A program made the translations under genes and the position numbers. DNA of 61,887 nucleotides, the filler included. It is 9 parts of 9 records of this genome, joined end to end, with 100 filler letters (N's around TTAATTAATTAA, not from the genome) between each part and the next. Parts side by side here need not be neighbours in the genome. Positions count along the whole stretch, not along the records: positions 37,997 to 44,951 come from SRR15195285_3188; 8 more parts are not named here. One strand, given 5' to 3'. Shown here piece by piece: positions 1-61,887 of this stretch (position 1 is its first letter; the number at the start of each line of letters is the position of its first letter). The notes beneath the pieces were generated by a model. That model was not told the origin of the DNA. It ran no database searches and saw only the letters and a program-made list of their open reading frames with translations.

Positions 1-309
1 AAAACTCGTAGGATCAATGGAGGAGTTAGAATGGGATTATGTTTACAGTATGAAAAAGTCAAACATGCACAGGCAACAAGTACGACTTGCTCCCTTGCTC
101 GGGTCCGCGCGCGCGCGCCGCACTGTAGAGCACTGTAGCATTAAACGTATAGTTCCCTTAGAGCGTAGCACGCGTGCTACCGTACTCCGCAGGTATATAT
201 ACCCGGCGCCGGATTCAACGAAGCGTTAGCTCTAGCTCTAGATTAGCTAGCTAGAGGCACTCTCGCTCGGTACCGACGGGCCGGCCAGTAAACCGCGAGT
301 ACTCGCGCG

Positions 310-1618
310 ATGCACCGCCTCAACGCCTTGGCGAATCAGCTACACACGCCTTGCGAGACAGTCAGCAGTGCAGCAGCAGCAGCAGCAGCAGCTGGCACAG
401 AACTGCGCGGCGGCATTATCGGACTGGACACCTCGCATTCGACCGCCTTTGCGAAGGCTTTGAACGCGGCCGACAAAGCGGCCATCCTGCATGGCTGTCG
501 AATCGTCGCCGCGACACCACGGGGCAGCGCTGACATCGCTTCAAGTGTGGAGCGCATCCCAGGCTACACGGAGGAAGTCCAAGCCGTGGGGGTCAAGGTC
601 GTCGACAGTATCTCAGAACTCATAACCATGTGCGATGTCGTCTTCCTGGAGACCAACGATGGGCGCCCACGCCTCGCCCAAGCGCTGGAGGTGATCGATG
701 CTGGACTCCCAATGTTCATCGACAAGCCGGTCGCGGCTTCCCTCTCGGACACGCTCGCGATTTACGCTGCCGCCAAGGCCAAGGGGGTACCGATTTTTTC
801 TGCCTCTTCCTTGCGCTGGGCGGAGGGCTGTTCGGTATGGCCGCGAACATCATCGCAGCGCCACTAATCTTTATGACCTTGGATCTTGTGCGGCCGGGCT
901 TCATTGTTGACTTGCGTTTGAATTCACCGTAGGCGGCAAGGGCGGGAGACTTCGGCCCCGTGCTTGGCTGTGATGCTTTCAGCCCATGCGCGTTAGAGGA
1001 GACCCAGCCCGACCTGTTCTGGTAAAACTCTTCGTCACGCACTCCGGAGGCCCATGTCGTTGTGCTGGTCTCCGCATTGAAACGCAAAAAACTGACGTCC
1101 GCAGGTATGGAATCCATGGTGTTGAGATGCTTTTTACTGCCATGGGCCCTGGCTGCACCACAGTCGCCCGCACCAGCACGAAGGACACGGATGTCTGCGT
1201 TGGTACATGGAACGATGGCCGTGTTGGGACATTTCGCGGCATGCGAAACGTCAGTGCGTACGGAGGCTATGCGTATGGCGATGGTTCTGTCAATCCTCTA
1301 GGAGGAGCGCCAGGCTACGAGGTCATGCTGGTTGCCATCCTCGAATTCTTTCGGTGCGCAAAGCTTTCGCTCTTTCAAGGCCCCTGCGCCGTGCTCGCTG
1401 TCGCATTCTGACAGACTTTGTTCCTGCGTGGTAGAACGCACGTACCGCCGGTTGCCGACGAGGAGACGTTTGATATCTACGCCTTTATGATCGCTGCAGA
1501 TGAGTCGAAAGCTCGCGGTGGAGTGCCGGTCACCACACAGGAGGTAATGGAGACCGCAAAAGCAGAGGCTCAGAAAGTACTAGCCGATCACTATGGCGCG
1601 ACGTCCCCACGCGTCTAG
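310..1618 (+). CDS. Gfo/Idh/MocA-family NAD(P)-dependent oxidoreductase, bacterial type, with N-terminal PTS2-like peptide; 4 exons (310-834, 933-1021, 1105-1353, 1435-1618)
   Basis: Motifs GIIGLDTSHSTAF, MFIDKPVAASL, SASSLRW, PDLFW|YGIHGVEML and DGRVGTFRG join in frame across three GT-AG introns (835-932, 1022-1104, 1354-1434). N-terminus MHRLNALANQL fits R-L-x5-Q-L. Confidence 0.9.
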
Positions 1619-1777
1619 CGCCTTGCAGTGAATAGCAAGCCTTTTGTACGCATGCATAAAATATTCGTTGTGCAGGCATTCATACAGACATTGTCTTGAC
1701 ATCCACGATTGCTTCCTGACAAGGCTACAGCCTTCGCATGGCCTGAATATTCCTGGTACCACCTCGAAATGTCAGAA

Positions 1778-3182
1778 TCAAATTCTCGGTGCCCCACTTA
1801 GCAACGAGTTGAGGCTTCCAAAGAAGCCTCCAAGTTGCGGCTTTTGCTTGGTTGTTGAAAGATGGGACAGTTGCGTGGTCTGCTGGTCCGCTTCTTTAGC
1901 GTCAAGCCAGCCGTACTCATTGAAGGATGCGAGCTGGTTAGTACGAGACCCGCTACCTTGACCCGTCCACACTTCGATGTCGCACGCTGCCGCTGCAGCC
2001 GCGTCCCCACGTGCACCATCTTCGGCTAAACTCACGGAGGCCAGAGTGTCAGCGTTTGCTAGCTCTCGGTCGCAAAAATCGTAGACTTGGAGCACCTGCC
2101 GGTCACCAGTGGTAGGCTGTGAAAGCCACAGCAGACGGCCGCGTCGCACCGCGATCGCCATCGATGCACACCCACCTCTCCCAAGTTCCCACAGCCACCC
2201 TTGCTGCAGTCGCCCCTCCGCACCCGTACGCCTGACCTGCCACAGTCTCACTGCTTTTGAACCCATGGTAATCAGGAGACATCCACGCCCACTCACGCCA
2301 CGACCGACAGGATCGAGCCAGGCAACTTGCTGGACTGGTTCCGGGTGAGCACGAAAGCTGAAGTGCTGCAAGCCGTCTCTGCACATGGATGCCTGCCCAC
2401 TTGCCGCCGTGGTGGTGTCGAAGACAGTGACAGCACCGTGTGCGTTCCCGACGGCAACCAACGAGGACGAAAGCGAGACACACAGTGCCCTCGATACCTC
2501 CGCTGTTCCCAACTCGAGAGGTGCTGGCAGTGCTAGGCCAGACGGGACTGCGGAAGCACGAACATCGCCTGTAGCAAGCGCAACGACAACACGCGGCCCG
2601 GAGGCAGCGAGACACGTTAACGACTCGTGCGTAGCACGCCCGCTTGCCACAACCATCTCGCAAGTGCCAGTGTGGAGGTTCCAGACTCGGACGTCGCCAT
2701 TACCTGCGCCTGACGCACTCGCGAGCCTGCCATCGCCACAGGTGGACAACAGCTGTACGGGTGTACAATGTCCGGCCAGCAGCCGTACCTGCTCCATCGC
2801 AACCACCACGTCCGTCTCCGCCAGATCATCGCTGCGGTCTTGCCCACCAGTGCTCCACAGCCTAATCTCACATTCATCTACGCCTACGGACGCCCATAGC
2901 ACCGATTTCAAGGTCGAGCACTGCTGAGAACCTGCTTCTCCATCTCTTTCTCCATCTCCTGGCTCTACGGCTCTTACCTGAGCAGCAATATTGTCATCGC
3001 CCGCTGAAGCAAAATCAGGACGTTCAGCTTCACCGCGGCTCGTAGCAATGGCAGCGTTCCGATCCCGTGTTGCTCTTCGTCGCTTTGTCACGAGAGTGCA
3101 CGGCACGATACTCAAGACTGGCATCCCTGGACTGTCACCACCTCGCAGGCGTTCAAGCTCCGCACGGAAGTGCGCTTCCATG
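1778..3182 (-). CDS. WD40-repeat protein
   Basis: Single long ORF, first ATG at 3182. WD40-like units include LAGHCTPVQLL...LASASG...VRVWNLHTGTC, VAVGNAHGAVTVFD and AHPEPVQQVAW...VRLWQV. Confidence 0.7.
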
Positions 3183-3328
3183 CCAGCCTCGATGACATGC
3201 AAGTCCGGCTCATTGTCATGGTCAAGCGCTGCCGATCCACCGATGCTGTGGCTGATCCGTGTGCACGTGGGGCCGGGGCGTGGGGCGCCGGTTGTCTAGT
3301 TGCTGCAGTTTGCTGCAGGGAAGTGGCC

Positions 3329-3697
3329 ATGCGGGGGGAGCTGCAGGGCATGGAAATCCCGGATGAGTATTTGCCAGTGGCGGTGGCAGTCGTCATCGGG
3401 TTGATATTGGTAGTGATACTGTTCCAGTGCGTCAGCAACGCTCAGATACGAAAGCTTCCGCGCCCGACAGAAGCTGAGCTGGCAGGCGACGGGGACTGTG
3501 TGCTGTGCAAGCGAGTGATGAGCGTGGCACAGCTGCACAAGGGTGGCGTCAAGAAAGTACCTTGTGGCCACTGCTTTCATCTCGAGTGTCTGGGGTTCTG
3601 GATGGGGCAAAAGGGCAATGTCATTGCACACCGATGTCCGCGGTGCCGAGCGCCGATCACGGGTGGCAGTGGAAGCATGGTACCCAACGACGAGTGA
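3329..3697 (+). CDS. Small membrane-anchored RING-H2 E3 ubiquitin ligase
   Basis: Hydrophobic segment LPVAVAVVIGLILVVILF followed by CVLC...VPCGHCFHLECL..W...CPRCR (C3H2C3 pattern). Confidence 0.85.
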   Translation: MRGELQGMEIPDEYLPVAVAVVIGLILVVILFQCVSNAQIRKLPRPTEAELAGDGDCVLCKRVMSVAQLHKGGVKKVPCGHCFHLECLGFWMGQKGNVIAHRCPRCRAPITGGSGSMVPNDE

Positions 3698-4506
3698 TGG
3701 CGCCCCAGGGGTCTGCTACAACACGTGAGCATACGCTTCCACTTGTAGCATAGTGCATTTTCTCCCAGGGCGTCTGGGGAGTGGCTAAGAGCTCTCTGTC
3801 GCGGGTGACTGGGCCCAGGCAGGGAGTGTGCAGGCCACAACCAGCTACTGCGTGCATCTCGCAGGCTGCGAAAACGTGAGCTTGCCTGCTGCAAGTTTTT
3901 CCACGCAGCCCACCTGGACATACGGGTCGGCGCCAATCGATACCGACGGCGCATTCATCTGTCCATGGTTGCAAAAGACAAGTGGCCGGGAAGCGACGCG
4001 GCACTGGCGTCAGCTGGGTTGCAGCTGGGGTTGCAGAGTGAGGAGACACGGAAACCATAGAATTAGATGACCTAGGTCAACGCTCATTGCCGTTGGTTTT
4101 GCTCTCCTCCGGAATCCACCGAAATTTCCACACATTCCTCCTCTTTTGCCCTTCACCTCTTCTAGGCCGATCTGCTTCCTACACCTGTACTCCGCAACTG
4201 CAACGAATGCAGCCAAAGCCACTGCCTAGACGCCCAACACGTAGCGCAGCCAAGGTCCGACTCTCTGACTCGAAATCACGAGGTCGAACCCACCGGCGAC
4301 GTTAGTGGCCGCAATCATGAGGCTCAATGTGCCCGTGGTCTAGTGGAATATCGTAACCAAACCATGATAGCGTGCACATGAATCATTAGTTTTACATTTA
4401 GGTCTACCGGTACTAGATCTAGTAGGTGTGTCAGATGTTGGATGATAATTATGCAATGTTGTTAATGCAGGTATTCATTCGTTCAATTTTGTGTAGCCGC
4501 GCTCAG

Positions 4507-6660
4507 TCAACCGTACTGAGTTATGGCCACCCGAAGCACGCCCAGCTCGATGTCCACTGCGGTGGAGCCAAGATTCTGGACAATCACTTGCACTCGCCCC
4601 TCGCTTGCGACGTTTGCCGCCACGAGCACCCGGGCCATGCCGACTTTTTCTAGCGCCTGATTGTATAGCCAGTACAATACGCTCACAAACTGATATTCAC
4701 ATCGACGACTGGGTAGGCTAGAGCAAAGATATTGCCTTATGCAGGAAAAAGATCGAGGTGAATGAACATACCGCAGCGGCCACATCTCCAGGCAACGCTC
4801 CATCAACGTCCATCAGGATGAAAGTGCTCCCACCCGGGGCGATGCTCTCTGGATCCCACAGCACCGTCCTTGCGATGTGGCGACGCAGTGTCGTATCGAA
4901 TGCACCTGCACCATTGCCCCAGAGCAGCGAACCATCTGACTCAATTGCAAGCCGCGCGAATGCCTCACCAGAGTTGCCAATCACGATCGGATGTTCAGCT
5001 GACTCCAACGTGTACGCGCTCACGTCGGAAGCATTGAGCGCATGCTGTCGGTTGCAATCCTTAGTGTCTGGAAGACAGGTCGCCATCCCCGTGAAGGAAA
5101 GCCCACCTGCAGTGCCCACCACCGCCGGACCGATAGAAGCGCCACTACCATTTACAACACCTACCACACACACACGAAAGTGTTTATCAGGAACGAAACC
5201 ATAGTCTCAAAATTCGAATCAAAATGCGCACTGCTGGTCGATAATATCATTTTCTTTCAATGCTTGCGCGCTGATTTACGCGCTTACCTGCAAGCGCTGA
5301 CTGCATCACGTTGACATTCTTGACCCTTCCAGTAATAGCTACCACAGCAGCAGGAGTGTCACCCGCGCCCATCACCGTCACTCCGTTCAGCACGCCTAAG
5401 CACGTCGCAGCGTACATAGCGTGATCTGGACACGAGATTCGGTTTGACTACTACGCCGCCGCCAAGCTTTGCACTTCCACACAAATGTCTACAGCTCCAG
5501 CCTTTTTGCACGCACCTCCGGGTTCCGTAAGATTGAAACGAATGATGCCAGACTGACTCTGGAGTGAAGAACCTTCCCCCGCGTCTGCTGACATGTATCC
5601 GTTCACTGTGATTTGACCAAAATTTCGCTCTTGTGCTGGCATTCGCATTCGGATTGCCGACGATATCGAGGAGTGGAGTGTCACTGGATTCTTGCACGAC
5701 GTTCTTGAATTCAAAAAAGCCAGCATCTGGTGGGCTGCAGCGTGGCGAGAGCTGCTGATATTGAATTCCTCCAAAGTTGAAGACGGTGTCAGTGATCGTG
5801 ACAAGATACACCTGGTTGACGGCTGCAGCACGACTTGGAGCAGTGCTCGGATTGTCCTGCCCACGAAAGATGACGCTAGGTCTTTTGCTGGTGTTGTGCT
5901 GGCCGTCGTATCCAGGCGGAGTGGCTCCAACAAAATTGCAGCTGTCAATATACAGCCAGTATACGTCGACAGCAACAAGCGCGGCGTGATCCTCTCTTGG
6001 AGTGATGACTTCAGGTGGTCCTCGCTCACCCCACTCCGTGACCGTGATGCTCACGCGAACCAAGTGAACGTCTGAAGTCGCGACGATGAGCACACCCACA
6101 CGCACTGCGTCGATCGCCAGGTCCTGCAGGGTCACTTTCGCGCCAGTTGAATATTTCCACCCCCAGTCGCCGACCTGGATGACAGGCGATGGGCTGTGGG
6201 TCCGTAGGACGGAGGCTGGCGTAGCATGCTGCCCGACCCCTCGCAGCTGGACGACCTGCCCTACGGAGCGCGGGCATCGAGGGCAGGGGTCGGAATCCGC
6301 CAGGACGACAGTTGAGTTGACCAGATACGCAGGAGGTCCCTTCGCTGGCGCGACTGGCCAGTGTGTCGCTGCTGGAATGAACACGCGGTTGTGGCAGCCG
6401 ATGGCGGACAGCAGGGTGTCGTCGTCGTCGGTGACACCGTCCGCGAACGCTCCAAAGCGCAGCAAGTTGACTTCGCCAGTGGACAGGATGTCGGCGATAG
6501 TACTGGCATTCTGACATCGCGGATCGCCGGCGGCTGGCGCTGCCTCCGGTACTGAACAGACGCTCGCGAGCATCAGTACCAGCACTGACAGCTGCAGCAT
6601 CAGCACTGATCGTGGCGCCGGCGGCACCCTCAGCATCCGCCCGTCACGTGACGATGGCAT
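4507..6660 (-). CDS. Secreted right-handed beta-helix (Pectate_lyase_3-like) protein with phage tailspike-type C-terminal module; 3 introns and one apparent 1-nt frameshift near 5620
   Basis: Signal-like LQLSVLVLMLASVCS; beta-helix cap motif VNLLRFGAFADGVTDDDDTLLSAI; introns 5396-5515, 5161-5287 and 4657-4771; C-terminus WDPESIAPGG...VDGALPGDVAAA|ALEK...VQVIVQNLGSTAVDIELGVLRVAIT. Confidence 0.75.
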
Positions 6661-7085
6661 CCGTCGCGCGAGTCGAGCGTATCGGCGTACAAGCGCACGC
6701 GCGCGCGCGCCGGCGGTATCGCACAGTACGCGCCATCAATATTGTATACATAATACAATATGGTAGCATTCGTGTATTACGCGCCATTAGCAAATTAGCA
6801 AAACGCGTGCGGTGTCGATAGACTGTATCAGTGCCCAGGTTGAGCTATGTCCTATGAGCTGAAATGCATACAATTGTACTCTCTGAGAGTACGCGCGCGC
6901 CATGGCTGCATCGCTCGCCGCACGCCGCGGTACTATGTATATATGCGTGTAGTACGCACGCGTGCGTGAGCGGCGACAGATAGGAGCTACGTAGCTAGCC
7001 CGGAGCGGCGCTAGCGGATCCAGCCAGCTGTAGGCGAGGGTCGCGGACGGAGTGCTGGCGCACTGACCTGCTGGTCGGCATCGAT

Positions 7086-10000
7086 ATGGCGGCTGTGGAC
7101 CCAGAGGCTCTGTCTCACCAGCGGCGCGCCTTGGCGCCGATCGAAGCCCTCGTGCGTGCCCTTTCTGATGCAATGGCAGGCAATGGCAAGATTTTTGATG
7201 ACGACGCCGCCGGGCAGCATTCGTCCAAAGCCCAAAGCGGGGCGGAGCAGCTGCGCTTGCTGCACGGCGCGCTGTGCCAGCTCGCCGGTAGGGATGGAGC
7301 GGCGGAGGAAGAGCTCAAACTCCCTGAGGCGGCAGAGGCGGCGGGGGAGCGGGTGCTCGGGCTGCTGGACGCGCTTAACGCAGCAGTGCGGCGCGAGCGA
7401 CAGGAACAAGGAATGCAGGACGTCGTCGGAGCTGGGACAGTACCCATGCCAATACTTGGGCTGTACGCGCTCGAGAAAGCGGTCGAGTTGACGCACTGCC
7501 TTAGTTTCTTCCCGCTGCTGTCGCCCTCTGTACGCCGAGCAGTGCCGTTTGCCGCGTCGCTGAGTCCAAAGGACAGTATAGGTGTAAGCGCGCCGCCTAC
7601 GGACAGCACACCGTATGGGGAGATCGTGGTCCTGACACGTGCAACAGAGGTGGCGGCTGCAGCTAGTACCGGGATCGTTCCCGTACCTGGACCTAGCATG
7701 GGGCTGTTCTCGTTAGCGCAGCGCAGTGTGGCGCTACTGACCCAGCTCAGCGAGGAGCTCCATCCTGCCTTCCTGTCTGTGCGCCACATCGCTATAGTCT
7801 TTGCGGCGCTGTTGGAGGTGTGCTACCATCCGGAAGCGCGCGCCACGCCAGACGGCGCTGCGCACGCACGTAGTTGCAAGCAGCTATGGATGGCGCTGAC
7901 ACAAGCTCTTCCGGCGCAGCTGCGTACAGACGCTCTGCTGGCTCTCCAGGCCTCCTCTGCCACGCCATCATCTTCCTCGACCGCTTCCATGTCCTCGCGA
8001 AGGCAGGTTGGAGTTGGCAAATCGCCGAAGTGGTTTATCCGTGCAGTGCGTTTCCAGCTGAGCCTGACCATTGCAGCGAACAAGGGCGTGTCGTCTATGC
8101 TCTCTGCTGTGTTGGGAACGGACCACGCTGACGATGACCGTGCAGTAAGTGCTGTGGCGCGGCTTATCGGAGACTATGGTGCACAGCATGCTCTGCTTGG
8201 GGAGCACACCCGACGGTACTTCTTGGCAGTGGGTAAGCAGGTCACATCGTTGCTCGTCGCTGGTCTGGAAGGGACGGATGTGAACATTGATGACGGTGCT
8301 GAGCCGCCTACTGTCGGAGCTGTTCCTATGCGCAGGGAAGGCAAGGACCAAGCTGCGACAGTCGCTGCAATGCGATCAGGTTCAGCAGAGGCCTGGCGCA
8401 AGGCGGCTGCAAAGGTGGCATCGGCTGCACTGCGGTCAGCGCCGCCTGAGATTGGATTTGACGCGCTCGTTGCGCCGTGCCTAAGCTCACTGGCAGCAGT
8501 GCTTCCCGATTTGAGCCTACCTACTGGTGATGTATCCAAGACCACTGCCGCGCGCACAAAGACCCTGGAGCCTGAGCCTGAACCAGAACCAGCACCTGCG
8601 AAGTTGCTGTGCAGCGAGGCATCATTACATCGGGCGCTCTTGGAACTTGCTTCGATGCTGCGAGGAACCGGTGCTCCTCGCCATGTAATAATGGCTCTGC
8701 CCACGTCGTTTCTGCGCTTAGTGTACAGGCTCACGGCGTTCGCAAGCCAGCGTGCACCGTTGGCCCCGGCACGCGCGCTGGGGCTGTACATCCTGACGAC
8801 AGTCTTCGTTGGACTCGGAAGGAGTGCTGCGATACTCTATGCCATGCTTGGTCTTGCGCCGCGCACAACTGTCGACGAAGGAGACGGAAGCAGAGGTGTT
8901 AGTACCAGCGACAATGATGCAGGAGAGTTTTCTGATGTTTCGCTGAGAGAGTTGGAATGGAGATTGGAGCTCGGACCCACCGGTGGCCTGCAGATTGTGA
9001 AGGTGGCCCTGGAATATGAAGCTACTAGTGATGGCGAAGAAGCACCAGGCGCTCATTACGCATCTGTGATAGATCAAGACATGCTGGTTGACGAGCAAAA
9101 AGGTCTATGGGATGGGGACTGGATGGCTCTTTTGGCTGGTGAGAGTCTGCTCGTAATCGAACTGCTCGAAAGTTGCCAGCCTACAGGTGACGGCAATCAT
9201 GAAGCGTCGCAGAAGCCGGCATACCCGAGCGAGCAACAGACATCTCGAGAGGATGAAGCTGAAGGATGTGTGAGTTGTGACGCAGAGTTGTTTGTGCTCC
9301 TGCTGCAACTTTATACCGAGCCTACACCGGCGGCAGCAGCTCTCGCACAGCCAAGGTCTGCCCCAATGCAGCTTCTGCACTGGAGGCAGGTGTGCAAGTA
9401 CAAATCAGGTTTGGTACTGGAGGCTTTGGCAACTCAGCGAAGTACAGCACTTTGCGGAAAGGCTTCGCTTCCAGTGCTGCTTCCAATGCTTGACTCATTA
9501 TTGCGGAAGCCGACAGATACACTCACAAGAACGGTGGCAGCTGCCACTAGAAACGCCGACGATGCTGCGAGCGCGTGCATACATGACCAGCCAGAAGGAG
9601 TTGCCTCTCAAGAGAGTATTTTTCTGTCTGGCGAGTCAGCTGATGAGCAGGCACGGGAACGGATCGCTGCTGCAGAGGGTGTGCGTGATGCTATCGATAC
9701 TTTACAGCTGGTGCTCGGTGTATTATTAGCAATATTCGATCCGGAAGTGGAGCGACTAGCAACGATGAGTGGTGGTGGGACAGATTGGAGCAGCAGTACA
9801 ATCGATGGCGGCAGTGCAATTGCGGCGGCTGCAGGAATCTTGCGCCAGATTGATCGGTTGACTTCTGCCGCCGATAATGGGCCGACAATGAAGCGAACTG
9901 AGAGCCAGAGGCAAGGGCAGGGTCAACCCAATGGCCGCCGAGTCTTTAGCTCGCCGTCTGAGCGTCTGGCTCTAGTAGCAGAGGAAAAGGAGGCAGCTAG

Positions 10001-10985
10001 TGCTGCAGAGTTACAGGCGGTAGTGCAACTAGCAGTCATTGTACGCATGCGCATCCTCGCAGCACTGTCTACTGGTTCCGATGCACGAGGCGACAGCCAA
10101 GCTGGTGGTGACAGCGAATGCGGTGGCACGGCAGCACCAGGATACGAGGGTAGCGTTGAGGCCCTAAGTGTCAGGGCGCGATGTGGGGACTGGGTGCAAT
10201 CCCTGCCCGCGTCAGCGATTGTTGCGCTGTCGGAGCTCGCCAGTCCGATGCCTCCCATTCGAGCAAAGGGTTTATCCGGATTAAGATCACTGCTGCTTGC
10301 ACGGCAGAGTGCTGTCATGGGTGCATTGAAAGAATTGGTCCCACTGATTGAAGAGGCAATGCAGGACCAAGACAGTTTCGTCTTTCTTGCCGCCATAAAT
10401 ACGCTGGTAGGGCTAGCTGATGTCGCTCCTTCGGAGGCACTACCTTTACTGGCGGCACGGCTGTCCGATGAGGCGGTTGAGACACCATTGCGGTTGATGC
10501 TGACGGAAGTGCTAGAAAAGGCCGCACGGCAGTGCGGAGATGTGTTGCCGCACTATGCGCCTCTCTTTGTCAACGCCTTTATGGGGGGTACGGGTTCGCA
10601 GCTTCCAGCGCTGCGATGCAGCGCTGTTTCTGCGCTGGGAACTCTATGCGCGAAGTTGCGCTACTCCCTCCAACCCTACCTCGTCGATATCGTGCCAACG
10701 GCATGCCACATGTTAGCTATGGATGAGGACACCTCAGTGCGCCAGGCCGCCGCGTACTTGCTGGCAGAGCTGGTCGCCGGGTTAGAAGACTCATTTTGGG
10801 ACATCTTGCCAGACTGGTTGCAACTACTGTACAATACACTGAAACGAGCTGCCTATGAGACCAGCAACACCGACGATGTGACGCGGCAGCACGCCGAGCG
10901 GGCGCTGGACGCCATAGGAGAGCGCGCAAGAGCGTTCCTGTTCCCGAAGACGAGAGTTCAGCATCCGAAGATACTAGAACTATGA
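7086..10985 (+). CDS. TANGO6: TANGO6/Rtp1-family ARM/HEAT-repeat protein, intronless, 1299 aa
   Basis: C-terminal RTP1_C1-like block LASPMPPIRAKGLSGLRSLL...AMQDQDSFVFLAAINTLVGLAD, then LRCSAVSALGTLC and SVRQAAAYLL; N-terminal PKWFIRAVRFQLS. Confidence 0.85.
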   Translation: MAAVDPEALSHQRRALAPIEALVRALSDAMAGNGKIFDDDAAGQHSSKAQSGAEQLRLLHGALCQLAGRDGAAEEELKLPEAAEAAGERVLGLLDALNAAVRRERQEQGMQDVVGAGTVPMPILGLYALEKAVELTHCLSFFPLLSPSVRRAVPFAASLSPKDSIGVSAPPTDSTPYGEIVVLTRATEVAAAASTGIVPVPGPSMGLFSLAQRSVALLTQLSEELHPAFLSVRHIAIVFAALLEVCYHPEARATPDGAAHARSCKQLWMALTQALPAQLRTDALLALQASSATPSSSSTASMSSRRQVGVGKSPKWFIRAVRFQLSLTIAANKGVSSMLSAVLGTDHADDDRAVSAVARLIGDYGAQHALLGEHTRRYFLAVGKQVTSLLVAGLEGTDVNIDDGAEPPTVGAVPMRREGKDQAATVAAMRSGSAEAWRKAAAKVASAALRSAPPEIGFDALVAPCLSSLAAVLPDLSLPTGDVSKTTAARTKTLEPEPEPEPAPAKLLCSEASLHRALLELASMLRGTGAPRHVIMALPTSFLRLVYRLTAFASQRAPLAPARALGLYILTTVFVGLGRSAAILYAMLGLAPRTTVDEGDGSRGVSTSDNDAGEFSDVSLRELEWRLELGPTGGLQIVKVALEYEATSDGEEAPGAHYASVIDQDMLVDEQKGLWDGDWMALLAGESLLVIELLESCQPTGDGNHEASQKPAYPSEQQTSREDEAEGCVSCDAELFVLLLQLYTEPTPAAAALAQPRSAPMQLLHWRQVCKYKSGLVLEALATQRSTALCGKASLPVLLPMLDSLLRKPTDTLTRTVAAATRNADDAASACIHDQPEGVASQESIFLSGESADEQARERIAAAEGVRDAIDTLQLVLGVLLAIFDPEVERLATMSGGGTDWSSSTIDGGSAIAAAAGILRQIDRLTSAADNGPTMKRTESQRQGQGQPNGRRVFSSPSERLALVAEEKEAASAAELQAVVQLAVIVRMRILAALSTGSDARGDSQAGGDSECGGTAAPGYEGSVEALSVRARCGDWVQSLPASAIVALSELASPMPPIRAKGLSGLRSLLLARQSAVMGALKELVPLIEEAMQDQDSFVFLAAINTLVGLADVAPSEALPLLAARLSDEAVETPLRLMLTEVLEKAARQCGDVLPHYAPLFVNAFMGGTGSQLPALRCSAVSALGTLCAKLRYSLQPYLVDIVPTACHMLAMDEDTSVRQAAAYLLAELVAGLEDSFWDILPDWLQLLYNTLKRAAYETSNTDDVTRQHAERALDAIGERARAFLFPKTRVQHPKILEL

Positions 10986-11098
10986 ACGTTGCGATGCCAT
11001 GGCGTTCGCACACTCACACAAACATGATCCATTCGTTTGACTCAGCAACCACAACCCTTACTTACGCACCGCCTGAACTGTAAGCGCGAGGACAATAT

Positions 11099-14000
11099 CT
11101 AATGAATAAACATGGCTGGCCCATCAATCGCAAGCAACCAGCCCTTTGCAGCGGGCACTTCGATTGTTGGCTTTGAGGCCGGTACATCGAGATCGGTTTG
11201 AAAGTTTTTGATCTCGCTAGCAGTGATTGTTGCAGAGACTGCCGACAATCCAAGCCTGGCCCAGTCGATGTTCAACGTGCAAGTTGTGTTGCCCGTGTTC
11301 GCCCAGCTAGCGACTGCTACCACAGCACGGGGCTTCTTCAACGTTGTCTCAGCGCCTGCCTCGCCGTACTGGGTCGCTTGGCTGCGCAAGTATACTGAGG
11401 CGAAGACTGCAGGCTGCGAACTGTTGCCTCCATGCTCAGTTATAGTTACAAGAGGCTTCGGGTCCCACCAACCCACCAATGCAACCCCGTCATCAACCAG
11501 TCCGAGCGAATCCCACGCTTTCCAGAGGTCTGGAGCTGGACGTGCGCCCTCAGCGAACAGCATGCCACGCCATAGATTTGGTGCTGTGAGTTGCTCAGCG
11601 TGTATCCCAAAGGGAATTCCCGACATTTCTACTAGCCACTGATCTGGTGGATAGTTGGGGGAGAACCCTTCGCCAAACCAGATCGAGTCGAGGAAAGCAA
11701 AGTGTGCCATGTAGATCAGGGCCGAGCAAGCATGTGGTGCGGAAGGGATCCCACAGTGGTACTTGTTGCAGGAGTGAAGGTCAAACAGACAGCCTGATCG
11801 GTGCTGGTCTACAGCTTTGCGCATCCGCATCATCGTCCCCCGGTCAAATGATAGCTCATCAAGGTATAAACCGTCTATAGCCGCAAACTTCGGATTATCT
11901 TGTGGCTGGGTGAGCCATTGCAGTCCCTGGATGTAGTAGTTCTCCCATCGAGTCAGACTTGTGTCGGCAATCGCTGCATCGGGGGATTCTCCACCACCAA
12001 GGCCGGTCGACCAGCGGACATGGTAGTCAGTTTGCAGATGTTCTTGAAGCCAGCTGGCGCCACCTCCACTCCCAGAATCAAAAAAGTGATCAATGGGAGT
12101 GGACAGCGCACGCAGCGTTGGCATTTCGTAACAACGATTCGAGAGCTCTCGGGTGGTATAGTAGATGCAAGTCGACTTCACTCCAAGAGACTTGGCCATA
12201 TTCGAAAAGTTGGCCTGCCTCTCCATAGCCATTGGGTTGAAAGCTGCAGCGCGCGCAACCAGCATGGATCAGGACACTCAGTGAAAGATGGAGTTGTCAA
12301 TATGGTGACGTACGATAATTGATGTACGGATTGAGATCCACGCCCTGGTGCAAATTGAGAATCTCGGTGCCCATGCCGGCAATCTCTGCTGGTCCCGCAT
12401 GTCCATTGTACCCGTATTGATAGTAACGATCACGGCGGAAGTGCCTCGGAGTATCCAGCTGCTTTGTTGGCGTGATCAGCAAATCAAAACGAAACATCAC
12501 TGGTGCATCCGGTGAGACGCTGACTATACCAGTCGAGGCTGTGATCTCTAAGCCACTGTTCGTTGGCAGAGCTGTGACCGCACCAGTTGCACCATCGCCA
12601 CCCCAAGATTTTGGCACAGTGGTGTCACTTTGCATGTGCAGCGGACTTTCCCAGTCAAACTCTGATCCCTTCAGCTTCAGCCGTAGCCCGGCGGTGCCCG
12701 ACCCAGCCCACAGCTGGTTCTCTCCACCCTTGTTTTGGCTCCAATGCCACTGAACACCCTCGGGATAACGCACTGAGCGATTGCCGCCAGTCTGAGCCAA
12801 CCCCATAAAGAAGGTTGAAGCAGCTTCTGGAATCGTCAGGGTCATCGTGGCATTTGTCAGTTGTTTCGTGTCGCTTTTCGTAGCCAACGAGAATGTCACG
12901 TCGACAAATCCGTCAAAGCTGACAACTACCGAACTGTTCAACTCGAGTGCACCATCGCTTGAACGAGTGACTGTTGCAATCGTCGCTGACATGTTGTCTT
13001 GCTGGACAACGCCTGGAGCACCGCCCGCGACCCATTCCACGCCCGGGACAGAGAATGAGATACCGTCAGCCACTACAGGCTGAGTGCGCACAGCAATGCT
13101 CTCGATCAGCTGCACCTTACTGCCCACAGTACCTGAGCCTACTTTGATCGTGCGTCCACCAGTGAGCGTCGCCATGGTACCCTCCAGCTCCAACGCATCG
13201 AATCCAGCAGTTATATTCCGATCGATGCCAACCCGTGAATCCAACCACCCAAGTCGCGCCATGCGCCACAAGTCATCCGCTCCAGCGTTGGGAATTGCCA
13301 CCCCTTGCACTACAAGGGAAACCTTGAGCTCTACTGCCTGCTGGCCCGCCTCACTCAAATGGACAGTTATCGTTCCAGTGTAGTTGCCGGCTGGCATTGT
13401 CGCTGGAACGTCCACGCCAAACCACAGCGCGCCAATGCCACGTGCTGGAATGGTTGTCGGCTGCTCAAACGTCGAGCCACGGTAGTCCACCCCACCAAGA
13501 TTGAAGCAACGGGTAGCGTTTGCTGATATAATGGCGTACTCCGATCGTAGGTCCGTCCAGCTCACATCCTTGGGAAGCAGTGTTAGGTTTACTGGGCCGC
13601 TGTTCCAGACACCGACTTGAAAAGCGAACAGCTCTCCCTTCGCTGCAGTGCCTGCGAGCAGCCTACTGGGACCACTATCAGCCCAGATCTGCGGGAGCTC
13701 ATCCAGCATCTTTATCTGGTTGGATCGATCCGTCGGAAAAAATTGCACTGGTTCCTTGTGCTTAGTCTGCATGGCGGCAACAGATGCCGCCGTAGCCACG
13801 ACTTCCATCGGCACGAAGCTTTGAAATGGCGTCTCGCTCTCAAGACTCACAGACAAGGCCTCAGGCAGATGTGGCCGAAAGCAGCCGTCGGAAAGGCAAG
13901 ACTGGCTCAGGTTGTGCTTTTGCAGCCATTCGGAGTCGGCGGTCTCAGTGTGTGCAGTGTAGTGTGCCTGTAGACTGAGGCCGGTCTGGCTGCCAGAGTC

Positions 14001-15150
14001 GGTGTATGGCATGTAATATAATGCGTATTGTGTTGCCATTGGGGCGGGCGGGGGAGGTGGAGGTGGTGGTGGTGGTGGGCCAGTTGGCGGGGCGTGACCA
14101 AACTGCACCTCCTTAATGTAGCTGTGCGACGGGGGTGTCTCGGCACTTCCACTGGTGCCACGACTCGAGATCTCCAAGCGGAAGTACCGAGACTTGCCTG
14201 CCGCACTTGGCCACCCATCAATCACGTTCGCGCCAGTTTCAGGATCAAGCACCAAAGAACCATTAAACAACGACTTCCAAGGCACTGTCGTGGCGCTGCG
14301 GCCGAGGAACGAGACATCCTTAGGGTTATGAATGGGCCACCATTGTGGGTCATCGCCCTTGGACACCGAATAAATGGCGAGTCTGTCGACAGGGGTTGTT
14401 GGCACAACCCCGAGATCCATCTCGAGGAACTCGACCCCGTCCTTGCCGGCTGCACCGTCCCAACCTTCGCTAGGGCGCCCAGGCGCATCGTTGAAAAGTA
14501 TTTTCCCATCAGCTGCTTTCCAGCAAGGCCAACTGTCCCCTTGACTACCACTGCAGGCTGTGACGATGCTCTTAGCCGCTGTGCCGTGGTTCACAATCCA
14601 GCCGTCCTTGTTAGGGCCTGGCGGAGCCGGCGGCACGCCACCCTCAGCCGTTGGCATGAACACGAACGTAAGTGCTTCGCTGTCCCGTATGCTCGGGCCG
14701 GCAGGAGATCGAACAACATTGCGCACCACATCCCCGGAGGATGCCACGGTGAGCACAGCCGCCGTTGTCGTCGTGTTCGGAACTGCCCGACGCTGCACAC
14801 AGTATAGAATAATGCGGCTTCAAGTCAATTGTGTGAGGAGAGATCGCCCGAGCGCTTCTCCCGTTCCCAAGTCGACTTGTGGGCGGGGGAAGAAAAGCTC
14901 GCGTTTTGCTCTCCAGTTCACATGAGTGGTACTACAAGTACGGGAGACGCACCTGCCAAGGGATGGTTGCGAATGCCGCTGCACCAGGTGTATGTGATTC
15001 GGGCAGCGTAATGATCGCCCGGTGCTGGCCCAGGCCGTGCACCCAGCTAAAATTTGCCATACCCGAGGGCATCAGTGTCGCATGCGCAGCGGCTCCCTCG
15101 GGGGCGGCGTGCGCCAGGAGCACCAGGGGGAAAGCCAACGAACACGCCAT
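11099..15150 (-). CDS. Secreted DUF6067-family (GH123-like) glycoside hydrolase with inserted F5/8 type C (CBM32-like) domain; exons 15150-14953, 14792-12314, 12243-11099
   Basis: Signal peptide MACSLAFPLVLLAHA; motifs LGQHRAII, IPWQ|RRA, YALYYMPY, LWRMARLGWLDS, NLHQGVDLNPYINY|PF, YYTTRELSNR, DGLYLDELSFDR and WLVEMSGIPFG. Introns 14793-14952 and 12244-12313 restore the conserved motifs. Confidence 0.85.
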
Positions 15151-15525
15151 TTGTCCAGTCACGCGTATGGAGCGCGCCGCGTGAAGTTCGTTCGTTCTTT
15201 CCACTCGCGCAAACCGCCAATTTTTGGAGCCTACACCGATGTTCCCCCGCCTGTCTGCGCCACGCCCTGGTGCCAGGAGGAGAGCGACACTAGCTAGCGA
15301 GCGCCGCCTCTCTGCTCTCTGCCGCTCTGCTACGGCTAGGGGTCCCGCGCGGAGGGCGCCGCCGGCGCGCACGCGCGACGCGATGAATGATACCGGAAAG
15401 CGGAATTATGCGCATGCATGTACCGGTACATACAGTACCAGGTAGTAGCAGTTTTGAGTGTATTTACATTATAGTAGGACCATACCTTCGGCTGCACCTC
15501 TCGAGGTCTGATTCAGGACCCAAAA

Positions 15526-15625
15526 NNNNNNNNNNNNNNNNNNNNNNNNNNNNNNNNNNNNNNNNNNNNTTAATTAATTAANNNNNNNNNNNNNNNNNNN
15601 NNNNNNNNNNNNNNNNNNNNNNNNN
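15526..15625. other. Artificial contig linker
   Basis: N44-TTAATTAATTAA-N44, with stops in all six frames. Confidence 0.99.
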
Positions 15626-15821
15626 GGGCAGCAACAGAAGAAGAAGAAGCTGACAGAGAAGCGGACGGAGAAGCGCAGGCAACGCACAGATCGGCGGCGG
15701 GTACGGCTTGCTTGGGATTTAGTCCGCGGGTGTAGGGGGTGCTGCGTTGGGTGACGGCGTTGGGCGCCGACGACCTCGGGAGCGGCAGCAAGGGACGCAA
15801 GGGAGGAGGAAGGAGAGGGTG

Positions 15822-17251
15822 ATGCCGTCGCGGTCGCACCGCCCGAACGCGCCGCCGGAGCCGCCGATCACGCGCGAGCAGGCGGCGATCGCGAGCAAGG
15901 TGCTGCACAAAGCGTGGGACTGCGGGCACGCGCTCGGGGCGTCACAGCTCACGCAGGCGGAGAAGGACCGCATCGTCGCGGAGATCAACGCGTGAGTACT
16001 CTCCCGCTCGACCTCTCCTCCCGCACTCTGGATTTCGAGGCACACGACTCACGTGCCCATGCCGAATCGTGCGCAGGCTCTTTGTCGCGCACGGCACCGC
16101 GCCGCTGTACAGCATGCGGAAGCTCCAGGACTGGACCTCCAACCAGCTCTACCGCTGGCGTGCCGCGCTCAAGAAGGGCGTGAAGCCGCCCAGTCCCGCC
16201 CTGCGCAAGCACATCGCCACCACCGGCGCGTCCGAGGAGTCCGTGGTCGCTGCCGCTGCCGCGCCCAAGCCCAAGCCCGCTGCGGCGCCGGCCGCGGCCG
16301 AGGGACGCAAACCAAGGTGCCGGAGCTCGCGACGCAAATCTCCCGAGGCGAAGGACGCCACGTTGCGCGTGAAGCCAACAATCGAGAAGAAGGCCGCGGG
16401 CCGCGCTCCTGAGAAGAACAAGGCGAAGAAGGAGCAGAAGCCCCCCCCCCGAGCCCTCACCCGAGCCCTCACCCGAGCCCACACCCGAGCCCTCGCTTGA
16501 GCCCGACGCGCTGACGAGGGAAGTCTCAATCACGACGGCGCTCGAGTCCGTCGAGCTCCCTGAGTTTGGCCACGAGGAGATGCAGGAAGTGGCCATCCGC
16601 CAGGCCCTAGACCACGCGGCCTCAGGTCAGGCCGACGAGGCGTGGACCACGCAGCGCCAGGAGGCTGCTGAGAAGCAGGCCGAGCCGGGCACGAGCACGC
16701 CGGTGACCGTGAGTGCGCCTGTGAGCACCCCGATACTCATCCCGGAAGAGCCTCCGGTGCAAGATGTGGAGCAGCTGTTGTTCATGGAGGAGGAGCCGAG
16801 CGAACGGAGCGAAGCTGGCGGTCGAACTTCGCCAGTGTGGGAGGCGGAGGGCAGCAGTGGTGTTTCCTCTCCGGAGCTGTTCTCGCCGCGGCCGCCGAGC
16901 CAGCTCACGAAACGGCGCAGCCTGGCCCCGTTTGAAGACGATGTCATGGAGGAAGCAGAGCACCAGCCAGTGATGATCACAGAGCCGCTGTCGTTTGCCA
17001 AGGCAGACAACGAGCGGACTCCCCTCACACGCCTGACCAGCTGGTCCGCTCTCGACTCGCTGAGCAATAGCTTGAGCCTCTTGGACCCCAGTGTGCCGGT
17101 CTCGCTCGAGAGGTGTGAGAGCTCGAAGGATGTAGATGACCCAGCGTTCTCTAACGCGCTGTCAGAGTGGGGCAGCACGACGCTGACACGGCAGCGCAGC
17201 TGGGGCGCGCCGCTTCAACCTTTTGCAAACTGCGATTTCGTAGTAGAATGA
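15822..17251 (+). CDS. Putative transcription factor with divergent homeodomain-like N-terminal helices and a long disordered acidic/Ser-Pro tail; intron 15992-16076; apparent frameshift in C10 run at 16441-16450
   Basis: Spliced N-terminus ...LTQAEKDRIVAEINA|LFVAHGTAPLYSMRKLQDWTSNQLYRWR, a basic region, then PEPS repeats that continue into ORF 16580-17251 if one C is removed. Confidence 0.55.
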
Positions 17252-17442
17252 GACGACACTAGAGCCAAAAGCAAGTATCACAGTGCGTTGCTACTTGCTG
17301 CTAATGCATCACTACATATTTTCTCTAGTTGGGGACGCAATGCGACTTATCGACAGAGCACCATTCAGTGTTTTCTCTCTCGTGTTTTGACAAAGCGACC
17401 ACATGGCTCTTACAAATGCGCGCAGCCACACGCTCGGCCCAG

Positions 17443-20400
17443 CTAGCCTTCCTTCTCGGCATCAACATTCACGTCTGCTGCAGGAGGAGCAGAAGGCTCA
17501 TTCGTCTCCGCATCATCGAAGTTAGCCTCAAAGGCCGCTTCAAAATCTGCGGCCGCCCCTGTCCCTGTGCCACTATCCTCTGAAATCGCGTTGTCTGCAC
17601 CGCCAGATGTGCTCCCATCTACGACTGGTTCAGGCACTGGAGCTGGTTGCAGTGGAGGGTCTGCCTCGAATGCAGCAAACGCGTCGCCGCCAGTGCTGCC
17701 GTCTGCAGCGTCGCCGAAGTTTGCCCAGCCGTCGGCATCGTCGTCTACGGGGCACACAGCAGGCATGGTGATTCAGATTTCGCCCAACCGGCAGAGATGG
17801 CAGCAGAATGTGTGGTGCTAGATTGTACCGTCATCATCTGGCCGTAGCCCACTGAACGATGAGTCCATCCGTCCTCCTCCTACCGCTCCACCGCTGCCTT
17901 CGCTTCCATCATTAATGAGGTCTCCTCCGCCACCGCCGCCACTTGCTGATAGCGCAGCAAACGCATCTTCCATCTCCTCTTTCTCACCCGCATCAAACTC
18001 TCCATTGATACCGCTGCCGCCCTCATCGTTGTTGTTTTTGTCAGTGTTATCGTTCGTATCACCCTGCGAGCCTGCACAGGGTTCATAGAACAACCGCGAA
18101 ACTTAGACAAGTAGGCCAGGCGCTGTTGATGCGTTGGCGCGGAAAGTTTGTGGCTTACCGAAGCCTCCTATGCCCAGCTCATCATTGCTCGACTCCGACT
18201 CCAGTGAGAAGCCAGTGCGGCCGCCTCCGATCGGCTGTTCGTTTACCTCTTTCAGGCTTGACAACACTCCTCTGCAGAGGATGACCGCAACAGGGAGCCA
18301 TTAGACATGACAATGCACCAGAGATACTTCAGCGCACAAGCGGGCACGCGGGGCTGCAGCTGGAGTTGCACAGCTCGGTTCCGCTCACCCCTCCTTGCTA
18401 AGATCAACCCAACCTGCTGCAACGTCACCCTCTAGTGCCGCCACCGCAGCTGTTACGGACTCTGCATCGGACTCTGACAGCTCCGCCGCAAGCAAGTGCA
18501 GCTGGCCAAAGTAGCCAGCTCGCTGAAAAACATCGTCCTGCTTAAGGTCGTAGCTGCAAGTGGCATTTTCAAGTCAACATGTGTCACAAGATGCTCATTC
18601 ATGCAAGTCGGCGAAGTTCCAGCGGGAAGTGGTATACAGAAAGACACGCAGCGGACGCACCCCTCAAAGGCGCCGACAATGTTCTCACACAGCTTTCCTT
18701 CCACTAAGATCGATCTCACCAGGTCGAAGTTCTCTGGTGACGCCACCTCGTGCACCGACGTCCGAACCTGAGAAATATGGGAGTCACCGCGGCACGACTG
18801 TGTCAAACTCAGCACACATCTAGACACAGTCGAATCACAGCTAAAGTATAAAGCACCGGACAACTATCTGGGCTGCTCTTTTCAGTCGGAGCTGGGTCGA
18901 GAGCAACGAAAGGCCGGAGCCGTTGGCAGGCAGTTCCCTTAGTCGCGCGCACGTACGATCTGGAGGACCAGGTTGTGCAGCAGGTTGTTGAACGGTAAGG
19001 CGAAGAATAGCGCAACAATCGGCTGAGCGAGTGAGCTCGACACAAACATTCCAGCAACCTCTGCCGACCTGTCGGCATCAAAGACAACCACACACCCCAG
19101 CGGTCACACGAATGCTCGGAATCACTAGCGCTCTTCGCTGCAGGCAAACGCACCCGGAGCGCAGCATCGCCACCAGGAAGTGGATCAGCCCCAGCCGTGC
19201 CGAGCCCAGTGTTTCCCGCACCTCCCCAAACGTCAGGACACAGGCCCCGGCCGTGGGGGCCTTTTTCAACGCCTCTGCAAACTCGCCGCCTTTCCCGGCC
19301 AGCTTCTGTAGTATTTCGGGTGTGCTGTCGCCGTCATCTTGACGCTCCATTTGCTCCTCGCGCATCATCTCGAGCAGTGCGGTCAGCACTGACATAGCGT
19401 GCATCCGCGTCGGCTCCGACTCGGAAATGCAGAATTCCACCTGCGCATCGGCACGTCACGTCAGCACGCTACGTCACACTAGACGGGCATGGCTTGCAAC
19501 GCACGAGCTTGTCGGTGCACTCTGCGCTCGTCAGCTGCTCGACCAGCGGGGCGGTTGGGGCGTCCGGGAAATCATTGCAACTGCCGTTTTGCAGCAGCCC
19601 CTTCAGAATCGTCGCCGCACTCGCGCGCGCATCTGGGCCGGCGGGCGGGGAAATCTGGTCCACCAGTCGCGCGATGACCTTCTGCTCCACGAGAAACTCG
19701 GTCGGAAGAAGCGGTGCCTCGACCTGCATTCCTGCGCCCAGCAGGTTGGTGAAGAAGTCTGCTACGCAGAGGCTCGTGCTGTGCCTGAGGAGCTTGTCGA
19801 TTACGTCCGGATTTTCGACGAAGTAATCCTCGCTCCGCTCCGGGCGCTTGCGCATCAGCACCACCAGGATCTTGCAGAAGTAACCGACCAACAGTGTGTC
19901 CAGCTCGTCGTCCTTGTCGATGAACTGCTTGTGCGTGCGTGCCACCCACGCACAGATCAGATCCGAGCGGCAGCGGACGGGTGCGATATGGCGGGGCGCA
20001 CTCACCTCCATGAAGCTCGCAAACAGGCCCGGTGAGTCGAAGACAACATCGATGATCTCCGTCAGCTCGCACGAGAAGATCTCGTACGCCAGATACGGCA
20101 GCTTGTACTTCACCTCATCGCCAGCATCGTCGGCCACCTCTGTAGTGAGGTAGCCCAGCAGCGTCCCGACAACATCTGGCTGCTTTAAGCTGCGGGAAGC
20201 GAAGGATGGGCAGCCATCAGCGGGAGTCGCGCGGCTTCCACACAATCTCCGGGGTGATTGCAATCAAAGCGCGCGGGGGCAGAGAACCCGGCAGGTGCTC
20301 ACAAGTCCACCAGCTTCGGGTTGATCGCCTTGCACTCCTGGATGAGCTCCTCCTCCGCGAGGATCTCGTCCAGCGTCACCCCCTACGAACGCACGGCACC

Positions 20401-20985
20401 ACACACGCACGCACGCACACTCAGCCCAGCCCAGCGATCGCACCCCCACACAGCGCTCAGCGGCGGCGGTGCCTCGTGCGACGCAGGGAGAGCAGCGCGT
20501 CGACTCACCTCCTTATCGAGCACCGCATCGATCGGCGACGGCTGATTGAACCCGAATTGCCAGACTGCATCGCCCACATCACGCCAACAACACACACACA
20601 CACAGCCTCAGCCATCAGCCATCAGCCACCAGCCAGTGTTCCAGTCTTGTGTGGCCTATGTCTGCCTGCCACTCTGTCGGTCTGTGTTTGTCTCTCTGTC
20701 TCCTCTGAGGCAGACAGAGGCAGAGAGACAGGGACATGTGTACGGCATTGTGTGCACCGGCTGTGTCCCTCTCTCCCTCTGCCTGTCCCTCCGCCTGCCT
20801 CTCCTCACTCTGTCCCTACCTGCCTGCATAGCGTGGCTATCCTCCCCCCTCCCCTACCCCTATCCCTCTGCCTCTCTCTGCCTAGTGTTTCTCTCTCTCT
20901 CTCTCTGTGGCATCCGCTGTCTCCTCCACCATGGCGTGGCATCGCAGAGACCACGGAAGCCTGCTGGAAAAGCACACTTACACAT
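17443..20985 (-). CDS. SIT4/PP6 phosphatase-associated protein (SAPS family), multi-exon
   Basis: 4-nt first coding exon ATGT|gtaagt (20985-20982) spliced to 20564 gives MFWQFGFNQPSPIDAVLDKE, then GVTLDEILAEEELIQECKAINPKLVDFL, KYKLPYLAYEIFSCE, LVGYFCKILVVL and LGSARL; acidic tail with WANF motif. Confidence 0.9.
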
Positions 20986-21364
20986 ATAGATCGATATATA
21001 TCCCGATACAAAACTCAATTTCGGTGCGGAAGTATCTACGAGATTGTGACAGATCGCTCCCCCAGTCAAGTGTATGGTGTGGGGGGAAATCGGGGCGACC
21101 ACTCTCCGCTGGGCGCCTCAGAGGGCCATCGGACGCGCCTCGACGATGCGCTGAGGGAGTACGGAGAACGCACTGAGGAATGCAGTGGATCAGTTTGACC
21201 GCCTCGAGATTCGATTGTTTTCTGAGGTGCTTGACGCTGAATATGGTGAATCGAGTGAAGTTTTGACATACTACTATTCATCAGAGTACGATTCATAGTC
21301 CCCATCCACCGGGGGGTCTCCCATACATTTTCAGCAGTCAAGTCAGAATTTGCATTTGATAAAC

Positions 21365-21464
21365 NNNNNNNNNNNNNNNNNNNNNNNNNNNNNNNNNNNN
21401 NNNNNNNNTTAATTAATTAANNNNNNNNNNNNNNNNNNNNNNNNNNNNNNNNNNNNNNNNNNNN
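21365..21464. other. Artificial contig linker
   Basis: N44-TTAATTAATTAA-N44. Confidence 0.99.
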
Positions 21465-22033
21465 CGGCAGGCGCGCGCGCGCGCGCGCGCGCGGCGCCGG
21501 CGCTCGCGCCGGCTCGCGGCTGCTGGACTGCATGCGCATGGCTGCCTGCCTCTCGCGACTCCCCGAGCACGAGTGCAGATCCTGGGATCCCGGCGCGCGG
21601 ATCGTGCAGGCATGAAAAACCAAGGTAATCGAAATGCCATGACGCATGAGGCTTGAGCCTTGAGGTCAGGCAGCCCAGCAGGACCATGCGGCAGATGCTG
21701 AGATCACGAACAGACCGGAGGGGAAGCAAAGCGGGAACGTCCCCGCTGGCGGTCCCACACGCGACACGGGTGAAATAAGCCGACGGTGCGGATCGATAGC
21801 GTCTCACTCTGGTCTCTCGCTCCAGGTCGATTCTCACTTTTCTCTTCGATTTCCTTTCGATTTTTGTGCAGTATGTACTGGAAAATTGTACCATTCTGCA
21901 GGACCAACTTTGAAACTCAGCCCGTCGCCGCCGGGGGGTTGTACTGAGAATCGAGTGGTCGCCGCCGCCGATGGGCTGAGGCGCGTGCTGTGTGGCGCGG
22001 CACTGCGGAGCCCCAGGCCGAGAACCGCATTGG

Positions 22034-22781
22034 ATGTCGGGCGGCGGCGCCGCGCAGTCCGCAGCGGTCGACGGCGGGGTGGTCAGTATCTCGCGGGTGC
22101 GTGGGGGTGGCTGCTTCGGCGACACGGCGCACCGCATCGAGATTGGGGTGTTCAGTCTGGCGGAGTGCGCGGATAAGGTGCGGCTCAACGCCCAGTGCAG
22201 CCCGTTCTTCGAGTTTGATACGGGGAATAGTGGCGGTGTGCCCGGTCATGGGTGGTGTGGCTGCGGCGCGGCCGGCGGCAACGAGTGTGCGGGAGCAGAC
22301 GAGCCGACTTCCTCCAGCGCCATCTACAAAGTGGTCTTCACGCCAGACAGTCGCTGGGGCTTCTTCTTCCTTCTCTTTGGCACAATCGCGTTGGCGATAT
22401 ACCTGGGAGGAGGGATAGTTCTGGGTCGAAGACAAGGGCGAGATGCCCAGAGCGGCGGTGGGATCACCGACGCAGTGGCTGTCCATCCACACTCCGGGCA
22501 GTGGTGCGTCCACACCGAAGCAGCTTGACACCCACCGCTCCCAGCTCCGCATCTAGTGCATCTTTCACTCTCAAAGAGTGCTGCTATCCGGTACCTATAG
22601 GCGAGCGGTGTTTGGCCTGGTGCAAGATGGTGTTGTGTTTACAAAAGCAAAGATTGCAGAAAGATCATCGGCATCTGATGGATACGAAGCTGTGCCTGAA
22701 ACAGCAGTCGCTGCGAACACAGCGACTGTTGGCGCCGACGGCGTGGACAGTGGCGGTTCCGATGACGAACTAGTTGAGTAA
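22034..22781 (+). CDS. Single-pass membrane protein with small Cys-rich lumenal domain and ATG27/cation-dependent M6PR-like tail; intron 22504-22600; start uncertain
   Basis: TM WGFFFLLFGTIALAIYLGGGIVL, then HPHSGQW|RAVFGLVQDGVVFT, a YEAV (YxxPhi) motif and an acidic DDELVE end. Confidence 0.6.
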
Positions 22782-22870
22782 AGTGTAGTGCACGCGGTGG
22801 TGTGCATGTGTGGGCCGGAGATTCGATGCTGTGCATTCAACAAATGTGCATCGTTACCCTCAGCCGTTGG

Positions 22871-25800
22871 TCACCACTGGTGAGCCCGTTGCCTACTCGG
22901 GTTCATGCTGCCCGCAGACGCAAAGAGCTGAATCACGCGCACACACGCAGCAATCGCAACACGTGTCAACCGCAAAACTCGCGAACGACACACGCCTACG
23001 GCCCATGCCACAAAACTGAGGTCGCTCCCTGACTGGAGAGCAGAATATAGCGCACCTGCACGCAGCAGATCGTCCCGAAGAACGCCAACGCAATCGCCAG
23101 CAGACGAAACGCAAACCCTCCGTCACCCCCCTCCCGCGTCAGATCGTCCTCATCCGCGTCATGGCGTGGCACGACCTGCCGCTTGGCGCAGCACCCAAGT
23201 GCAAGTGTCACATCCTCCACTGATTCGCGCGTGAACGCTAACAACGTTTCCGCGTCGAGCTCCGTGGCTAAAAGATGCTCGAGTGCGGGTCCGTAGTGAA
23301 GGTTGAAGAGCAAGTCGGCAATGGCAAGAAAGTCCTGCTCTAAACCATCGAACTGCTTCCTGCGCTCAGCCACAGCAATGCCGAGGGAGCGTTTACCAGC
23401 CACGATCGTTCAAGAAAGAATGCTGGCAGTCTGCGTCTATGAGCACGGTGCGGCTGTGGCTGTGGCGCGCTGGCAACACAGAGACAAAGGCAAGTGCAGG
23501 TGCCAGCATGGTTACGTACCGGAGAGAGCGTACAGTCTCCATCGGAATCGACTCCAGTACTATATTCTGCTCCGTGTGCTGCCCTGCAAGCACTGCATTG
23601 ATCCATTCTAGACCGCCTTTCTCGTGGATGTGCTTGCCATGCGGATCGTAGGAATAGTTCTGCGCGAAGTTTTCCAATTCTGGGCACAGACAGGTTCCAT
23701 TTGCCGTACGAAGTTTCGATTAGTTTCAAGAGTGGAGTTGGTGACGCCTAATGCCTATGATCTGATGGGGCAGTGCGAGGAAGTAAACATACCATGTACC
23801 GCTTTCTTCGCGGAGCTGAGAGAGCGGTGGACGGAAGACAGAATCGTGTTGCGGTGCACGCTGTCAAGCAGGATCTGTAGACATTCGTCACACGTCAGTG
23901 ACTACGAACGATACGGACGCAGCATGGTACCACGGACAATATGGGCAGGTGTTGTGAGCACGGGTGCACATGCGTCACATGACAGTTGCACACCTGCGAG
24001 AAACCCGTGTCACGCGTCGCAAAACCGAACGGGTGTGCACCAACCGACCACAGCGAGTCTGTTGCCGCTGCACCGCGAATCACACAATGGCGCTCCATTG
24101 GTGGCACAATCCCCGCAACAGCGGTTCCGAGGGCTGCAATTATAGCGCGTGTTGGATTACGAGGGTCGATTGTGAGCAGTCCCGCCTGTTCACATGAGAT
24201 TATCGCACGGTATGGGTCCGGATTCATTACAACAGCTTTGGAGAGTGTGCATATAGTGTGAAACAGTACCGTTGTGCGAAGTGAGCATGTGTCGACATTC
24301 GCACCTGTTCCCGCCTTTCTGCTGCTAGCACCGACTCCTGAGTTGAAGTGCCGTCCTCCTGCGGCAGTTCGGCTTGCATCGCCACAATCATATCTTTGCC
24401 CGCGACTGCTAGACACCCACCACAGCGCGCCGAACCTTCGTCACGGTGGTCAAGCAGTGTCCCTGCATCCAAGCCGAGCAGCGAGAAGACATAAATCGGC
24501 ATCACGCGCGTCTGAGCCTCGGAAACGCTCCCCAACACATCAGCAGCGCCATCGTCTCCAGTATCACCCCCCATATTTGGGCCGCGGTAGTCAGGACGAC
24601 GGAGGTCACTTGGCACGCCTGCTTGCTTGTGAGCCGTGTCCGCCAGCTTTGCTTCTTCGCTCGCTCGCATCGATGCCTGCGGTGACATCAGCAGAGACAG
24701 GTTCACGCACAGCCTGATACATCTGACGCAGAATGTCGATGGGTAGGCCGCAATGCAACTGTTTGCGCAATGCCTTACCGGGGGCGGGACGGTGTTTATC
24801 AACGCATAGGCCGTCGTATCATCTGCAAATTCTTCCTGCAGCCGCAATTCCTGTTCTAGCGAAAGACCAGCGGTGTACGCTGCCCGAGCCTCCGCTCCAC
24901 CTCCGCCGGTACCGGCAGCCAGCTCAATCAAACCGCCGGCAAGAGCATCACTGCTGTGTCGCAGCTCGGATTGGAGCGCATCTGTGTCGAGGTAACGACC
25001 ATCACTGCGGCGGTGCAAAGATTTCATCACAGCCATCGCCACTGCAGGGTGATCGTGGATGTTGTGGATGGCAGTGACAACATGAAGCTCCTGCCCAGGC
25101 AAAGCCAAACTCGCGGCGGCAGCCTGGATGGCTGGCACATCCAGCGTAAAAGGGGTCGAACCGCCGGCTTGCCCCAGTGGGTCAAATTCGGCGTGGTTAG
25201 CCAGCACAATCAGCGGAACGAGAATGCGATCCACCTGTCACGGTACAGCGCTGTCTCAGAAATGCGCAATGTGGATAACAGAGACTTTCCGGATGCTCCT
25301 ACGTGGGGAGTCTCGACGCTCTCAATATCGGGCAAGAAAAGATGTCGAACTGCAGAGACAGTCAACGTTGTAATGCCTGCTCCGAGAGCGGTTAGCGTCA
25401 GAGCGTGTACCAGTATACACGGATAGCGCGCACAGAAGATTCTGATGTGAGCAGCACTGCGTGAGAAACCAGTGGGCGTCACATACCGCCGACAATTTCC
25501 GCCGCAGCCTGGGTGCCCTCCGGCAATGCAACCGCCTGGCGCAGCATCGGCAGTGTGACCTCCGCGACGACGCCTTCCTCACCGCCCACGCTGCCGCCAG
25601 AGCGGATTGGGCATGGGGCCGTCCCGATGTCTATCACTGCGTATCGCCGTGACGCAACGTAACTTGCCTACATACAAACAGCAACTTCAGCCACAAAGTG
25701 GGGACAGACGGCGTCGATCAACGAGCTGCTGGCGCGAGCACGTACAGTGCAGTGGCTGCCCTTGTATCGGTTGTAATACACAAAATTCGCGCCACCGAGC

Positions 25801-26168
25801 TTGAAGCTCGGATTGATGATGAAGAGTGCATACGGCTCCTCGTCAGGCGACGGCGTCTTGTCGTTCGAGTAGGTGCCATCCGCCGCGAAGTCGCGATGAA
25901 ACATCTTGTCGAGAACGGCCTCAGGTCCGTCCGGGGTGGATGTCACCTCGACGTCCATGGGCACAACTCCATCTGTGCGCACACGGCCATGCGCTGGCTT
26001 CGCCGCGCCCTTGAGCGCAGCCTCGTACTCCGCGAGGTCAGACAGAGAGAGGTGCTTGATGTTGTACTCCATCGAGAACTCGACGCCGAGGTTCTCGCCA
26101 GACTGCATCGCGTGTGGTGCACGAAACGGCAGCGCAGCCTGACGCACCAGGTGGGTTAGCACAGGACC
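22871..26168 (-). CDS. Conserved uncharacterised membrane protein resembling the plant At5g58100/At3g28720 family, multi-exon, 5' partial
   Basis: Blocks YALFIINP, YYNRYKG, RILVPLIVLANH, HDHPAVAMAVMKSL, YLDTDALQSELRHSSDALAGGL, TRVMPIYVFSL and NPTRAIIAAL...LWSVGAHPFG, plus a C-terminal TM. Family assignment is from memory. Confidence 0.65.
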
Positions 26169-26249
26169 TACCACTGAATACAGCCGATAACATGCGCGGC
26201 TCTAGACGCGGAGGTGTCAACGGCGGCGGCGGCGGCGGCGGCGGCGGCG

Positions 26250-26349
26250 NNNNNNNNNNNNNNNNNNNNNNNNNNNNNNNNNNNNNNNNNNNNTTAATTA
26301 ATTAANNNNNNNNNNNNNNNNNNNNNNNNNNNNNNNNNNNNNNNNNNNN
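26250..26349. other. Artificial contig linker
   Basis: N44-TTAATTAATTAA-N44; the preceding contig ends in a (GGC)n run. Confidence 0.99.
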
Positions 26350-26468
26350 AAATGATTTATTCCGGCCCGTGGAGAACCCATGTAGACTGACGCGCGCTGC
26401 CCGCGCGCCGCGCGGCGGCGAGACCTCATTACAGGGGACGAGGGGCTGCGCGCACGCACACTGGCGCG

Positions 26469-29400
26469 ATGGGGGATGACGCTGCCGAGCACTGGGCATG
26501 CTCCGGCTGCGGCTACCAGTACAACGCCCTGCGCTCCGCCGTCTGCGTCGCCTGCGATCAGAAGCGAGCGGGGCTCGGTCCGCCGCCTGCCATTCTGCCG
26601 CTCGCACCCGGGATGCCGTCGGCAACTGGTGATGGCTTTCAGCGCTTCAACAAGACCGTGGTTCCGACAGCTGCAGAAGCGGCAGCGGCAGGAAGCAGCC
26701 TGCTCGAGCCCGAGCGCCAAGCTGCGGTGGAGCGATCGCTCGCCCAGGCGGGCCAGGGGGGCGCGGAGAACATTGAGCAGCTGGTCCATGTGTTGCTCAA
26801 CGTCGTGCGTGAGCCGGACAACATGCGGTATCGGCGGTTGAAATTGACAAACCCACGCGTTGAAAAGTTGACCAGTTCACCGGGTGTTGCCGGCGTCCTG
26901 GAGGCCACCGGGTTTCAGCACACGCAGCACGAGGCACCAGTTACTGGTGGCCACGGGGCGTCTGAGACGGTGCCATATCTAGAGCTTGTGCCTATCCAGC
27001 CTGGCGACGTACCGCGCTGCGCTGCTGTCGCTCGGCTCCTGGAGAGCTGGCTGGTGCTGCGCCGGCGGATGCAAGCGTCCATGGCTGCTGGAACCGCGTC
27101 GGCTCCCGGCGCAGCTGCGCCAGACAATGCTGTACCCATACCAGCGCCAGCGCCGACGCACGTATCGAGCGCTCCGACGGCACCCCGGGAGCTCGATGTT
27201 GATCTATTGAAAACTGCCACAGGTGTTGGCCTGAACATATCAGAAGAAGGAGTCGTGAAGAAGGTAAGTACGCCGGAAGCATCCGCAGCTGGTGTGCTGC
27301 TCGGAGCGCAGATTATCGCTGTGAACGGAATCTGTGTGGACGGGCGCTCCGCGATCGTAGATGTGATGCGCGTGGTCAAAATGGGAAACGTGGTCAGGTT
27401 TACAATGCGACTACCTTCCGCTGCAGATAGTCACTGGAGCGGTGGAGACGATGAAGAAAGCCTTGCGCTAGCACGACGGCTGCAGCAAGAAGAACAAGCA
27501 TTTCAGCAGGCCCGCGTGGCGCTGATTGCGGAACGCCACGAGGAGGCTGACAGACATGCAGCACGCCAGTTGGCAGACGAACAGGAAGCGTCCCTCGCCC
27601 TCGCGCGGCAGCTGCAAGCAGAGGACGAGGAAGCTGGTCGTCGCGTGGACGTGCCAGGCACGGTGCTTCCTCCAAGTGGTTACCCTCTACCGCATGAGGC
27701 AGCTGGTGGACGCAACTCTGGGCTGGATCTCTCCCCCTCTGCTCTACGGTCCAGCCTCGACCGACAGCAGTCGGCGGCGGCGATGGATGTGTTTCGTGAG
27801 GACGAGCAAGATGCCAAAGCAAAGATTGCTGCAATCAATGCCGCATGTACAGCTGACGATCCATTTGTGGATCCTTCTTTCCCTCCAATTGCACGATCGA
27901 TTGGTAGAGCACAAGGCGACCACGGCGAGCAGGGACTGAGTGGGGCTGCAATGGAGCACTGCGAGTGGCGGAGGCCCCAGTCATTGACGCCGCATGACGG
28001 ATGGGGGCGAATGCTACAGCGGCAAGGGCAGTGGTCGGTGTTCAACGGAGACCCACTGCCATCGGATGTTGAGCAGGGGAGACTCGGAAATTGCTGGTTT
28101 CTCTCCGCACTTGCTGTACTTGCTGAGCCGCCCCATGGCCTCAGCCGTCTGAAGAACATTCTCGTTGAATCGGAGTATAATCCAGTGGGTGCATATGCAG
28201 TCCGGCTTTGTGTCGATGGGCTTTGGAGGACAACAATTGTCGACGATACTTTTCCGGCATTCGTGAAGCCGGGATATGTCCCACAGCTCCTGTTCTCCAA
28301 GTCGAAGCGTCAACAACTCTGGGTGCCGTTGATTGAAAAGGCCTTCGCGAAGCTCATGGGGTCATACGCCAACATAGAGTCTGGACGGTTGGTTGAAGCA
28401 CTCGGCCTGCTCACGGGCGCTCCGTGCGAAGATTTAGACCTTCGCGATAATGGGAAAAGTGGCGAGAGTGGTGTGGAAGAAGAAAGAGAAAGAGAAGAGC
28501 TGTTGTGGGCAAAGGTGATCTCGTATGACACGGCAGGATTTCTGATGGGTGCGTCTTGCTCCTCGCGCGGCAAGCGCGGTGAGGACAGCCGGGCACACAG
28601 GGAGCGGGCGGAGGCAGCAGAAGCGATGGGTCTTATCACGGATCACGCGTACTCGTTGCTGGCGGTAATGACGGTCGGCAGCACGCGACTTCTCAAGCTC
28701 CGCAATCCATGGGGTCGTAGTGAATGGCGGGGAGACTTTTCTCCGGGTCACCACAGCTGGACCGCCGAACTGCGCGCCGAGGCTGCGCATACGCACGCGG
28801 CAGGGGCAGGCAGCAGTGCAGAGGGTGGCAGCGGCATGTTTTGGATGAGCTGGCGTGACTTTTTGACTTATTATGCGACGTTGACTGCTTGCAAGCTACG
28901 GCCTGACTGGATGGAACGAAGAATTGCGCTACCGAAAGAACTCGCGCAACGCGGTATGCTCGGGAGTTACACATTCACAGCTCTAAAGCTGAATACCTTT
29001 GCCCCAACCTGGGCGGAGTTGACAATTCAACAGAAGAGTGGGCGCTCGCGAAAGTACGACGGTGGGGTGACCATGGGTGATGTCGGCTTGATGGTTGTTA
29101 AAGTGCCTACGACCGACCGAGACCTGCAGCGGTATGATCGCTGGAGTCTTGTCGGTGATTCTTCTCGAAAGATAGAGACATTTTCAGCATGTGAGGTTCA
29201 CCTTGAGCACGCAGGTGGTGACAGCGATACGACCTATATTGCGATCCCTACATTTGGCTTCAATCGCTCTGTGGATGGCGAGACCGATTCCACTGGGGTG
29301 ACCATACCAAGAGCCAGCGATACAAGAGAGGTTGCTGGGCCAGCGTGCTGCGTCTTCTCGGCGCATCCGCTTACGATTGAACCCGTGCAGCTGCCACTAC

Positions 29401-29843
29401 GCGCGCTTGCCGCGGGGTTGCTGCAGCGCTGCAAAGCGCACGGATCAGTGACTGTCGTGCGTGGCCAGTCGGGACTTGGTGGCTTCTTTGGCGCAGAGGA
29501 GGAGGTTGGGCGGTTCTATTTGCTTCGACATGACAGTGGGTGCGTTATCGCGGCGGAGAACTGTCATCCTACTCTGGCACTCCAGCTGACAGTGAGGATT
29601 TCTGGCAACAATATTGGCTGCTCGCGTGGCCGTTACGGCCACAGTGGCTTCGAAACCACTGATGTGGTGGCACCATCCTGCTCGCAGTTGCTGCGATTAG
29701 ATACACAAATTGTGGAGGAGAGTGGGTACTCGTACCAGATCAGCACCCAGTACAGAGCTGTCGCGAATGCACCACATGGCGGCAGCTCGGACCCATCCGT
29801 GGACCCGCATGGGCTTCACGCGCCCTTCCCGTCCTTTACTTGA
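26469..29843 (+). CDS. SOL/calpain-15-type cysteine protease with RanBP2 zinc finger, PUB, PDZ-like and UIM-like modules; intronless, 1124 aa
   Basis: Catalytic triad QGRLGNCWFLSAL, DHAYSLL, LRNPWG; ZnF WACSGC...CVAC; PUB LLNVVREPDNMRYRRLKLTNPRV...VLEATGF; SOL-like C-terminus AAENCHP...CSRG...TTDVVAPSCSQLL...GLHAPFP. Confidence 0.9.
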   Translation: MGDDAAEHWACSGCGYQYNALRSAVCVACDQKRAGLGPPPAILPLAPGMPSATGDGFQRFNKTVVPTAAEAAAAGSSLLEPERQAAVERSLAQAGQGGAENIEQLVHVLLNVVREPDNMRYRRLKLTNPRVEKLTSSPGVAGVLEATGFQHTQHEAPVTGGHGASETVPYLELVPIQPGDVPRCAAVARLLESWLVLRRRMQASMAAGTASAPGAAAPDNAVPIPAPAPTHVSSAPTAPRELDVDLLKTATGVGLNISEEGVVKKVSTPEASAAGVLLGAQIIAVNGICVDGRSAIVDVMRVVKMGNVVRFTMRLPSAADSHWSGGDDEESLALARRLQQEEQAFQQARVALIAERHEEADRHAARQLADEQEASLALARQLQAEDEEAGRRVDVPGTVLPPSGYPLPHEAAGGRNSGLDLSPSALRSSLDRQQSAAAMDVFREDEQDAKAKIAAINAACTADDPFVDPSFPPIARSIGRAQGDHGEQGLSGAAMEHCEWRRPQSLTPHDGWGRMLQRQGQWSVFNGDPLPSDVEQGRLGNCWFLSALAVLAEPPHGLSRLKNILVESEYNPVGAYAVRLCVDGLWRTTIVDDTFPAFVKPGYVPQLLFSKSKRQQLWVPLIEKAFAKLMGSYANIESGRLVEALGLLTGAPCEDLDLRDNGKSGESGVEEEREREELLWAKVISYDTAGFLMGASCSSRGKRGEDSRAHRERAEAAEAMGLITDHAYSLLAVMTVGSTRLLKLRNPWGRSEWRGDFSPGHHSWTAELRAEAAHTHAAGAGSSAEGGSGMFWMSWRDFLTYYATLTACKLRPDWMERRIALPKELAQRGMLGSYTFTALKLNTFAPTWAELTIQQKSGRSRKYDGGVTMGDVGLMVVKVPTTDRDLQRYDRWSLVGDSSRKIETFSACEVHLEHAGGDSDTTYIAIPTFGFNRSVDGETDSTGVTIPRASDTREVAGPACCVFSAHPLTIEPVQLPLRALAAGLLQRCKAHGSVTVVRGQSGLGGFFGAEEEVGRFYLLRHDSGCVIAAENCHPTLALQLTVRISGNNIGCSRGRYGHSGFETTDVVAPSCSQLLRLDTQIVEESGYSYQISTQYRAVANAPHGGSSDPSVDPHGLHAPFPSFT

Positions 29844-30143
29844 TGGCAGAACCGAGGTAGCGTTCGAGATCCGAAACTCTATCCTCGAGGAATCAGATAT
29901 AGATAGACTGAGTCCGCTATCTGGAAGACTCTATCTGGATAGGAGGTGTGCGAGTCGGGTGCCGTGTGGGGTGCGTACGTGGAGAGTTATGTCAAGGCGC
30001 TATCTGAGTCCTATGGCGTATGAATCTACAAGGCTACATGTACGTTGTTACCGGTACATCCCAATGAAAACTTTTGAGGTACGTGTTACGTACAATCAAT
30101 ATTCACAGATCGTGGAGCCCTGTCGACTTCTCCATACAATCAT

Positions 30144-31674
30144 CTAGCTGCACTCGGCGAGTGCTGTCTCCGTTGCTGACAGCCAAGCCGTGATCGCTGC
30201 ACGCACACGGCACGCACGCAACATCCACGCATATGCAGATCAATTTGGGGTACTACGGTCGATCGCACAGTGTGCTTCAGGCTACACGTACCAATATGGC
30301 ACAATATCTCATTGCGCAGCGCGGCCGTCACTGACGCCGCCGGTACTCTTGCAACGAAGCCTACGTCAGAGCGGAGCAGCAGCTCGTCTGCAGCCGTTTT
30401 AGCCTGCGTAATTGGAAGAGCGGAGACGAATTATGGTCTCAGGTCAACACAGACGCAAGCGTGTGGCAGATGAAACTTACATTAGAGGCGCCAAGGGTGC
30501 CCATCACCCAGCATAGCTGCTCACGAGTTATTGTCTGCAACTTTCGGCCCTGTGTTCGGTGCCCTTGCTGGCGCCACCGCTGATCCTCGTGTCCGCCGCT
30601 GCCAGAGGCGACGACATCGAAGAGAAAGTGGGCAGCAGCATCCTCGCGTGAGCTGGCGACGCGCGACCAACTGGATGCAGAACTCGAGAACATTTCGTCA
30701 TAATACCTGTGCAACTTGTTGAGCCGCGACGAGACCCCAACAATCCATCGCGTAAAAGAAAACTGGTCACAGTCTGCAGCTGATGCGACCGTGCTGCGAC
30801 GAAAACCGGCATAGGTAGCGTGGAGCCACGCCGAGTAAGACAGGATATCACGCGTTAACGTGGAGGACCCACCGGGACTAGCCGATGCATCCACAGGGAG
30901 AGCAACATCCTCAAAGCCTCCTTGTGAACAGATGCGATCGTACTCCTCGTGGACCTCGCGGATCCGGCTAACCGTTTCTTTCAGTCGACGCGCACGAAGG
31001 AAAAATCTAGCTGAAGCACTCGGTTCACCAGCTTGCGTTCCATCAATGTGCTGCTGAGGTGTGGTACCACCATCCCTCGCCTCGCCAAGGAGCGGCGGAG
31101 GTGAGCGAACGTTGCGCCGCGTGGACGCTCGCACTCTGCTCCTCCGCTTACTAGGTGACCGCCTACCGCTTCCACCTCCGATTATCGCACTAACGTCGCG
31201 CTGCGCTCCTTTCGTTTCCGGTCGCCGCGGGCTCTTCTGCGCAATAATGGACTTCCATGCGGCAAACATGTAGTACAACCAACGCCTCTGAAGCTGTCGT
31301 CGCATATGCGCCGCCTCGCGGAGGATTTTCTGCCGTTCAAGCTTTTTGCGTGAGACACCCTGGGCGGTTCGCATATGTATTTCACCCCGACTGGGACCAA
31401 AGCTGCCGTTTGATACATACGACATCGTGGACGCCGCTGCCGACCATGTGGCTGAGGCTGTGCTTAACCTTCGGCTGCTGCTACTTGCCCTGCCAGGATC
31501 CCGAGGTGGAGTGCGCGCGCGTGGAGGACTCTTCGTTGTCAGATCGCCTCGATTGTTGCCACCGTCCTGTCCCTGTTTTCGCCTAGTTGCATTATCTACC
31601 TCGCCATCATCGGGCTGCCACGAGTCGGGACGTGTGTCACGCATCGCCATCATCATCACCACGCCGTCGCTCAC
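30144..31674 (-). CDS. Hypothetical protein, basic disordered N-terminus, degenerate EF-hand-like C-terminus; possibly 5' partial
   Basis: 411-aa ORF ends at a gtaagt donor. Two downstream exons (AKTAADELL..., ITAWLSATETALAECS*) splice in frame. FLFDVVASGSGG...TITREQLCWVM is EF-hand-like. Confidence 0.45.
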
Positions 31675-31691
31675 GTGACTTGGCTCTGGCT

Positions 31692-31791
31692 NNNNNNNNN
31701 NNNNNNNNNNNNNNNNNNNNNNNNNNNNNNNNNNNTTAATTAATTAANNNNNNNNNNNNNNNNNNNNNNNNNNNNNNNNNNNNNNNNNNNN
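31692..31791. other. Artificial contig linker
   Basis: N44-TTAATTAATTAA-N44. Confidence 0.99.
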
Positions 31792-32304
31792 TCACTCGCC
31801 CCATCGGATCGTGGGGGCGTGATGTCGGTAGATCTACCGGCGCGCGCGGACAACGAATCCTTCGGAATCGATCGCGCGAGAGCGCGCGCGAGAGAGTTAA
31901 TCGAGTTAAAACTTTTGAAATCGCTGAAATGAAGTGCGTGTGAGCCCGCCTCGCGCGTGCGTGCCTCGTGCGTGCGCAGATCGTAGATCTAACCCGAGGT
32001 AGCTACCTAGGTATTCGAAAACTATACCAGTCAGCGTATACGCGAGCGCTGTACCATTCGAGTAATACCGTACTCAGAGCATCGTAAAGCCACTTTTGCG
32101 CTTGCCAGCCACATATACTCAAAGTCTAGTGCGATCGCACCTCAGGGCACGAGTCGAACTCGGAGACATGACATGGCATGGACTGGACAACTGTTTTCGG
32201 GAAGTTTTCGAAACGACGAATGTGGGTTTGGAGTCCGATGTTGGTTACGCTTACACGAGTTCATACGAATGCACCACGCAACATGCTCTTCTTCTAGCCA
32301 GTGC

Positions 32305-34749
32305 TCATTTCGGGTCGAGCCGCAGATACACAGAGGCTCCATAGCCGTCGATTGTAGCCGAAACACTGTTGCTACCATCAACAACAGTGAAAAACTCGAG
32401 ATTTGGCTGTGGAACATGTGGCACTCCTGTCACGACATTTGTGACTTTGAAGCTGCTGCCGCTACTCACACCGGCCTTTGTGAGGCAGGTGGCGTTGCAT
32501 ACTACCGTCGTCGGCTTCTGCATGTTGTTGATGAATAGCAGCGCAACCGATTGTCCTCCTTGTTGATCAAATTGGGGCTGCTGTGCGCCTGGAGGCGGAT
32601 CACTGAGCGGCCGGCCAAGAACTATGGTCTCTGACTTGATTTTCGAGCCGCCATTCGCACTGGTCACACACATGCCGTCTCCATTCGTAAGCTGCTTAGT
32701 AACCTTATCATATCTGCCGCAGGGACATATACACAGCATCAACAGCCACACAGACCAAATTGTGCCGTTGGCAACGCAACAGATGTGGGTTGAGTGGATG
32801 GGTGAGAAAGAAACGGTACCGAGGCTTGCAAGTATCTCAAAGATAATTACTTGGGATCTGCAGCTGTGCAGTACTTACTTCCACTTCTGTGTGGAGCCGA
32901 CAGGTGTGACACACTTCGCAAGGATGACAGTTTTGTCCTTCTGCGCTGTCGCGCACAATCCCGAGGGCAGCTTAGTCTGCAGCATCCCTTCGGCAGTCAA
33001 CGTCCATTCATTGTTGCTACCTACACGTGCACATGAAATTAGTGTAAAACACGGTTGCGGGTAGTACATGGATAAGGCAACCCCAATGTCAAGCCATATG
33101 GAGAAAAATCAACTGCCTCTGTTGCTGCTCCTCGAGCACGATGCTATTGCTGAGGCAAACGAGGACGGAGCACCCATTATGTAGCGTCTACTCGCACGTA
33201 CCGTCCCGTGCACAGGAGCTCGTCTTGTTGCACGCTTGGTACGTAATCCAGGTCTGACACGTCAGCACATTGAGACAGGTTTTGGTCGCCGTATTCGATA
33301 TGTGTCCCTTGCCATCCATATCCCACATCTGATTCTGCGGTTCCCCGCCGCACTCCGCTAATGACATCTGCCCATCAGCTCCAGCACCTTGACGGGTTTC
33401 GGCAACAACAATTGGAGTACGAGTACCCGTGCTGCCGTCGACACGTACCGCAGGAATCCCAGCACTATCCTGATTGATTGCTCTACACACGGGAAGGGTG
33501 ACGTGGAAGAAGAGAAACAGATGGCAACAGTTAGCCTCATACACACCAAGAAAGAAGATGCTGCATCTTACAGCATGCGATCGTTGGTCCAGGTCCCCAT
33601 CACAAATGGATTCAATTTGGCGAAGTCGCCTACGAGCAGCAGATTGAATGCCATGACTGTCCAGATCGAATACATCGACACGAAGCGAGCGTTAGTCATG
33701 CAACTGTCTGATGGTGTAGAGTCCGTTGGGCTGTCGCCCTTGTGGCAACCCATGCCAGGGGTCAGCTGCAGGCTCCCATCATTCCAATAGCCGCCGTTCT
33801 CTGTGGGCCCAGCATCAAGGCTGACGGGCAGGGCGTTGTCGAGATTTGTCAACACCGCTGTCCACCCACCGCCAGTGTCGGGCCCAATCCGTGCTGAATT
33901 GGCGAGGCCTTTGCCATAAGGTGCGTAGAAAGGCATCCAGCCGCACAGTGCATACCAGATGGGGTACCCGCTCTTGTTCATCGCATTGCCCATCTTTCGG
34001 TAGAGCGCGATAGCCTCCGCTTGACCTTTAGCGACAGGTTTGACGTTGCGGTCGGCGGCATAGCAGGCATCTGACTTGAACCAGTCGATCTTGTGCTTGC
34101 CAAGCCACGCTCCGTCTGTCTCCTCGTGTCCAAATTGTCCAGGGTTGCGAGCACAGTCCATCGTGCCCCGGTCTCCGTACAGACCGAAACCAAGGCCTAA
34201 CGAGTGAACGTAGCTTACAGTGTGGTCGAGACCGCTTGGCCAGAGTTTCGGATCAGGGACAAGCTCGCCTGTGGTAGAGCGATTCGGGAGGTCCCACGAT
34301 GCATCCATATTCACATAGTGAAAACCAAGTTCTTGCAGTGTCTTCTGACCACCCGTTGCCTTATACTTGACGGTGTGCATGTGGTCGGCGATGTGCTTGA
34401 CGAAGACCTCGTCGCCATAGCCTTCCGTGTGCACGCCCTCGCCGTACAGACCTGCTTGCAGCAGCGGACCCTGCGCGCAGTCCCCACGTAACCAACCAAC
34501 CCAGGCAAGACACGGAAAACTTTGCTCAGAAAGGATGGAATACTCGAAAACCATTCAGTGTAGCTGCAGGCTCGCTGTCTGGAAACTCAAGCGAGGCAGC
34601 AGTTGCAGACGATGCTGGCGACGCACGCTGCAGTTGGTGCAGTAGTCCGAATTCCAGCCCAAACCCGGTCGCCTGCCCAGCCCATTATCCAGGGCCTGTG
34701 TCTGTGTGGTGTAGAGCGCCATACCTACCGCCAGGCCGATGCGCATCAT
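32305..34749 (-). CDS. Secreted GH27 glycoside hydrolase (alpha-galactosidase family) with ricin-B lectin repeats and C-terminal beta-sandwich, multi-exon
   Basis: Signal peptide then ALDNGLGRRPGLGWNS; YVNMDASW, FGLYGDRGTMDC, IDWFKSDAC (nucleophile), RIGPD (acid/base), AINQD; QxW lectin motifs NQMWDM and TQKWK. Confidence 0.9.
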
Positions 34750-35326
34750 CACCAGATCGTTTTCGTTGCTACGATACGCGGCGTACAATTAGCGCTCCGT
34801 GGCAGCCTCGGGCTGATGCTTCTGGGCACAGGTCGTCCCGCCGGCCGCGGGCGCGCCGCGCGCATGTGCGCACGCGCCCTGACGTACGACCGCGCGCGCG
34901 ATGAAGTTGCATGAAGTGCCCAGGACGCCAATATGACGAATCCGGAGTCCGCGCATAATGATGCAAAATATTGGGAAATGACACCGGGCATAAGGCGCGA
35001 AAATGACCGCTTGGCACCGGGCATTTACGAGGGCCTCCTCACGCCGGGTGCCGCTGTCACGGTCGGGTCCGAGCAGACTAGGGCGACGGCTGTACATTCA
35101 CGCTTGACTCTCGGCAGTCTGGGGGTCGTGAATGTACCCTCTTTGGCATGCTAGCAAGCCAAGCTGAAAGGGCATACTAGGCCGCGTGACACCGAGCATA
35201 AGCACCTTATGCCCGGTGTCAAGGGAGGCAACGATGTCAACGCTCAAAGAAAGAACAACCTCCGAAGCTGTAGTGACATTGAATCACTTTCTCAGGGTTG
35301 CGCGCGTGCGCTCGCCTCTTTCTGCT

Positions 35327-36791
35327 TTAGGGGCCTTGCATCTTGGTTGCAGAAGCGACAGGGGTGACCTGCGCCACAGGGGTGACCTGCGCCACAGCGG
35401 TAGCAGGCTCTGCTACCACGGTGGAACTGGCGACAGGCGCGTTTGAGTTGACCACTTCACTCACCACGAACGCCTGCAAACATGGGTAGTAAGTCAAGTC
35501 AGTTGGCCAGAAACGGACGGATAGCGCGATGACAAACAGCATTTGAGTCGTCCACTCGCTCGACTTGGCATTACGCTAAGAAGCATGTTGCAGCCGCATT
35601 GAAGCCAAGCAGGCCGCAGCGTAAGCCATCAGCCCGCGTGGTGTACAATACGTACCTCGACAAAAGGCGGGCCGTTGACTGGCTCAGCGTGCACAACCCA
35701 ACACTCTGTGGCTGGCGCCGCACGTGCACCGTTTGCATCCGCGCCATAGGTAGAGATCGGCGCAGTGAATTCGGCTTGTAAGGTCGGGACCCCGGCGTGG
35801 AACAGGTAAGGATTGCGCGCGCGCGCGTAATCGCAGATCTGTTGAACACCTGCTGCGGAAAAATTGTTGTGCCCGAGCTTTAGTCTGATGAGGTACGGGT
35901 GGTAGTCGATCAGTCTGCAGACAGCTGGGATCTGCTCGTCGCCGAGGAAGTTCTTATCAAGGTAAATTTGGCGAACGTATGTGCAGCGAGGAAGCGTCGG
36001 GACAACACGCTGCGTTCCAGACACGCACAAGAAAACGGTACATTCGAGGAGTGTGAGCGGTCTGCACAAAGAGAGGTGGATCAGTGCCAGTGCAGAATTA
36101 CAGCTTGCGGTGTTACCAGGTTGTTGTTTGCCAGGTTGAGAACTTGTAGCTGCGGCCACATGGGGTCGTCCGGGAAGGTCACGATGTCGTTGTCGTTCAG
36201 GGAAACTGCCCGCACATTAGGACACCAATCCATTGCACCCGGTGGGATGTGGGGGCCGATGTCGTTGTTGGCGAGGTTGAGACCCTCTAGGCAAGCCATC
36301 ACGACTGACCCCGGGACCGGCAGCCCGAGCCGACCGCCCTTCCCGATGTCGTTGCTGGCTGCGTCGAGATAAACAAGGTTTTGACCTCCATTGACCTCCT
36401 CCAGCGTGCGAATGTCATTGTTTGAAACGTCCAGGTAGAGGAGATTCGGCGCCGTACGCAGGCTGAGGCGTCGCACGTCGTTGTTCCACACGTTGACCCA
36501 GCCAGCGTTCGGGCACTGCCACAGCCTGCCGCCCTTGCCCTCGGACTCGTCGCCGTTGTCGTAGGTATTGCCGCGTGTTGCTTGGCGGATCTGCTGCAGC
36601 ATTGTCGCCTTGTCCCAGACTCCGCTCGGCTGCACTCCCCACGTGCGCGTCGGCGCGGCGACTACGGGCGTCGCCATCGGCACGCCGCCGCCGTACGCGC
36701 CTCCGGTCGGCACGCCAGCATACACCCCTCCTCCCCCTGTGGCCTGTCGTGTAGCGCCCCGAGGCTGCTCGCTCGAGGAGCAGCAGCCCAT
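35327..36791 (-). CDS. Leucine-rich-repeat protein with predicted N-myristoylation/palmitoylation (MGCC), 3 exons
   Basis: Start MGCCSSS; repeats LLYLDVSNNDI, LVYLDAASNDI, LEGLNLANNDI, LQVLNLANNNL, IYLDKNFLGD and LKLGHNNF. Confidence 0.8.
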
Positions 36792-37896
36792 TGCGTCCGC
36801 GTCCGGGGCGCTCGGCTGGCTGCTCTGGGAGTTCCCGATCTTGGCGCCACGAGCAGGAGCCGCTCCGTGTCGACCAGCACGTACTAGATCTAGTACGTCC
36901 AATCTGCGCTTTTTCGCCACCGCGGCACCGGCCACTGGCCTGTGGCCAACTCTATTGATAGTACCCGGTGTACGGTACTAGCTAGTAGACTGTACCCGTA
37001 CTCGGACAGTGTAGCAGGGGGCTACTGTACTCTCCGCTCTTCATGACTCTCTCCTTCACGTCCAAGTGGGCCTAATTCTTCGATGAATTCTGAGAGGGGC
37101 GTCTCCGGAGGCGACGACGCCCAGGGGTAATACCGGTAAGGATACCCCTGCGACGCCGGGGCGCAAGTTGTCAAACAGTTCTCGATCACATCTCAGTTGT
37201 GTGCATCGGCAATTCGTTCTCTTGCATGATCCAGTGGTGGCAACCCGAGACGGCGGGCCGTGCGAGGTGCGACCGACGCTACATGTCACCGCGCGCGCGC
37301 GGGCGTGACCGTGCGTTGCCAAACCAAACCAAGGACCACAATGTGGCCGGTCGCAGCAAAGTAACCTCAATAAATACAACCCGCGGGGCTATGAGTGTAA
37401 GAACGAGTCACAGGTCGTTGGAAACACCCCTGGTGGGGAGATGTCTTCCGACAAAATGCAGAGTTCTCCGGTTCAATTCCGGTTCAGCGACCAAATTCGA
37501 CACTCGTTCTTTTTGCTACCATTTTGCGTTAGTAACGCTTGAACACCACAAATCTCATCGTAGGCAGCCCGTTTCCCAATCGCAAAATTGGGATTTCTAT
37601 TATCGGGGCAACGCTTGAACGTGACTTCGCCATCTGGCTGCGCCGGATCGAGGAGGGCATGACAAGGGGAAATCTACCGTATCGGTTCCTTCGCGACGAA
37701 GTTGAGACGGTGGCGACATGTTCAACGAGATTGACCGTGGCAACCACAGCCGGCTGTCGAACACCGTCCACTTCGCGTGGTTTACGACGTTGATGCCGTT
37801 GCAGCTGTATGACGGTTTGACCCGCGGCGTCGACGACACGATGCAGCTCCTATTTTCCCACTAACGAGCAAAAACCCCACTCGATTTTCGCTGGAC

Positions 37897-37996
37897 NNNN
37901 NNNNNNNNNNNNNNNNNNNNNNNNNNNNNNNNNNNNNNNNTTAATTAATTAANNNNNNNNNNNNNNNNNNNNNNNNNNNNNNNNNNNNNNNNNNNN
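37897..37996. other. Artificial contig linker
   Basis: N44-TTAATTAATTAA-N44. Confidence 0.99.
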
Positions 37997-38234
37997 GAGA
38001 GAGACAGAGAGACAGAGAGAGAGAGACAGAGACAGAGAGACGGCTAGGCGAGACAAAGAGAGGCGCAAGTCTGGCCGGTGTGGCGCGCTGAGGCCAACCC
38101 TAGCTTTGAAATGGTAGACGGCTGCGCATGTGTGTCGGACTAACGCCACGCTATATTTACTTGCACACTGTAATTCACTATCCCCGCGGTACCGGCAACG
38201 CTTCGAAATGTTTACCCAAATTCGTCGGAAATGA

Positions 38235-39833
38235 TTAGCCGACGGCAACCTTGTGACGCATCAGCTCAGTCCTGTACTTATCTGGAACCCCAATCATCTC
38301 CATCTCTGCCAACTTCTTAGCTTTGATCGCCTCGATCTTCGCAGCCTCAACCTGCATGCGGGCTTCCAGCTTGCCTCCCTCCGACAGGAACTTCTGGCGC
38401 TGCTGCTTGCGCTCAACCTCGTTGCGCGCGATGGTCTCGCGTAACTCATCGGAGTGGTGGACGTTCGTGTATATCCGCTTCTCCATTTCCTCCCGATCGC
38501 GGGCATCTGCCTCAGCCTGCACCATCAGGATGCGCTCAAACTCGAGCTTCTCCAGCTGAGCCTGCTCGGCGAGCTTGCGCTCCTTCTCGCGCATCTGGAC
38601 GTTGCGGGCAATCTTCATCGCCTCCTGTTTCTCCTGCGCTCCCATAGCAGCGGCCAGCTCCTTCTCCCGCCACTCGCGCTCGGCAGCTTCCTGTGCTCGC
38701 TTGGCACGCAGGGCATCCTCCTCAGCCTTGGTGTCGGCCGCCTTCTCCTGCTGGGCACGCAGGCGCAGCGTCTCCTCCTCTTTCTCCGCCTTGATGCGGT
38801 CGGCCTCGGCACGCAGGCTACTCTCGCGCTCTTCCTTCTCGATCAGGTAAGCCAGCCGGCGCTGCTCCTCGGCCTCCTCCAGCAGCTTGTACTCGTGCTT
38901 CTTCTCGATTTGGCCCTCGTTGGCGCTGAGCACCTGCTCCAGGAGCTTCTGACCAGCAACCTTCTTCTCCTCAAGCGCCTTGCGGTCCTCTTCCTCCATC
39001 TTCTGGATGTGCTTCAGCATCATCTGCTGCTCGATGTCCTTCTGCTCCAACTCCAGCTCGCGCTGGGCCTCGCGGATCTTGATCTGGTCCACGATGACCA
39101 ACGCACCCTCGCGCCGCTCCTTCGCCTTGGCAGCCTCGACCTCCGACGCGCGCTGGATGGCCTTGACGCGCTCGATTTCCATGATCGTGTCCAACCGCCG
39201 CTCCTCTTCCTCCATCTCCTGCTGCATCTCGACCTTCTCGGAGATCTGCGCGTCGCGGATGGTGACGCACTTGGCGTACGCCATCATCTGGTTCATCGCC
39301 TTGACGTCGTCGAGCTCCTCGTCCAGCTTCTGCTTGGCCACAGACAGCGTCGCGTTCTCTTTCGCGATCTTGCGGTTTTCCGAGTCGGACTTCGGTGCGT
39401 TGGCCTTGCGGGCGGCCTCCGCCGCCAGCATCCGCTCCTTCCGCGCCTTGGCCTTGGCCTGCTGCTCGGCCTTCTGGTCGGCCATGGACTTTCGCGTCAT
39501 CGCCATCTCCTGCGCGGACACGATCGTGGCGGCCTGGCGCATACGTTCCAGGTCGCCCCCCGAGATGACGGCCGAGTCCGGCGCGTTGATCTGCGGGCGG
39601 TTGCCCAGCAGCTTTTCGATGGACTCCATGCTCACCACATCCGCCGCCGCAACCCCTCCCTTCCGCCCCCCGCCCATCGCATTCCCTTGGCGCTTGGCGG
39701 CGGACGGCGTGTTCGTGTTCCCGAACAGCGCCTCATCCACCTGCGAGGTGGGCGCCACCCGCCTGTACGAACTCCGGCTCATCCGCGAGCCCTTCGTCCC
39801 CCGGCTCCCCGCCGAGCTCGCCGCACGCGACAT
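38235..39833 (-). CDS. CFAP45: Cilia- and flagella-associated protein 45 (CCDC19), intronless
   Basis: SQVDEALFG; EELDDVKAMNQMMAYAKCVTIRDAQISEK...EEERRLDTIMEIER; DALRAKRAQEAAEREWREKE; C-terminal GVPDKYRTEL. Confidence 0.92.
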   Translation of the reverse strand: MSRAASSAGSRGTKGSRMSRSSYRRVAPTSQVDEALFGNTNTPSAAKRQGNAMGGGRKGGVAAADVVSMESIEKLLGNRPQINAPDSAVISGGDLERMRQAATIVSAQEMAMTRKSMADQKAEQQAKAKARKERMLAAEAARKANAPKSDSENRKIAKENATLSVAKQKLDEELDDVKAMNQMMAYAKCVTIRDAQISEKVEMQQEMEEEERRLDTIMEIERVKAIQRASEVEAAKAKERREGALVIVDQIKIREAQRELELEQKDIEQQMMLKHIQKMEEEDRKALEEKKVAGQKLLEQVLSANEGQIEKKHEYKLLEEAEEQRRLAYLIEKEERESSLRAEADRIKAEKEEETLRLRAQQEKAADTKAEEDALRAKRAQEAAEREWREKELAAAMGAQEKQEAMKIARNVQMREKERKLAEQAQLEKLEFERILMVQAEADARDREEMEKRIYTNVHHSDELRETIARNEVERKQQRQKFLSEGGKLEARMQVEAAKIEAIKAKKLAEMEMIGVPDKYRTELMRHKVAVG

Positions 39834-40360
39834 CCTCCCCACCCCCTGCAAGCCCCGATCACGGCTGCGACCACGACGACCACCGCGACCACGGCGACCT
39901 CTCTCCGCGCTGCGTAACGGCTCCTATCCAGCCGGCTCCCTGTGGCGGTTAGTTGGGCTCTGTGATTCTTACGGATCCCCGCGCTGTAACAGCTCTCACA
40001 AATCCCCCCGATTTCACCCTTTCCACGGTAGCACTGCCCGTTTCCGGCGATCCATCGCTGCCCGAGTTCTTCATAGTGGAATGACGGAGTGATTGTGGAT
40101 GGAAGGAGTGCGTTTGAGATGGTCAAATGGTGTCAGCATATTAATTAGTGATTTCTCATTACTTTCGACGGCGGGGTTCGGGAAACAGGCAGAACCGCGG
40201 ACCCGCAACGACCGGAGTTGGAATTCCTCCAGGATGACACCGAATTTCGGTAAATTCAAGTGATTTTCGAACAGAAATTCTGGCGAGGGATTGGATTCCT
40301 CTCAGGCAGTTGGACAAGTACCTACCGTGGTTGTGTGAATCTGGGGGTGGATTGGCTGGA

Positions 40361-40411
40361 GGGCTCATGGGAACGCTGCGTGTTCTGTTAAACGTTTCCC
40401 GGATACTAAAT
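40361..40411 (+). repeat. Copy 1 of an imperfect ~50-bp direct repeat
   Basis: GGGCTCATGGGAACGCTGCGTGTTCTGTTAAACGTTTCCCGGATACTAAAT; the same blocks recur in order at 44807-44921. Confidence 0.8.
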
Positions 40412-40473
40412 TGACTGGGGAATTTGAGTGGGGAATTTGAGTGGGGAATTTGACTGGGGAGAAAATTGAGTGG
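40411..40473 (+). repeat. 13-bp tandem repeat (TTGASTGGGGAAT) x4 plus partial
   Basis: Read directly from the sequence; four GGGG tracts separated by 9-nt loops. Confidence 0.9.
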
Positions 40474-41333
40474 ACAAGGTATTAATGCGGCACTCAACGG
40501 GAATGCCTTGACCCATCGGAGTCTAGGAATCCTACTAGTAATTCACGAACACGGAACAGCGGAGTCATCGAAGAAGAACTGGCCGGCGGATGGTAGCAAA
40601 TTTAGAGGATGATTACGTTGGAAGAGATGAGTGATGAGTCGTGACGAGTCACAGACCGGAGATCCGGCGGAGCCCGTCGGCTTGTGAAAAACACACAGAC
40701 AGCGCTCGTCGGGCACGACGTCGCCAATGGGCTGCCACATCACATTCCTTCGGGCACCCGTTATCTGAGCTGCAAAAGAATCCTCAGTATCACAGATCAA
40801 CCGAGTGGAACGGATTTTGCAGATCGGAGGGCCGCGGCCCATCCTTCAGTGACCTTCACTGGCCAAGTACCCGCTGCATCAACGGCTGGATGACGAACAG
40901 TATGGCTCGTGAAACGTGGGGCTGGGAAGGAGTGATTTACATTGGCTGTGGTGCAGTGACCAACGTGGTGAGGCAGTTCAAGCTGATGGATGCTGTGCAT
41001 ACGGCGGCAGCAGCAATCAGACACCATTTGGTGTGTTGCAGAATTGTCCCTGGGCAAAGAGTGCAAAGTGACTGGGAGTCGATTGATCGCCGATGATCGG
41101 AGGGCTGGGGGCTACACATCTACACAATGTTGGGCCAAGGAGGGCTCACCCTTCCCCCACACCCTCACCCTCCTGCCTCCTCCCACATGACTGGTGTCAA
41201 TGTCTGTACAATAGTCACGGATCACGCAACGGTTGGCTTGCGGCGGTTTTGTAGGCTATAGAGTATGGCAGGGACTGGAATAGCAACTTACGGTGCTTCT
41301 TACAGTGCATTCATTATGTCCCTATGCATAGCA

Positions 41334-44300
41334 CTAGTTGAAAAAAAAATATATGGCAAACATGATCCCCTCAGCCACGACCAAAAGCCAGAAGGAGCGC
41401 CACGCATATCTCAAATCTTCACCAAAGATTTGAGCGCAACAGCACAAGCCCACCACAATGTACGTCGCCATGGCGACCGCTGGCCAGAGCAGAATCAGAT
41501 ACCTCATGAAGAGGGGCATAGGATGTGCCCCGCAGGTGCAGCGCTCTTGCGCGCGACCATCGCAACCACAGCCATCACATCCACAGCCCCAGTTCCTTTG
41601 AAAATGTTGCCGATTGGCAAAGCTTCGCTCGTCATTGTGGACGAACGGCAACGTGACATTGCCACATCCACAACTCGCAACATCCTCGTTCAACACAGTG
41701 GTCATTGCGCTCCAGTTCTGCTCGAAGTCTTGATCGTCGTCGTACACGAAACCGTTAGGCTGCTGTGGCAGACCAATTTTCTCAATTATCACCGCGATGT
41801 ACTCATGGGGCTCACCTTCCATCCACATCCAATTGTCACTGGATTCGAAATAAATCTGCAAGAAGGTGTCCGCCACCTCAGCACAGCTTGCGTTCACCGA
41901 TTCGAACACGATCTGACTTCCAGGGGCGCAGCCGGCCACCGTCGTGTTCGCGAGCGCGCACGGGAGTTGCGCAATGCGCGTCAAGCTGCCTGCACACAGC
42001 GTTGAGGCGGCACTAGTATCATGACTAGTATGCGCCAAGTCAACACCAGTCTTTGCCGACACAACAACGTACAACCCATAGAACATTGTTGCGTTGAAGT
42101 AAGTGTCCGACACGTTGGTGCCAGCGCGATACGACGTAACCATCCGTACGATGAGCAGCGCGAGAAAGCACAAGCAGCCCAAGCTTGTGAAAATGTAGCC
42201 GGTGGCGAGCGGCGTTGGCATGTCTTGGGCTGCGATTCCTGCGCCCAGCGCAGCAAAACTGGACATGTCTCCAAAGAAAAGTACAGTTCCAATCAAACCC
42301 TGAACAACGGGGATAATACAAGTGATACACCCAGTATCGACTCCCAGGACAGCAAACCGGTATGCAGCGAACTCCATGCTGCAGCGGCTGGTGAAATATG
42401 AGACAATCTTGTCCGGTGCGAACACATACAGTGCCAGAAAACTGTACCCACTGAAGGGTGGATCCTCGTTGGTGCGTGCGGAAGCTATCACATCAACCAA
42501 TAGAAACGCCGGGGAGATCACCGCACAGACTACGGTCATCAACAAATACACGCCTTCCCGAGCTGCCACAACCATCCCGAATTTCCGCTGAGTACTGTTG
42601 AGGTCATCAAAACTCACCAGCAATACGACGAAATACGCGACTGGCTGGGCGACGTGCCACATGAAGAATCGCAGGACGGCCAGCTGCCGTGCTTCTTGCT
42701 CTGACAGATCGCTTAACTCAACGGCAATATCCCACAGTTGCGGCCACCGGTGGAAACGGATGATGTCGTGCATCGAGACACCTGGGGGCTGCAGTTCGAG
42801 TTGTTGCCACACGCGTGGCCGCCTCCATTCTTCAGAGAACGGCAGTGCCCGACCTGAAACCACTCCGAAGTCCTCAATAAAGACCCAGCTCCCACCTTGG
42901 GCACGCACGAGCGGCTTTGGGGGGGTGCACCTTACATCTCGGCCCACCACCACCCCGCGGATCCACAGTGAGTCTTCACAATCACGCACCCACACCGTTT
43001 GTAGCGTGCCTGGTGGCTGGTCTACGACAGGTTCCACAAGTCCACTTTGCAACGATCTGTTGCCAGGCTCAGTCCGGAGGAGGCCTGCAAACGCATCTGG
43101 CTCCGGCTCTTCCGGTTCTGGCTCCATCGGTGAAGGCTCCACTTGCGCCTCTGCAGCGGCAATTTCAGCCGTCACACCTAGCAAAGCCCGGCGATGCAGC
43201 ATCTTCAGCCCTGCTTGCGCAAGTTCCTCATCTGTAGCTGTTTCAAGTCGACTCAAAAGTCCGCGCTCGTGCAGTGCAGCCGAGTACTCCGTAAGTTGCA
43301 GCTGTTCCAGAATCGGATGAGACTGCGCACGGTCTCTCTCCGACTTGGAAGTGACTCCACCGGCCAGTGGATTGTGCTCCCCAACACTCTGCCGATCGCT
43401 CTTGGGCTCCGAATCCACGAGATGCATCAGCGGAAGAGCTTCCACAGCGGCAATGTGTGCAGTTTTGCGCTCATTGTGGCAGCCGAGAAACGGCTCGGCG
43501 AGGCAGTCGAACAACGCCTTGCAAGCTGTCTGGACAAATGTGACCAGCGCCGTTCGCCCAGTTGCCGGTCGATCACCGGAGAGGAACAACAGGAAGTTAT
43601 CTGAGTGTGCAACCCCTTCTTTCATCGCTGCCGTGTCACGGACTGGCATCTCGTTATCGTACCACACTGTGTAGGGCCTTCCGTCTGGCTTCTGTTTCTG
43701 CCGCAGCAGGAAGCATAGTTGCTTTGCCTGATCCCCGGCACTTGCTTGCCTACGCACGCGTCACCACCACTTGTACTGAAATTCTCTTGCACAGTGTGCA
43801 CACTATGACTGTATAGACGCGACGCACGAGGTAGAGTGGCGAAGTGCTTACCCGTGCGAAATGAAGAAATCCCAGCGGCCTGGTGCATTTCGCGGATTCT
43901 GCGCCGGTGGTGCTCCACTACCACCTGGGGCGCGCGCCTTCTCCAGAATTCGAGACACCATCGCGTCCGTCTCATGTACGTCGCGGCGATAAGTGATCAT
44001 ATCGATGTGGAGAAGGAAAGCCCAGTCTGTGTTGCCGTACTTTTCCCACGCTAGCGGGACGTCGAAGTAGCCCTGCTTCCGCACGTCGTCCTCGTACACA
44101 GTGAAGATACGGTGCATGGCATTTTTATGGCGTTCCTTCGCCTCCCGGATCTCCATCTGCACGAACGGTCGGTCGAGGCATGTGCGGAATCTTGGCACTC
44201 TCACCATGGACAGGTCACCCACCGATCGGCAGAAGTATGGAATCGCCACGCCAATTAGAAGCAGGACGGCGTGCCCCGTGGAGATGCCCGTGTCCGCGTT

Positions 44301-44753
44301 GCCATTCGCGGGCGCACCCTCTTCGACGGCAGGTGAAGATATTGCATTGCTCTCGCAGGCGAGCGAACTTGCCACGCATGTATCACAGTCCCGCTGGTCC
44401 AGCAGGAAGGTCGCGCAGCACTCTGTGCAGGTGCACCCGCGCGAGTTGGGATTACACACAGCCGGTGCGCAGAGCTCTTGAACACAGCCTCGACATGCCT
44501 AACGCACGCACGTGCCCATGTTAGCTCAGCTGAGATAACGCTGCAGGGAAAGCCAGCCAGTGAGCCAGGTGACAGCGCGTATGCGACCTACTGATGTGCT
44601 ATAGTCCTTGCAGCACTCGCCACACACGGTACACCGTCCGCTCTCGGCCGCCGCACACACGCCTTCACCCGATTGGAGTCGTCGCACCTGTCGTCCCTCC
44701 GCGAAAGTCGCGCACACGATAACCTGAAAGATCACGCCCTGATACCATGCCAT
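41334..44753 (-). CDS. Membrane receptor-like protein: signal peptide, Cys-rich repeats, TM, permuted TIR, SAM, SH3-like barrel, polytopic membrane domain; exons 44753-44592, 44498-43852, 43749-41334
   Basis: Introns 44499-44591 and 43750-43851 join three ORFs in frame. TIR motifs RPFVQMEIREA and WDFFISHG|Q...VWYD...MKEGVAHSDNFLLFLSG; SAM ILEQLQLTEYSAAL...TDEELAQAGLKMLHRRALL; many hydrophobic helices in the C-terminal half. Confidence 0.8.
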
Positions 44754-44806
44754 GATACGGACACAATCCCCGCGTAGGGGGCTGCCTGGCACGTGCCGGC
44801 TCACTG

Positions 44807-44921
44807 GGGCTCAGGTCCGCCCCCAGCAGCTGCTGCGTGTCGGATCCAGCATGGGAACGCTGGTCGCTGCGGGATCCGAGCTGCGTGTTCTGTTAATATC
44901 TGTTAACGTTTCCTACTAAAT
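44807..44921 (+). repeat. Copy 2 of the imperfect direct repeat, interrupted by short insertions
   Basis: GGGCTCA[..]CATGGGAACGCTG[..]CTGCGTGTTCTGTTAA[..]AACGTTTCCTACTAAAT. Confidence 0.75.
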
Positions 44922-44951
44922 ATACAGTGGATGCTCACCAGCCGGAAACAA

Positions 44952-45051
44952 NNNNNNNNNNNNNNNNNNNNNNNNNNNNNNNNNNNNNNNNNNNNTTAAT
45001 TAATTAANNNNNNNNNNNNNNNNNNNNNNNNNNNNNNNNNNNNNNNNNNNN
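44952..45051. other. Artificial contig linker
   Basis: N44-TTAATTAATTAA-N44. Confidence 0.99.
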
Positions 45052-45334
45052 AGGAGAGGCTCGCGACGACCGACCCAGACATCAGAAGAGGGAATGCGAC
45101 CGCATTCTGTTCGTAGGAAAACAGTTCGCCTCCTTTTTCATCATCAAGGTGAACCCACTTCCCGCTGATAAGTTGAAAACACACGGCCGACATTTTGAAT
45201 TTGCTCAACTATAGCGTAGAAGTGTCAAAATCGGTGAATGGTTCGCCGGTGAATTTGTCCATCGACCAGTGGGAATTCGCCACACAACCGGTTCTCAGCG
45301 ACGGACGCGCTGCTGCTTCACAAGAACGATCCGG

Positions 45335-46266
45335 ATGCTACGCTCTGTCCTCTTCGCCTGCGCGCTGATCGGCGCCGCCAACGCGGCGCCGCACGTGGTG
45401 AGTGCTCGGTTGCCCCGCCCGTTGTCTCGCGCGAGAGGAGAGAAGAGAGACAGACAGAGAGACAGAGAGGCAGGCGCGCCGTGCGATGTGGTCCTCTCTC
45501 GTTTTGTGCCGCGCCAGGGCCGCTCGCAGGCTGCTCACCCGTGGCGCTCCCGTCGCATCGGTGGCGCAGGGAAAGCCGCCAAACTGCCCGCAGCTGCTCG
45601 CAGCCGCCGAGACCAAGATGACGGCCGCGGCGAAGGCGCTGAAGGCCGCCAATGACAACATGAACTCCACTCTGCCGCATCTGGACGCGATCGTGGCCGC
45701 CGCGCGCCAGAACCAGACCACGCACGACCAGACCTACAACGCGGCGCTCACCACCTACAACGATGCGGTGTCCCAGCACCAGAAGGCACAGACCCAGTAC
45801 AACCTTGACCAGGGCTCGCTTGTCAACATCCAGAAGGAATGCGCGCAGCCCATCAAGCCACCGAACTGCGCCCAGCTTGAGGCCAAGTGCGCAACGCCTC
45901 CGCCTCCCCTCCCCCCTTCTCCATCCCCCTCCCCCACCATCTTCCCCGCCCTGCACGGTTGTTCAGGTTTTCAAACCAGATCGTCCCACTGTCACGCCTG
46001 ACTCGGCGCCTGCGTGTTCCAGCGCCAAGAAGCAAATCACAGAAGATTCCGCAAACCTCGAGAACACCCAGGAAGCCATCGGCGTGGCGCAAAAAGCGCT
46101 GAACGTTTCCAAAGCAGCGCTCGACGAGGCCACTGCGGACTACTGGGCCGCAGTGAAGGACAAATCCGACACAGTGACCCAGCTGCAGGCGACGATCAAT
46201 CAGGCGATCAAGAACCAGCAGACGGCGGTTGAGGATTACGAGGAGGTCGTAGCCGAGTGCAAGTGA
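45335..46266 (+). CDS. Secreted protein of two tandem Cys-bounded alpha-helical repeats; exons 45335-45397, 45570-45886, 46023-46266
   Basis: Signal peptide MLRSVLFACALIGAANA. After splicing, both repeats start KPPNC.QL and end EC with identical Cys-to-Cys span (86 residues inclusive). Confidence 0.8.
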
Positions 46267-46434
46267 GGAGACGCAGAGACAGCCAGGCATGATTGACGCT
46301 GGCGCATGTGTTGTGAAAAGATATAAGCAGTGCGGACAATCCCCTGCGCAATTAAAGACACGACCAGAAACCAACCGCCGGTCGCAATGAACCTCGGTCT
46401 TTTCGCTTTGTAGTCGCACGTTCGGATTCTCCCG

Positions 46435-49095
46435 TCACCTTACCAGCCTAGACAGCGCTGTCTGAAAGTGCTTTGGCCCGACCTGTGTCGCTTCAATATC
46501 TTCGCGGAGCGCCTGCATGGCTGACTCTCGGCACAAGCTATCAATGTCAGCTCGCGAAAAGCCATCTGTGGCCTCCACGAGCCGCTCGATCTGGGCGGGA
46601 TCGAGCGCGTCCATCGTGGCGGCCATTTCGTTGCACCGCAGTCGGATGATAGCCGCTCGCGCTCGCGCATCAGGAGGCCCAATGTGGATATGAGTGTCGA
46701 TTCTCCCAGAGCGTAGGATCGCCGGGTCGACTGCCGAGATATCACGTGTCGCGCCGATGATCACCACTGGAGCTGACGCAGTTGCACCGGTAGCACCCGT
46801 GTCGACAACACCGTCTAGCTGTGTCAAAAATACCGAGAGCACCCGCTCGAGCGTGTTGAGAGAAGAAGAATGACCGCCGCCGCGCCCACGCGAAGGGGCG
46901 AGGATCTCCAACTCGTCAATGAAAAGAATCGATGGCGCAGCACTGCGAGCCCGTGCAAACATGGCGCTCACATTCTTTTCCGATTCTCCACTGACTGCAG
47001 AGATCAACTCAGCGGCGTGTACCTCAATCCAGTTAAAGCTAGAATCTGCAGCTGCAGCTGCGTCGTGACCTGCTACTGTGCAGGATCGCCCGACTGCAGC
47101 TGCCAGTAGAGTTTTGCCATTTCCTGCTGGGCCGTACAATATCGCTCCGCGTGATGGCCGCAAATTTGTAGCTTGAAAGGCAGCACGGCCAGTGCTGCTC
47201 AGCGGGAGTAGTATTGCCGTTGTCAGCTGACGCACGGCTTCACTGCTCACAGTCTCGGCCAAGCTTTCTAGCGACTGGAAGTCAAGCCTGCTCGTGCCAT
47301 TGCTGGCGCAGCTACTACCAGCTGCACCACCTCGTTGAAGACGCTGGAGACTGCTTGGCCTTGTTGCTGTAAGTGCAGCTTCCAGGTGCTCCCAAGCGAC
47401 CGCAACCGCTGTGTCTGTGTTTGCAACTGAGCAGGAGGACTGTTCATGATTTTCTGCTGTGGTGACCTCAGCCATAGCGCACAGCGCAGCTTCTCTGGTG
47501 AGGTTGGCCAGGTCCGCAGCGACATATCCTACCGCAAGGTCAGCTAATCGTGCGATCAGGTCGTCCTGTTGAGCCGTCTGCTTTCCTGCTACTGCATAAT
47601 GTTCTTCTTCCCGAGTCAGAATCGAAGGCGGACCACTTCCCAGCCGGCATCCCACGGTTCCGATACGAAACTGGGATGTTAGCAGCCGGAGAATTTCTTT
47701 GCGCTGCAGTGGCAAGAGTGGAGGAATTTCGATCTCTACTTCAAGCCTCCCTGCGCGTCGCAGCGTCGTCGCCACGTTTTCTGGGCGGCTGCTTGTGCCG
47801 ATCACTGCGATCGCACATGCAGGTCCGTTCGCGAGCCGATCAATTTCGTGGTTTAGTCGGGCGATGACGCGTGCTTGCGCGACACCAACCGGACCGCTGC
47901 CTTGTCCGATGCCTAAGGAAGCCGCGCCGTCCACTCCACCGAGAGCATCGAGTTCTTCAATGAACACAACACTGGGTTGCTGCCGTCGTGCTGCTCGAAA
48001 TGTCGTGATAACCCGCGCAACACTCTCCTCTAAAGTGGGCTGCAGCACTTGGCCACCGTCCAGACGACATATTGTCACACCCGGAGCACAGGAGAGGACT
48101 GTTTCGACAAGGTGCGTTTTGCCAGAGCCAGACTCTCCATGGATGAACACGCAGTGACCCTTTGTAGACTGCCTCGCGCTTGCATCGTGCGGTGGGTCAC
48201 CAAGCACGGCATGCAACCTGCTCAGAAGCCGGTGCACTTGACCTTGTAGCCCACCAACCTGCTGGACGACACGCGATTGCCACTCTGCCAGCTCTGGTGG
48301 AACTGAATGCGGTAGCTGAAGCCACTCTTCGATTCCTGATAGCTTCATGTCACCACGGACAATGCTGTCTACGTGCTCGAATGATACCTTCGTTGAATCA
48401 CTGACGATCGCCGCTGTTGTCTGCACACAAGGACTGCTTTCAACAGTCTCATTGCGACCACCAGCACTGACCGCAACGGCGACGACGAGCTGCGGCTTGT
48501 TAAGCCATTCCACCGCAACCGCTTGGCCAGGGATTACCACATTTCCCTTCAGCATCATTGCCAAGAAATCTGACATCCCGGGCGAGTCAAAAAGCTCGGC
48601 GCGCGACGATCCTCGCCGCGAAGCATGCACGGCTGCGGCTAGCTCGCCAGCCTGGGGCAGGATTGAATCATTCTCTCGCAGTTCGATGCCAGCCATGAAC
48701 TGCACTGCACGCGCGGGTTCTGCAGGCCTGCTGCCGGCTCGATGTACTGCGGCAATTGATACTCGCACCGTTGTCCCAATCCGAGCACCTACTGTGAGCG
48801 CGAGCAGCCGAGAAATGCAAACTCCCGACACCTCATCAACGCTCTCTGAGGCCGTGCGGCGACCCTCTTTGGGCGCAACGTTTTTCTCCACGCGCGCAAC
48901 CTGCCGTAGCAATGGTACTGCGGTGGATTCCACGAGTACAAAGTCACCAGCTCTCCAGCTTGCTGCTGGGCAGCTGGTGTCGAGCCAGATCAAAGCCTCG
49001 GCGCCGAGCCCGCCGCAGAAACTATCGTCGCGAGCTATGTCCTCCACAACGGCCTCGAACATTTCCCGATCACCCGGTGCTTTCCCGTCGACCAT
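46435..49095 (-). CDS. CDC48/AFG2-family double AAA+ ATPase (SPATA5L1-like), 886 aa
   Basis: D1 HGESGSGKT, VFIEELD, LRRAGRLE, GYVAADL; D2 YGPAGNGKT, GESEKNV, LFIDELE, DPAILRSGRID, GFSRADI. Confidence 0.85.
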   Translation of the reverse strand: MVDGKAPGDREMFEAVVEDIARDDSFCGGLGAEALIWLDTSCPAASWRAGDFVLVESTAVPLLRQVARVEKNVAPKEGRRTASESVDEVSGVCISRLLALTVGARIGTTVRVSIAAVHRAGSRPAEPARAVQFMAGIELRENDSILPQAGELAAAVHASRRGSSRAELFDSPGMSDFLAMMLKGNVVIPGQAVAVEWLNKPQLVVAVAVSAGGRNETVESSPCVQTTAAIVSDSTKVSFEHVDSIVRGDMKLSGIEEWLQLPHSVPPELAEWQSRVVQQVGGLQGQVHRLLSRLHAVLGDPPHDASARQSTKGHCVFIHGESGSGKTHLVETVLSCAPGVTICRLDGGQVLQPTLEESVARVITTFRAARRQQPSVVFIEELDALGGVDGAASLGIGQGSGPVGVAQARVIARLNHEIDRLANGPACAIAVIGTSSRPENVATTLRRAGRLEVEIEIPPLLPLQRKEILRLLTSQFRIGTVGCRLGSGPPSILTREEEHYAVAGKQTAQQDDLIARLADLAVGYVAADLANLTREAALCAMAEVTTAENHEQSSCSVANTDTAVAVAWEHLEAALTATRPSSLQRLQRGGAAGSSCASNGTSRLDFQSLESLAETVSSEAVRQLTTAILLPLSSTGRAAFQATNLRPSRGAILYGPAGNGKTLLAAAVGRSCTVAGHDAAAAADSSFNWIEVHAAELISAVSGESEKNVSAMFARARSAAPSILFIDELEILAPSRGRGGGHSSSLNTLERVLSVFLTQLDGVVDTGATGATASAPVVIIGATRDISAVDPAILRSGRIDTHIHIGPPDARARAAIIRLRCNEMAATMDALDPAQIERLVEATDGFSRADIDSLCRESAMQALREDIEATQVGPKHFQTALSRLVR

Positions 49096-49110
49096 GGGTA
49101 ACTGCCCCTG

Positions 49111-49433
49111 TTAGCCTCGCAGGTTTGAGGCGATGCGCCCACCTGTGCAACGTACGCCTAAGTTAGATGCCATGCCATTGCTGCGGTCGGATGCTAGGTA
49201 GTAGTACGCAAACCACAGCGCTCCCCAGGCAAACTGGCAAACTGGCGAGCACACTGCGCCAGGCATATCAACTCACCATCGCCCCGATACTTGCCGCCGC
49301 TCGGTGGAGTCCCAAAGGTCGTCGGCATCGCTTGCTCCGTGCGAATGACCTCTGTGGTGAGAATCTGGTAAATGCGGACGACGGCGAGGAGCATCAGCAG
49401 CGCGAAGATGCACACCAGGTGCGTCGGCCGCAT
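49111..49433 (-). CDS. Putative 62-aa membrane microprotein (exons 49433-49277, 49142-49111), or alternatively a 5' extension of the AAA ATPase
   Basis: MRPTHLVCIFALLMLLAVVRIYQIL hydrophobic segment; strong G|gtgagt donor at 49276; CTAAC...cag acceptor at 49143; ends ...ASNLRG*. Confidence 0.5.
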
Positions 49434-49702
49434 CCCTGCTGCACCAGCCGGCCAGCTAAGCCTGCGCTGCACTGGCCTGCCCTGCCGTGACAGCCTGCCT
49501 GCCTCCCTTCAAGCTCAAGTTGGCCACGCTGCTCGCTGGCAGCAGCAGCACCCGACGCGATGCGCGACGACGCTGAGGCCTACGGCCGTGCGGGCGTCTG
49601 CATGCATCTTGCATGAGTCGAATGAGCACACCGGCGGCGATCGCGGATCGGGCTACCGTACATTATCCATGCCTTAGGGCCAGTGTCTAAATTCATGAAT
49701 CG

Positions 49703-49802
49703 NNNNNNNNNNNNNNNNNNNNNNNNNNNNNNNNNNNNNNNNNNNNTTAATTAATTAANNNNNNNNNNNNNNNNNNNNNNNNNNNNNNNNNNNNNNNNNN
49801 NN
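49703..49802. other. Artificial contig linker
   Basis: N44-TTAATTAATTAA-N44. Confidence 0.99.
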
Positions 49803-50087
49803 ATCTGAGTCACAATGCATGTGTGCGCGAATAATCGAATCCATAATATTCGAATGTGTTTTTGACATGCATCGTGTAAGTTCCATTCAAGCATGCAGTG
49901 ATGATGCAGCGTCTGCTGGTGGCAATGACAATGCTGACGGCCGTATTCAACTGCAAGCAACCGTGAGCAGCGCCGGCGAGGAGCTCTTTATCGCAGTGAT
50001 ACTGTGGGCTGACGTGGTCAAAACCTCTTCTGATTGGCGACAGAAACGCAACACAATTCCTCTACTCGTCGCTGTCCTATGTTCCAG

Positions 50088-50220
50088 CCGCCCCGAAAAA
50101 CCGCGCGCTTCGCCGAGTGCCGAACGCATCGGACTCACATTCGAAACTTGGGCGGAGGGCTGTCAGGACTACGCGCCAACGTGTGCCATCAACTTTGTAA
50201 CGCTACCAACGGTGTGGTGA
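50088..50220 (+). CDS. 3' terminal exon of a truncated gene, possibly the last blade of a sialidase/BNR-like propeller
   Basis: RIGLTFETWAEGCQDYAPTCAINFVTLP* resembles sialidase C-termini (GLLxE...C...C.I.F). Upstream exons are unresolved. Confidence 0.3.
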
Positions 50221-50263
50221 AACTGCGGAATTCATTCGTATCTTACGATCGTGGGTGGGGCTG

Positions 50264-53200
50264 TCATCTGCGCCGAGCTCTCAGCCTGCGCCTGTCTGCG
50301 TCCGTCCATCCGTACATTTCTTCACCTCTCGGGCTCAAAAATCTATGGGGTCTCACCTGACCACCACCCTTGCCTAGCAGTTGCTCAGCTGTCGGTCTGT
50401 CCTCTGGTCGCAAAGTGAGCAACATGGAGAGCAGATCGGACAGGTCGTCATCCGAGACTTCCTTGATGCGAATTTCGATCTCCTCCGGCGTGATCGCTGT
50501 GAGTCTCCGCAGCTGCTCCTCGGTTGGGGCCGTGTCTACAGCTGCAGCCGGTGTTGCGATGTGCTCCTCCGCCCCTACTGCATCCCAAGCACGTGCCGTC
50601 GCTGCCTCGAGGAGAAGTACCCCGAGCCCCCACATGTCATATGACCACACTGACAGCAGTGACCCGACCACTGTGTTGAAATCCTCCTCTGGCGGCAATT
50701 TTGGCTCTTCTGCGGTCAATTCGACTTCCTGGCCATCAAGTCCGCGAGCAAAAGAGACTGTCACCGTGAGCGTGCCGTACGGGGCTTCGCCTGGTCCACG
50801 ACCGGTAGCCTGCTTCTTGCACTTCTTCGACAGTCGTGCACCAGGGTCACCAAGCTCCAGCGGAAGCGGCTCGACCAGCGTACCGTCCTTCCAACTCTCA
50901 GCACCCAGCAATGCTGCCACATCGAGACATACCTCGCCCAGAAAGTCGCTGCTTGAACCGCGGTCCTTATCAAACACTTCGAGTCTGAGCAGTGGCTCCG
51001 GGCCTGTGAGAGATGCAACCGGAAAGTCGAAGGCTTGGTGAAATCGTGGAGCGGAGGTCTTTCTCTGCGGTGCAGTTTCCTCTTGCTGGCCGCCAAGGCT
51101 GAGCCGAACAAACGGATCCGATACGCCACCACGATCCGCTGCGAGGAGGGCCATCCCACTCACAACTTCCACGGTGACGGTCCCAGCGCTCGGAGGCGGA
51201 GGCCTCGACACATCTTCTGCCCCCTTGTGCTCCATCCGACTCGGCTCACGCAGAGCGTCGATCTCCGCCACGAGTTGGCTGGCAAGCTCCGGCGCGCACG
51301 TTCGTGCCCGTACTGGAAAAGGCAACGGGGACGCAAAGTGCCGTGCATGCCCGAGGTTAATGAGCCGCCACCCACCATCATGGAATTGTCCAACAGACCC
51401 TGGATGGATGTCGCAGTGACTTGTGCGGCATACCTCGTGCAGCCAAACAAGCGAATACAAAAGCTGGCACGCCAGACTACGGACTTCCTCGGTGGGCATG
51501 AATGAGATTGCAAGCGTTGAGACTACTGCTGCACTTGCTTCAACTCCAGCATCAAGCTCGAGAGCCGCGACGGCAGGATCTGTCCTTGCCAAACCTGAGT
51601 GCATCTGATCGCTAGTTGGACGCTGCTGCAACAACGCCGAACCCAATGAACGACGCTCTTCAAATGCTTGCGCCAGCGATCGCGAGCATGCTTCAACCAC
51701 CACTACGCTGACAGCGTCTGGCTTCACTCCAGCGAGACCTCTGTTTGGTGGCGGCAACGCGTCGAAAGTTGTGACGAGGTTCTGCACCATGAGCGTCTTC
51801 CCTTCTAACGCCAGGCTACGAGCTTTAGGCTCACAAATTGCCACGGCGCCGCCATGTCCCGTGTACCGGACGGTGGCAGTCCGGCGCAAGGCGACAGCCT
51901 CTGCTGTCGCCCCCTGTATGTTTGCAGCGCTTCCAGCGTAGAATCGCAGGGTTACACGTTGACCAGTACTTCGGTCAACTCCTTCGTATCGCACGGTACG
52001 AGGCGTGGTGCCGGAATCTGTGTCCACCACGCCTCTACTCGTCAAAATGTACCTCGCCCTGAAGGTGCAGGCAGCCTCAACTGCTACCTGAAGTAATCCG
52101 ATGTACTCAGGATTGTTGCGAAGGCGCGCGTGATCGAGTGCTGTCCGATCATCGGCGTCGCGTTGTCCGACAGCGCTTGGACGTCTTGCCAGTAACCAGC
52201 GGAGCCATGCTACTCCGTTCGGAGCAGTTGGATCCCTGGCTGCAACCCAGTGCAAAGCAGTTGAGCCAGCTGGTGCCTTCCCATCTTCCACCGCCCGTTC
52301 TGATTCGCACTCCGGGGTCGCTTCTTCGCTTCTATCAGTCCATGCCAGCAGCCGTGCCCCATGTTCGCTAGCAAGCTGTTCCACATAACGCAGGGCGACC
52401 ATAGACACAGTGGTTCCTTGTGGCGTGACAGCAGTTCCACCATCAAGTTTCCTGTCATCGCTACTATCGAGATATCCTGCAGCCAATGCTGCATCAGCTG
52501 CTGCCTGATCCTCAATGCACAACCAATCATATCGATCCTCCGTCGCACGGCCTTCATCTCCCACATCCTCAGCAAGTTCACGTGTGCCACCTTCAATCGC
52601 ATGCACACCAAGCTTTGTCATACCAACGGCTACCTTAAAGCGGCTCTTCCCACTGAGACTCTCATCCCGCCGTATCCGACGTCCGCCCCAGCTGGGTGTC
52701 ACACGCAAGGTCTCGACAGATGCGGCATCCAGCAATGCCTACCCCGAGCAATACGATGCATGACTGCACGCTGAGTCTTTGTTGTGCCAACAGAAAAGAT
52801 TAATTGCTGGTGTGACACTTACGAGTGCGAGAACGCTTTCATCCTCAAGACTCAAGCGCGTGCGCCGCAAGTCCACCGACCGAAGGCTCGAAGACATAAG
52901 TGCATCAGCGAGCATGGACGCTGCGCGAACGACAGGTGCGTCCGCGAAGGGCTTCACCGGCCGCCCGAGCTCGTTGCCAGCGAGAGATAGGGAGGAGAGG
53001 CTACAGTTGCCTCCTTTCAAGCTAAGCATCACAGCCAACTCATGCAAACCACGACCCTCTACTACTAGCCTGCCTTCATCACTCTCCATTCCTGGACCCA
53101 TGATCGCACCATTCATATTAAGCGTGAGCATCTGTGTGGAAGAGAGATCCAGCTCTGTCAGTCTACTGTGCCCATGCTGCTCCTGCAGTGCCTGCGCCAG

Positions 53201-55237
53201 GATCGTGAGTCCTTGGTCTCCAAGCGCATTTCCGCCGAGTTTGAGCGTCATAACCGGGCAGTCGTCCCGCTTGAGAGCAGCGCCGAGTGCTTCTACCGCA
53301 CGCAGATCAGAGTGGCGGCCAAGCAGCGGGGGGCGTGCGATCACACAGTTACTGAGGTCCAGCGAGGTCAGGCTCGTCTCTGGAAGCACATCAGTCAGCT
53401 CTAGCAGCGCTTCAATCTTGAACTCGTGAAAGTTCTTTTGTCTCTGTACATCCCGGTCACACATCCCGCATACCGCACATCCAGAGAGGTTCAGTGATTG
53501 AACAGATGAGTTGGGCAACGCTTGCGCAAGCCTCGCCACACCAGCAACACCCAGCGCAAAATTTCCTGACAAGTCAATCGAGGTCAGTGCATTGCGGTCA
53601 CGTTCCACGAACGCCGCAACTACTGAAGCGTCACCACAGAGAAGGCTCTGGGTCACACCAAGCTGCTTGCCGGTCTGCAGAGTGCAACAACGTGTCAGAA
53701 CGTTCTATCAAAGGTGTTATGGAACCAAAGATAGGCGCACCCCAGGCGGCAGCGAGAATTGTGGAATCGAGAGTGACGTGGTCGCTCGCGTCCGCATCTG
53801 CTCAAGTACTGGCGGAGGGATCCTTCCTTTCGCCATTGCATCGCCCTGTTCCCATCTTGCGTCACCAGCCTGCCGATGCGCTTCGAACTCCAGCATCTGG
53901 AGAACCGGCGGCTCGTACTCCGGCTTCTCGATGGGTGGTTTCGCCGCTGCTGCCACCGCCGCATCAGCAGCTTTTTGCGCCTCCTTCTCCTTGCGTAGTC
54001 TGTAGGCGCTTGGGCTGGTCATTCGCGCCATTGCCGCTGCCTTCCGTGGGCGCGGGGCGTCCACCAACACCGCACCTGCACGGCTTTCACCGGGCACACC
54101 AGATCTATCGCCTGTTGTCGCTGCGGCTCGTATTCGTCGACCCTCATCAGCGGTTGCCGCTAGCTCATCGTCCACAAAATCCGATGTGCGTACCGCCAGA
54201 AAGTCCAGCGCCTGCTCAAACTCCCCTATCCGTTCCTGCTCACGCTGTTCCCACTGTGCGTTTTGACCGCACTCCAACGCTCTTTTCCGGACTGTATACC
54301 CACGGTACGCCGCCGCGATCTGAGTGGCGGAGGCGTGGCGGAGCAGACGAGTTTCCTCTGCCGCTGCCGCTTCTTTGATAACGCGAACTGCATTCTCAGC
54401 AGTGGCTCGGATCAGCTTGTCTACTGCTTTCTCTACCATCGTATCAGCAATCTGAATCGCCGCCTCGACCAAACGGGCCTCCTCAGCACGCTCCACGACT
54501 GTCTCGACGAGCTCCTCTACGATCGCCCCTACAAACGATTCGTTGGCCAGATGCTCCGCAAGCAACTGCGCTTTGCGATCCAGTGCAGCCGCCTCAGCTG
54601 ACACCTCCGCAGCTACTGCTGCAGCTACTGCCACTGCTGCGGCCTTGTTCGCCGCGGCAACTTTGGCAGGACTCGGACTCGCCAAGTAGGCCTGGTTGTC
54701 GCTGGAGAGCTCGGCGGCGCGGACAGCCTCTTCCAGATCAATATCGACATGCAGGGCAGCGAGTGCGTTGCGGGCGTCCTCGGCCTCGGTGGCAGCAGCC
54801 ATCGTGGAAGCTGCTGAAGTCGCGCTGCTCGGGCGAGACCCGCTTCGTCGCCGCCGGTTCGGCGCAGTTTGCGGCCGATCCGAGCGAAGCCCGCCAACCC
54901 ACATCTCATTCGCCGGCGAGCGAGGGCCTTCTCCAGGTGACGGTCGGTGTCCGAGAGGCCCGAGCGGCCCCGCGGACATCGGCCGCCGGCGCAACGCCCC
55001 GGTCCGATGTAGAGACGACTTGGTGGGCGTAATGAAGCCTGGCGGCAGCGTGCGATTGCCTGAGCCTGGCCGGCCCGAGAGTGGGCGCCCCGCAGAGTGC
55101 GGCCTCCCTTTCCCCGAGGCCGGTCGGTGGACATCAGACCCAGTGCTAGCCGAACTGCCACGCCGCCCACTACCCATCGAGCTGCTGCGACGCGGCACGC
55201 CATGCACGCCGAGTGGCGTGGAGAATGGCAACGACAT
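50264..55237 (-). CDS. Multidomain protein: disordered N-terminus, IQ motif, RNI-like LRRs, ankyrin repeats, pseudokinase with inserted C2 domain; 3 exons
   Basis: ORFs 53717-55273, 52739-53656 and 50264-52735 are joined by GT-AG introns. IQ ATQIAAAYRGYTVRK; LRR LTSIDLSGN and LKLGGNALGDQG; ANK GSTALHWVAA; kinase HCDIHP, APE, DMWGLGVLL, RPTAEQLL; C2 LLAADRGGVSDPFV...EVFDKDRGSSSDFLGEV. Confidence 0.8.
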
Positions 55238-55857
55238 ACAGCTGCTGGCAGCGCCACAACGGAGCGGCGCCACTACGGCTCTACCTCGGCCCAGCCATCG
55301 CTGCGACCATCAACACCGCGTACGGCATGCGGCAGAACGTGGCCCTCGGCACGCACAGCGACAGACATTGGCACCACAGCGCAGCAATGAGTGCACAAGG
55401 TCACTGCAGCGGTGCTCACCGAACCGCTGAGTGTGGCGCAGCGCGGAATGCCTATGCCATCACCTGCGAAGCGCAGCGACGCAGATCGCAGATGTCTACA
55501 CACGCATCTGCTGGCCCACGAACAGCAGCGCCATCATCATCACTGGATGCCGGGCGGTCGGATGCGACGAAATCGAATCAACGCACAACGGCGCCGCGGC
55601 CGGTCACCGAACTTCGGAACTAATAATCCGCTTACCAGAATATCGTACAGTGACGGGTAACATTTCTTATTTCGGAACGTGCGTAGCTAGCGCGCGTACA
55701 CCCCGGCGCCGGCCGCCGCGCGCGCACTAGACTGGCGCTGCACTGGACCCGTTCACGGAGCGCCCACGCAGGCGCCGGCTGGCTACCAGTACGATACGTG
55801 CAGCTGACGGACGCAACGGGCGGACGACGCGACGACTCGGTCGCGGCGGGCAGCGCG

Positions 55858-57485
55858 ATGCAGTGGGCAGCGGGCAGCTCTGCTACTGCTGCAGCGAAGC
55901 GACGCGCAGGGCATGTTGCCAGGCATTTCACTGCCGGACGGCGGCTGGGACTGCCTGTGATCCTCGACTGCGACACTGGTGCAGATGATGCGATCGCGAT
56001 CTTGATGGCTGCAGCGAGCAGCCGGTGCCACCTACTTGGTGTCACTACCTGCCAAGGCAACACACCTGTGGCGAATGTGCGTAGATGTGTACACACCTGA
56101 ATTGATCAACGCCGATTGCGGCTTTTTGCTGTACGCTTGAGACGCTGGCAACCGCTACTCTGCGAGGGTGACTGACCATGGATCGACGCGTTGTCATGCA
56201 GGTTACCGAAAACTCACTTCGTACACTGGAGTCGGCCGGGTTTATGAATGTTCCAGTGGTTCAGGGAGCAGCGGTCGCGCTGGACGGTACGTATTACGAC
56301 CCACGGAAAGGGGAGCGAGTTGCAGCGCCTCCGGGATTTAGTGTGCGTTCCTTATGCTTCGGTCTTGGCCAGTAACGTCAGTGTCCTGGTGTGGCCTGTG
56401 GCTAGTTGTGCAAACTAATACACCCGTACGAACTCAGATTGTATGCGTACTCAGGCGAGCGTTGACACAGTCGAAGACGTGTTGAACCTCGACTCCAACA
56501 GCTTTGAGCAATCGAAGCTGCTCGAGCTGCCGGCCGCCACAGGAACACGCACAGGTGGGCCCGACGCAGCTGCTCGATGGCTGGTCGAACAAATACACGC
56601 GAATCCCGGTGTTGCCCTTGTGCCAACTGGCCCGATGACGTAAGTTATTTACCAACTACCAAACTGATTGGATTGGACTTCTTTCGCGCGTTGCTGACGC
56701 AGCGGTCGTGGCGAGTTGGCCTGACCTTACCTTTCATTGGCATGGCACGGTGTGTGCGTCAGGAACATTGCACTTGCGCTGCGAATGGACCCATCAATAG
56801 TCGACGATGTCTCAGAAGTTGTCTTCATGGGAGGCACGGTCTCGGATCAGCTGCAGTCTGGAATTGAGTTCAACATGCTGGTTGATCCACTAGCAGCTCG
56901 GGAGGTGCTAAATGCGGGGTGGCGGAAAACCGTTATGGTAGGCCTTGATGTGACCGGAGCGGCTCTCCTTTATGCCGACGATCTCGCTCGGATCAAGGGT
57001 CTGGCAACCCCCGCAGCACTATCCGCCCACTCAATTCTCTCAAAGCTTGATGCTGACGCTTGGTCAAGTGCGAGCAAGGGCACGGGCGGGCTGGAAATTT
57101 ATGATGCATGTGCGTTAGCTGCCTGGCTGCGGCCAGAGCTGCTAGGTACGCCAAGTCTTTCACCACCTTTCTTCATCTTGGCTCTGTGGATGGAGACACG
57201 ATGCAGAACTGGCGCCACCTAGGATCTACTATATCTAGTAGAATGCTCCAGCCATCGCCTGTCTGCTTGCGCAAAGCGTCTAATATTCCTTTTACGGGCA
57301 TGGGCTGACTCGCAGAAACCAACCTGTGCCGTGTTGACGTGGATGACGTCGGGCGCACGCTTTGCGACCTTGGACATGCACTGGGTAGCGCGAACGAAAC
57401 GGTGAGAAATGTGTACGTCGGCACCAGCATCGACCGGGACGGATTTGTCACAACGCTGGAGTCTACACTAGCAGGACTGTACTGA
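55858..57485 (+). CDS. Inosine/uridine-preferring nucleoside hydrolase family protein, 5 exons
   Basis: VILDCDTGADDAIAI (DxDxxxDD), LGVTTCQGNT, PTGPMT|NIALA, VFMGG, EFNMLVDPLAA, MVGLDVT, YDACA and GRTLCD, all joined by GT-AG introns. Confidence 0.9.
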
Positions 57486-57523
57486 GCAGCAAGCCTTGTA
57501 TTGTTTCTACTACAAGTCATCAT

Positions 57524-58552
57524 TTATGTGGTCTCGTCCCCAGCACCTGAGTCCTTTGTGGCGAGAAACTTGCGGAGATACGGCAGCCAACTGTCGGGCA
57601 CTTTCTCCACCCAGATGTCGATCTCTCGTATACCAAGCTGATCGATCAAGTCGAACCGTACCTCGAGCTCCTCCTCTGTGAGGGTGGGTCTATATTGTGA
57701 GTCAAGTCCGAGCCCGATCATGTCAACATTGCCGCCTGTAAAGTGGTTGAAGTCGTCCATCAGCTCACGAGTAAACAACGACGTCCAGTTGCTATACGTG
57801 AACATATTGCAAAAAGAGTCAACGCGGCTCTCGTTGTAGGCAGCCATGTCCCACCACATGCAGTTGTTCTGCCACTTCACGCCTTCCCAGTGGGGGTCAA
57901 CGCAGGGGGATGCATCAATGCTCACGACCTTCCCGTGTACGTGCATGGCATCAGAGAGTTGGTTGACCTACATTCATATAACATACGCACCGCAAGATGT
58001 GAGTGCAACACTTTTGTAAGGATCCTATGGCCAGATTAGCGAAGCATCGCTATCAATGCCATTGCTCGCTTCCAGGTGTGGTATGCGCGCGCGTACGAAT
58101 TTTAGCAGACCTGCAGCGTCCTCCGGTGACGCTTTCCATCGAGGTTCAAAATCAAGATTCACTCCATCGAACCCGTACACCTACACGACATGTCAGCAGC
58201 TTCCAGTGATCCAACAACAGTGGGCTGAAATGACGAGTTAGGGACGCATGTATACTAATGCAGATGAGAGGATCGCACCATCGATGCATTCACGATTGAG
58301 GAGATGAATTTGTGTGGGTTCGCGAAGAGCTTCAGCAGCCGTGGCTTGAGAGTGCCCTGGTTGTACGATTCGTTATCAAAGACGGTGGGGATGACGCGCA
58401 CACCAGATTGCTTCTTGAGTTTCGCAGCCTGGGCCATTGTGACGTCGTCTGCAGTTAGTGAGACACCATCCTGAGCCAGATGCCAGATCGTGGGTGAAAT
58501 AGCAGTGATCGCATCGCTGTTCTGCTTGAGGTATTGCCCATAGGCAGTCATT
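57524..58552 (-). CDS. GH18 (chitinase-like) glycoside hydrolase, multi-exon, 5' partial
   Basis: AITAISPTIWHL, GVRVIPTV, catalytic YGFDGVNLDFEP (DxxxxDxE) near 58140-58175, NMFTY, GIREIDIW. Confidence 0.75.
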
Positions 58553-58663
58553 CTGCCTCACACAGCAATCGGATTGCACGCGGCGCATCAAGATCTACGC
58601 GGCGCGTCGGCGCAGCCGCGTTGGGTACAAATCACAAGGAGGAGGAGGAGGAGGAGGAGGAGG

Positions 58664-58763
58664 NNNNNNNNNNNNNNNNNNNNNNNNNNNNNNNNNNNNN
58701 NNNNNNNTTAATTAATTAANNNNNNNNNNNNNNNNNNNNNNNNNNNNNNNNNNNNNNNNNNNN
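58664..58763. other. Artificial contig linker
   Basis: N44-TTAATTAATTAA-N44, flanked by (GAG)n and poly-C. Confidence 0.99.
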
Positions 58764-58835
58764 CCCCCCCCCCCCCCCCCCCCCCCCGCGCGGCATGTGA
58801 CAGACAATGCTTGACGTGCCACACCGTGCCCGCAG

Positions 58836-61800
58836 GCGGAACGCGACGCTGATCTCCAGAAGGAGAGGGAGAAGGAGGCCGCCATCCTGGCGGAGCGGAA
58901 GGCCGACCGCGAGGAGAAGCTCGCCGAGCAGCAGAAGATAATAGAGAAGGAGCAGCGCAAGCGGCTAAAGGCCAAGCGCAGGGAGAGGCGCAAAGAGAAT
59001 GCTCGGATGGGCATCGTCGAGCCGGAGCTCGAGTCGGACTCGGATTCTGAACCTGAGTCTGTGTCTGGATCTAGCGACGAGGACAGGGCCGAGGAGGGCG
59101 ACGACCTGGCCGATACCGAGGCGGCGGCACAGAAGATCCAGGCGATGCAGCGCGGGAAGGCTGCACGAAAGGAGCTGAACGAGCAGAAAGAAGCCGCGAC
59201 AAAGATGCAGGCGGTGCAACGCGGTCGGCAGGGTCGGGTAGAGGCACAGACCCGCAAGGAGGAGGGCGACGCGGCGACTAGAGTGCAAGCGATGCAGCGC
59301 GGCCGGCAGTCGCGCCGCGAGCTGGAGGAACAAAAAGGAGCCGCTACGAAAATTGCTGCGATCCAGCGCGGCAAAATGAGCCGCCAGGAGCTAGAGGAGA
59401 AGAAGGCAGCCGCACAAAGGATCCAAGCAATCCAACGGGGCAAACAAAGCAGGCAAGAGCTAGCCGACCAGCAGGCCGCTGCGACAAAGCTACAGGCCAT
59501 CCAGCGCGGGAAGATGTCCCGACAGGAAGTGTCAGACCTGCAGGAGCAGTTGGCTAAGGAAGCAGCTGAGCGAGAGGAGAAGGCCTGGGACGAGGAGCAG
59601 GAAGCGCAACGTGCCGCAGCAGAAGCCGCCAAAATCCAGGCAGAGGAAGATGCGGCTGTCGGGCCGGAGCCGGAACCAGTGCCGTTGCCTGAGTCCGAGC
59701 AGGCTCCGCCGCCTATCGAGGGGCCAGAATATGAAGACGACGAATTTGATGAGGGCCCCGAGCCGCCAACCTTCGCAGAAATTCCTCTTCATGAGCGCCA
59801 GGAAGCATTGCTGCATGTGCTTGCAGCACATCGAGATGATGCGGGAGCAGACTCGGAGTGGTCTGAGACAGCATCACAAATGTCAACCGCGCCTCAGGGG
59901 CAGCGCGCGCGCGAATTCATGGGCAAGATAGGCGAGTACAGCATCCGAAAGGTGCAGGAGCATAGGACCAAGGCGGAGGAGACTTTCGACAACCTCAACA
60001 AAGTTGAGCAGATGCTGCTTGGCGCCGGACGGATGACCGAAGCCGCACAGATCCGGACACTTGCGCAAGACCTTGCGAACCCGGAAGCCGACTCGCAGCG
60101 CCACAACGCAGCCAAAAAGGAGGTCTCCTCAGACAAATTCCTGCGGTTCCTGCAGCGTCAGGCACAGGCACGCTCCGAGGATGTGCTGATGGGGAAGATC
60201 AAAGACACGATGTATGAGGAGGATCCAGAAAATCTGTCGCGGCTGCCCCCCATAGCGCACGTGCAGCCAGCTGGCGATTACAGCAACGCGGCCCCCAACG
60301 CACCTGGTGAGCTCTCGGAATACGGAACGCGTCTCCCGGCGCTGTATCCAGAGACGGCCAACCCCGATCCGGACATTCAAAACGATGATGGTGGTGATGA
60401 TCCAGACTCGCTGCTCGTCGATGCAGAGCTACTCAAGTACTGGGAGAGTGTGGCTGGGGAGGCACCCGAGGGAACGGAAGTGCCGTCAATGTTTTCTACC
60501 ATTGGGGACCAAAAGAAGAAAAAGAAGAAGAAGACGAGCGAGAACGGTGCGATGGGACTTGGTCACCAGACATTTGATCAGTATAAAGCCGACATCAAGG
60601 AGCGCAAGACAGGCACGGGCGCACTAAGTCGGCCGCTGCACGGCATCAACTCAGTGGACAAGAGTTTCTACGGCCTGATTCACGAGAGCGAAGTAAGCGC
60701 TTTGATCCGCGATGATACTCGTGAGAACTGGACCCAGCTGACTCGCTCCCTCGCAAACACCGGCGGGACCAAGGAAAGTGCAGCTGTGGTTGCGCAAGCT
60801 GTGGAGGAGGTCGGCACACAAGGCCGTGATATGTATGCACCACCGAAAGCGAGAGTCCAGGGCGGAAAGTCGAGAAGTGCTTCCATGGCAGAGCGGTCCT
60901 TCGGTGGCCCGTCGAGCATGAACAACACCTCAAGGCGCCCCACATCTCGTTCAAAGAACAAGCGCAAAGGAACAGCTTCTCCACGAGACGGCGAGCGCAT
61001 AAGCCCAGATTACTTCCTCAAACAGTGTATGGCTCTTGCTTTGAAGGCTGGTGTTGATCCTGACGAGCAGTCACACATCCTCCAGCGGTTTGAATCGCAC
61101 AAGGTTGACCTTGAGTGCTCAGACCAGGCGGGCAACGGGCTTCTTCTGATGGTCGCTGGCAACAAGGATGTTGATGTTGGATTGTTCCGTATGCTGCTGG
61201 AAGCTGGAGCCTCGGTACACGCGAAGAACAATGAAGCGCAGTCTGCATTGCACGAGGCTGCGCGTGCGGGCAACGAACCCGTAGTTCGTGTCCTTCTTGG
61301 GCACGAAGAGACAGAATACGGTACATCGATGGGTGCCGGCAAGACCAAGAAGGGTCTGCTCCCAGTTGATATTGAGAACCTTTACAACGAGACGCCGCTG
61401 CATGTGGCCGCACGCGGCGGTCATGGTGAAATGGTCACATTGCTGCTGCAGTGTGGAGCAGACCCAGACAACGAGAGCGGCAAAGCTCAGACGCCGCTGC
61501 TAGCTGCCGCAGAGGCGGGTGAGACAGAGGCGGCTTCACGGCTGATCAAATGGGGCGCGGCTATTAATTTCGAAGATGACGAAGGCGCGTGCCCGATCCA
61601 CAAAGCCTGCAAGTGTGGCGCACTGCAGATTGTGAAACAGCTGATTGATGTCGAAGCAGACGTCAACGCGGCAGAGTCGGATGGATTCACAGCGTTGCAC
61701 TGGGCTTGCAACCAGGGCTACATCGTCATCGTGAATCTCCTTGCCGATAAGGGTGCTCAGGTCAATGTCACTGATGAAGACGGAGAGAGTCCTCTGCACC

Positions 61801-61887
61801 GTGCTGTCGCATGTGGACACCCGGAGATCGTGCAGGAGTTACTCAAGAGAGGGGCAAAAGTTGAGGCAGCCGATGGAACTGGCAGGA
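58836..61887 (+). CDS. IQ-repeat plus ankyrin-repeat protein, partial at both ends (open frame absent from the ORF track)
   Basis: After a cag acceptor at 58835 the frame appears open to the window end. Six IQ motifs (e.g. AAQKIQAMQRGKAARKEL) at ~59120-59530; ankyrin repeats (ETPLHVAARGGHGEMVTLLL, GFTALHWACNQG, GESPLHRAVACGH) from ~61130. Confidence 0.85.

Follow-up and report, generated by a model that had tools for sequence, protein, structure and literature searches.

A spliced gene of a tailspike-like family, likely picozoan, with a terminal module homologous to phage tail-fibre C-termini

How does a protein laid out like a bacteriophage tailspike come to be encoded by an intron-bearing gene among eukaryotic neighbours, and what might it do there? 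The gene that raises this question lies on the minus strand of the stretch of DNA analysed here (61,887 nt, hereafter the window) and runs from an ATG at 6660 to a TGA at 4507. The original prediction saw in it a phage-derived polysaccharide depolymerase whose virion anchor had been replaced by a secretion signal. The gene, its parts and its two neighbours are as follows, in window positions.

5516..6660 (-): exon 1, residues 1-381, with the leader, the cap and most of the beta-helix; donor at 5515 placed by an RNA joint
5396..5515 (-): intron 1, GT..AG, 120 nt; joint in RNA run X16
5288..5395 (-): exon 2, with RNA joints on the flanking introns
5161..5287 (-): intron 2, GT..AG, 127 nt; joint in RNA run X18
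4772..5160 (-): exon 3, with the end of the beta-helix, the connector and the first half of the terminal module
4657..4771 (-): intron 3, GT..AG, 115 nt, within the terminal module; joint in RNA run X15
4507..4656 (-): exon 4, the rest of the terminal module
6553..6660 (-): likely signal peptide by hydropathy, hydrophobic core at about residues 19-36
6394..6471 (-): cap motif of the beta-helix, resembling PF12708; of seven long family members scanned, six exceed the PF12708 cut-off
5087..6393 (-): body, about residues 90-442 in exons 1-3, predicted from the AF2 model of the relative P0086 to be a right-handed parallel beta-helix
4877..4969 (-): connector (residues 482-512), a single unit of a tandem repeat of phage fibres
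4507..4867 (-): terminal all-beta module, about residues 516-596, split by intron 3 and shared with phage tailspike C-termini
5619 (-): extra base (frameshift) in the window assembly, absent from other samples
7086..10985 (+): divergent neighbour, a TANGO6/Rtp1-like HEAT-repeat gene (RTP1_C1, E 1.6e-21, and HEAT repeats)
3401..3697 (+): convergent neighbour, a RING-H2 gene (zf-RING_2, E 2.5e-7)

The gene is transcribed and spliced. All three spliceosomal introns that had been predicted, including the one inside the terminal module, are confirmed by joints in metatranscriptome contigs (one contig per joint, in three RNA runs from three studies), and the X15 contig carries in addition a loose end matching the exon 1/exon 2 join. 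Contigs of run X6 are unspliced and were left out of the expression evidence. The start and stop had been placed correctly, but an extra base in a homopolymer at about 5619 had been overlooked: with it, the literal frame of the window stops after residue 393. This base is missing from all three DNA runs that cover the site, from two RNA runs and from the public protein P0002 (a third RNA contig ends at the site), so the common allele is open and encodes about 596 residues. The extra base most likely stems from an error in assembly or amplification, less likely from a rare null allele. Among 12 of the 46 indels between samples, it is the only one in coding sequence, a sign of constraint between samples. 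A fourth intron or a recoded stop was considered for the frame change near 5619 and ruled out, the cause being the extra base. Two TAG codons at 5453-5448 call for neither recoding nor an additional intron, both lying inside intron 1, and the three introns do not appear to be copies of one element (local scores of 18, against shuffled means of 18-21). The initiator is ambiguous between Met1, Met9 and Met21, and the homolog P0006 starts at the equivalent of Met21. Third-position GC content is 0.62, compared with 0.55-0.60 in six other genes of the window, and the protein has seven N-glycosylation sequons and nine cysteines.

The setting is eukaryotic on both sides. The RTP1_C1 match and HEAT repeats fit TANGO6/Rtp1, in agreement with the head-to-head arrangement first proposed, and an independent contig (X1), spanning 3300-5211, links exons 3-4 to the RING gene; none of the contigs listed bridges the gene and the TANGO6 frame. 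Besides the RING-H2 gene, a WD40 gene lies downstream, and calpain, TPH, AAA, C2 and LRR genes are found farther off. The gene is thus not part of a phage or prophage structural operon, nor, with TANGO6/Rtp1, RING, WD40 and GH123_N neighbours, does it belong to a bacterial gene cluster for polysaccharide synthesis. No second copy of it is present in the window. The upstream region shared with TANGO6 (6677-6870) shows many indels and substitutions between samples, unlike the coding sequence.

Sequence comparison shows that the terminal module shares ancestry with the C-terminal ends of many phage tailspikes, the best matches being Ralstonia phage tail fibres. The family member P0012 matches PHROG 19253 (phrog_19253), which represents the DU_RP_I-type Ralstonia phage tail protein, over positions 692-805 of 806 (E 3.2e-7). 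Eight of 19 further family members match this profile at their C-terminus and a ninth at its cap; the matches cover positions of about 690-805, plus 308-380 in one member, rather than the whole profile. In tblastn, two family members reached Ralstonia phage tail proteins at E 1e-3 and 3e-5; the records name these proteins tail fibre or 'bacteriolytic protein'. The module of phage RP13, used as a query, retrieved 35 phage records, 24 of them at E 4e-6 or better; they include phages of Acinetobacter, Sulfitobacter, Escherichia, Klebsiella and Aeromonas, and several are annotated as tailspike or tail fibre. Furthermore, a family profile scored 12-55 bits in 16 of 17 phage or viral-contig proteins, always at the C-terminus (reversed decoys, 2.4), and hhalign aligned the family with the Ralstonia phage proteins at a probability of 96% over 91-112 columns. 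Ten of the 13 named phage carriers are 687-878 residues long, and four of these ten have an N-terminal Pfam virion-anchor domain. The recurrence of the module at phage tail-protein C-termini, as first proposed, is thereby substantiated. This link emerged solely through other family members and profiles: tblastn with exons 3 and 1 of the window and with P0012 gave nothing below E 0.2 among 50,697 phage records. A word-based search of long proteins for the C-terminal 125 residues was positive in none of 1055 candidates, and the module had no match in plasmids.

The module also occurs as a short stand-alone protein (L016:1880-2374, L019:4509-5006, L021:7932-8249 and L023:7881-8195), which adjoins the major capsid gene in the last three of these loci, all prophages. 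This form likely decorates the capsid or serves as a head fibre; the module belongs to no Pfam family. Its presence in short proteins beside capsid genes suggests a general role as the end-piece of virion fibres.

The connector, too, recurs in phage fibres, as anticipated. Residues 482-512 are identical at 13-19 of 31 positions to the best repeat in each of eight fibre-like proteins (shuffled maxima, 10-11). The repeat occurs several times in tandem in those proteins, and the window protein has one unit. A search with one fibre-like protein found 16 phage records, 15 of them Streptomyces phages, whose matched genes include annotations as virion structural protein, tail fibre and tailspike; several of the fibre-like matches also match PHROG tail families. 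The connector region aligns only weakly in the Ralstonia proteins, and the module is missing from the fibres that match the connector best. No prokaryotic protein was seen in which beta-helix, connector and module all match clearly.

At the other end, the protein is predicted from hydropathy to enter the secretory pathway. The best 11-residue hydropathy of the leader is 2.72; a similar N-terminal peak (2.25-2.96) is found in all 11 other long family members, and later 19-residue stretches never exceed 1.74. All 12 long or N-terminally complete proteins, several of them near-copies, thus combine a hydrophobic start with the lack of any later transmembrane-like segment. In long members the cap follows the leader within about 60-100 residues, and no anchor family is matched. 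Exon 1 of the window gives no match to PF12708 at E 0.5, and the one long member that fails the cut-off of 27 bits scores 26.5. The hydrophobic stretch, cap motif, connector and terminal module of the original prediction are all present in the sequence.

The body is predicted to be a right-handed parallel beta-helix, which agrees with the long beta-rich stretch noted at first sight. A model of exon 1 alone (pLDDT 61) matches beta-helices; P0086, an intact relative of 611 residues that is about 30% identical to exon 1, gave an AF2 model with pLDDT 83 and pTM 0.81 that is all beta after the cap and reaches pLDDT 91-98 in its last 100 residues and 92-98 in the terminal module. Compared with 48,161 PDB representatives, this model has Z scores of 20-26 to many beta-helices, headed by PfbA (Z 25.9, rmsd 3.2, 309 residues aligned) and Geobacillus virus E2 ORF18 (Z 25.2), with alginate epimerase/lyase, polygalacturonase and several tailspikes close behind. 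Since PfbA and a phage protein tie, the fold neither separates cellular from phage kin nor shows catalysis. Four of the 50 best PDB rows align as far as the last domain (residue 609-611), namely 6e1r, 9qrm, 7w1c and 9k4a (Z 18-24, rmsd 7-9), all of them phage tailspikes or depolymerases. In a viral fold library, the second match is a protein of 795 residues, equal in length to ORF44 of Ralstonia phage RP13. The C-terminal half and the module profile had no sequence match in the PDB, and neither the window exons nor seven long members matched GH28 or another eukaryotic pectin-lyase-like family in Pfam. Polar residues conserved in the body are W235, R260, R266, Y285, Q303, E324, D332, D359 and N376; by alignment row, conservation is 21/24 for E324, 19/23 for D332, 27/28 for D359 and 14/15 for both R260 and R266, among members that are only 30-40% identical to each other.

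What had been taken for a single gene belongs to a large family. With exon 1 as the query, 11 environmental proteins came up at 53-100% identity; one is the window's own frame, and the homologues are 53-99% identical. A profile of the C-terminal half gave 129 matches at E <= 0.001 among 1.84 billion cluster representatives. By motif, these divide into 23 tandem-repeat fibre proteins, two unrelated repeats and 104 others; one of the latter, P0136, is also fibre-like, which leaves about 103 family members or fragments. These are clusters at 50% identity and do not equate to genes, because many are fragments. The terminal module is nearly complete in 53 clusters, with a mean mutual identity of 32%. 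Three of 20 clusters looked up carry a taxon label, in each case Picozoa (EukProt SAG22 once, COSAG04 twice), and no labelled member outside Picozoa was found among the 20. The source is thus likely a marine protist of the Picozoa. Pattern scans, which reach close relatives, found no family loci in viral contigs or JGI metagenome contigs.

Taking these observations together, we lean towards the view that this is a spliced and expressed nuclear gene of a likely picozoan; that its product is predicted to be a secretory beta-helix protein with the layout of a tailspike minus the virion anchor, likely cleaving polysaccharide; and that its large family arose from the phage tail-fibre pool. Judged from sequences and models, the family is an expanded, tailspike-like and likely glycan-cleaving one, undescribed in the literature searched. 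The leader, identified by hydropathy, would direct the protein into the ER, from where it may reach the cell surface or a food vacuole. A putative trimer, of the kind that tailspikes form, would be kept together by the fibre-type connector and the terminal module, and a groove on its beta-helix, with E324, D332, D359 and nearby Arg, Tyr and Trp residues, may bind and cut an anionic glycan. The many divergent copies could cover many types of bacterial capsule, LPS or EPS in the colloids that Picozoa ingest. An ancestral picozoan would likely have taken the gene from the phage or prophage tail-fibre pool, directly or via a bacterium, after which the gene would have gained introns and multiplied.

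One study concludes that Picomonas does not eat bacteria but colloids below 150 nm, possibly holding bacterial LPS (PMC3608682), so free capsule, LPS or EPS fits better as a substrate than whole encapsulated cells. The same study allows that small viruses may enter Picomonas in the way colloids do, which would offer a route for gene capture. A more far-reaching scenario, which we put forward only tentatively, is that an ancestral picozoan captured a whole phage tailspike and that a signal peptide took the place of its anchor. Expansion would then have yielded dozens of trimeric depolymerases, each for a different bacterial capsule, LPS or EPS, a toolkit that would enable life on marine colloids.

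Among known systems, the closest include the Ralstonia phage tail fibres of PHROG 19253 (DU_RP_I p035, ATS93396; RSK1 ORF17, BAO04682; P4282, BAB13694). Like the family, they have a PF12708-type cap, a long beta-rich body and the same module at the C-terminus, 28-29% identical to that of the window protein over 83 columns. Unlike it, they carry a virion anchor (Phage_T7_tail, Head_binding) and have neither introns nor leader, and the bodies do not align. The activity that the P4282 record names reportedly comes from a published study. The solved tailspike depolymerases (Geobacillus virus E2 ORF18, 7chu; Fri1 gp49, 6c72; vB_ApiP_P1, 6e1r; Kp32gp38, 9qrm; K1 lyase, 7w1c) resemble the predicted structure of P0086 (Z 19-25, at 9-16% identity): in both, beta-rich C-terminal domains come after a right-handed beta-helix. 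From sequence and model together, the family protein most likely works like a tailspike depolymerase, although the family cannot be counted among the phage enzymes, for it lacks both anchor and phage context. PfbA of Streptococcus pneumoniae (3zpp) and the GH28 polygalacturonases share the beta-helix fold (Z 24-26), but their alignments end by model residue 482, they have neither connector nor terminal module, and no Pfam match ties them to the family.

Two precedents concern tailspike-fold proteins or tailspike parts that serve a cell. WceF of Pantoea stewartii (6tgf; Z 20.1), encoded in a bacterial EPS cluster, is a trimeric glycosidase with a tailspike fold that works for the cell and not for a virion (PMC7949094). 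It is bacterial and acts on the producer's own biofilm, whereas the picozoan family is eukaryotic, intron-bearing and expanded. The intramolecular-chaperone (ICA) domain of MYRF is a tailspike-derived part domesticated in eukaryotes (PMC3742466); there, a self-cleaving chaperone is fused to a transcription factor, whereas the family keeps a likely catalytic helix and the C-terminus together.

WceF also lends weight to the main competing origin, in which the same enzyme-like protein came from a cellular bacterial gene of the WceF/WcaM type in an exopolysaccharide locus, with the anchor already lost or never there, and the phage link is one step removed. We consider this rather unlikely. In Nitrospira moscoviensis, a protein with PF12708 and the same module and without an anchor (L020:7110-8249) is encoded in an exopolysaccharide locus, next to GT4s, an asparagine synthase, heparinase II/III and WecG; it is a WceF-like candidate. 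In an alphaproteobacterium (L022), a 717-aa beta-helix and module protein lies between curli and methionine-synthase genes, so that helix and module occur together in two bacterial loci outside any visible prophage. The Nitrospira protein gives an 85% hhalign match to the family over 205 columns and the best cap match among module carriers (80.6%; a control lacking the module reached 80.0%). In addition, many bacterial transfers have been inferred in Picozoa (PMC8599508). Against a cellular donor, the module of the Nitrospira protein scores 14 bits compared with 50-55 in Ralstonia phage proteins, the connector is absent from both cellular proteins, and there is no plasmid match.

The module tree bears on the same point. 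Of its 79 modules, 56 belong to the family, assumed throughout to be picozoan, and 23 are prokaryotic; it has 84 columns, is unrooted and leaves out family rows with fewer than 65 filled columns. Its sample is phage-biased; family queries retrieved the Ralstonia rows, phage queries the remaining prokaryotic ones. The Ralstonia trio falls on the family side of a branch with support 86/98, and the other 20 prokaryotic rows fall on the opposite side, both cellular modules clustering there with phage rows and away from the family. In the best tree, one family row (P0045) lies among prokaryotes; a single family clade is not rejected (p-AU 0.41). Short, unrooted and phage-biased as it is, the tree can suggest a donor but not demonstrate one.

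Genome samples, in which only 4-11 candidates were scored per genome, indicate that the module is rare. On the Pseudomonadota side, 3 of 401 genomes match (the centre, one prophage and one likely false match in the middle of an unrelated 308-aa ORF), and 1 of 401 with a module-weighted profile; in the Nitrospira phylum, 1 of 201 matches and the known L020 protein was missed; in the Paenibacillus phylum, 2 of 301 match (the centre and a weak match with two stops). Both true new matches lie in prophage tail operons, a further point against a cellular donor.

Returning to the origin from the phage tail-fibre pool, the verdict from sequence is that the family is of phage-world ancestry. The claim of phage ancestry stands for the terminal module and connector, which match phage fibres; a phage source of the beta-helix was not borne out, since none of 13 prokaryotic proteins that carry the module aligns with the body past its cap. 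As for the proposed exchange of anchor for secretion signal, several phage carriers do have an anchor where the family has its leader. That the exchange took place inside the eukaryote was not upheld: anchor-less cellular versions such as L020 exist, so this timing is not established. A prophage tail gene with the module (L032:9514-11823) starts with a leader-like stretch, and anchor loss could therefore have preceded any transfer. Tail-region gene products with signal-peptide-like starts were also seen at L032:4756-12929 (G542) and L008:2115-5255, several of them behind a tape-measure gene.

A different function, rather than a different origin, would make the protein a non-catalytic glycan-binding adhesin or lectin, PfbA-like or akin to a receptor-binding fibre, whose role would be to capture colloids, viruses or bacteria at the cell surface or cytostome. 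Many tail fibres bind only. PfbA, the top fold match, is an adhesin, and P0083, P0088, P0098 and P0100 extend past the module into further domains, a common trait of binding modules. Lyases, hydrolases and epimerases, however, make up most of the remaining top fold matches; none of the 12 proteins has a transmembrane stretch after the leader; and E324, D359, R260 and R266 are near-invariant, as counted on sequence rows. We regard pure binding as improbable, and a cleaving enzyme remains our preferred reading.

A eukaryotic chimera, in which a native pectin-lyase-like helix gained a short phage-type C-terminus, or an old gene family widespread in eukaryotes, seems very improbable. Alignment to prokaryotic proteins by sequence is confined to the last 115-165 residues, and the best matches differ between the connector (actinophage-type fibres) and the module (Ralstonia phages). 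Yet all three labelled members are picozoan, neither GH28 nor any other eukaryotic Pfam family matches, and phage proteins have cap, helix and module in the same order and at similar total length: in DU_RP_I, the cap lies near 315 and the end at 812; in the window protein, near 64 and at 596. Tailspike bodies are normally too divergent for mutual alignment, so the missing body match is to be expected. Finally, the idea that the gene is dead or is contaminating DNA of a phage or bacterium, to which the frameshift in the window copy and the viral and bacterial DNA carried by Picozoa single-cell assemblies (PMC3608682) might point, is largely refuted, to the point of being negligible, by three spliced introns, eukaryotic neighbours on both sides, the independent contig that joins the gene to the RING gene and the absence of the frameshift in five other runs.

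The diet and digestion of Picozoa are an open question: the sole culture was lost, and microscopy pointed to colloids below 150 nm (PMC3608682, PMC8599508). The family offers concrete, clonable candidates for digestive or capture machinery, about a hundred potential polysaccharide-active enzymes. Eukaryotes that use a near-complete phage receptor-binding enzyme would be rare, and this would be such a case; the known precedents are bacterial (WceF) or based on another tailspike part (MYRF). Were the capture of a whole tailspike true, Picozoa, abundant plastid-less relatives of red algae, would be specialised recyclers of bacterial surface glycans. We found no prior description of a picozoan tailspike-like family in the literature searched, subscription papers and the supplements of Picozoa genome papers aside; the available text of PMC10268365, which came up for Picozoa, glycoside hydrolase and polysaccharide, does not mention it.

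The window is rich in glycan enzymes. Just past TANGO6, 11102-14819 (-) encodes a large secreted-type glycoside hydrolase (GH123_N, E 3e-109 and 4e-89, in two frames), and 33571-34554 an alpha-galactosidase (Melibiase_2). A calpain catalytic domain is combined with a RanBP zinc finger and a PUB domain at 26391-29843 (+).

In the family members with an extra domain after the module (P0083, P0088, P0098 and P0100), a K-[T/S/A]-D-D motif marks the junction, 5-15 residues past the module; in P0010 it lies before the cap, and in the window's frames it does not occur. Picozoan polyproteins may be processed at this motif. The repeat unit of the phage fibres closes with these letters too, be it by chance or by ancestry.

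Follow-up and report, generated by a model that had tools for sequence, protein, structure and literature searches.

A predicted single-chain membrane protein with a circularly permuted TIR domain in marine-protist-like DNA

Related TIR systems

TIR domains play a central part in the immune and cell-death pathways of animals, plants, and bacteria. SARM1, one of the described proteins that invites comparison with the locus considered here, consists of ARM repeats, tandem SAM domains, and a C-terminal TIR domain whose catalytic residue is E642. The predicted 1074-residue protein resembles SARM1 and its C. elegans counterpart TIR-1, both of them SAM-TIR NAD+ hydrolases, in its TIR core motifs. 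Its bA-bC part aligns to SARM1 and TIR-1 chains at E values of 0.002-0.008, and its aC-bD segment aligns to the WVHKE..IIPIF stretch of TIR-1, with the Glu included. Furthermore, some relatives with the permuted TIR carry Pfam SAM domains. In contrast to SARM1, the two TIR halves are swapped, no ARM repeats were found, the protein is membrane-embedded, and the TIR precedes a helical stretch, such that the order relative to the putative SAM would be reversed. The SARM1 layout that had been read from this DNA in the original prediction is thus not borne out: the SAM domain is unconfirmed, no ARM repeats were detected, and the TIR comes before the helical stretch.

As in Toll-like and IL-1 receptors, an ectodomain leads through one membrane helix to a TIR domain, which in the present protein is probably cytosolic. 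However, the ectodomain here consists of Cys repeats over about 100 residues, in which no LRR or Ig family was detected, and the TIR is permuted, retains a catalytic-type Glu, and is followed by about 740 residues that include a multi-pass membrane module. The resemblance to the Toll/IL-1R layout proposed earlier is superficial, as the same cassette of Cys repeats and TM1 is attached directly to the membrane core, with no TIR between them, in relatives such as P0068 and P0089.

Systems from unicellular marine eukaryotes and from bacteria provide further points of reference. In the haptophyte Gephyrocapsa huxleyi, according to the available text of one study, an extracellular region or several TM helices precede an intracellular TIR with a conserved Glu, the expression of such proteins shifts during giant-virus infection, and the TIR lengths in Table S9 are 76-128 residues (PMC12489294). 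These short TIRs might include half-length matches of the permuted type. The host is likewise a unicellular marine eukaryote, although the available text makes no mention of a permutation or of a membrane module at the C-terminus (PMC12489294). In bacterial Thoeris systems, as far as the accessible portions of the reports describe them, the type II effector ThsA carries two TM helices and a Macro domain (bioRxiv 10.1101/2024.01.03.573942), and further TM effectors are described (bioRxiv 10.64898/2025.12.03.692087). Here too a TIR is paired with a membrane-spanning part, and the logic would be the same if the core of the present protein were the effector. Nevertheless, Thoeris as portrayed there uses separate proteins, a canonical TIR, and a defined domain for ligand binding (Macro, SLOG, SLATT context), whereas our locus would encode one chain in which no sensor domain was identified.

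Eukaryotic precedent for a TIR and a channel-forming domain in one chain comes from cnidarians, where connexin-like channels occur in fusion with TIR or NACHT domains and where channel function is shown in the available text (bioRxiv 10.64898/2026.06.13.731801). Unlike the connexin-like part of those fusions, the core of the present protein does not detectably resemble any family that has a name. The TeTIR of TEP1/NWD proteins is a further divergent TIR variant that has been recognised recently. It has a catalytic Glu and occurs with STAND partners, and the accessible text describes it as enlarged by insertions to 200-350 residues in canonical order, with no mention of permutation (bioRxiv 10.64898/2026.09.21.753143). 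Likewise, the portions of the literature searched contain no description of a natural circular permutation of the TIR fold, and where texts pairing a TIR domain with circular permutation were checked, the permutation concerned other proteins.

Gene structure and locus integrity

The window, by which we mean the entire 61,887-nucleotide stretch of DNA that was analysed, is a chain of short contig pieces with linkers between them. No tRNA genes or Rfam families were found in it. Judged from its sequence, the locus carries a single intact gene, from a marine-protist-like eukaryote, that encodes a 1074-residue membrane protein, and its start and end agree exactly with those given by the original prediction when minus-strand open reading frames and the sequence are inspected. 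The gene is built as follows.

41334..44753, minus strand: whole gene, three exons, 1074 codons plus a TAG stop
44753, minus strand: start codon ATG
41336-41334, minus strand: stop codon TAG
44592..44753, minus strand: exon 1 (residues 1-54), encoding the signal-peptide-like N-terminus and the beginning of Cys repeat 1
44499..44591, minus strand: intron 1, 93 nt, GTAGGT..TAG, phase 0
43852..44498, minus strand: exon 2, remaining Cys repeats, TM1, first TIR half, and strand bA
43750..43851, minus strand: intron 2, 102 nt, GTAAGC..TAG, phase 2, three in-frame stops
41334..43749, minus strand: exon 3 plus stop, coding part 43749-41337

The joined exons give 3222 nt, or 1074 codons, with no internal stop. 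Exon 3 alone is a single 807-codon open reading frame, which encodes the second TIR half together with the helical stretch, linker, putative barrel, and membrane module. Joining exons 2 and 3 restores a domain that is uninterrupted in relatives, where a single profile match runs across both halves in 56 of 89 proteins and the columns of intron 2 contain only gaps in 52 of 54 aligned rows. Similarly, joining exons 1 and 2 restores Cys repeat 1, and the joined form resembles both repeat 2 and the uninterrupted repeats of P0007, P0104, and P0023. A membrane helix, a permuted TIR, and the membrane core occur within one predicted protein in three relatives (P0007, P0008, P0010), two of which (P0007 and P0010) carry the Cys repeats as well. 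A single chain for all modules is thus well supported by the reading frame of exon 3, the domains rebuilt at both junctions, and the relatives with the same layout, in agreement with what had been proposed. All three exons are inside the contig piece at 37997-44951. The ATG is located 198 nt from the end of this piece, so an upstream exon is possible.

The encoded protein contains the following features.

44694..44753, minus strand: signal-peptide-like N-terminus (residues 1-20), read from the sequence
44355..44657, minus strand: two Cys-rich repeats (residues 33-102), spanning intron 1, which splits repeat 1
44226..44282, minus strand: TM1 (about residues 127-145), from hydropathy and relatives
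43569..44192, minus strand: circularly permuted TIR (residues 157-330), with intron 2 inside
44151..44153, minus strand: GAG codon of Glu170, the catalytic-type Glu of helix aC, in the motif VQxE
43497..43559, minus strand: extra Cys-bearing helix after bC (residues 334-354; model helix 219-239)
43143..43316, minus strand: helical stretch (residues 415-472) called SAM earlier, not confirmed as SAM
43095..43130, minus strand: Pro/Glu linker (residues 477-488), from the sequence
42804..43007, minus strand: conserved 'VWVRD...W.RG' module (residues 518-585), a putative small barrel
42132..42785, minus strand: conserved polytopic membrane core (residues 592-809), from the alignment of relatives
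41514..42047, minus strand: gene-specific loop (about residues 838-1015), 12 Cys and 4 of 6 N-x-S/T sequons
41337..41513, minus strand: two C-terminal hydrophobic helices, from hydropathy

Ectodomain and topology

Several elements of the ectodomain had been noted before and are seen again in the assembled gene: a signal-like hydrophobic start at residues 7-18 in exon 1, the two Cys-rich repeats, and, after the repeats, a single strongly hydrophobic segment that hydropathy presents as one TM helix. The end of TM1 coincides with the family motif P-[YF]-x-x-R. Pfam assigns no family to the Cys-repeat ectodomain, neither LRR nor Ig. Because the start is signal-like, acidic residues precede TM1, and the region after TM1 is Arg-rich, the TIR would face the cytosol. 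The cassette of Cys repeats and TM1 is joined straight to the membrane core in the relatives without a TIR mentioned above, such as P0068 and P0089, and a Cys repeat also occurs in six further core proteins (P0081, P0104, P0123, P0120, P0082, P0105). Given the cassette-core fusions that lack a TIR, it is just as reasonable to regard the protein as a polytopic membrane protein into one of whose cytosolic loops a TIR has been inserted.

The permuted TIR domain

The canonical element order bA-aA-bB-aB-bC-aC-bD-aD-bE-aE is not found in this protein. Instead, the order is aC-bD-aD-bE-aE, a conserved linker of 20-25 residues, and then bA-aA-bB-aB-bC. Searches yielded 547 related proteins at E<=0.001, and among 149 collected relatives the first half was found in 83, the second in 74, and both in 70. 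The permutation, which had been suspected from this sequence before, holds up by homology that extends across both halves, with bA-bC related to TIR chains in the PDB and the first half related to the aC-aE part of sister proteins with canonical order.

Part of the evidence comes from profile searches. When searched against PDB sequences, the family profile gives 25 matches at E<=10, 24 of them named TIR, SARM1, TIR-1, or TcpB, and the best is 7uxr_A (E 4.9e-4). In the C. elegans TIR-1 chain 8p2m_A, a second stretch (profile positions 30-51) aligns to the WVHKE..IIPIF segment, which in that protein comes after bC. Among 44 permuted-type relatives that were scanned with Pfam TIR_2, 31 give a match. 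The match begins at profile position 1-2, where the first half ends, in 30 of these 31, and it ends at or before position 67 of 122 in 24; the 28-bit cut-off is reached by 13 of the 44, for the most part with matches confined to the first half of the profile. Canonical sisters are matched by TIR_2 in 16 of 18 cases, and there the match extends to profile position 75-99.

Further evidence comes from these sisters. In 24 of 28 canonical-order sisters, the first-half part begins no more than 15 residues after the bA-bC part, and the first-half part scores i-E<0.01 in 19 of those 24. A profile comparison by hhalign of the first half (42 proteins) with the 125 residues after bC in 26 canonical sisters gave a probability of 96.8% (E 2.4e-10, 94 columns), and controls gave 0.1% each. 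Six first-half residues (R29, E35, A39, E51, R87, M95) are at least 80% conserved in both groups. In a FastTree phylogeny, 57 permuted proteins, including this one, are cleanly split from 19 canonical proteins with a support of 0.995. Three of the canonical sisters are tandem arrays in the order second half, first half, second half, first half, and such arrays look like a duplication intermediate.

An AlphaFold2 model of the TIR and helical part has the element order H-E-H-H-E-H, linker, E-(intron)-H-E-H-E, which is the permuted order. Its five strands alternate with helices at high pLDDT, with 15 of 16 ten-residue blocks (model residues 11-120 and 161-210) at 93-98 and one at 86. The extra helix after bC is modelled with lower block means of 80, 74, and 77, and at this position Cys-rich stretches occur in those relatives that are linked to the membrane core. 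A Foldseek search of this model, which includes 34 intron-derived residues, retrieved nothing from the PDB at E<=0.001 (best E 0.64), and no TIR was among the 43 matches listed.

Glu170 is retained in this protein, is Glu in 71 of 72 relatives, and aligns to the WVHKE Glu of 8p2m_A and to the conserved Glu of the canonical sisters. The permuted family has about 38 positions that are at least 85% conserved, and its other near-invariant residues are also all retained here.

Several further searches were negative or weak. Pieces of the protein reach no Pfam cut-off, the best being TIR_2 (E 0.073, 14 bits versus 28). A phmmer search of PDB sequences with exon 2 and the first 250 residues of exon 3 gave 0 matches at E<=10, as did a PDB search with the first-half-only profile, and the canonical-sister profile gave one TIR at E 0.073. 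NCBIfam gave no match. No relative of the permuted TIR was found in viral contigs or, by pattern scan, in prokaryote genomes. A metagenome locus (L001) carries only a second-half piece with an in-frame stop. PADLOC gave weak ThsB matches (E 1e-4 to 0.012, not significant) in relatives only; these sit at swapped model positions, an observation consistent with permutation.

The membrane core and its small module

The 'VWVRD...W.RG' module, which reads VWVRD...WIRG in this protein and was earlier taken for a putative SH3/Tudor-like barrel, is conserved among relatives. Pfam has no family for it, and one relative (P0050) shows a weak Tudor_KDM3B match (E 0.0069). The membrane core that follows contains the invariant or nearly invariant elements W-H..Q-P, R-E..Y, P..L.., Y...P.K, D, and G-Y. 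It too matches no Pfam family, and a profile of barrel plus core retrieved only ENT1 from the PDB at the chance level of E 0.92. The ESM Atlas held nothing usable for the core; for one relative (P0059) it gave EF-hand signals only, and the Atlas model was poor (pLDDT 0.44). Relatives of the core were found neither in viral contigs nor in pattern scans of prokaryotes. One prokaryote candidate (L002) was rejected, as its open reading frame lacks hydrophobic character and resembles that of a periplasmic binding protein sharing YVVAPEK.

Family distribution and domain partners

The predicted TIR and membrane core represent two large families that have no database name and are found in marine environmental data. 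Both were seen only in marine environmental assemblies and Picozoa single-cell genomes. In relatives, the permuted TIR is combined with Pkinase, Roc/COR, STAND plus ankyrin, PARP, FYVE, SAM, RhoGEF, and KH domains, with Pfam SAM above the cut-off in one (P0083) and below it in two (P0053, P0079). The core is combined with canonical TIR (P0050, P0076), WWE (P0036), EF-hand, DUF4116, kinase plus ankyrin, and Rab. Fusions of permuted TIR to core were seen in P0002, P0007, P0008, P0010, P0017, P0028, and P0038, a count biased by a query that contained both modules.

Functional interpretation

We favour, with a rough probability of 0.55, the reading that one intact gene encodes a disulfide-rich ectodomain, TM1, a cytosolic permuted TIR, and a membrane core, and that the TIR is an NADase in conflict or stress signalling. 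A small disulfide-rich ectodomain would lead through a single membrane helix to the cytosolic TIR, after which would come the helical stretch, an acidic Pro/Glu linker, the small conserved module, and the multi-pass core. By analogy with SARM1 and with plant and bacterial TIRs, the permuted domain may consume NAD+ and become active when molecules come together. With the chain cut between bC and aC, both of its ends would lie beside the active-site face, which would be kept near the membrane. The protein would then act in a conflict or stress-signalling pathway, with the core as its output or anchoring part. Antiviral, cell-death, and membrane-effector roles may be envisaged. A more elaborate version, which we regard as rather improbable, makes the protein a single-chain eukaryotic TIR-plus-membrane-effector: clustering through the ectodomain or core would activate the TIR, its NAD-derived product would be sensed in cis by the small module beside the core, and the core would open or breach the membrane, with permutation coupling catalysis to the membrane.

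Other explanations must be weighed against the favoured one. The protein could be a membrane transporter, channel, or enzyme that performs an ordinary cellular job, with the permuted TIR inserted in a cytosolic loop for regulation or NAD sensing and not part of an immune receptor. The cassette-core fusions in P0068 and P0089 and the Cys repeat in six further core proteins fit this idea, as do the polar and charged residues (H, Q, R-E, D, K, D) that are invariant or nearly so within hydrophobic core segments, as in transport proteins and membrane enzymes, and the presence of Rab, EF-hand, and DUF4116 domains on core proteins. Nevertheless, permuted TIR, canonical TIR, and WWE are all fused to the core, which points to a recurrent association with NAD/ADP-ribose chemistry. 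The catalytic-type Glu is also kept in the permuted TIR, and the fusion counts are skewed by the composition of the query. Overall, an ordinary membrane function seems unlikely.

It is more doubtful still that the permuted TIR is a non-enzymatic interaction scaffold that, as in animal TLR/MyD88 signalling, recruits TIR proteins of the same family. A large family combined with kinases and STAND NTPases is typical of adaptor networks, yet the Glu at the SARM1/TIR-1 catalytic position in 71 of 72 relatives speaks against a scaffold, and the roughly 38 strongly conserved positions probably exceed the usual need of a pure interaction surface. Least probable is an artefactual gene model, whether it stems from a chimeric contig, from separate transcripts, or from a pseudogene that is not expressed. 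The joining of the window from short contigs and the nearness of the ATG to a piece end might raise this suspicion, but the exons share one contig piece, the frame is free of internal stops, both junctions restore domains that are uninterrupted in relatives, the near-invariant family residues are all retained, and three relatives have an equal architecture. 

A permuted but highly conserved TIR with an intact Glu would test which parts of TIR assembly and catalysis need chain connectivity. Also, both families are apparently widespread in marine protist data and occur in shuffled combinations with STAND, Roc-COR, kinase, PARP, and WWE domains. This marks a signalling or defence repertoire of plankton that is still largely unexplored.

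Helical stretch, linker, and C-terminal region

The helical stretch at residues 415-472 does not bear out its earlier assignment as a SAM domain. Pfam SAM_TNK scores E 0.13 (12.8 bits versus a cut-off of 25), no relatives of the stretch were found, and the AlphaFold2 model has two long helices there (pLDDT 59-70) in place of the five-helix bundle of a SAM. Among 204 collected proteins, the stretch is weakly linked (E 0.0013) to residues 150-195 of P0018, which themselves score SAM_1 at E 0.077. The other parts named for this half of the protein in the original prediction are present, namely a PEPE linker at residues 477-488, a run of hydrophobic helices, and a second Cys-containing loop, which is the 12-Cys loop. 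The sequons lie at about residues 815-967. No relative aligns to this gene-specific Cys/sequon loop. The loop contains a 15-nt repeat of 2.1 copies at 41557-41588.

Gene model and splice junctions

The coordinates originally predicted for the gene, 41334..44753 on the minus strand, proved exact: the open frame begins with its first ATG at 44753 and closes with a TAG stop codon at 41336-41334. Three exons are separated by two introns:

44591-44499, minus strand: intron 1, 93 nt, phase 0, GT..AG
43851-43750, minus strand: intron 2, 102 nt, phase 2, GT..AG, three in-frame stops

When the exons are joined in a script, the result is 3222 nt, or 1074 codons with zero stops, and GC3 lies between 0.61 and 0.67 across all three exons. 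Joining exons 1 and 2 restores a Cys repeat (C-x-C-x2-CC-...-C-x2-C-...-C), and the same C-x-C-x2-CC type of repeat is unbroken in P0007, P0104, P0023 and other relatives (P numbers are working labels). The exon 2/exon 3 junction falls within a domain that relatives carry in one piece. This domain has two halves, hA and hB, which are covered by a single profile match in 56 of 89 proteins, and the 34 intron-derived columns of one family alignment contain only gaps in 52 of 54 relatives. Sequence comparison with relatives therefore supports both splice junctions. Both the hydrophobic character of the N-terminus and the way related proteins begin favor the ATG at 44753 as the true start. The whole gene is contained in the contig piece 37997-44951, which ends 198 nt beyond the ATG, so that an additional upstream exon is conceivable.

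Evidence for a permuted TIR domain

Direct searches with the window's own pieces yielded no Pfam family at the cut-off (best TIR_2, E 0.073, and SAM_TNK, E 0.13) and zero matches at E<=10 among PDB sequences. For an exhaustive HMMER search, exons 2 and 3 were translated continuously across intron 2, with the three stops written as X; 547 proteins matched at E<=0.001, of which 212 passed E<=1e-10 and 23 passed E<=1e-30. The best 150 of the 547 matches split into two independent modules, a cytosolic hA+hB domain (about 113 and 60 residues, respectively) and a membrane core. Among 149 relatives from these best 150, hA was present in 83 and hB in 74, with the two together in 70.

The original prediction of a permuted TIR is upheld by homology and by the order of elements in an AlphaFold2 model, but a Foldseek search against the PDB gave no TIR among the matches listed. 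Six lines of evidence support the permutation. Pfam TIR_2 matches 31 of 44 relatives scanned. For 30 of these, the end of hA coincides with the start of the match at profile position 1-2, and the match ends at or before position 67 of 122 in 24 of the 30, at 72-76 in five and at 85 in one. The remaining match lies in P0026, where a separate canonical TIR occupies the N-terminus. Many relatives terminate directly after hB. When the family profile was compared with the PDB, 24 of the 25 sequences at E<=10 were named TIR, SARM1, TIR-1 or TcpB (best E 4.9e-4), with matches covering bA-bC. For Caenorhabditis elegans TIR-1, a second stretch pairs the start of hA with WVHKE..IIPIF, which lies downstream of bC in that protein.

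Relatives with ordinary TIR order, the canonical sisters, hold the same two parts in the opposite arrangement. Of the 28 proteins found with P0076, 24 have an hA-like part no more than 15 residues downstream of bA-bC, and in 19 of the 24 this part reaches i-E<0.01. Among 18 canonical sisters scanned, 16 have a TIR_2 match, which runs to profile position 75-99 and therefore extends into the hA-like part. An hhalign comparison of hA from 42 proteins with the 125 residues that follow bC in 26 canonical sisters, selected independently of the hA match, gave a probability of 96.8% (E 2.4e-10, 94 columns), against 0.1% for each of two controls (hA with the canonical N-half and hA with the reversed C-half). 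Three proteins (P0182, P0183 and P0186) are tandem canonical TIR arrays of the form hB-hA-hB-hA, whose middle hA-then-hB stretch already reads as a permuted domain; judged by sequence, they look like the expected duplication intermediate. A FastTree analysis of profile-ordered columns separated 57 permuted domains, including that of the window, from 19 canonical ones with support of 0.995; this tree, unrooted and built on sets drawn from different searches, shows two groups without a direction of change.

The AlphaFold2 model spans residues 150-475 of the window protein with the intron letters kept inside (mean pLDDT 74.7, pTM 0.64). Its first part comprises helix 16-28, strand 36-41, helices 52-59 and 65-69, strand 72-74 and helix 79-93, followed by a linker. 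The second comprises strand 114-120, the low-confidence intron part, helix 160-172, strand 183-185, helix 194-202 and strand 204-211. Over model residues 11-120 and 161-210, 15 of 16 ten-residue block means of pLDDT are 93-98, and one is 86. The predicted element order is aC-bD-aD-bE-aE (hA), then bA-aA-bB-aB-bC (hB). The Foldseek search of the PDB with this model gave zero matches at E<=0.001, and the VIA-align matches listed were taken up by the helical tail of the model. Sequential aligners are expected to perform poorly on a permuted domain with a foreign insert, and at the level of structure the TIR fold is a prediction.

Active-site residues and predicted geometry

Of 72 relatives, 71 share Glu170 of the VQxE motif (codon 44151-44153), and the window protein keeps the approximately 38 permuted-TIR positions that are at least 85% conserved. 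Positions conserved at 80% or more in the permuted and canonical groups alike include R29, E35, A39, E51, R87 and M95 of hA and fourteen positions of hB. The permutation cut sits in the bC-aC loop, adjoining the Glu helix. From the known TIR fold, both chain ends should therefore lie at the active-site face, as should TM1 (the single helix after the Cys-rich repeats) upstream and a Cys-bearing helix downstream. This helix, with three Cys, is encoded directly after bC at 43497-43559 on the minus strand, and a Cys-rich stretch right behind bC is also present in the core-linked relatives P0007, P0008, P0010 and P0028. Such a stretch may be a lipid attachment site.

Membrane core and accessory regions

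The polytopic part of the protein includes a conserved module:

residues 592-809: membrane core

Numbered on the 570-residue query of its family alignment, P135 and P179 are invariant, and W130, H131, Q134, Y138, Q153, G157, R163, E164, Y167, L182, Y207, P211, D260, G283 and Y284 are nearly so. No Pfam family, PDB relative by sequence or Atlas lead was found for the core. A long loop holds 12 Cys and four of the protein's six sequons; neither it nor the last two helices have a counterpart in any relative. Within this coding loop, a 15-nt unit present 2.1 times (41557-41588) encodes a repeated CGCDG motif.

A small 'VWVRD...W.RG' module is a conserved unit that occurs in 34 proteins, all 34 of which also have the core, and lies upstream of the core in 33 of 47 core proteins with at least 120 residues there; these counts come from a query-biased set and include near-duplicate cluster members. 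The predicted Pro/Glu linker is real and is also common in relatives. The SAM domain assigned to the adjoining helical stretch was not confirmed: SAM_TNK remained below threshold (E 0.13), a search for relatives of the stretch found none, and the model shows two long helices with pLDDT of 59-70. The stretch is weakly linked to residues 150-195 of P0018 (E 0.0013 among 204 proteins), which themselves reach only E 0.077 for SAM_1.

Family context and proposed function

All relatives whose source was checked come from ENA, Logan or JGI environmental assemblies or from EukProt Picozoa single-cell genomes (COSAG01, COSAG02, COSAG06 and SAG22). A few are also in NCBI, and no relative checked bears a functional name. 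Pattern scans of viral contigs and prokaryote genomes found no relative of the permuted TIR or the core; one prokaryote candidate was rejected.

Partners of the permuted TIR include protein kinases, Roc/COR, STAND NTPases with ankyrin repeats, PARP catalytic domains (P0083 and P0132), FYVE, SAM, RhoGEF, KH and ubiquitin-like domains. The core is joined to permuted TIR, canonical TIR (P0050 and P0076), WWE (P0036), a Rab-type GTPase (P0002), EF-hand, DUF4116 or kinase plus ankyrin, and the cassette of Cys repeats and TM1 occurs either with permuted TIR or joined straight to the core, with no TIR present. Taken together, the PARP fusions of the permuted TIR and the WWE fusion of the core bring several NAD/ADP-ribose-related domains into these families.

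As read from sequence, the anatomy is one polytopic membrane protein whose cytosolic part is a catalytically equipped permuted TIR. The most likely mechanism would be proximity-triggered NAD+ cleavage at the membrane, in a signaling or conflict pathway, with the core serving as output or anchor. The main rival is a membrane protein with an ordinary transport or enzymatic job that is regulated by its TIR. In a query-biased sample, the recurrent joining of the core to two TIR types and to WWE hints at a link to ADP-ribose chemistry.

Partly similar proteins and systems have been described. The haptophyte G. huxleyi has ectodomain-TM-TIR proteins with a conserved Glu and virus-dependent expression (PMC12489294), TIRs are coupled with membrane effectors in bacterial Thoeris systems (bioRxiv 10.1101/2024.01.03.573942; bioRxiv 10.64898/2025.12.03.692087), and cnidarian connexin-like channels bear TIR domains (bioRxiv 10.64898/2026.06.13.731801). 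Unlike the TIR here, TeTIR is described as enlarged, not permuted (bioRxiv 10.64898/2026.09.21.753143). No description of a permuted TIR was found in the portions of the literature searched.

Contig pieces and neighboring sequence

The window is made of short contigs (about 5-9 kb) chained through eight identical 100-nt joints, each 44 N, TTAATTAATTAA and 44 N:

15526-15625: joint
21365-21464: joint
26250-26349: joint
31692-31791: joint
37897-37996: joint
44952-45051: joint
49703-49802: joint
58664-58763: joint

Gene order across these joints is therefore no evidence of synteny. The remaining open reading frames are ordinary eukaryotic genes (WD40, HEAT, GH123-like, calpain, AAA ATPase, C2-kinase, ankyrin and TPH), only one of which shares the contig piece of the gene:

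38235-39851, minus strand: trichohyalin-plectin-homology (TPH) domain open reading frame

Adjacent frames at 11099-12265 and 12297-14798 (minus strand) match positions 641-968 and 72-632, respectively, of the 969-position GH123_N profile, and probably represent a single glycoside hydrolase gene interrupted by a short intron or frame change. On the gene's own piece, a GAGAGACA-type short tandem repeat occupies the start (37997-38046), base skew is strong at 38001-40000 (GC skew -0.18, AT skew -0.24), and a 13-nt unit is repeated in about four tandem copies in intergenic sequence at 40408-40459.
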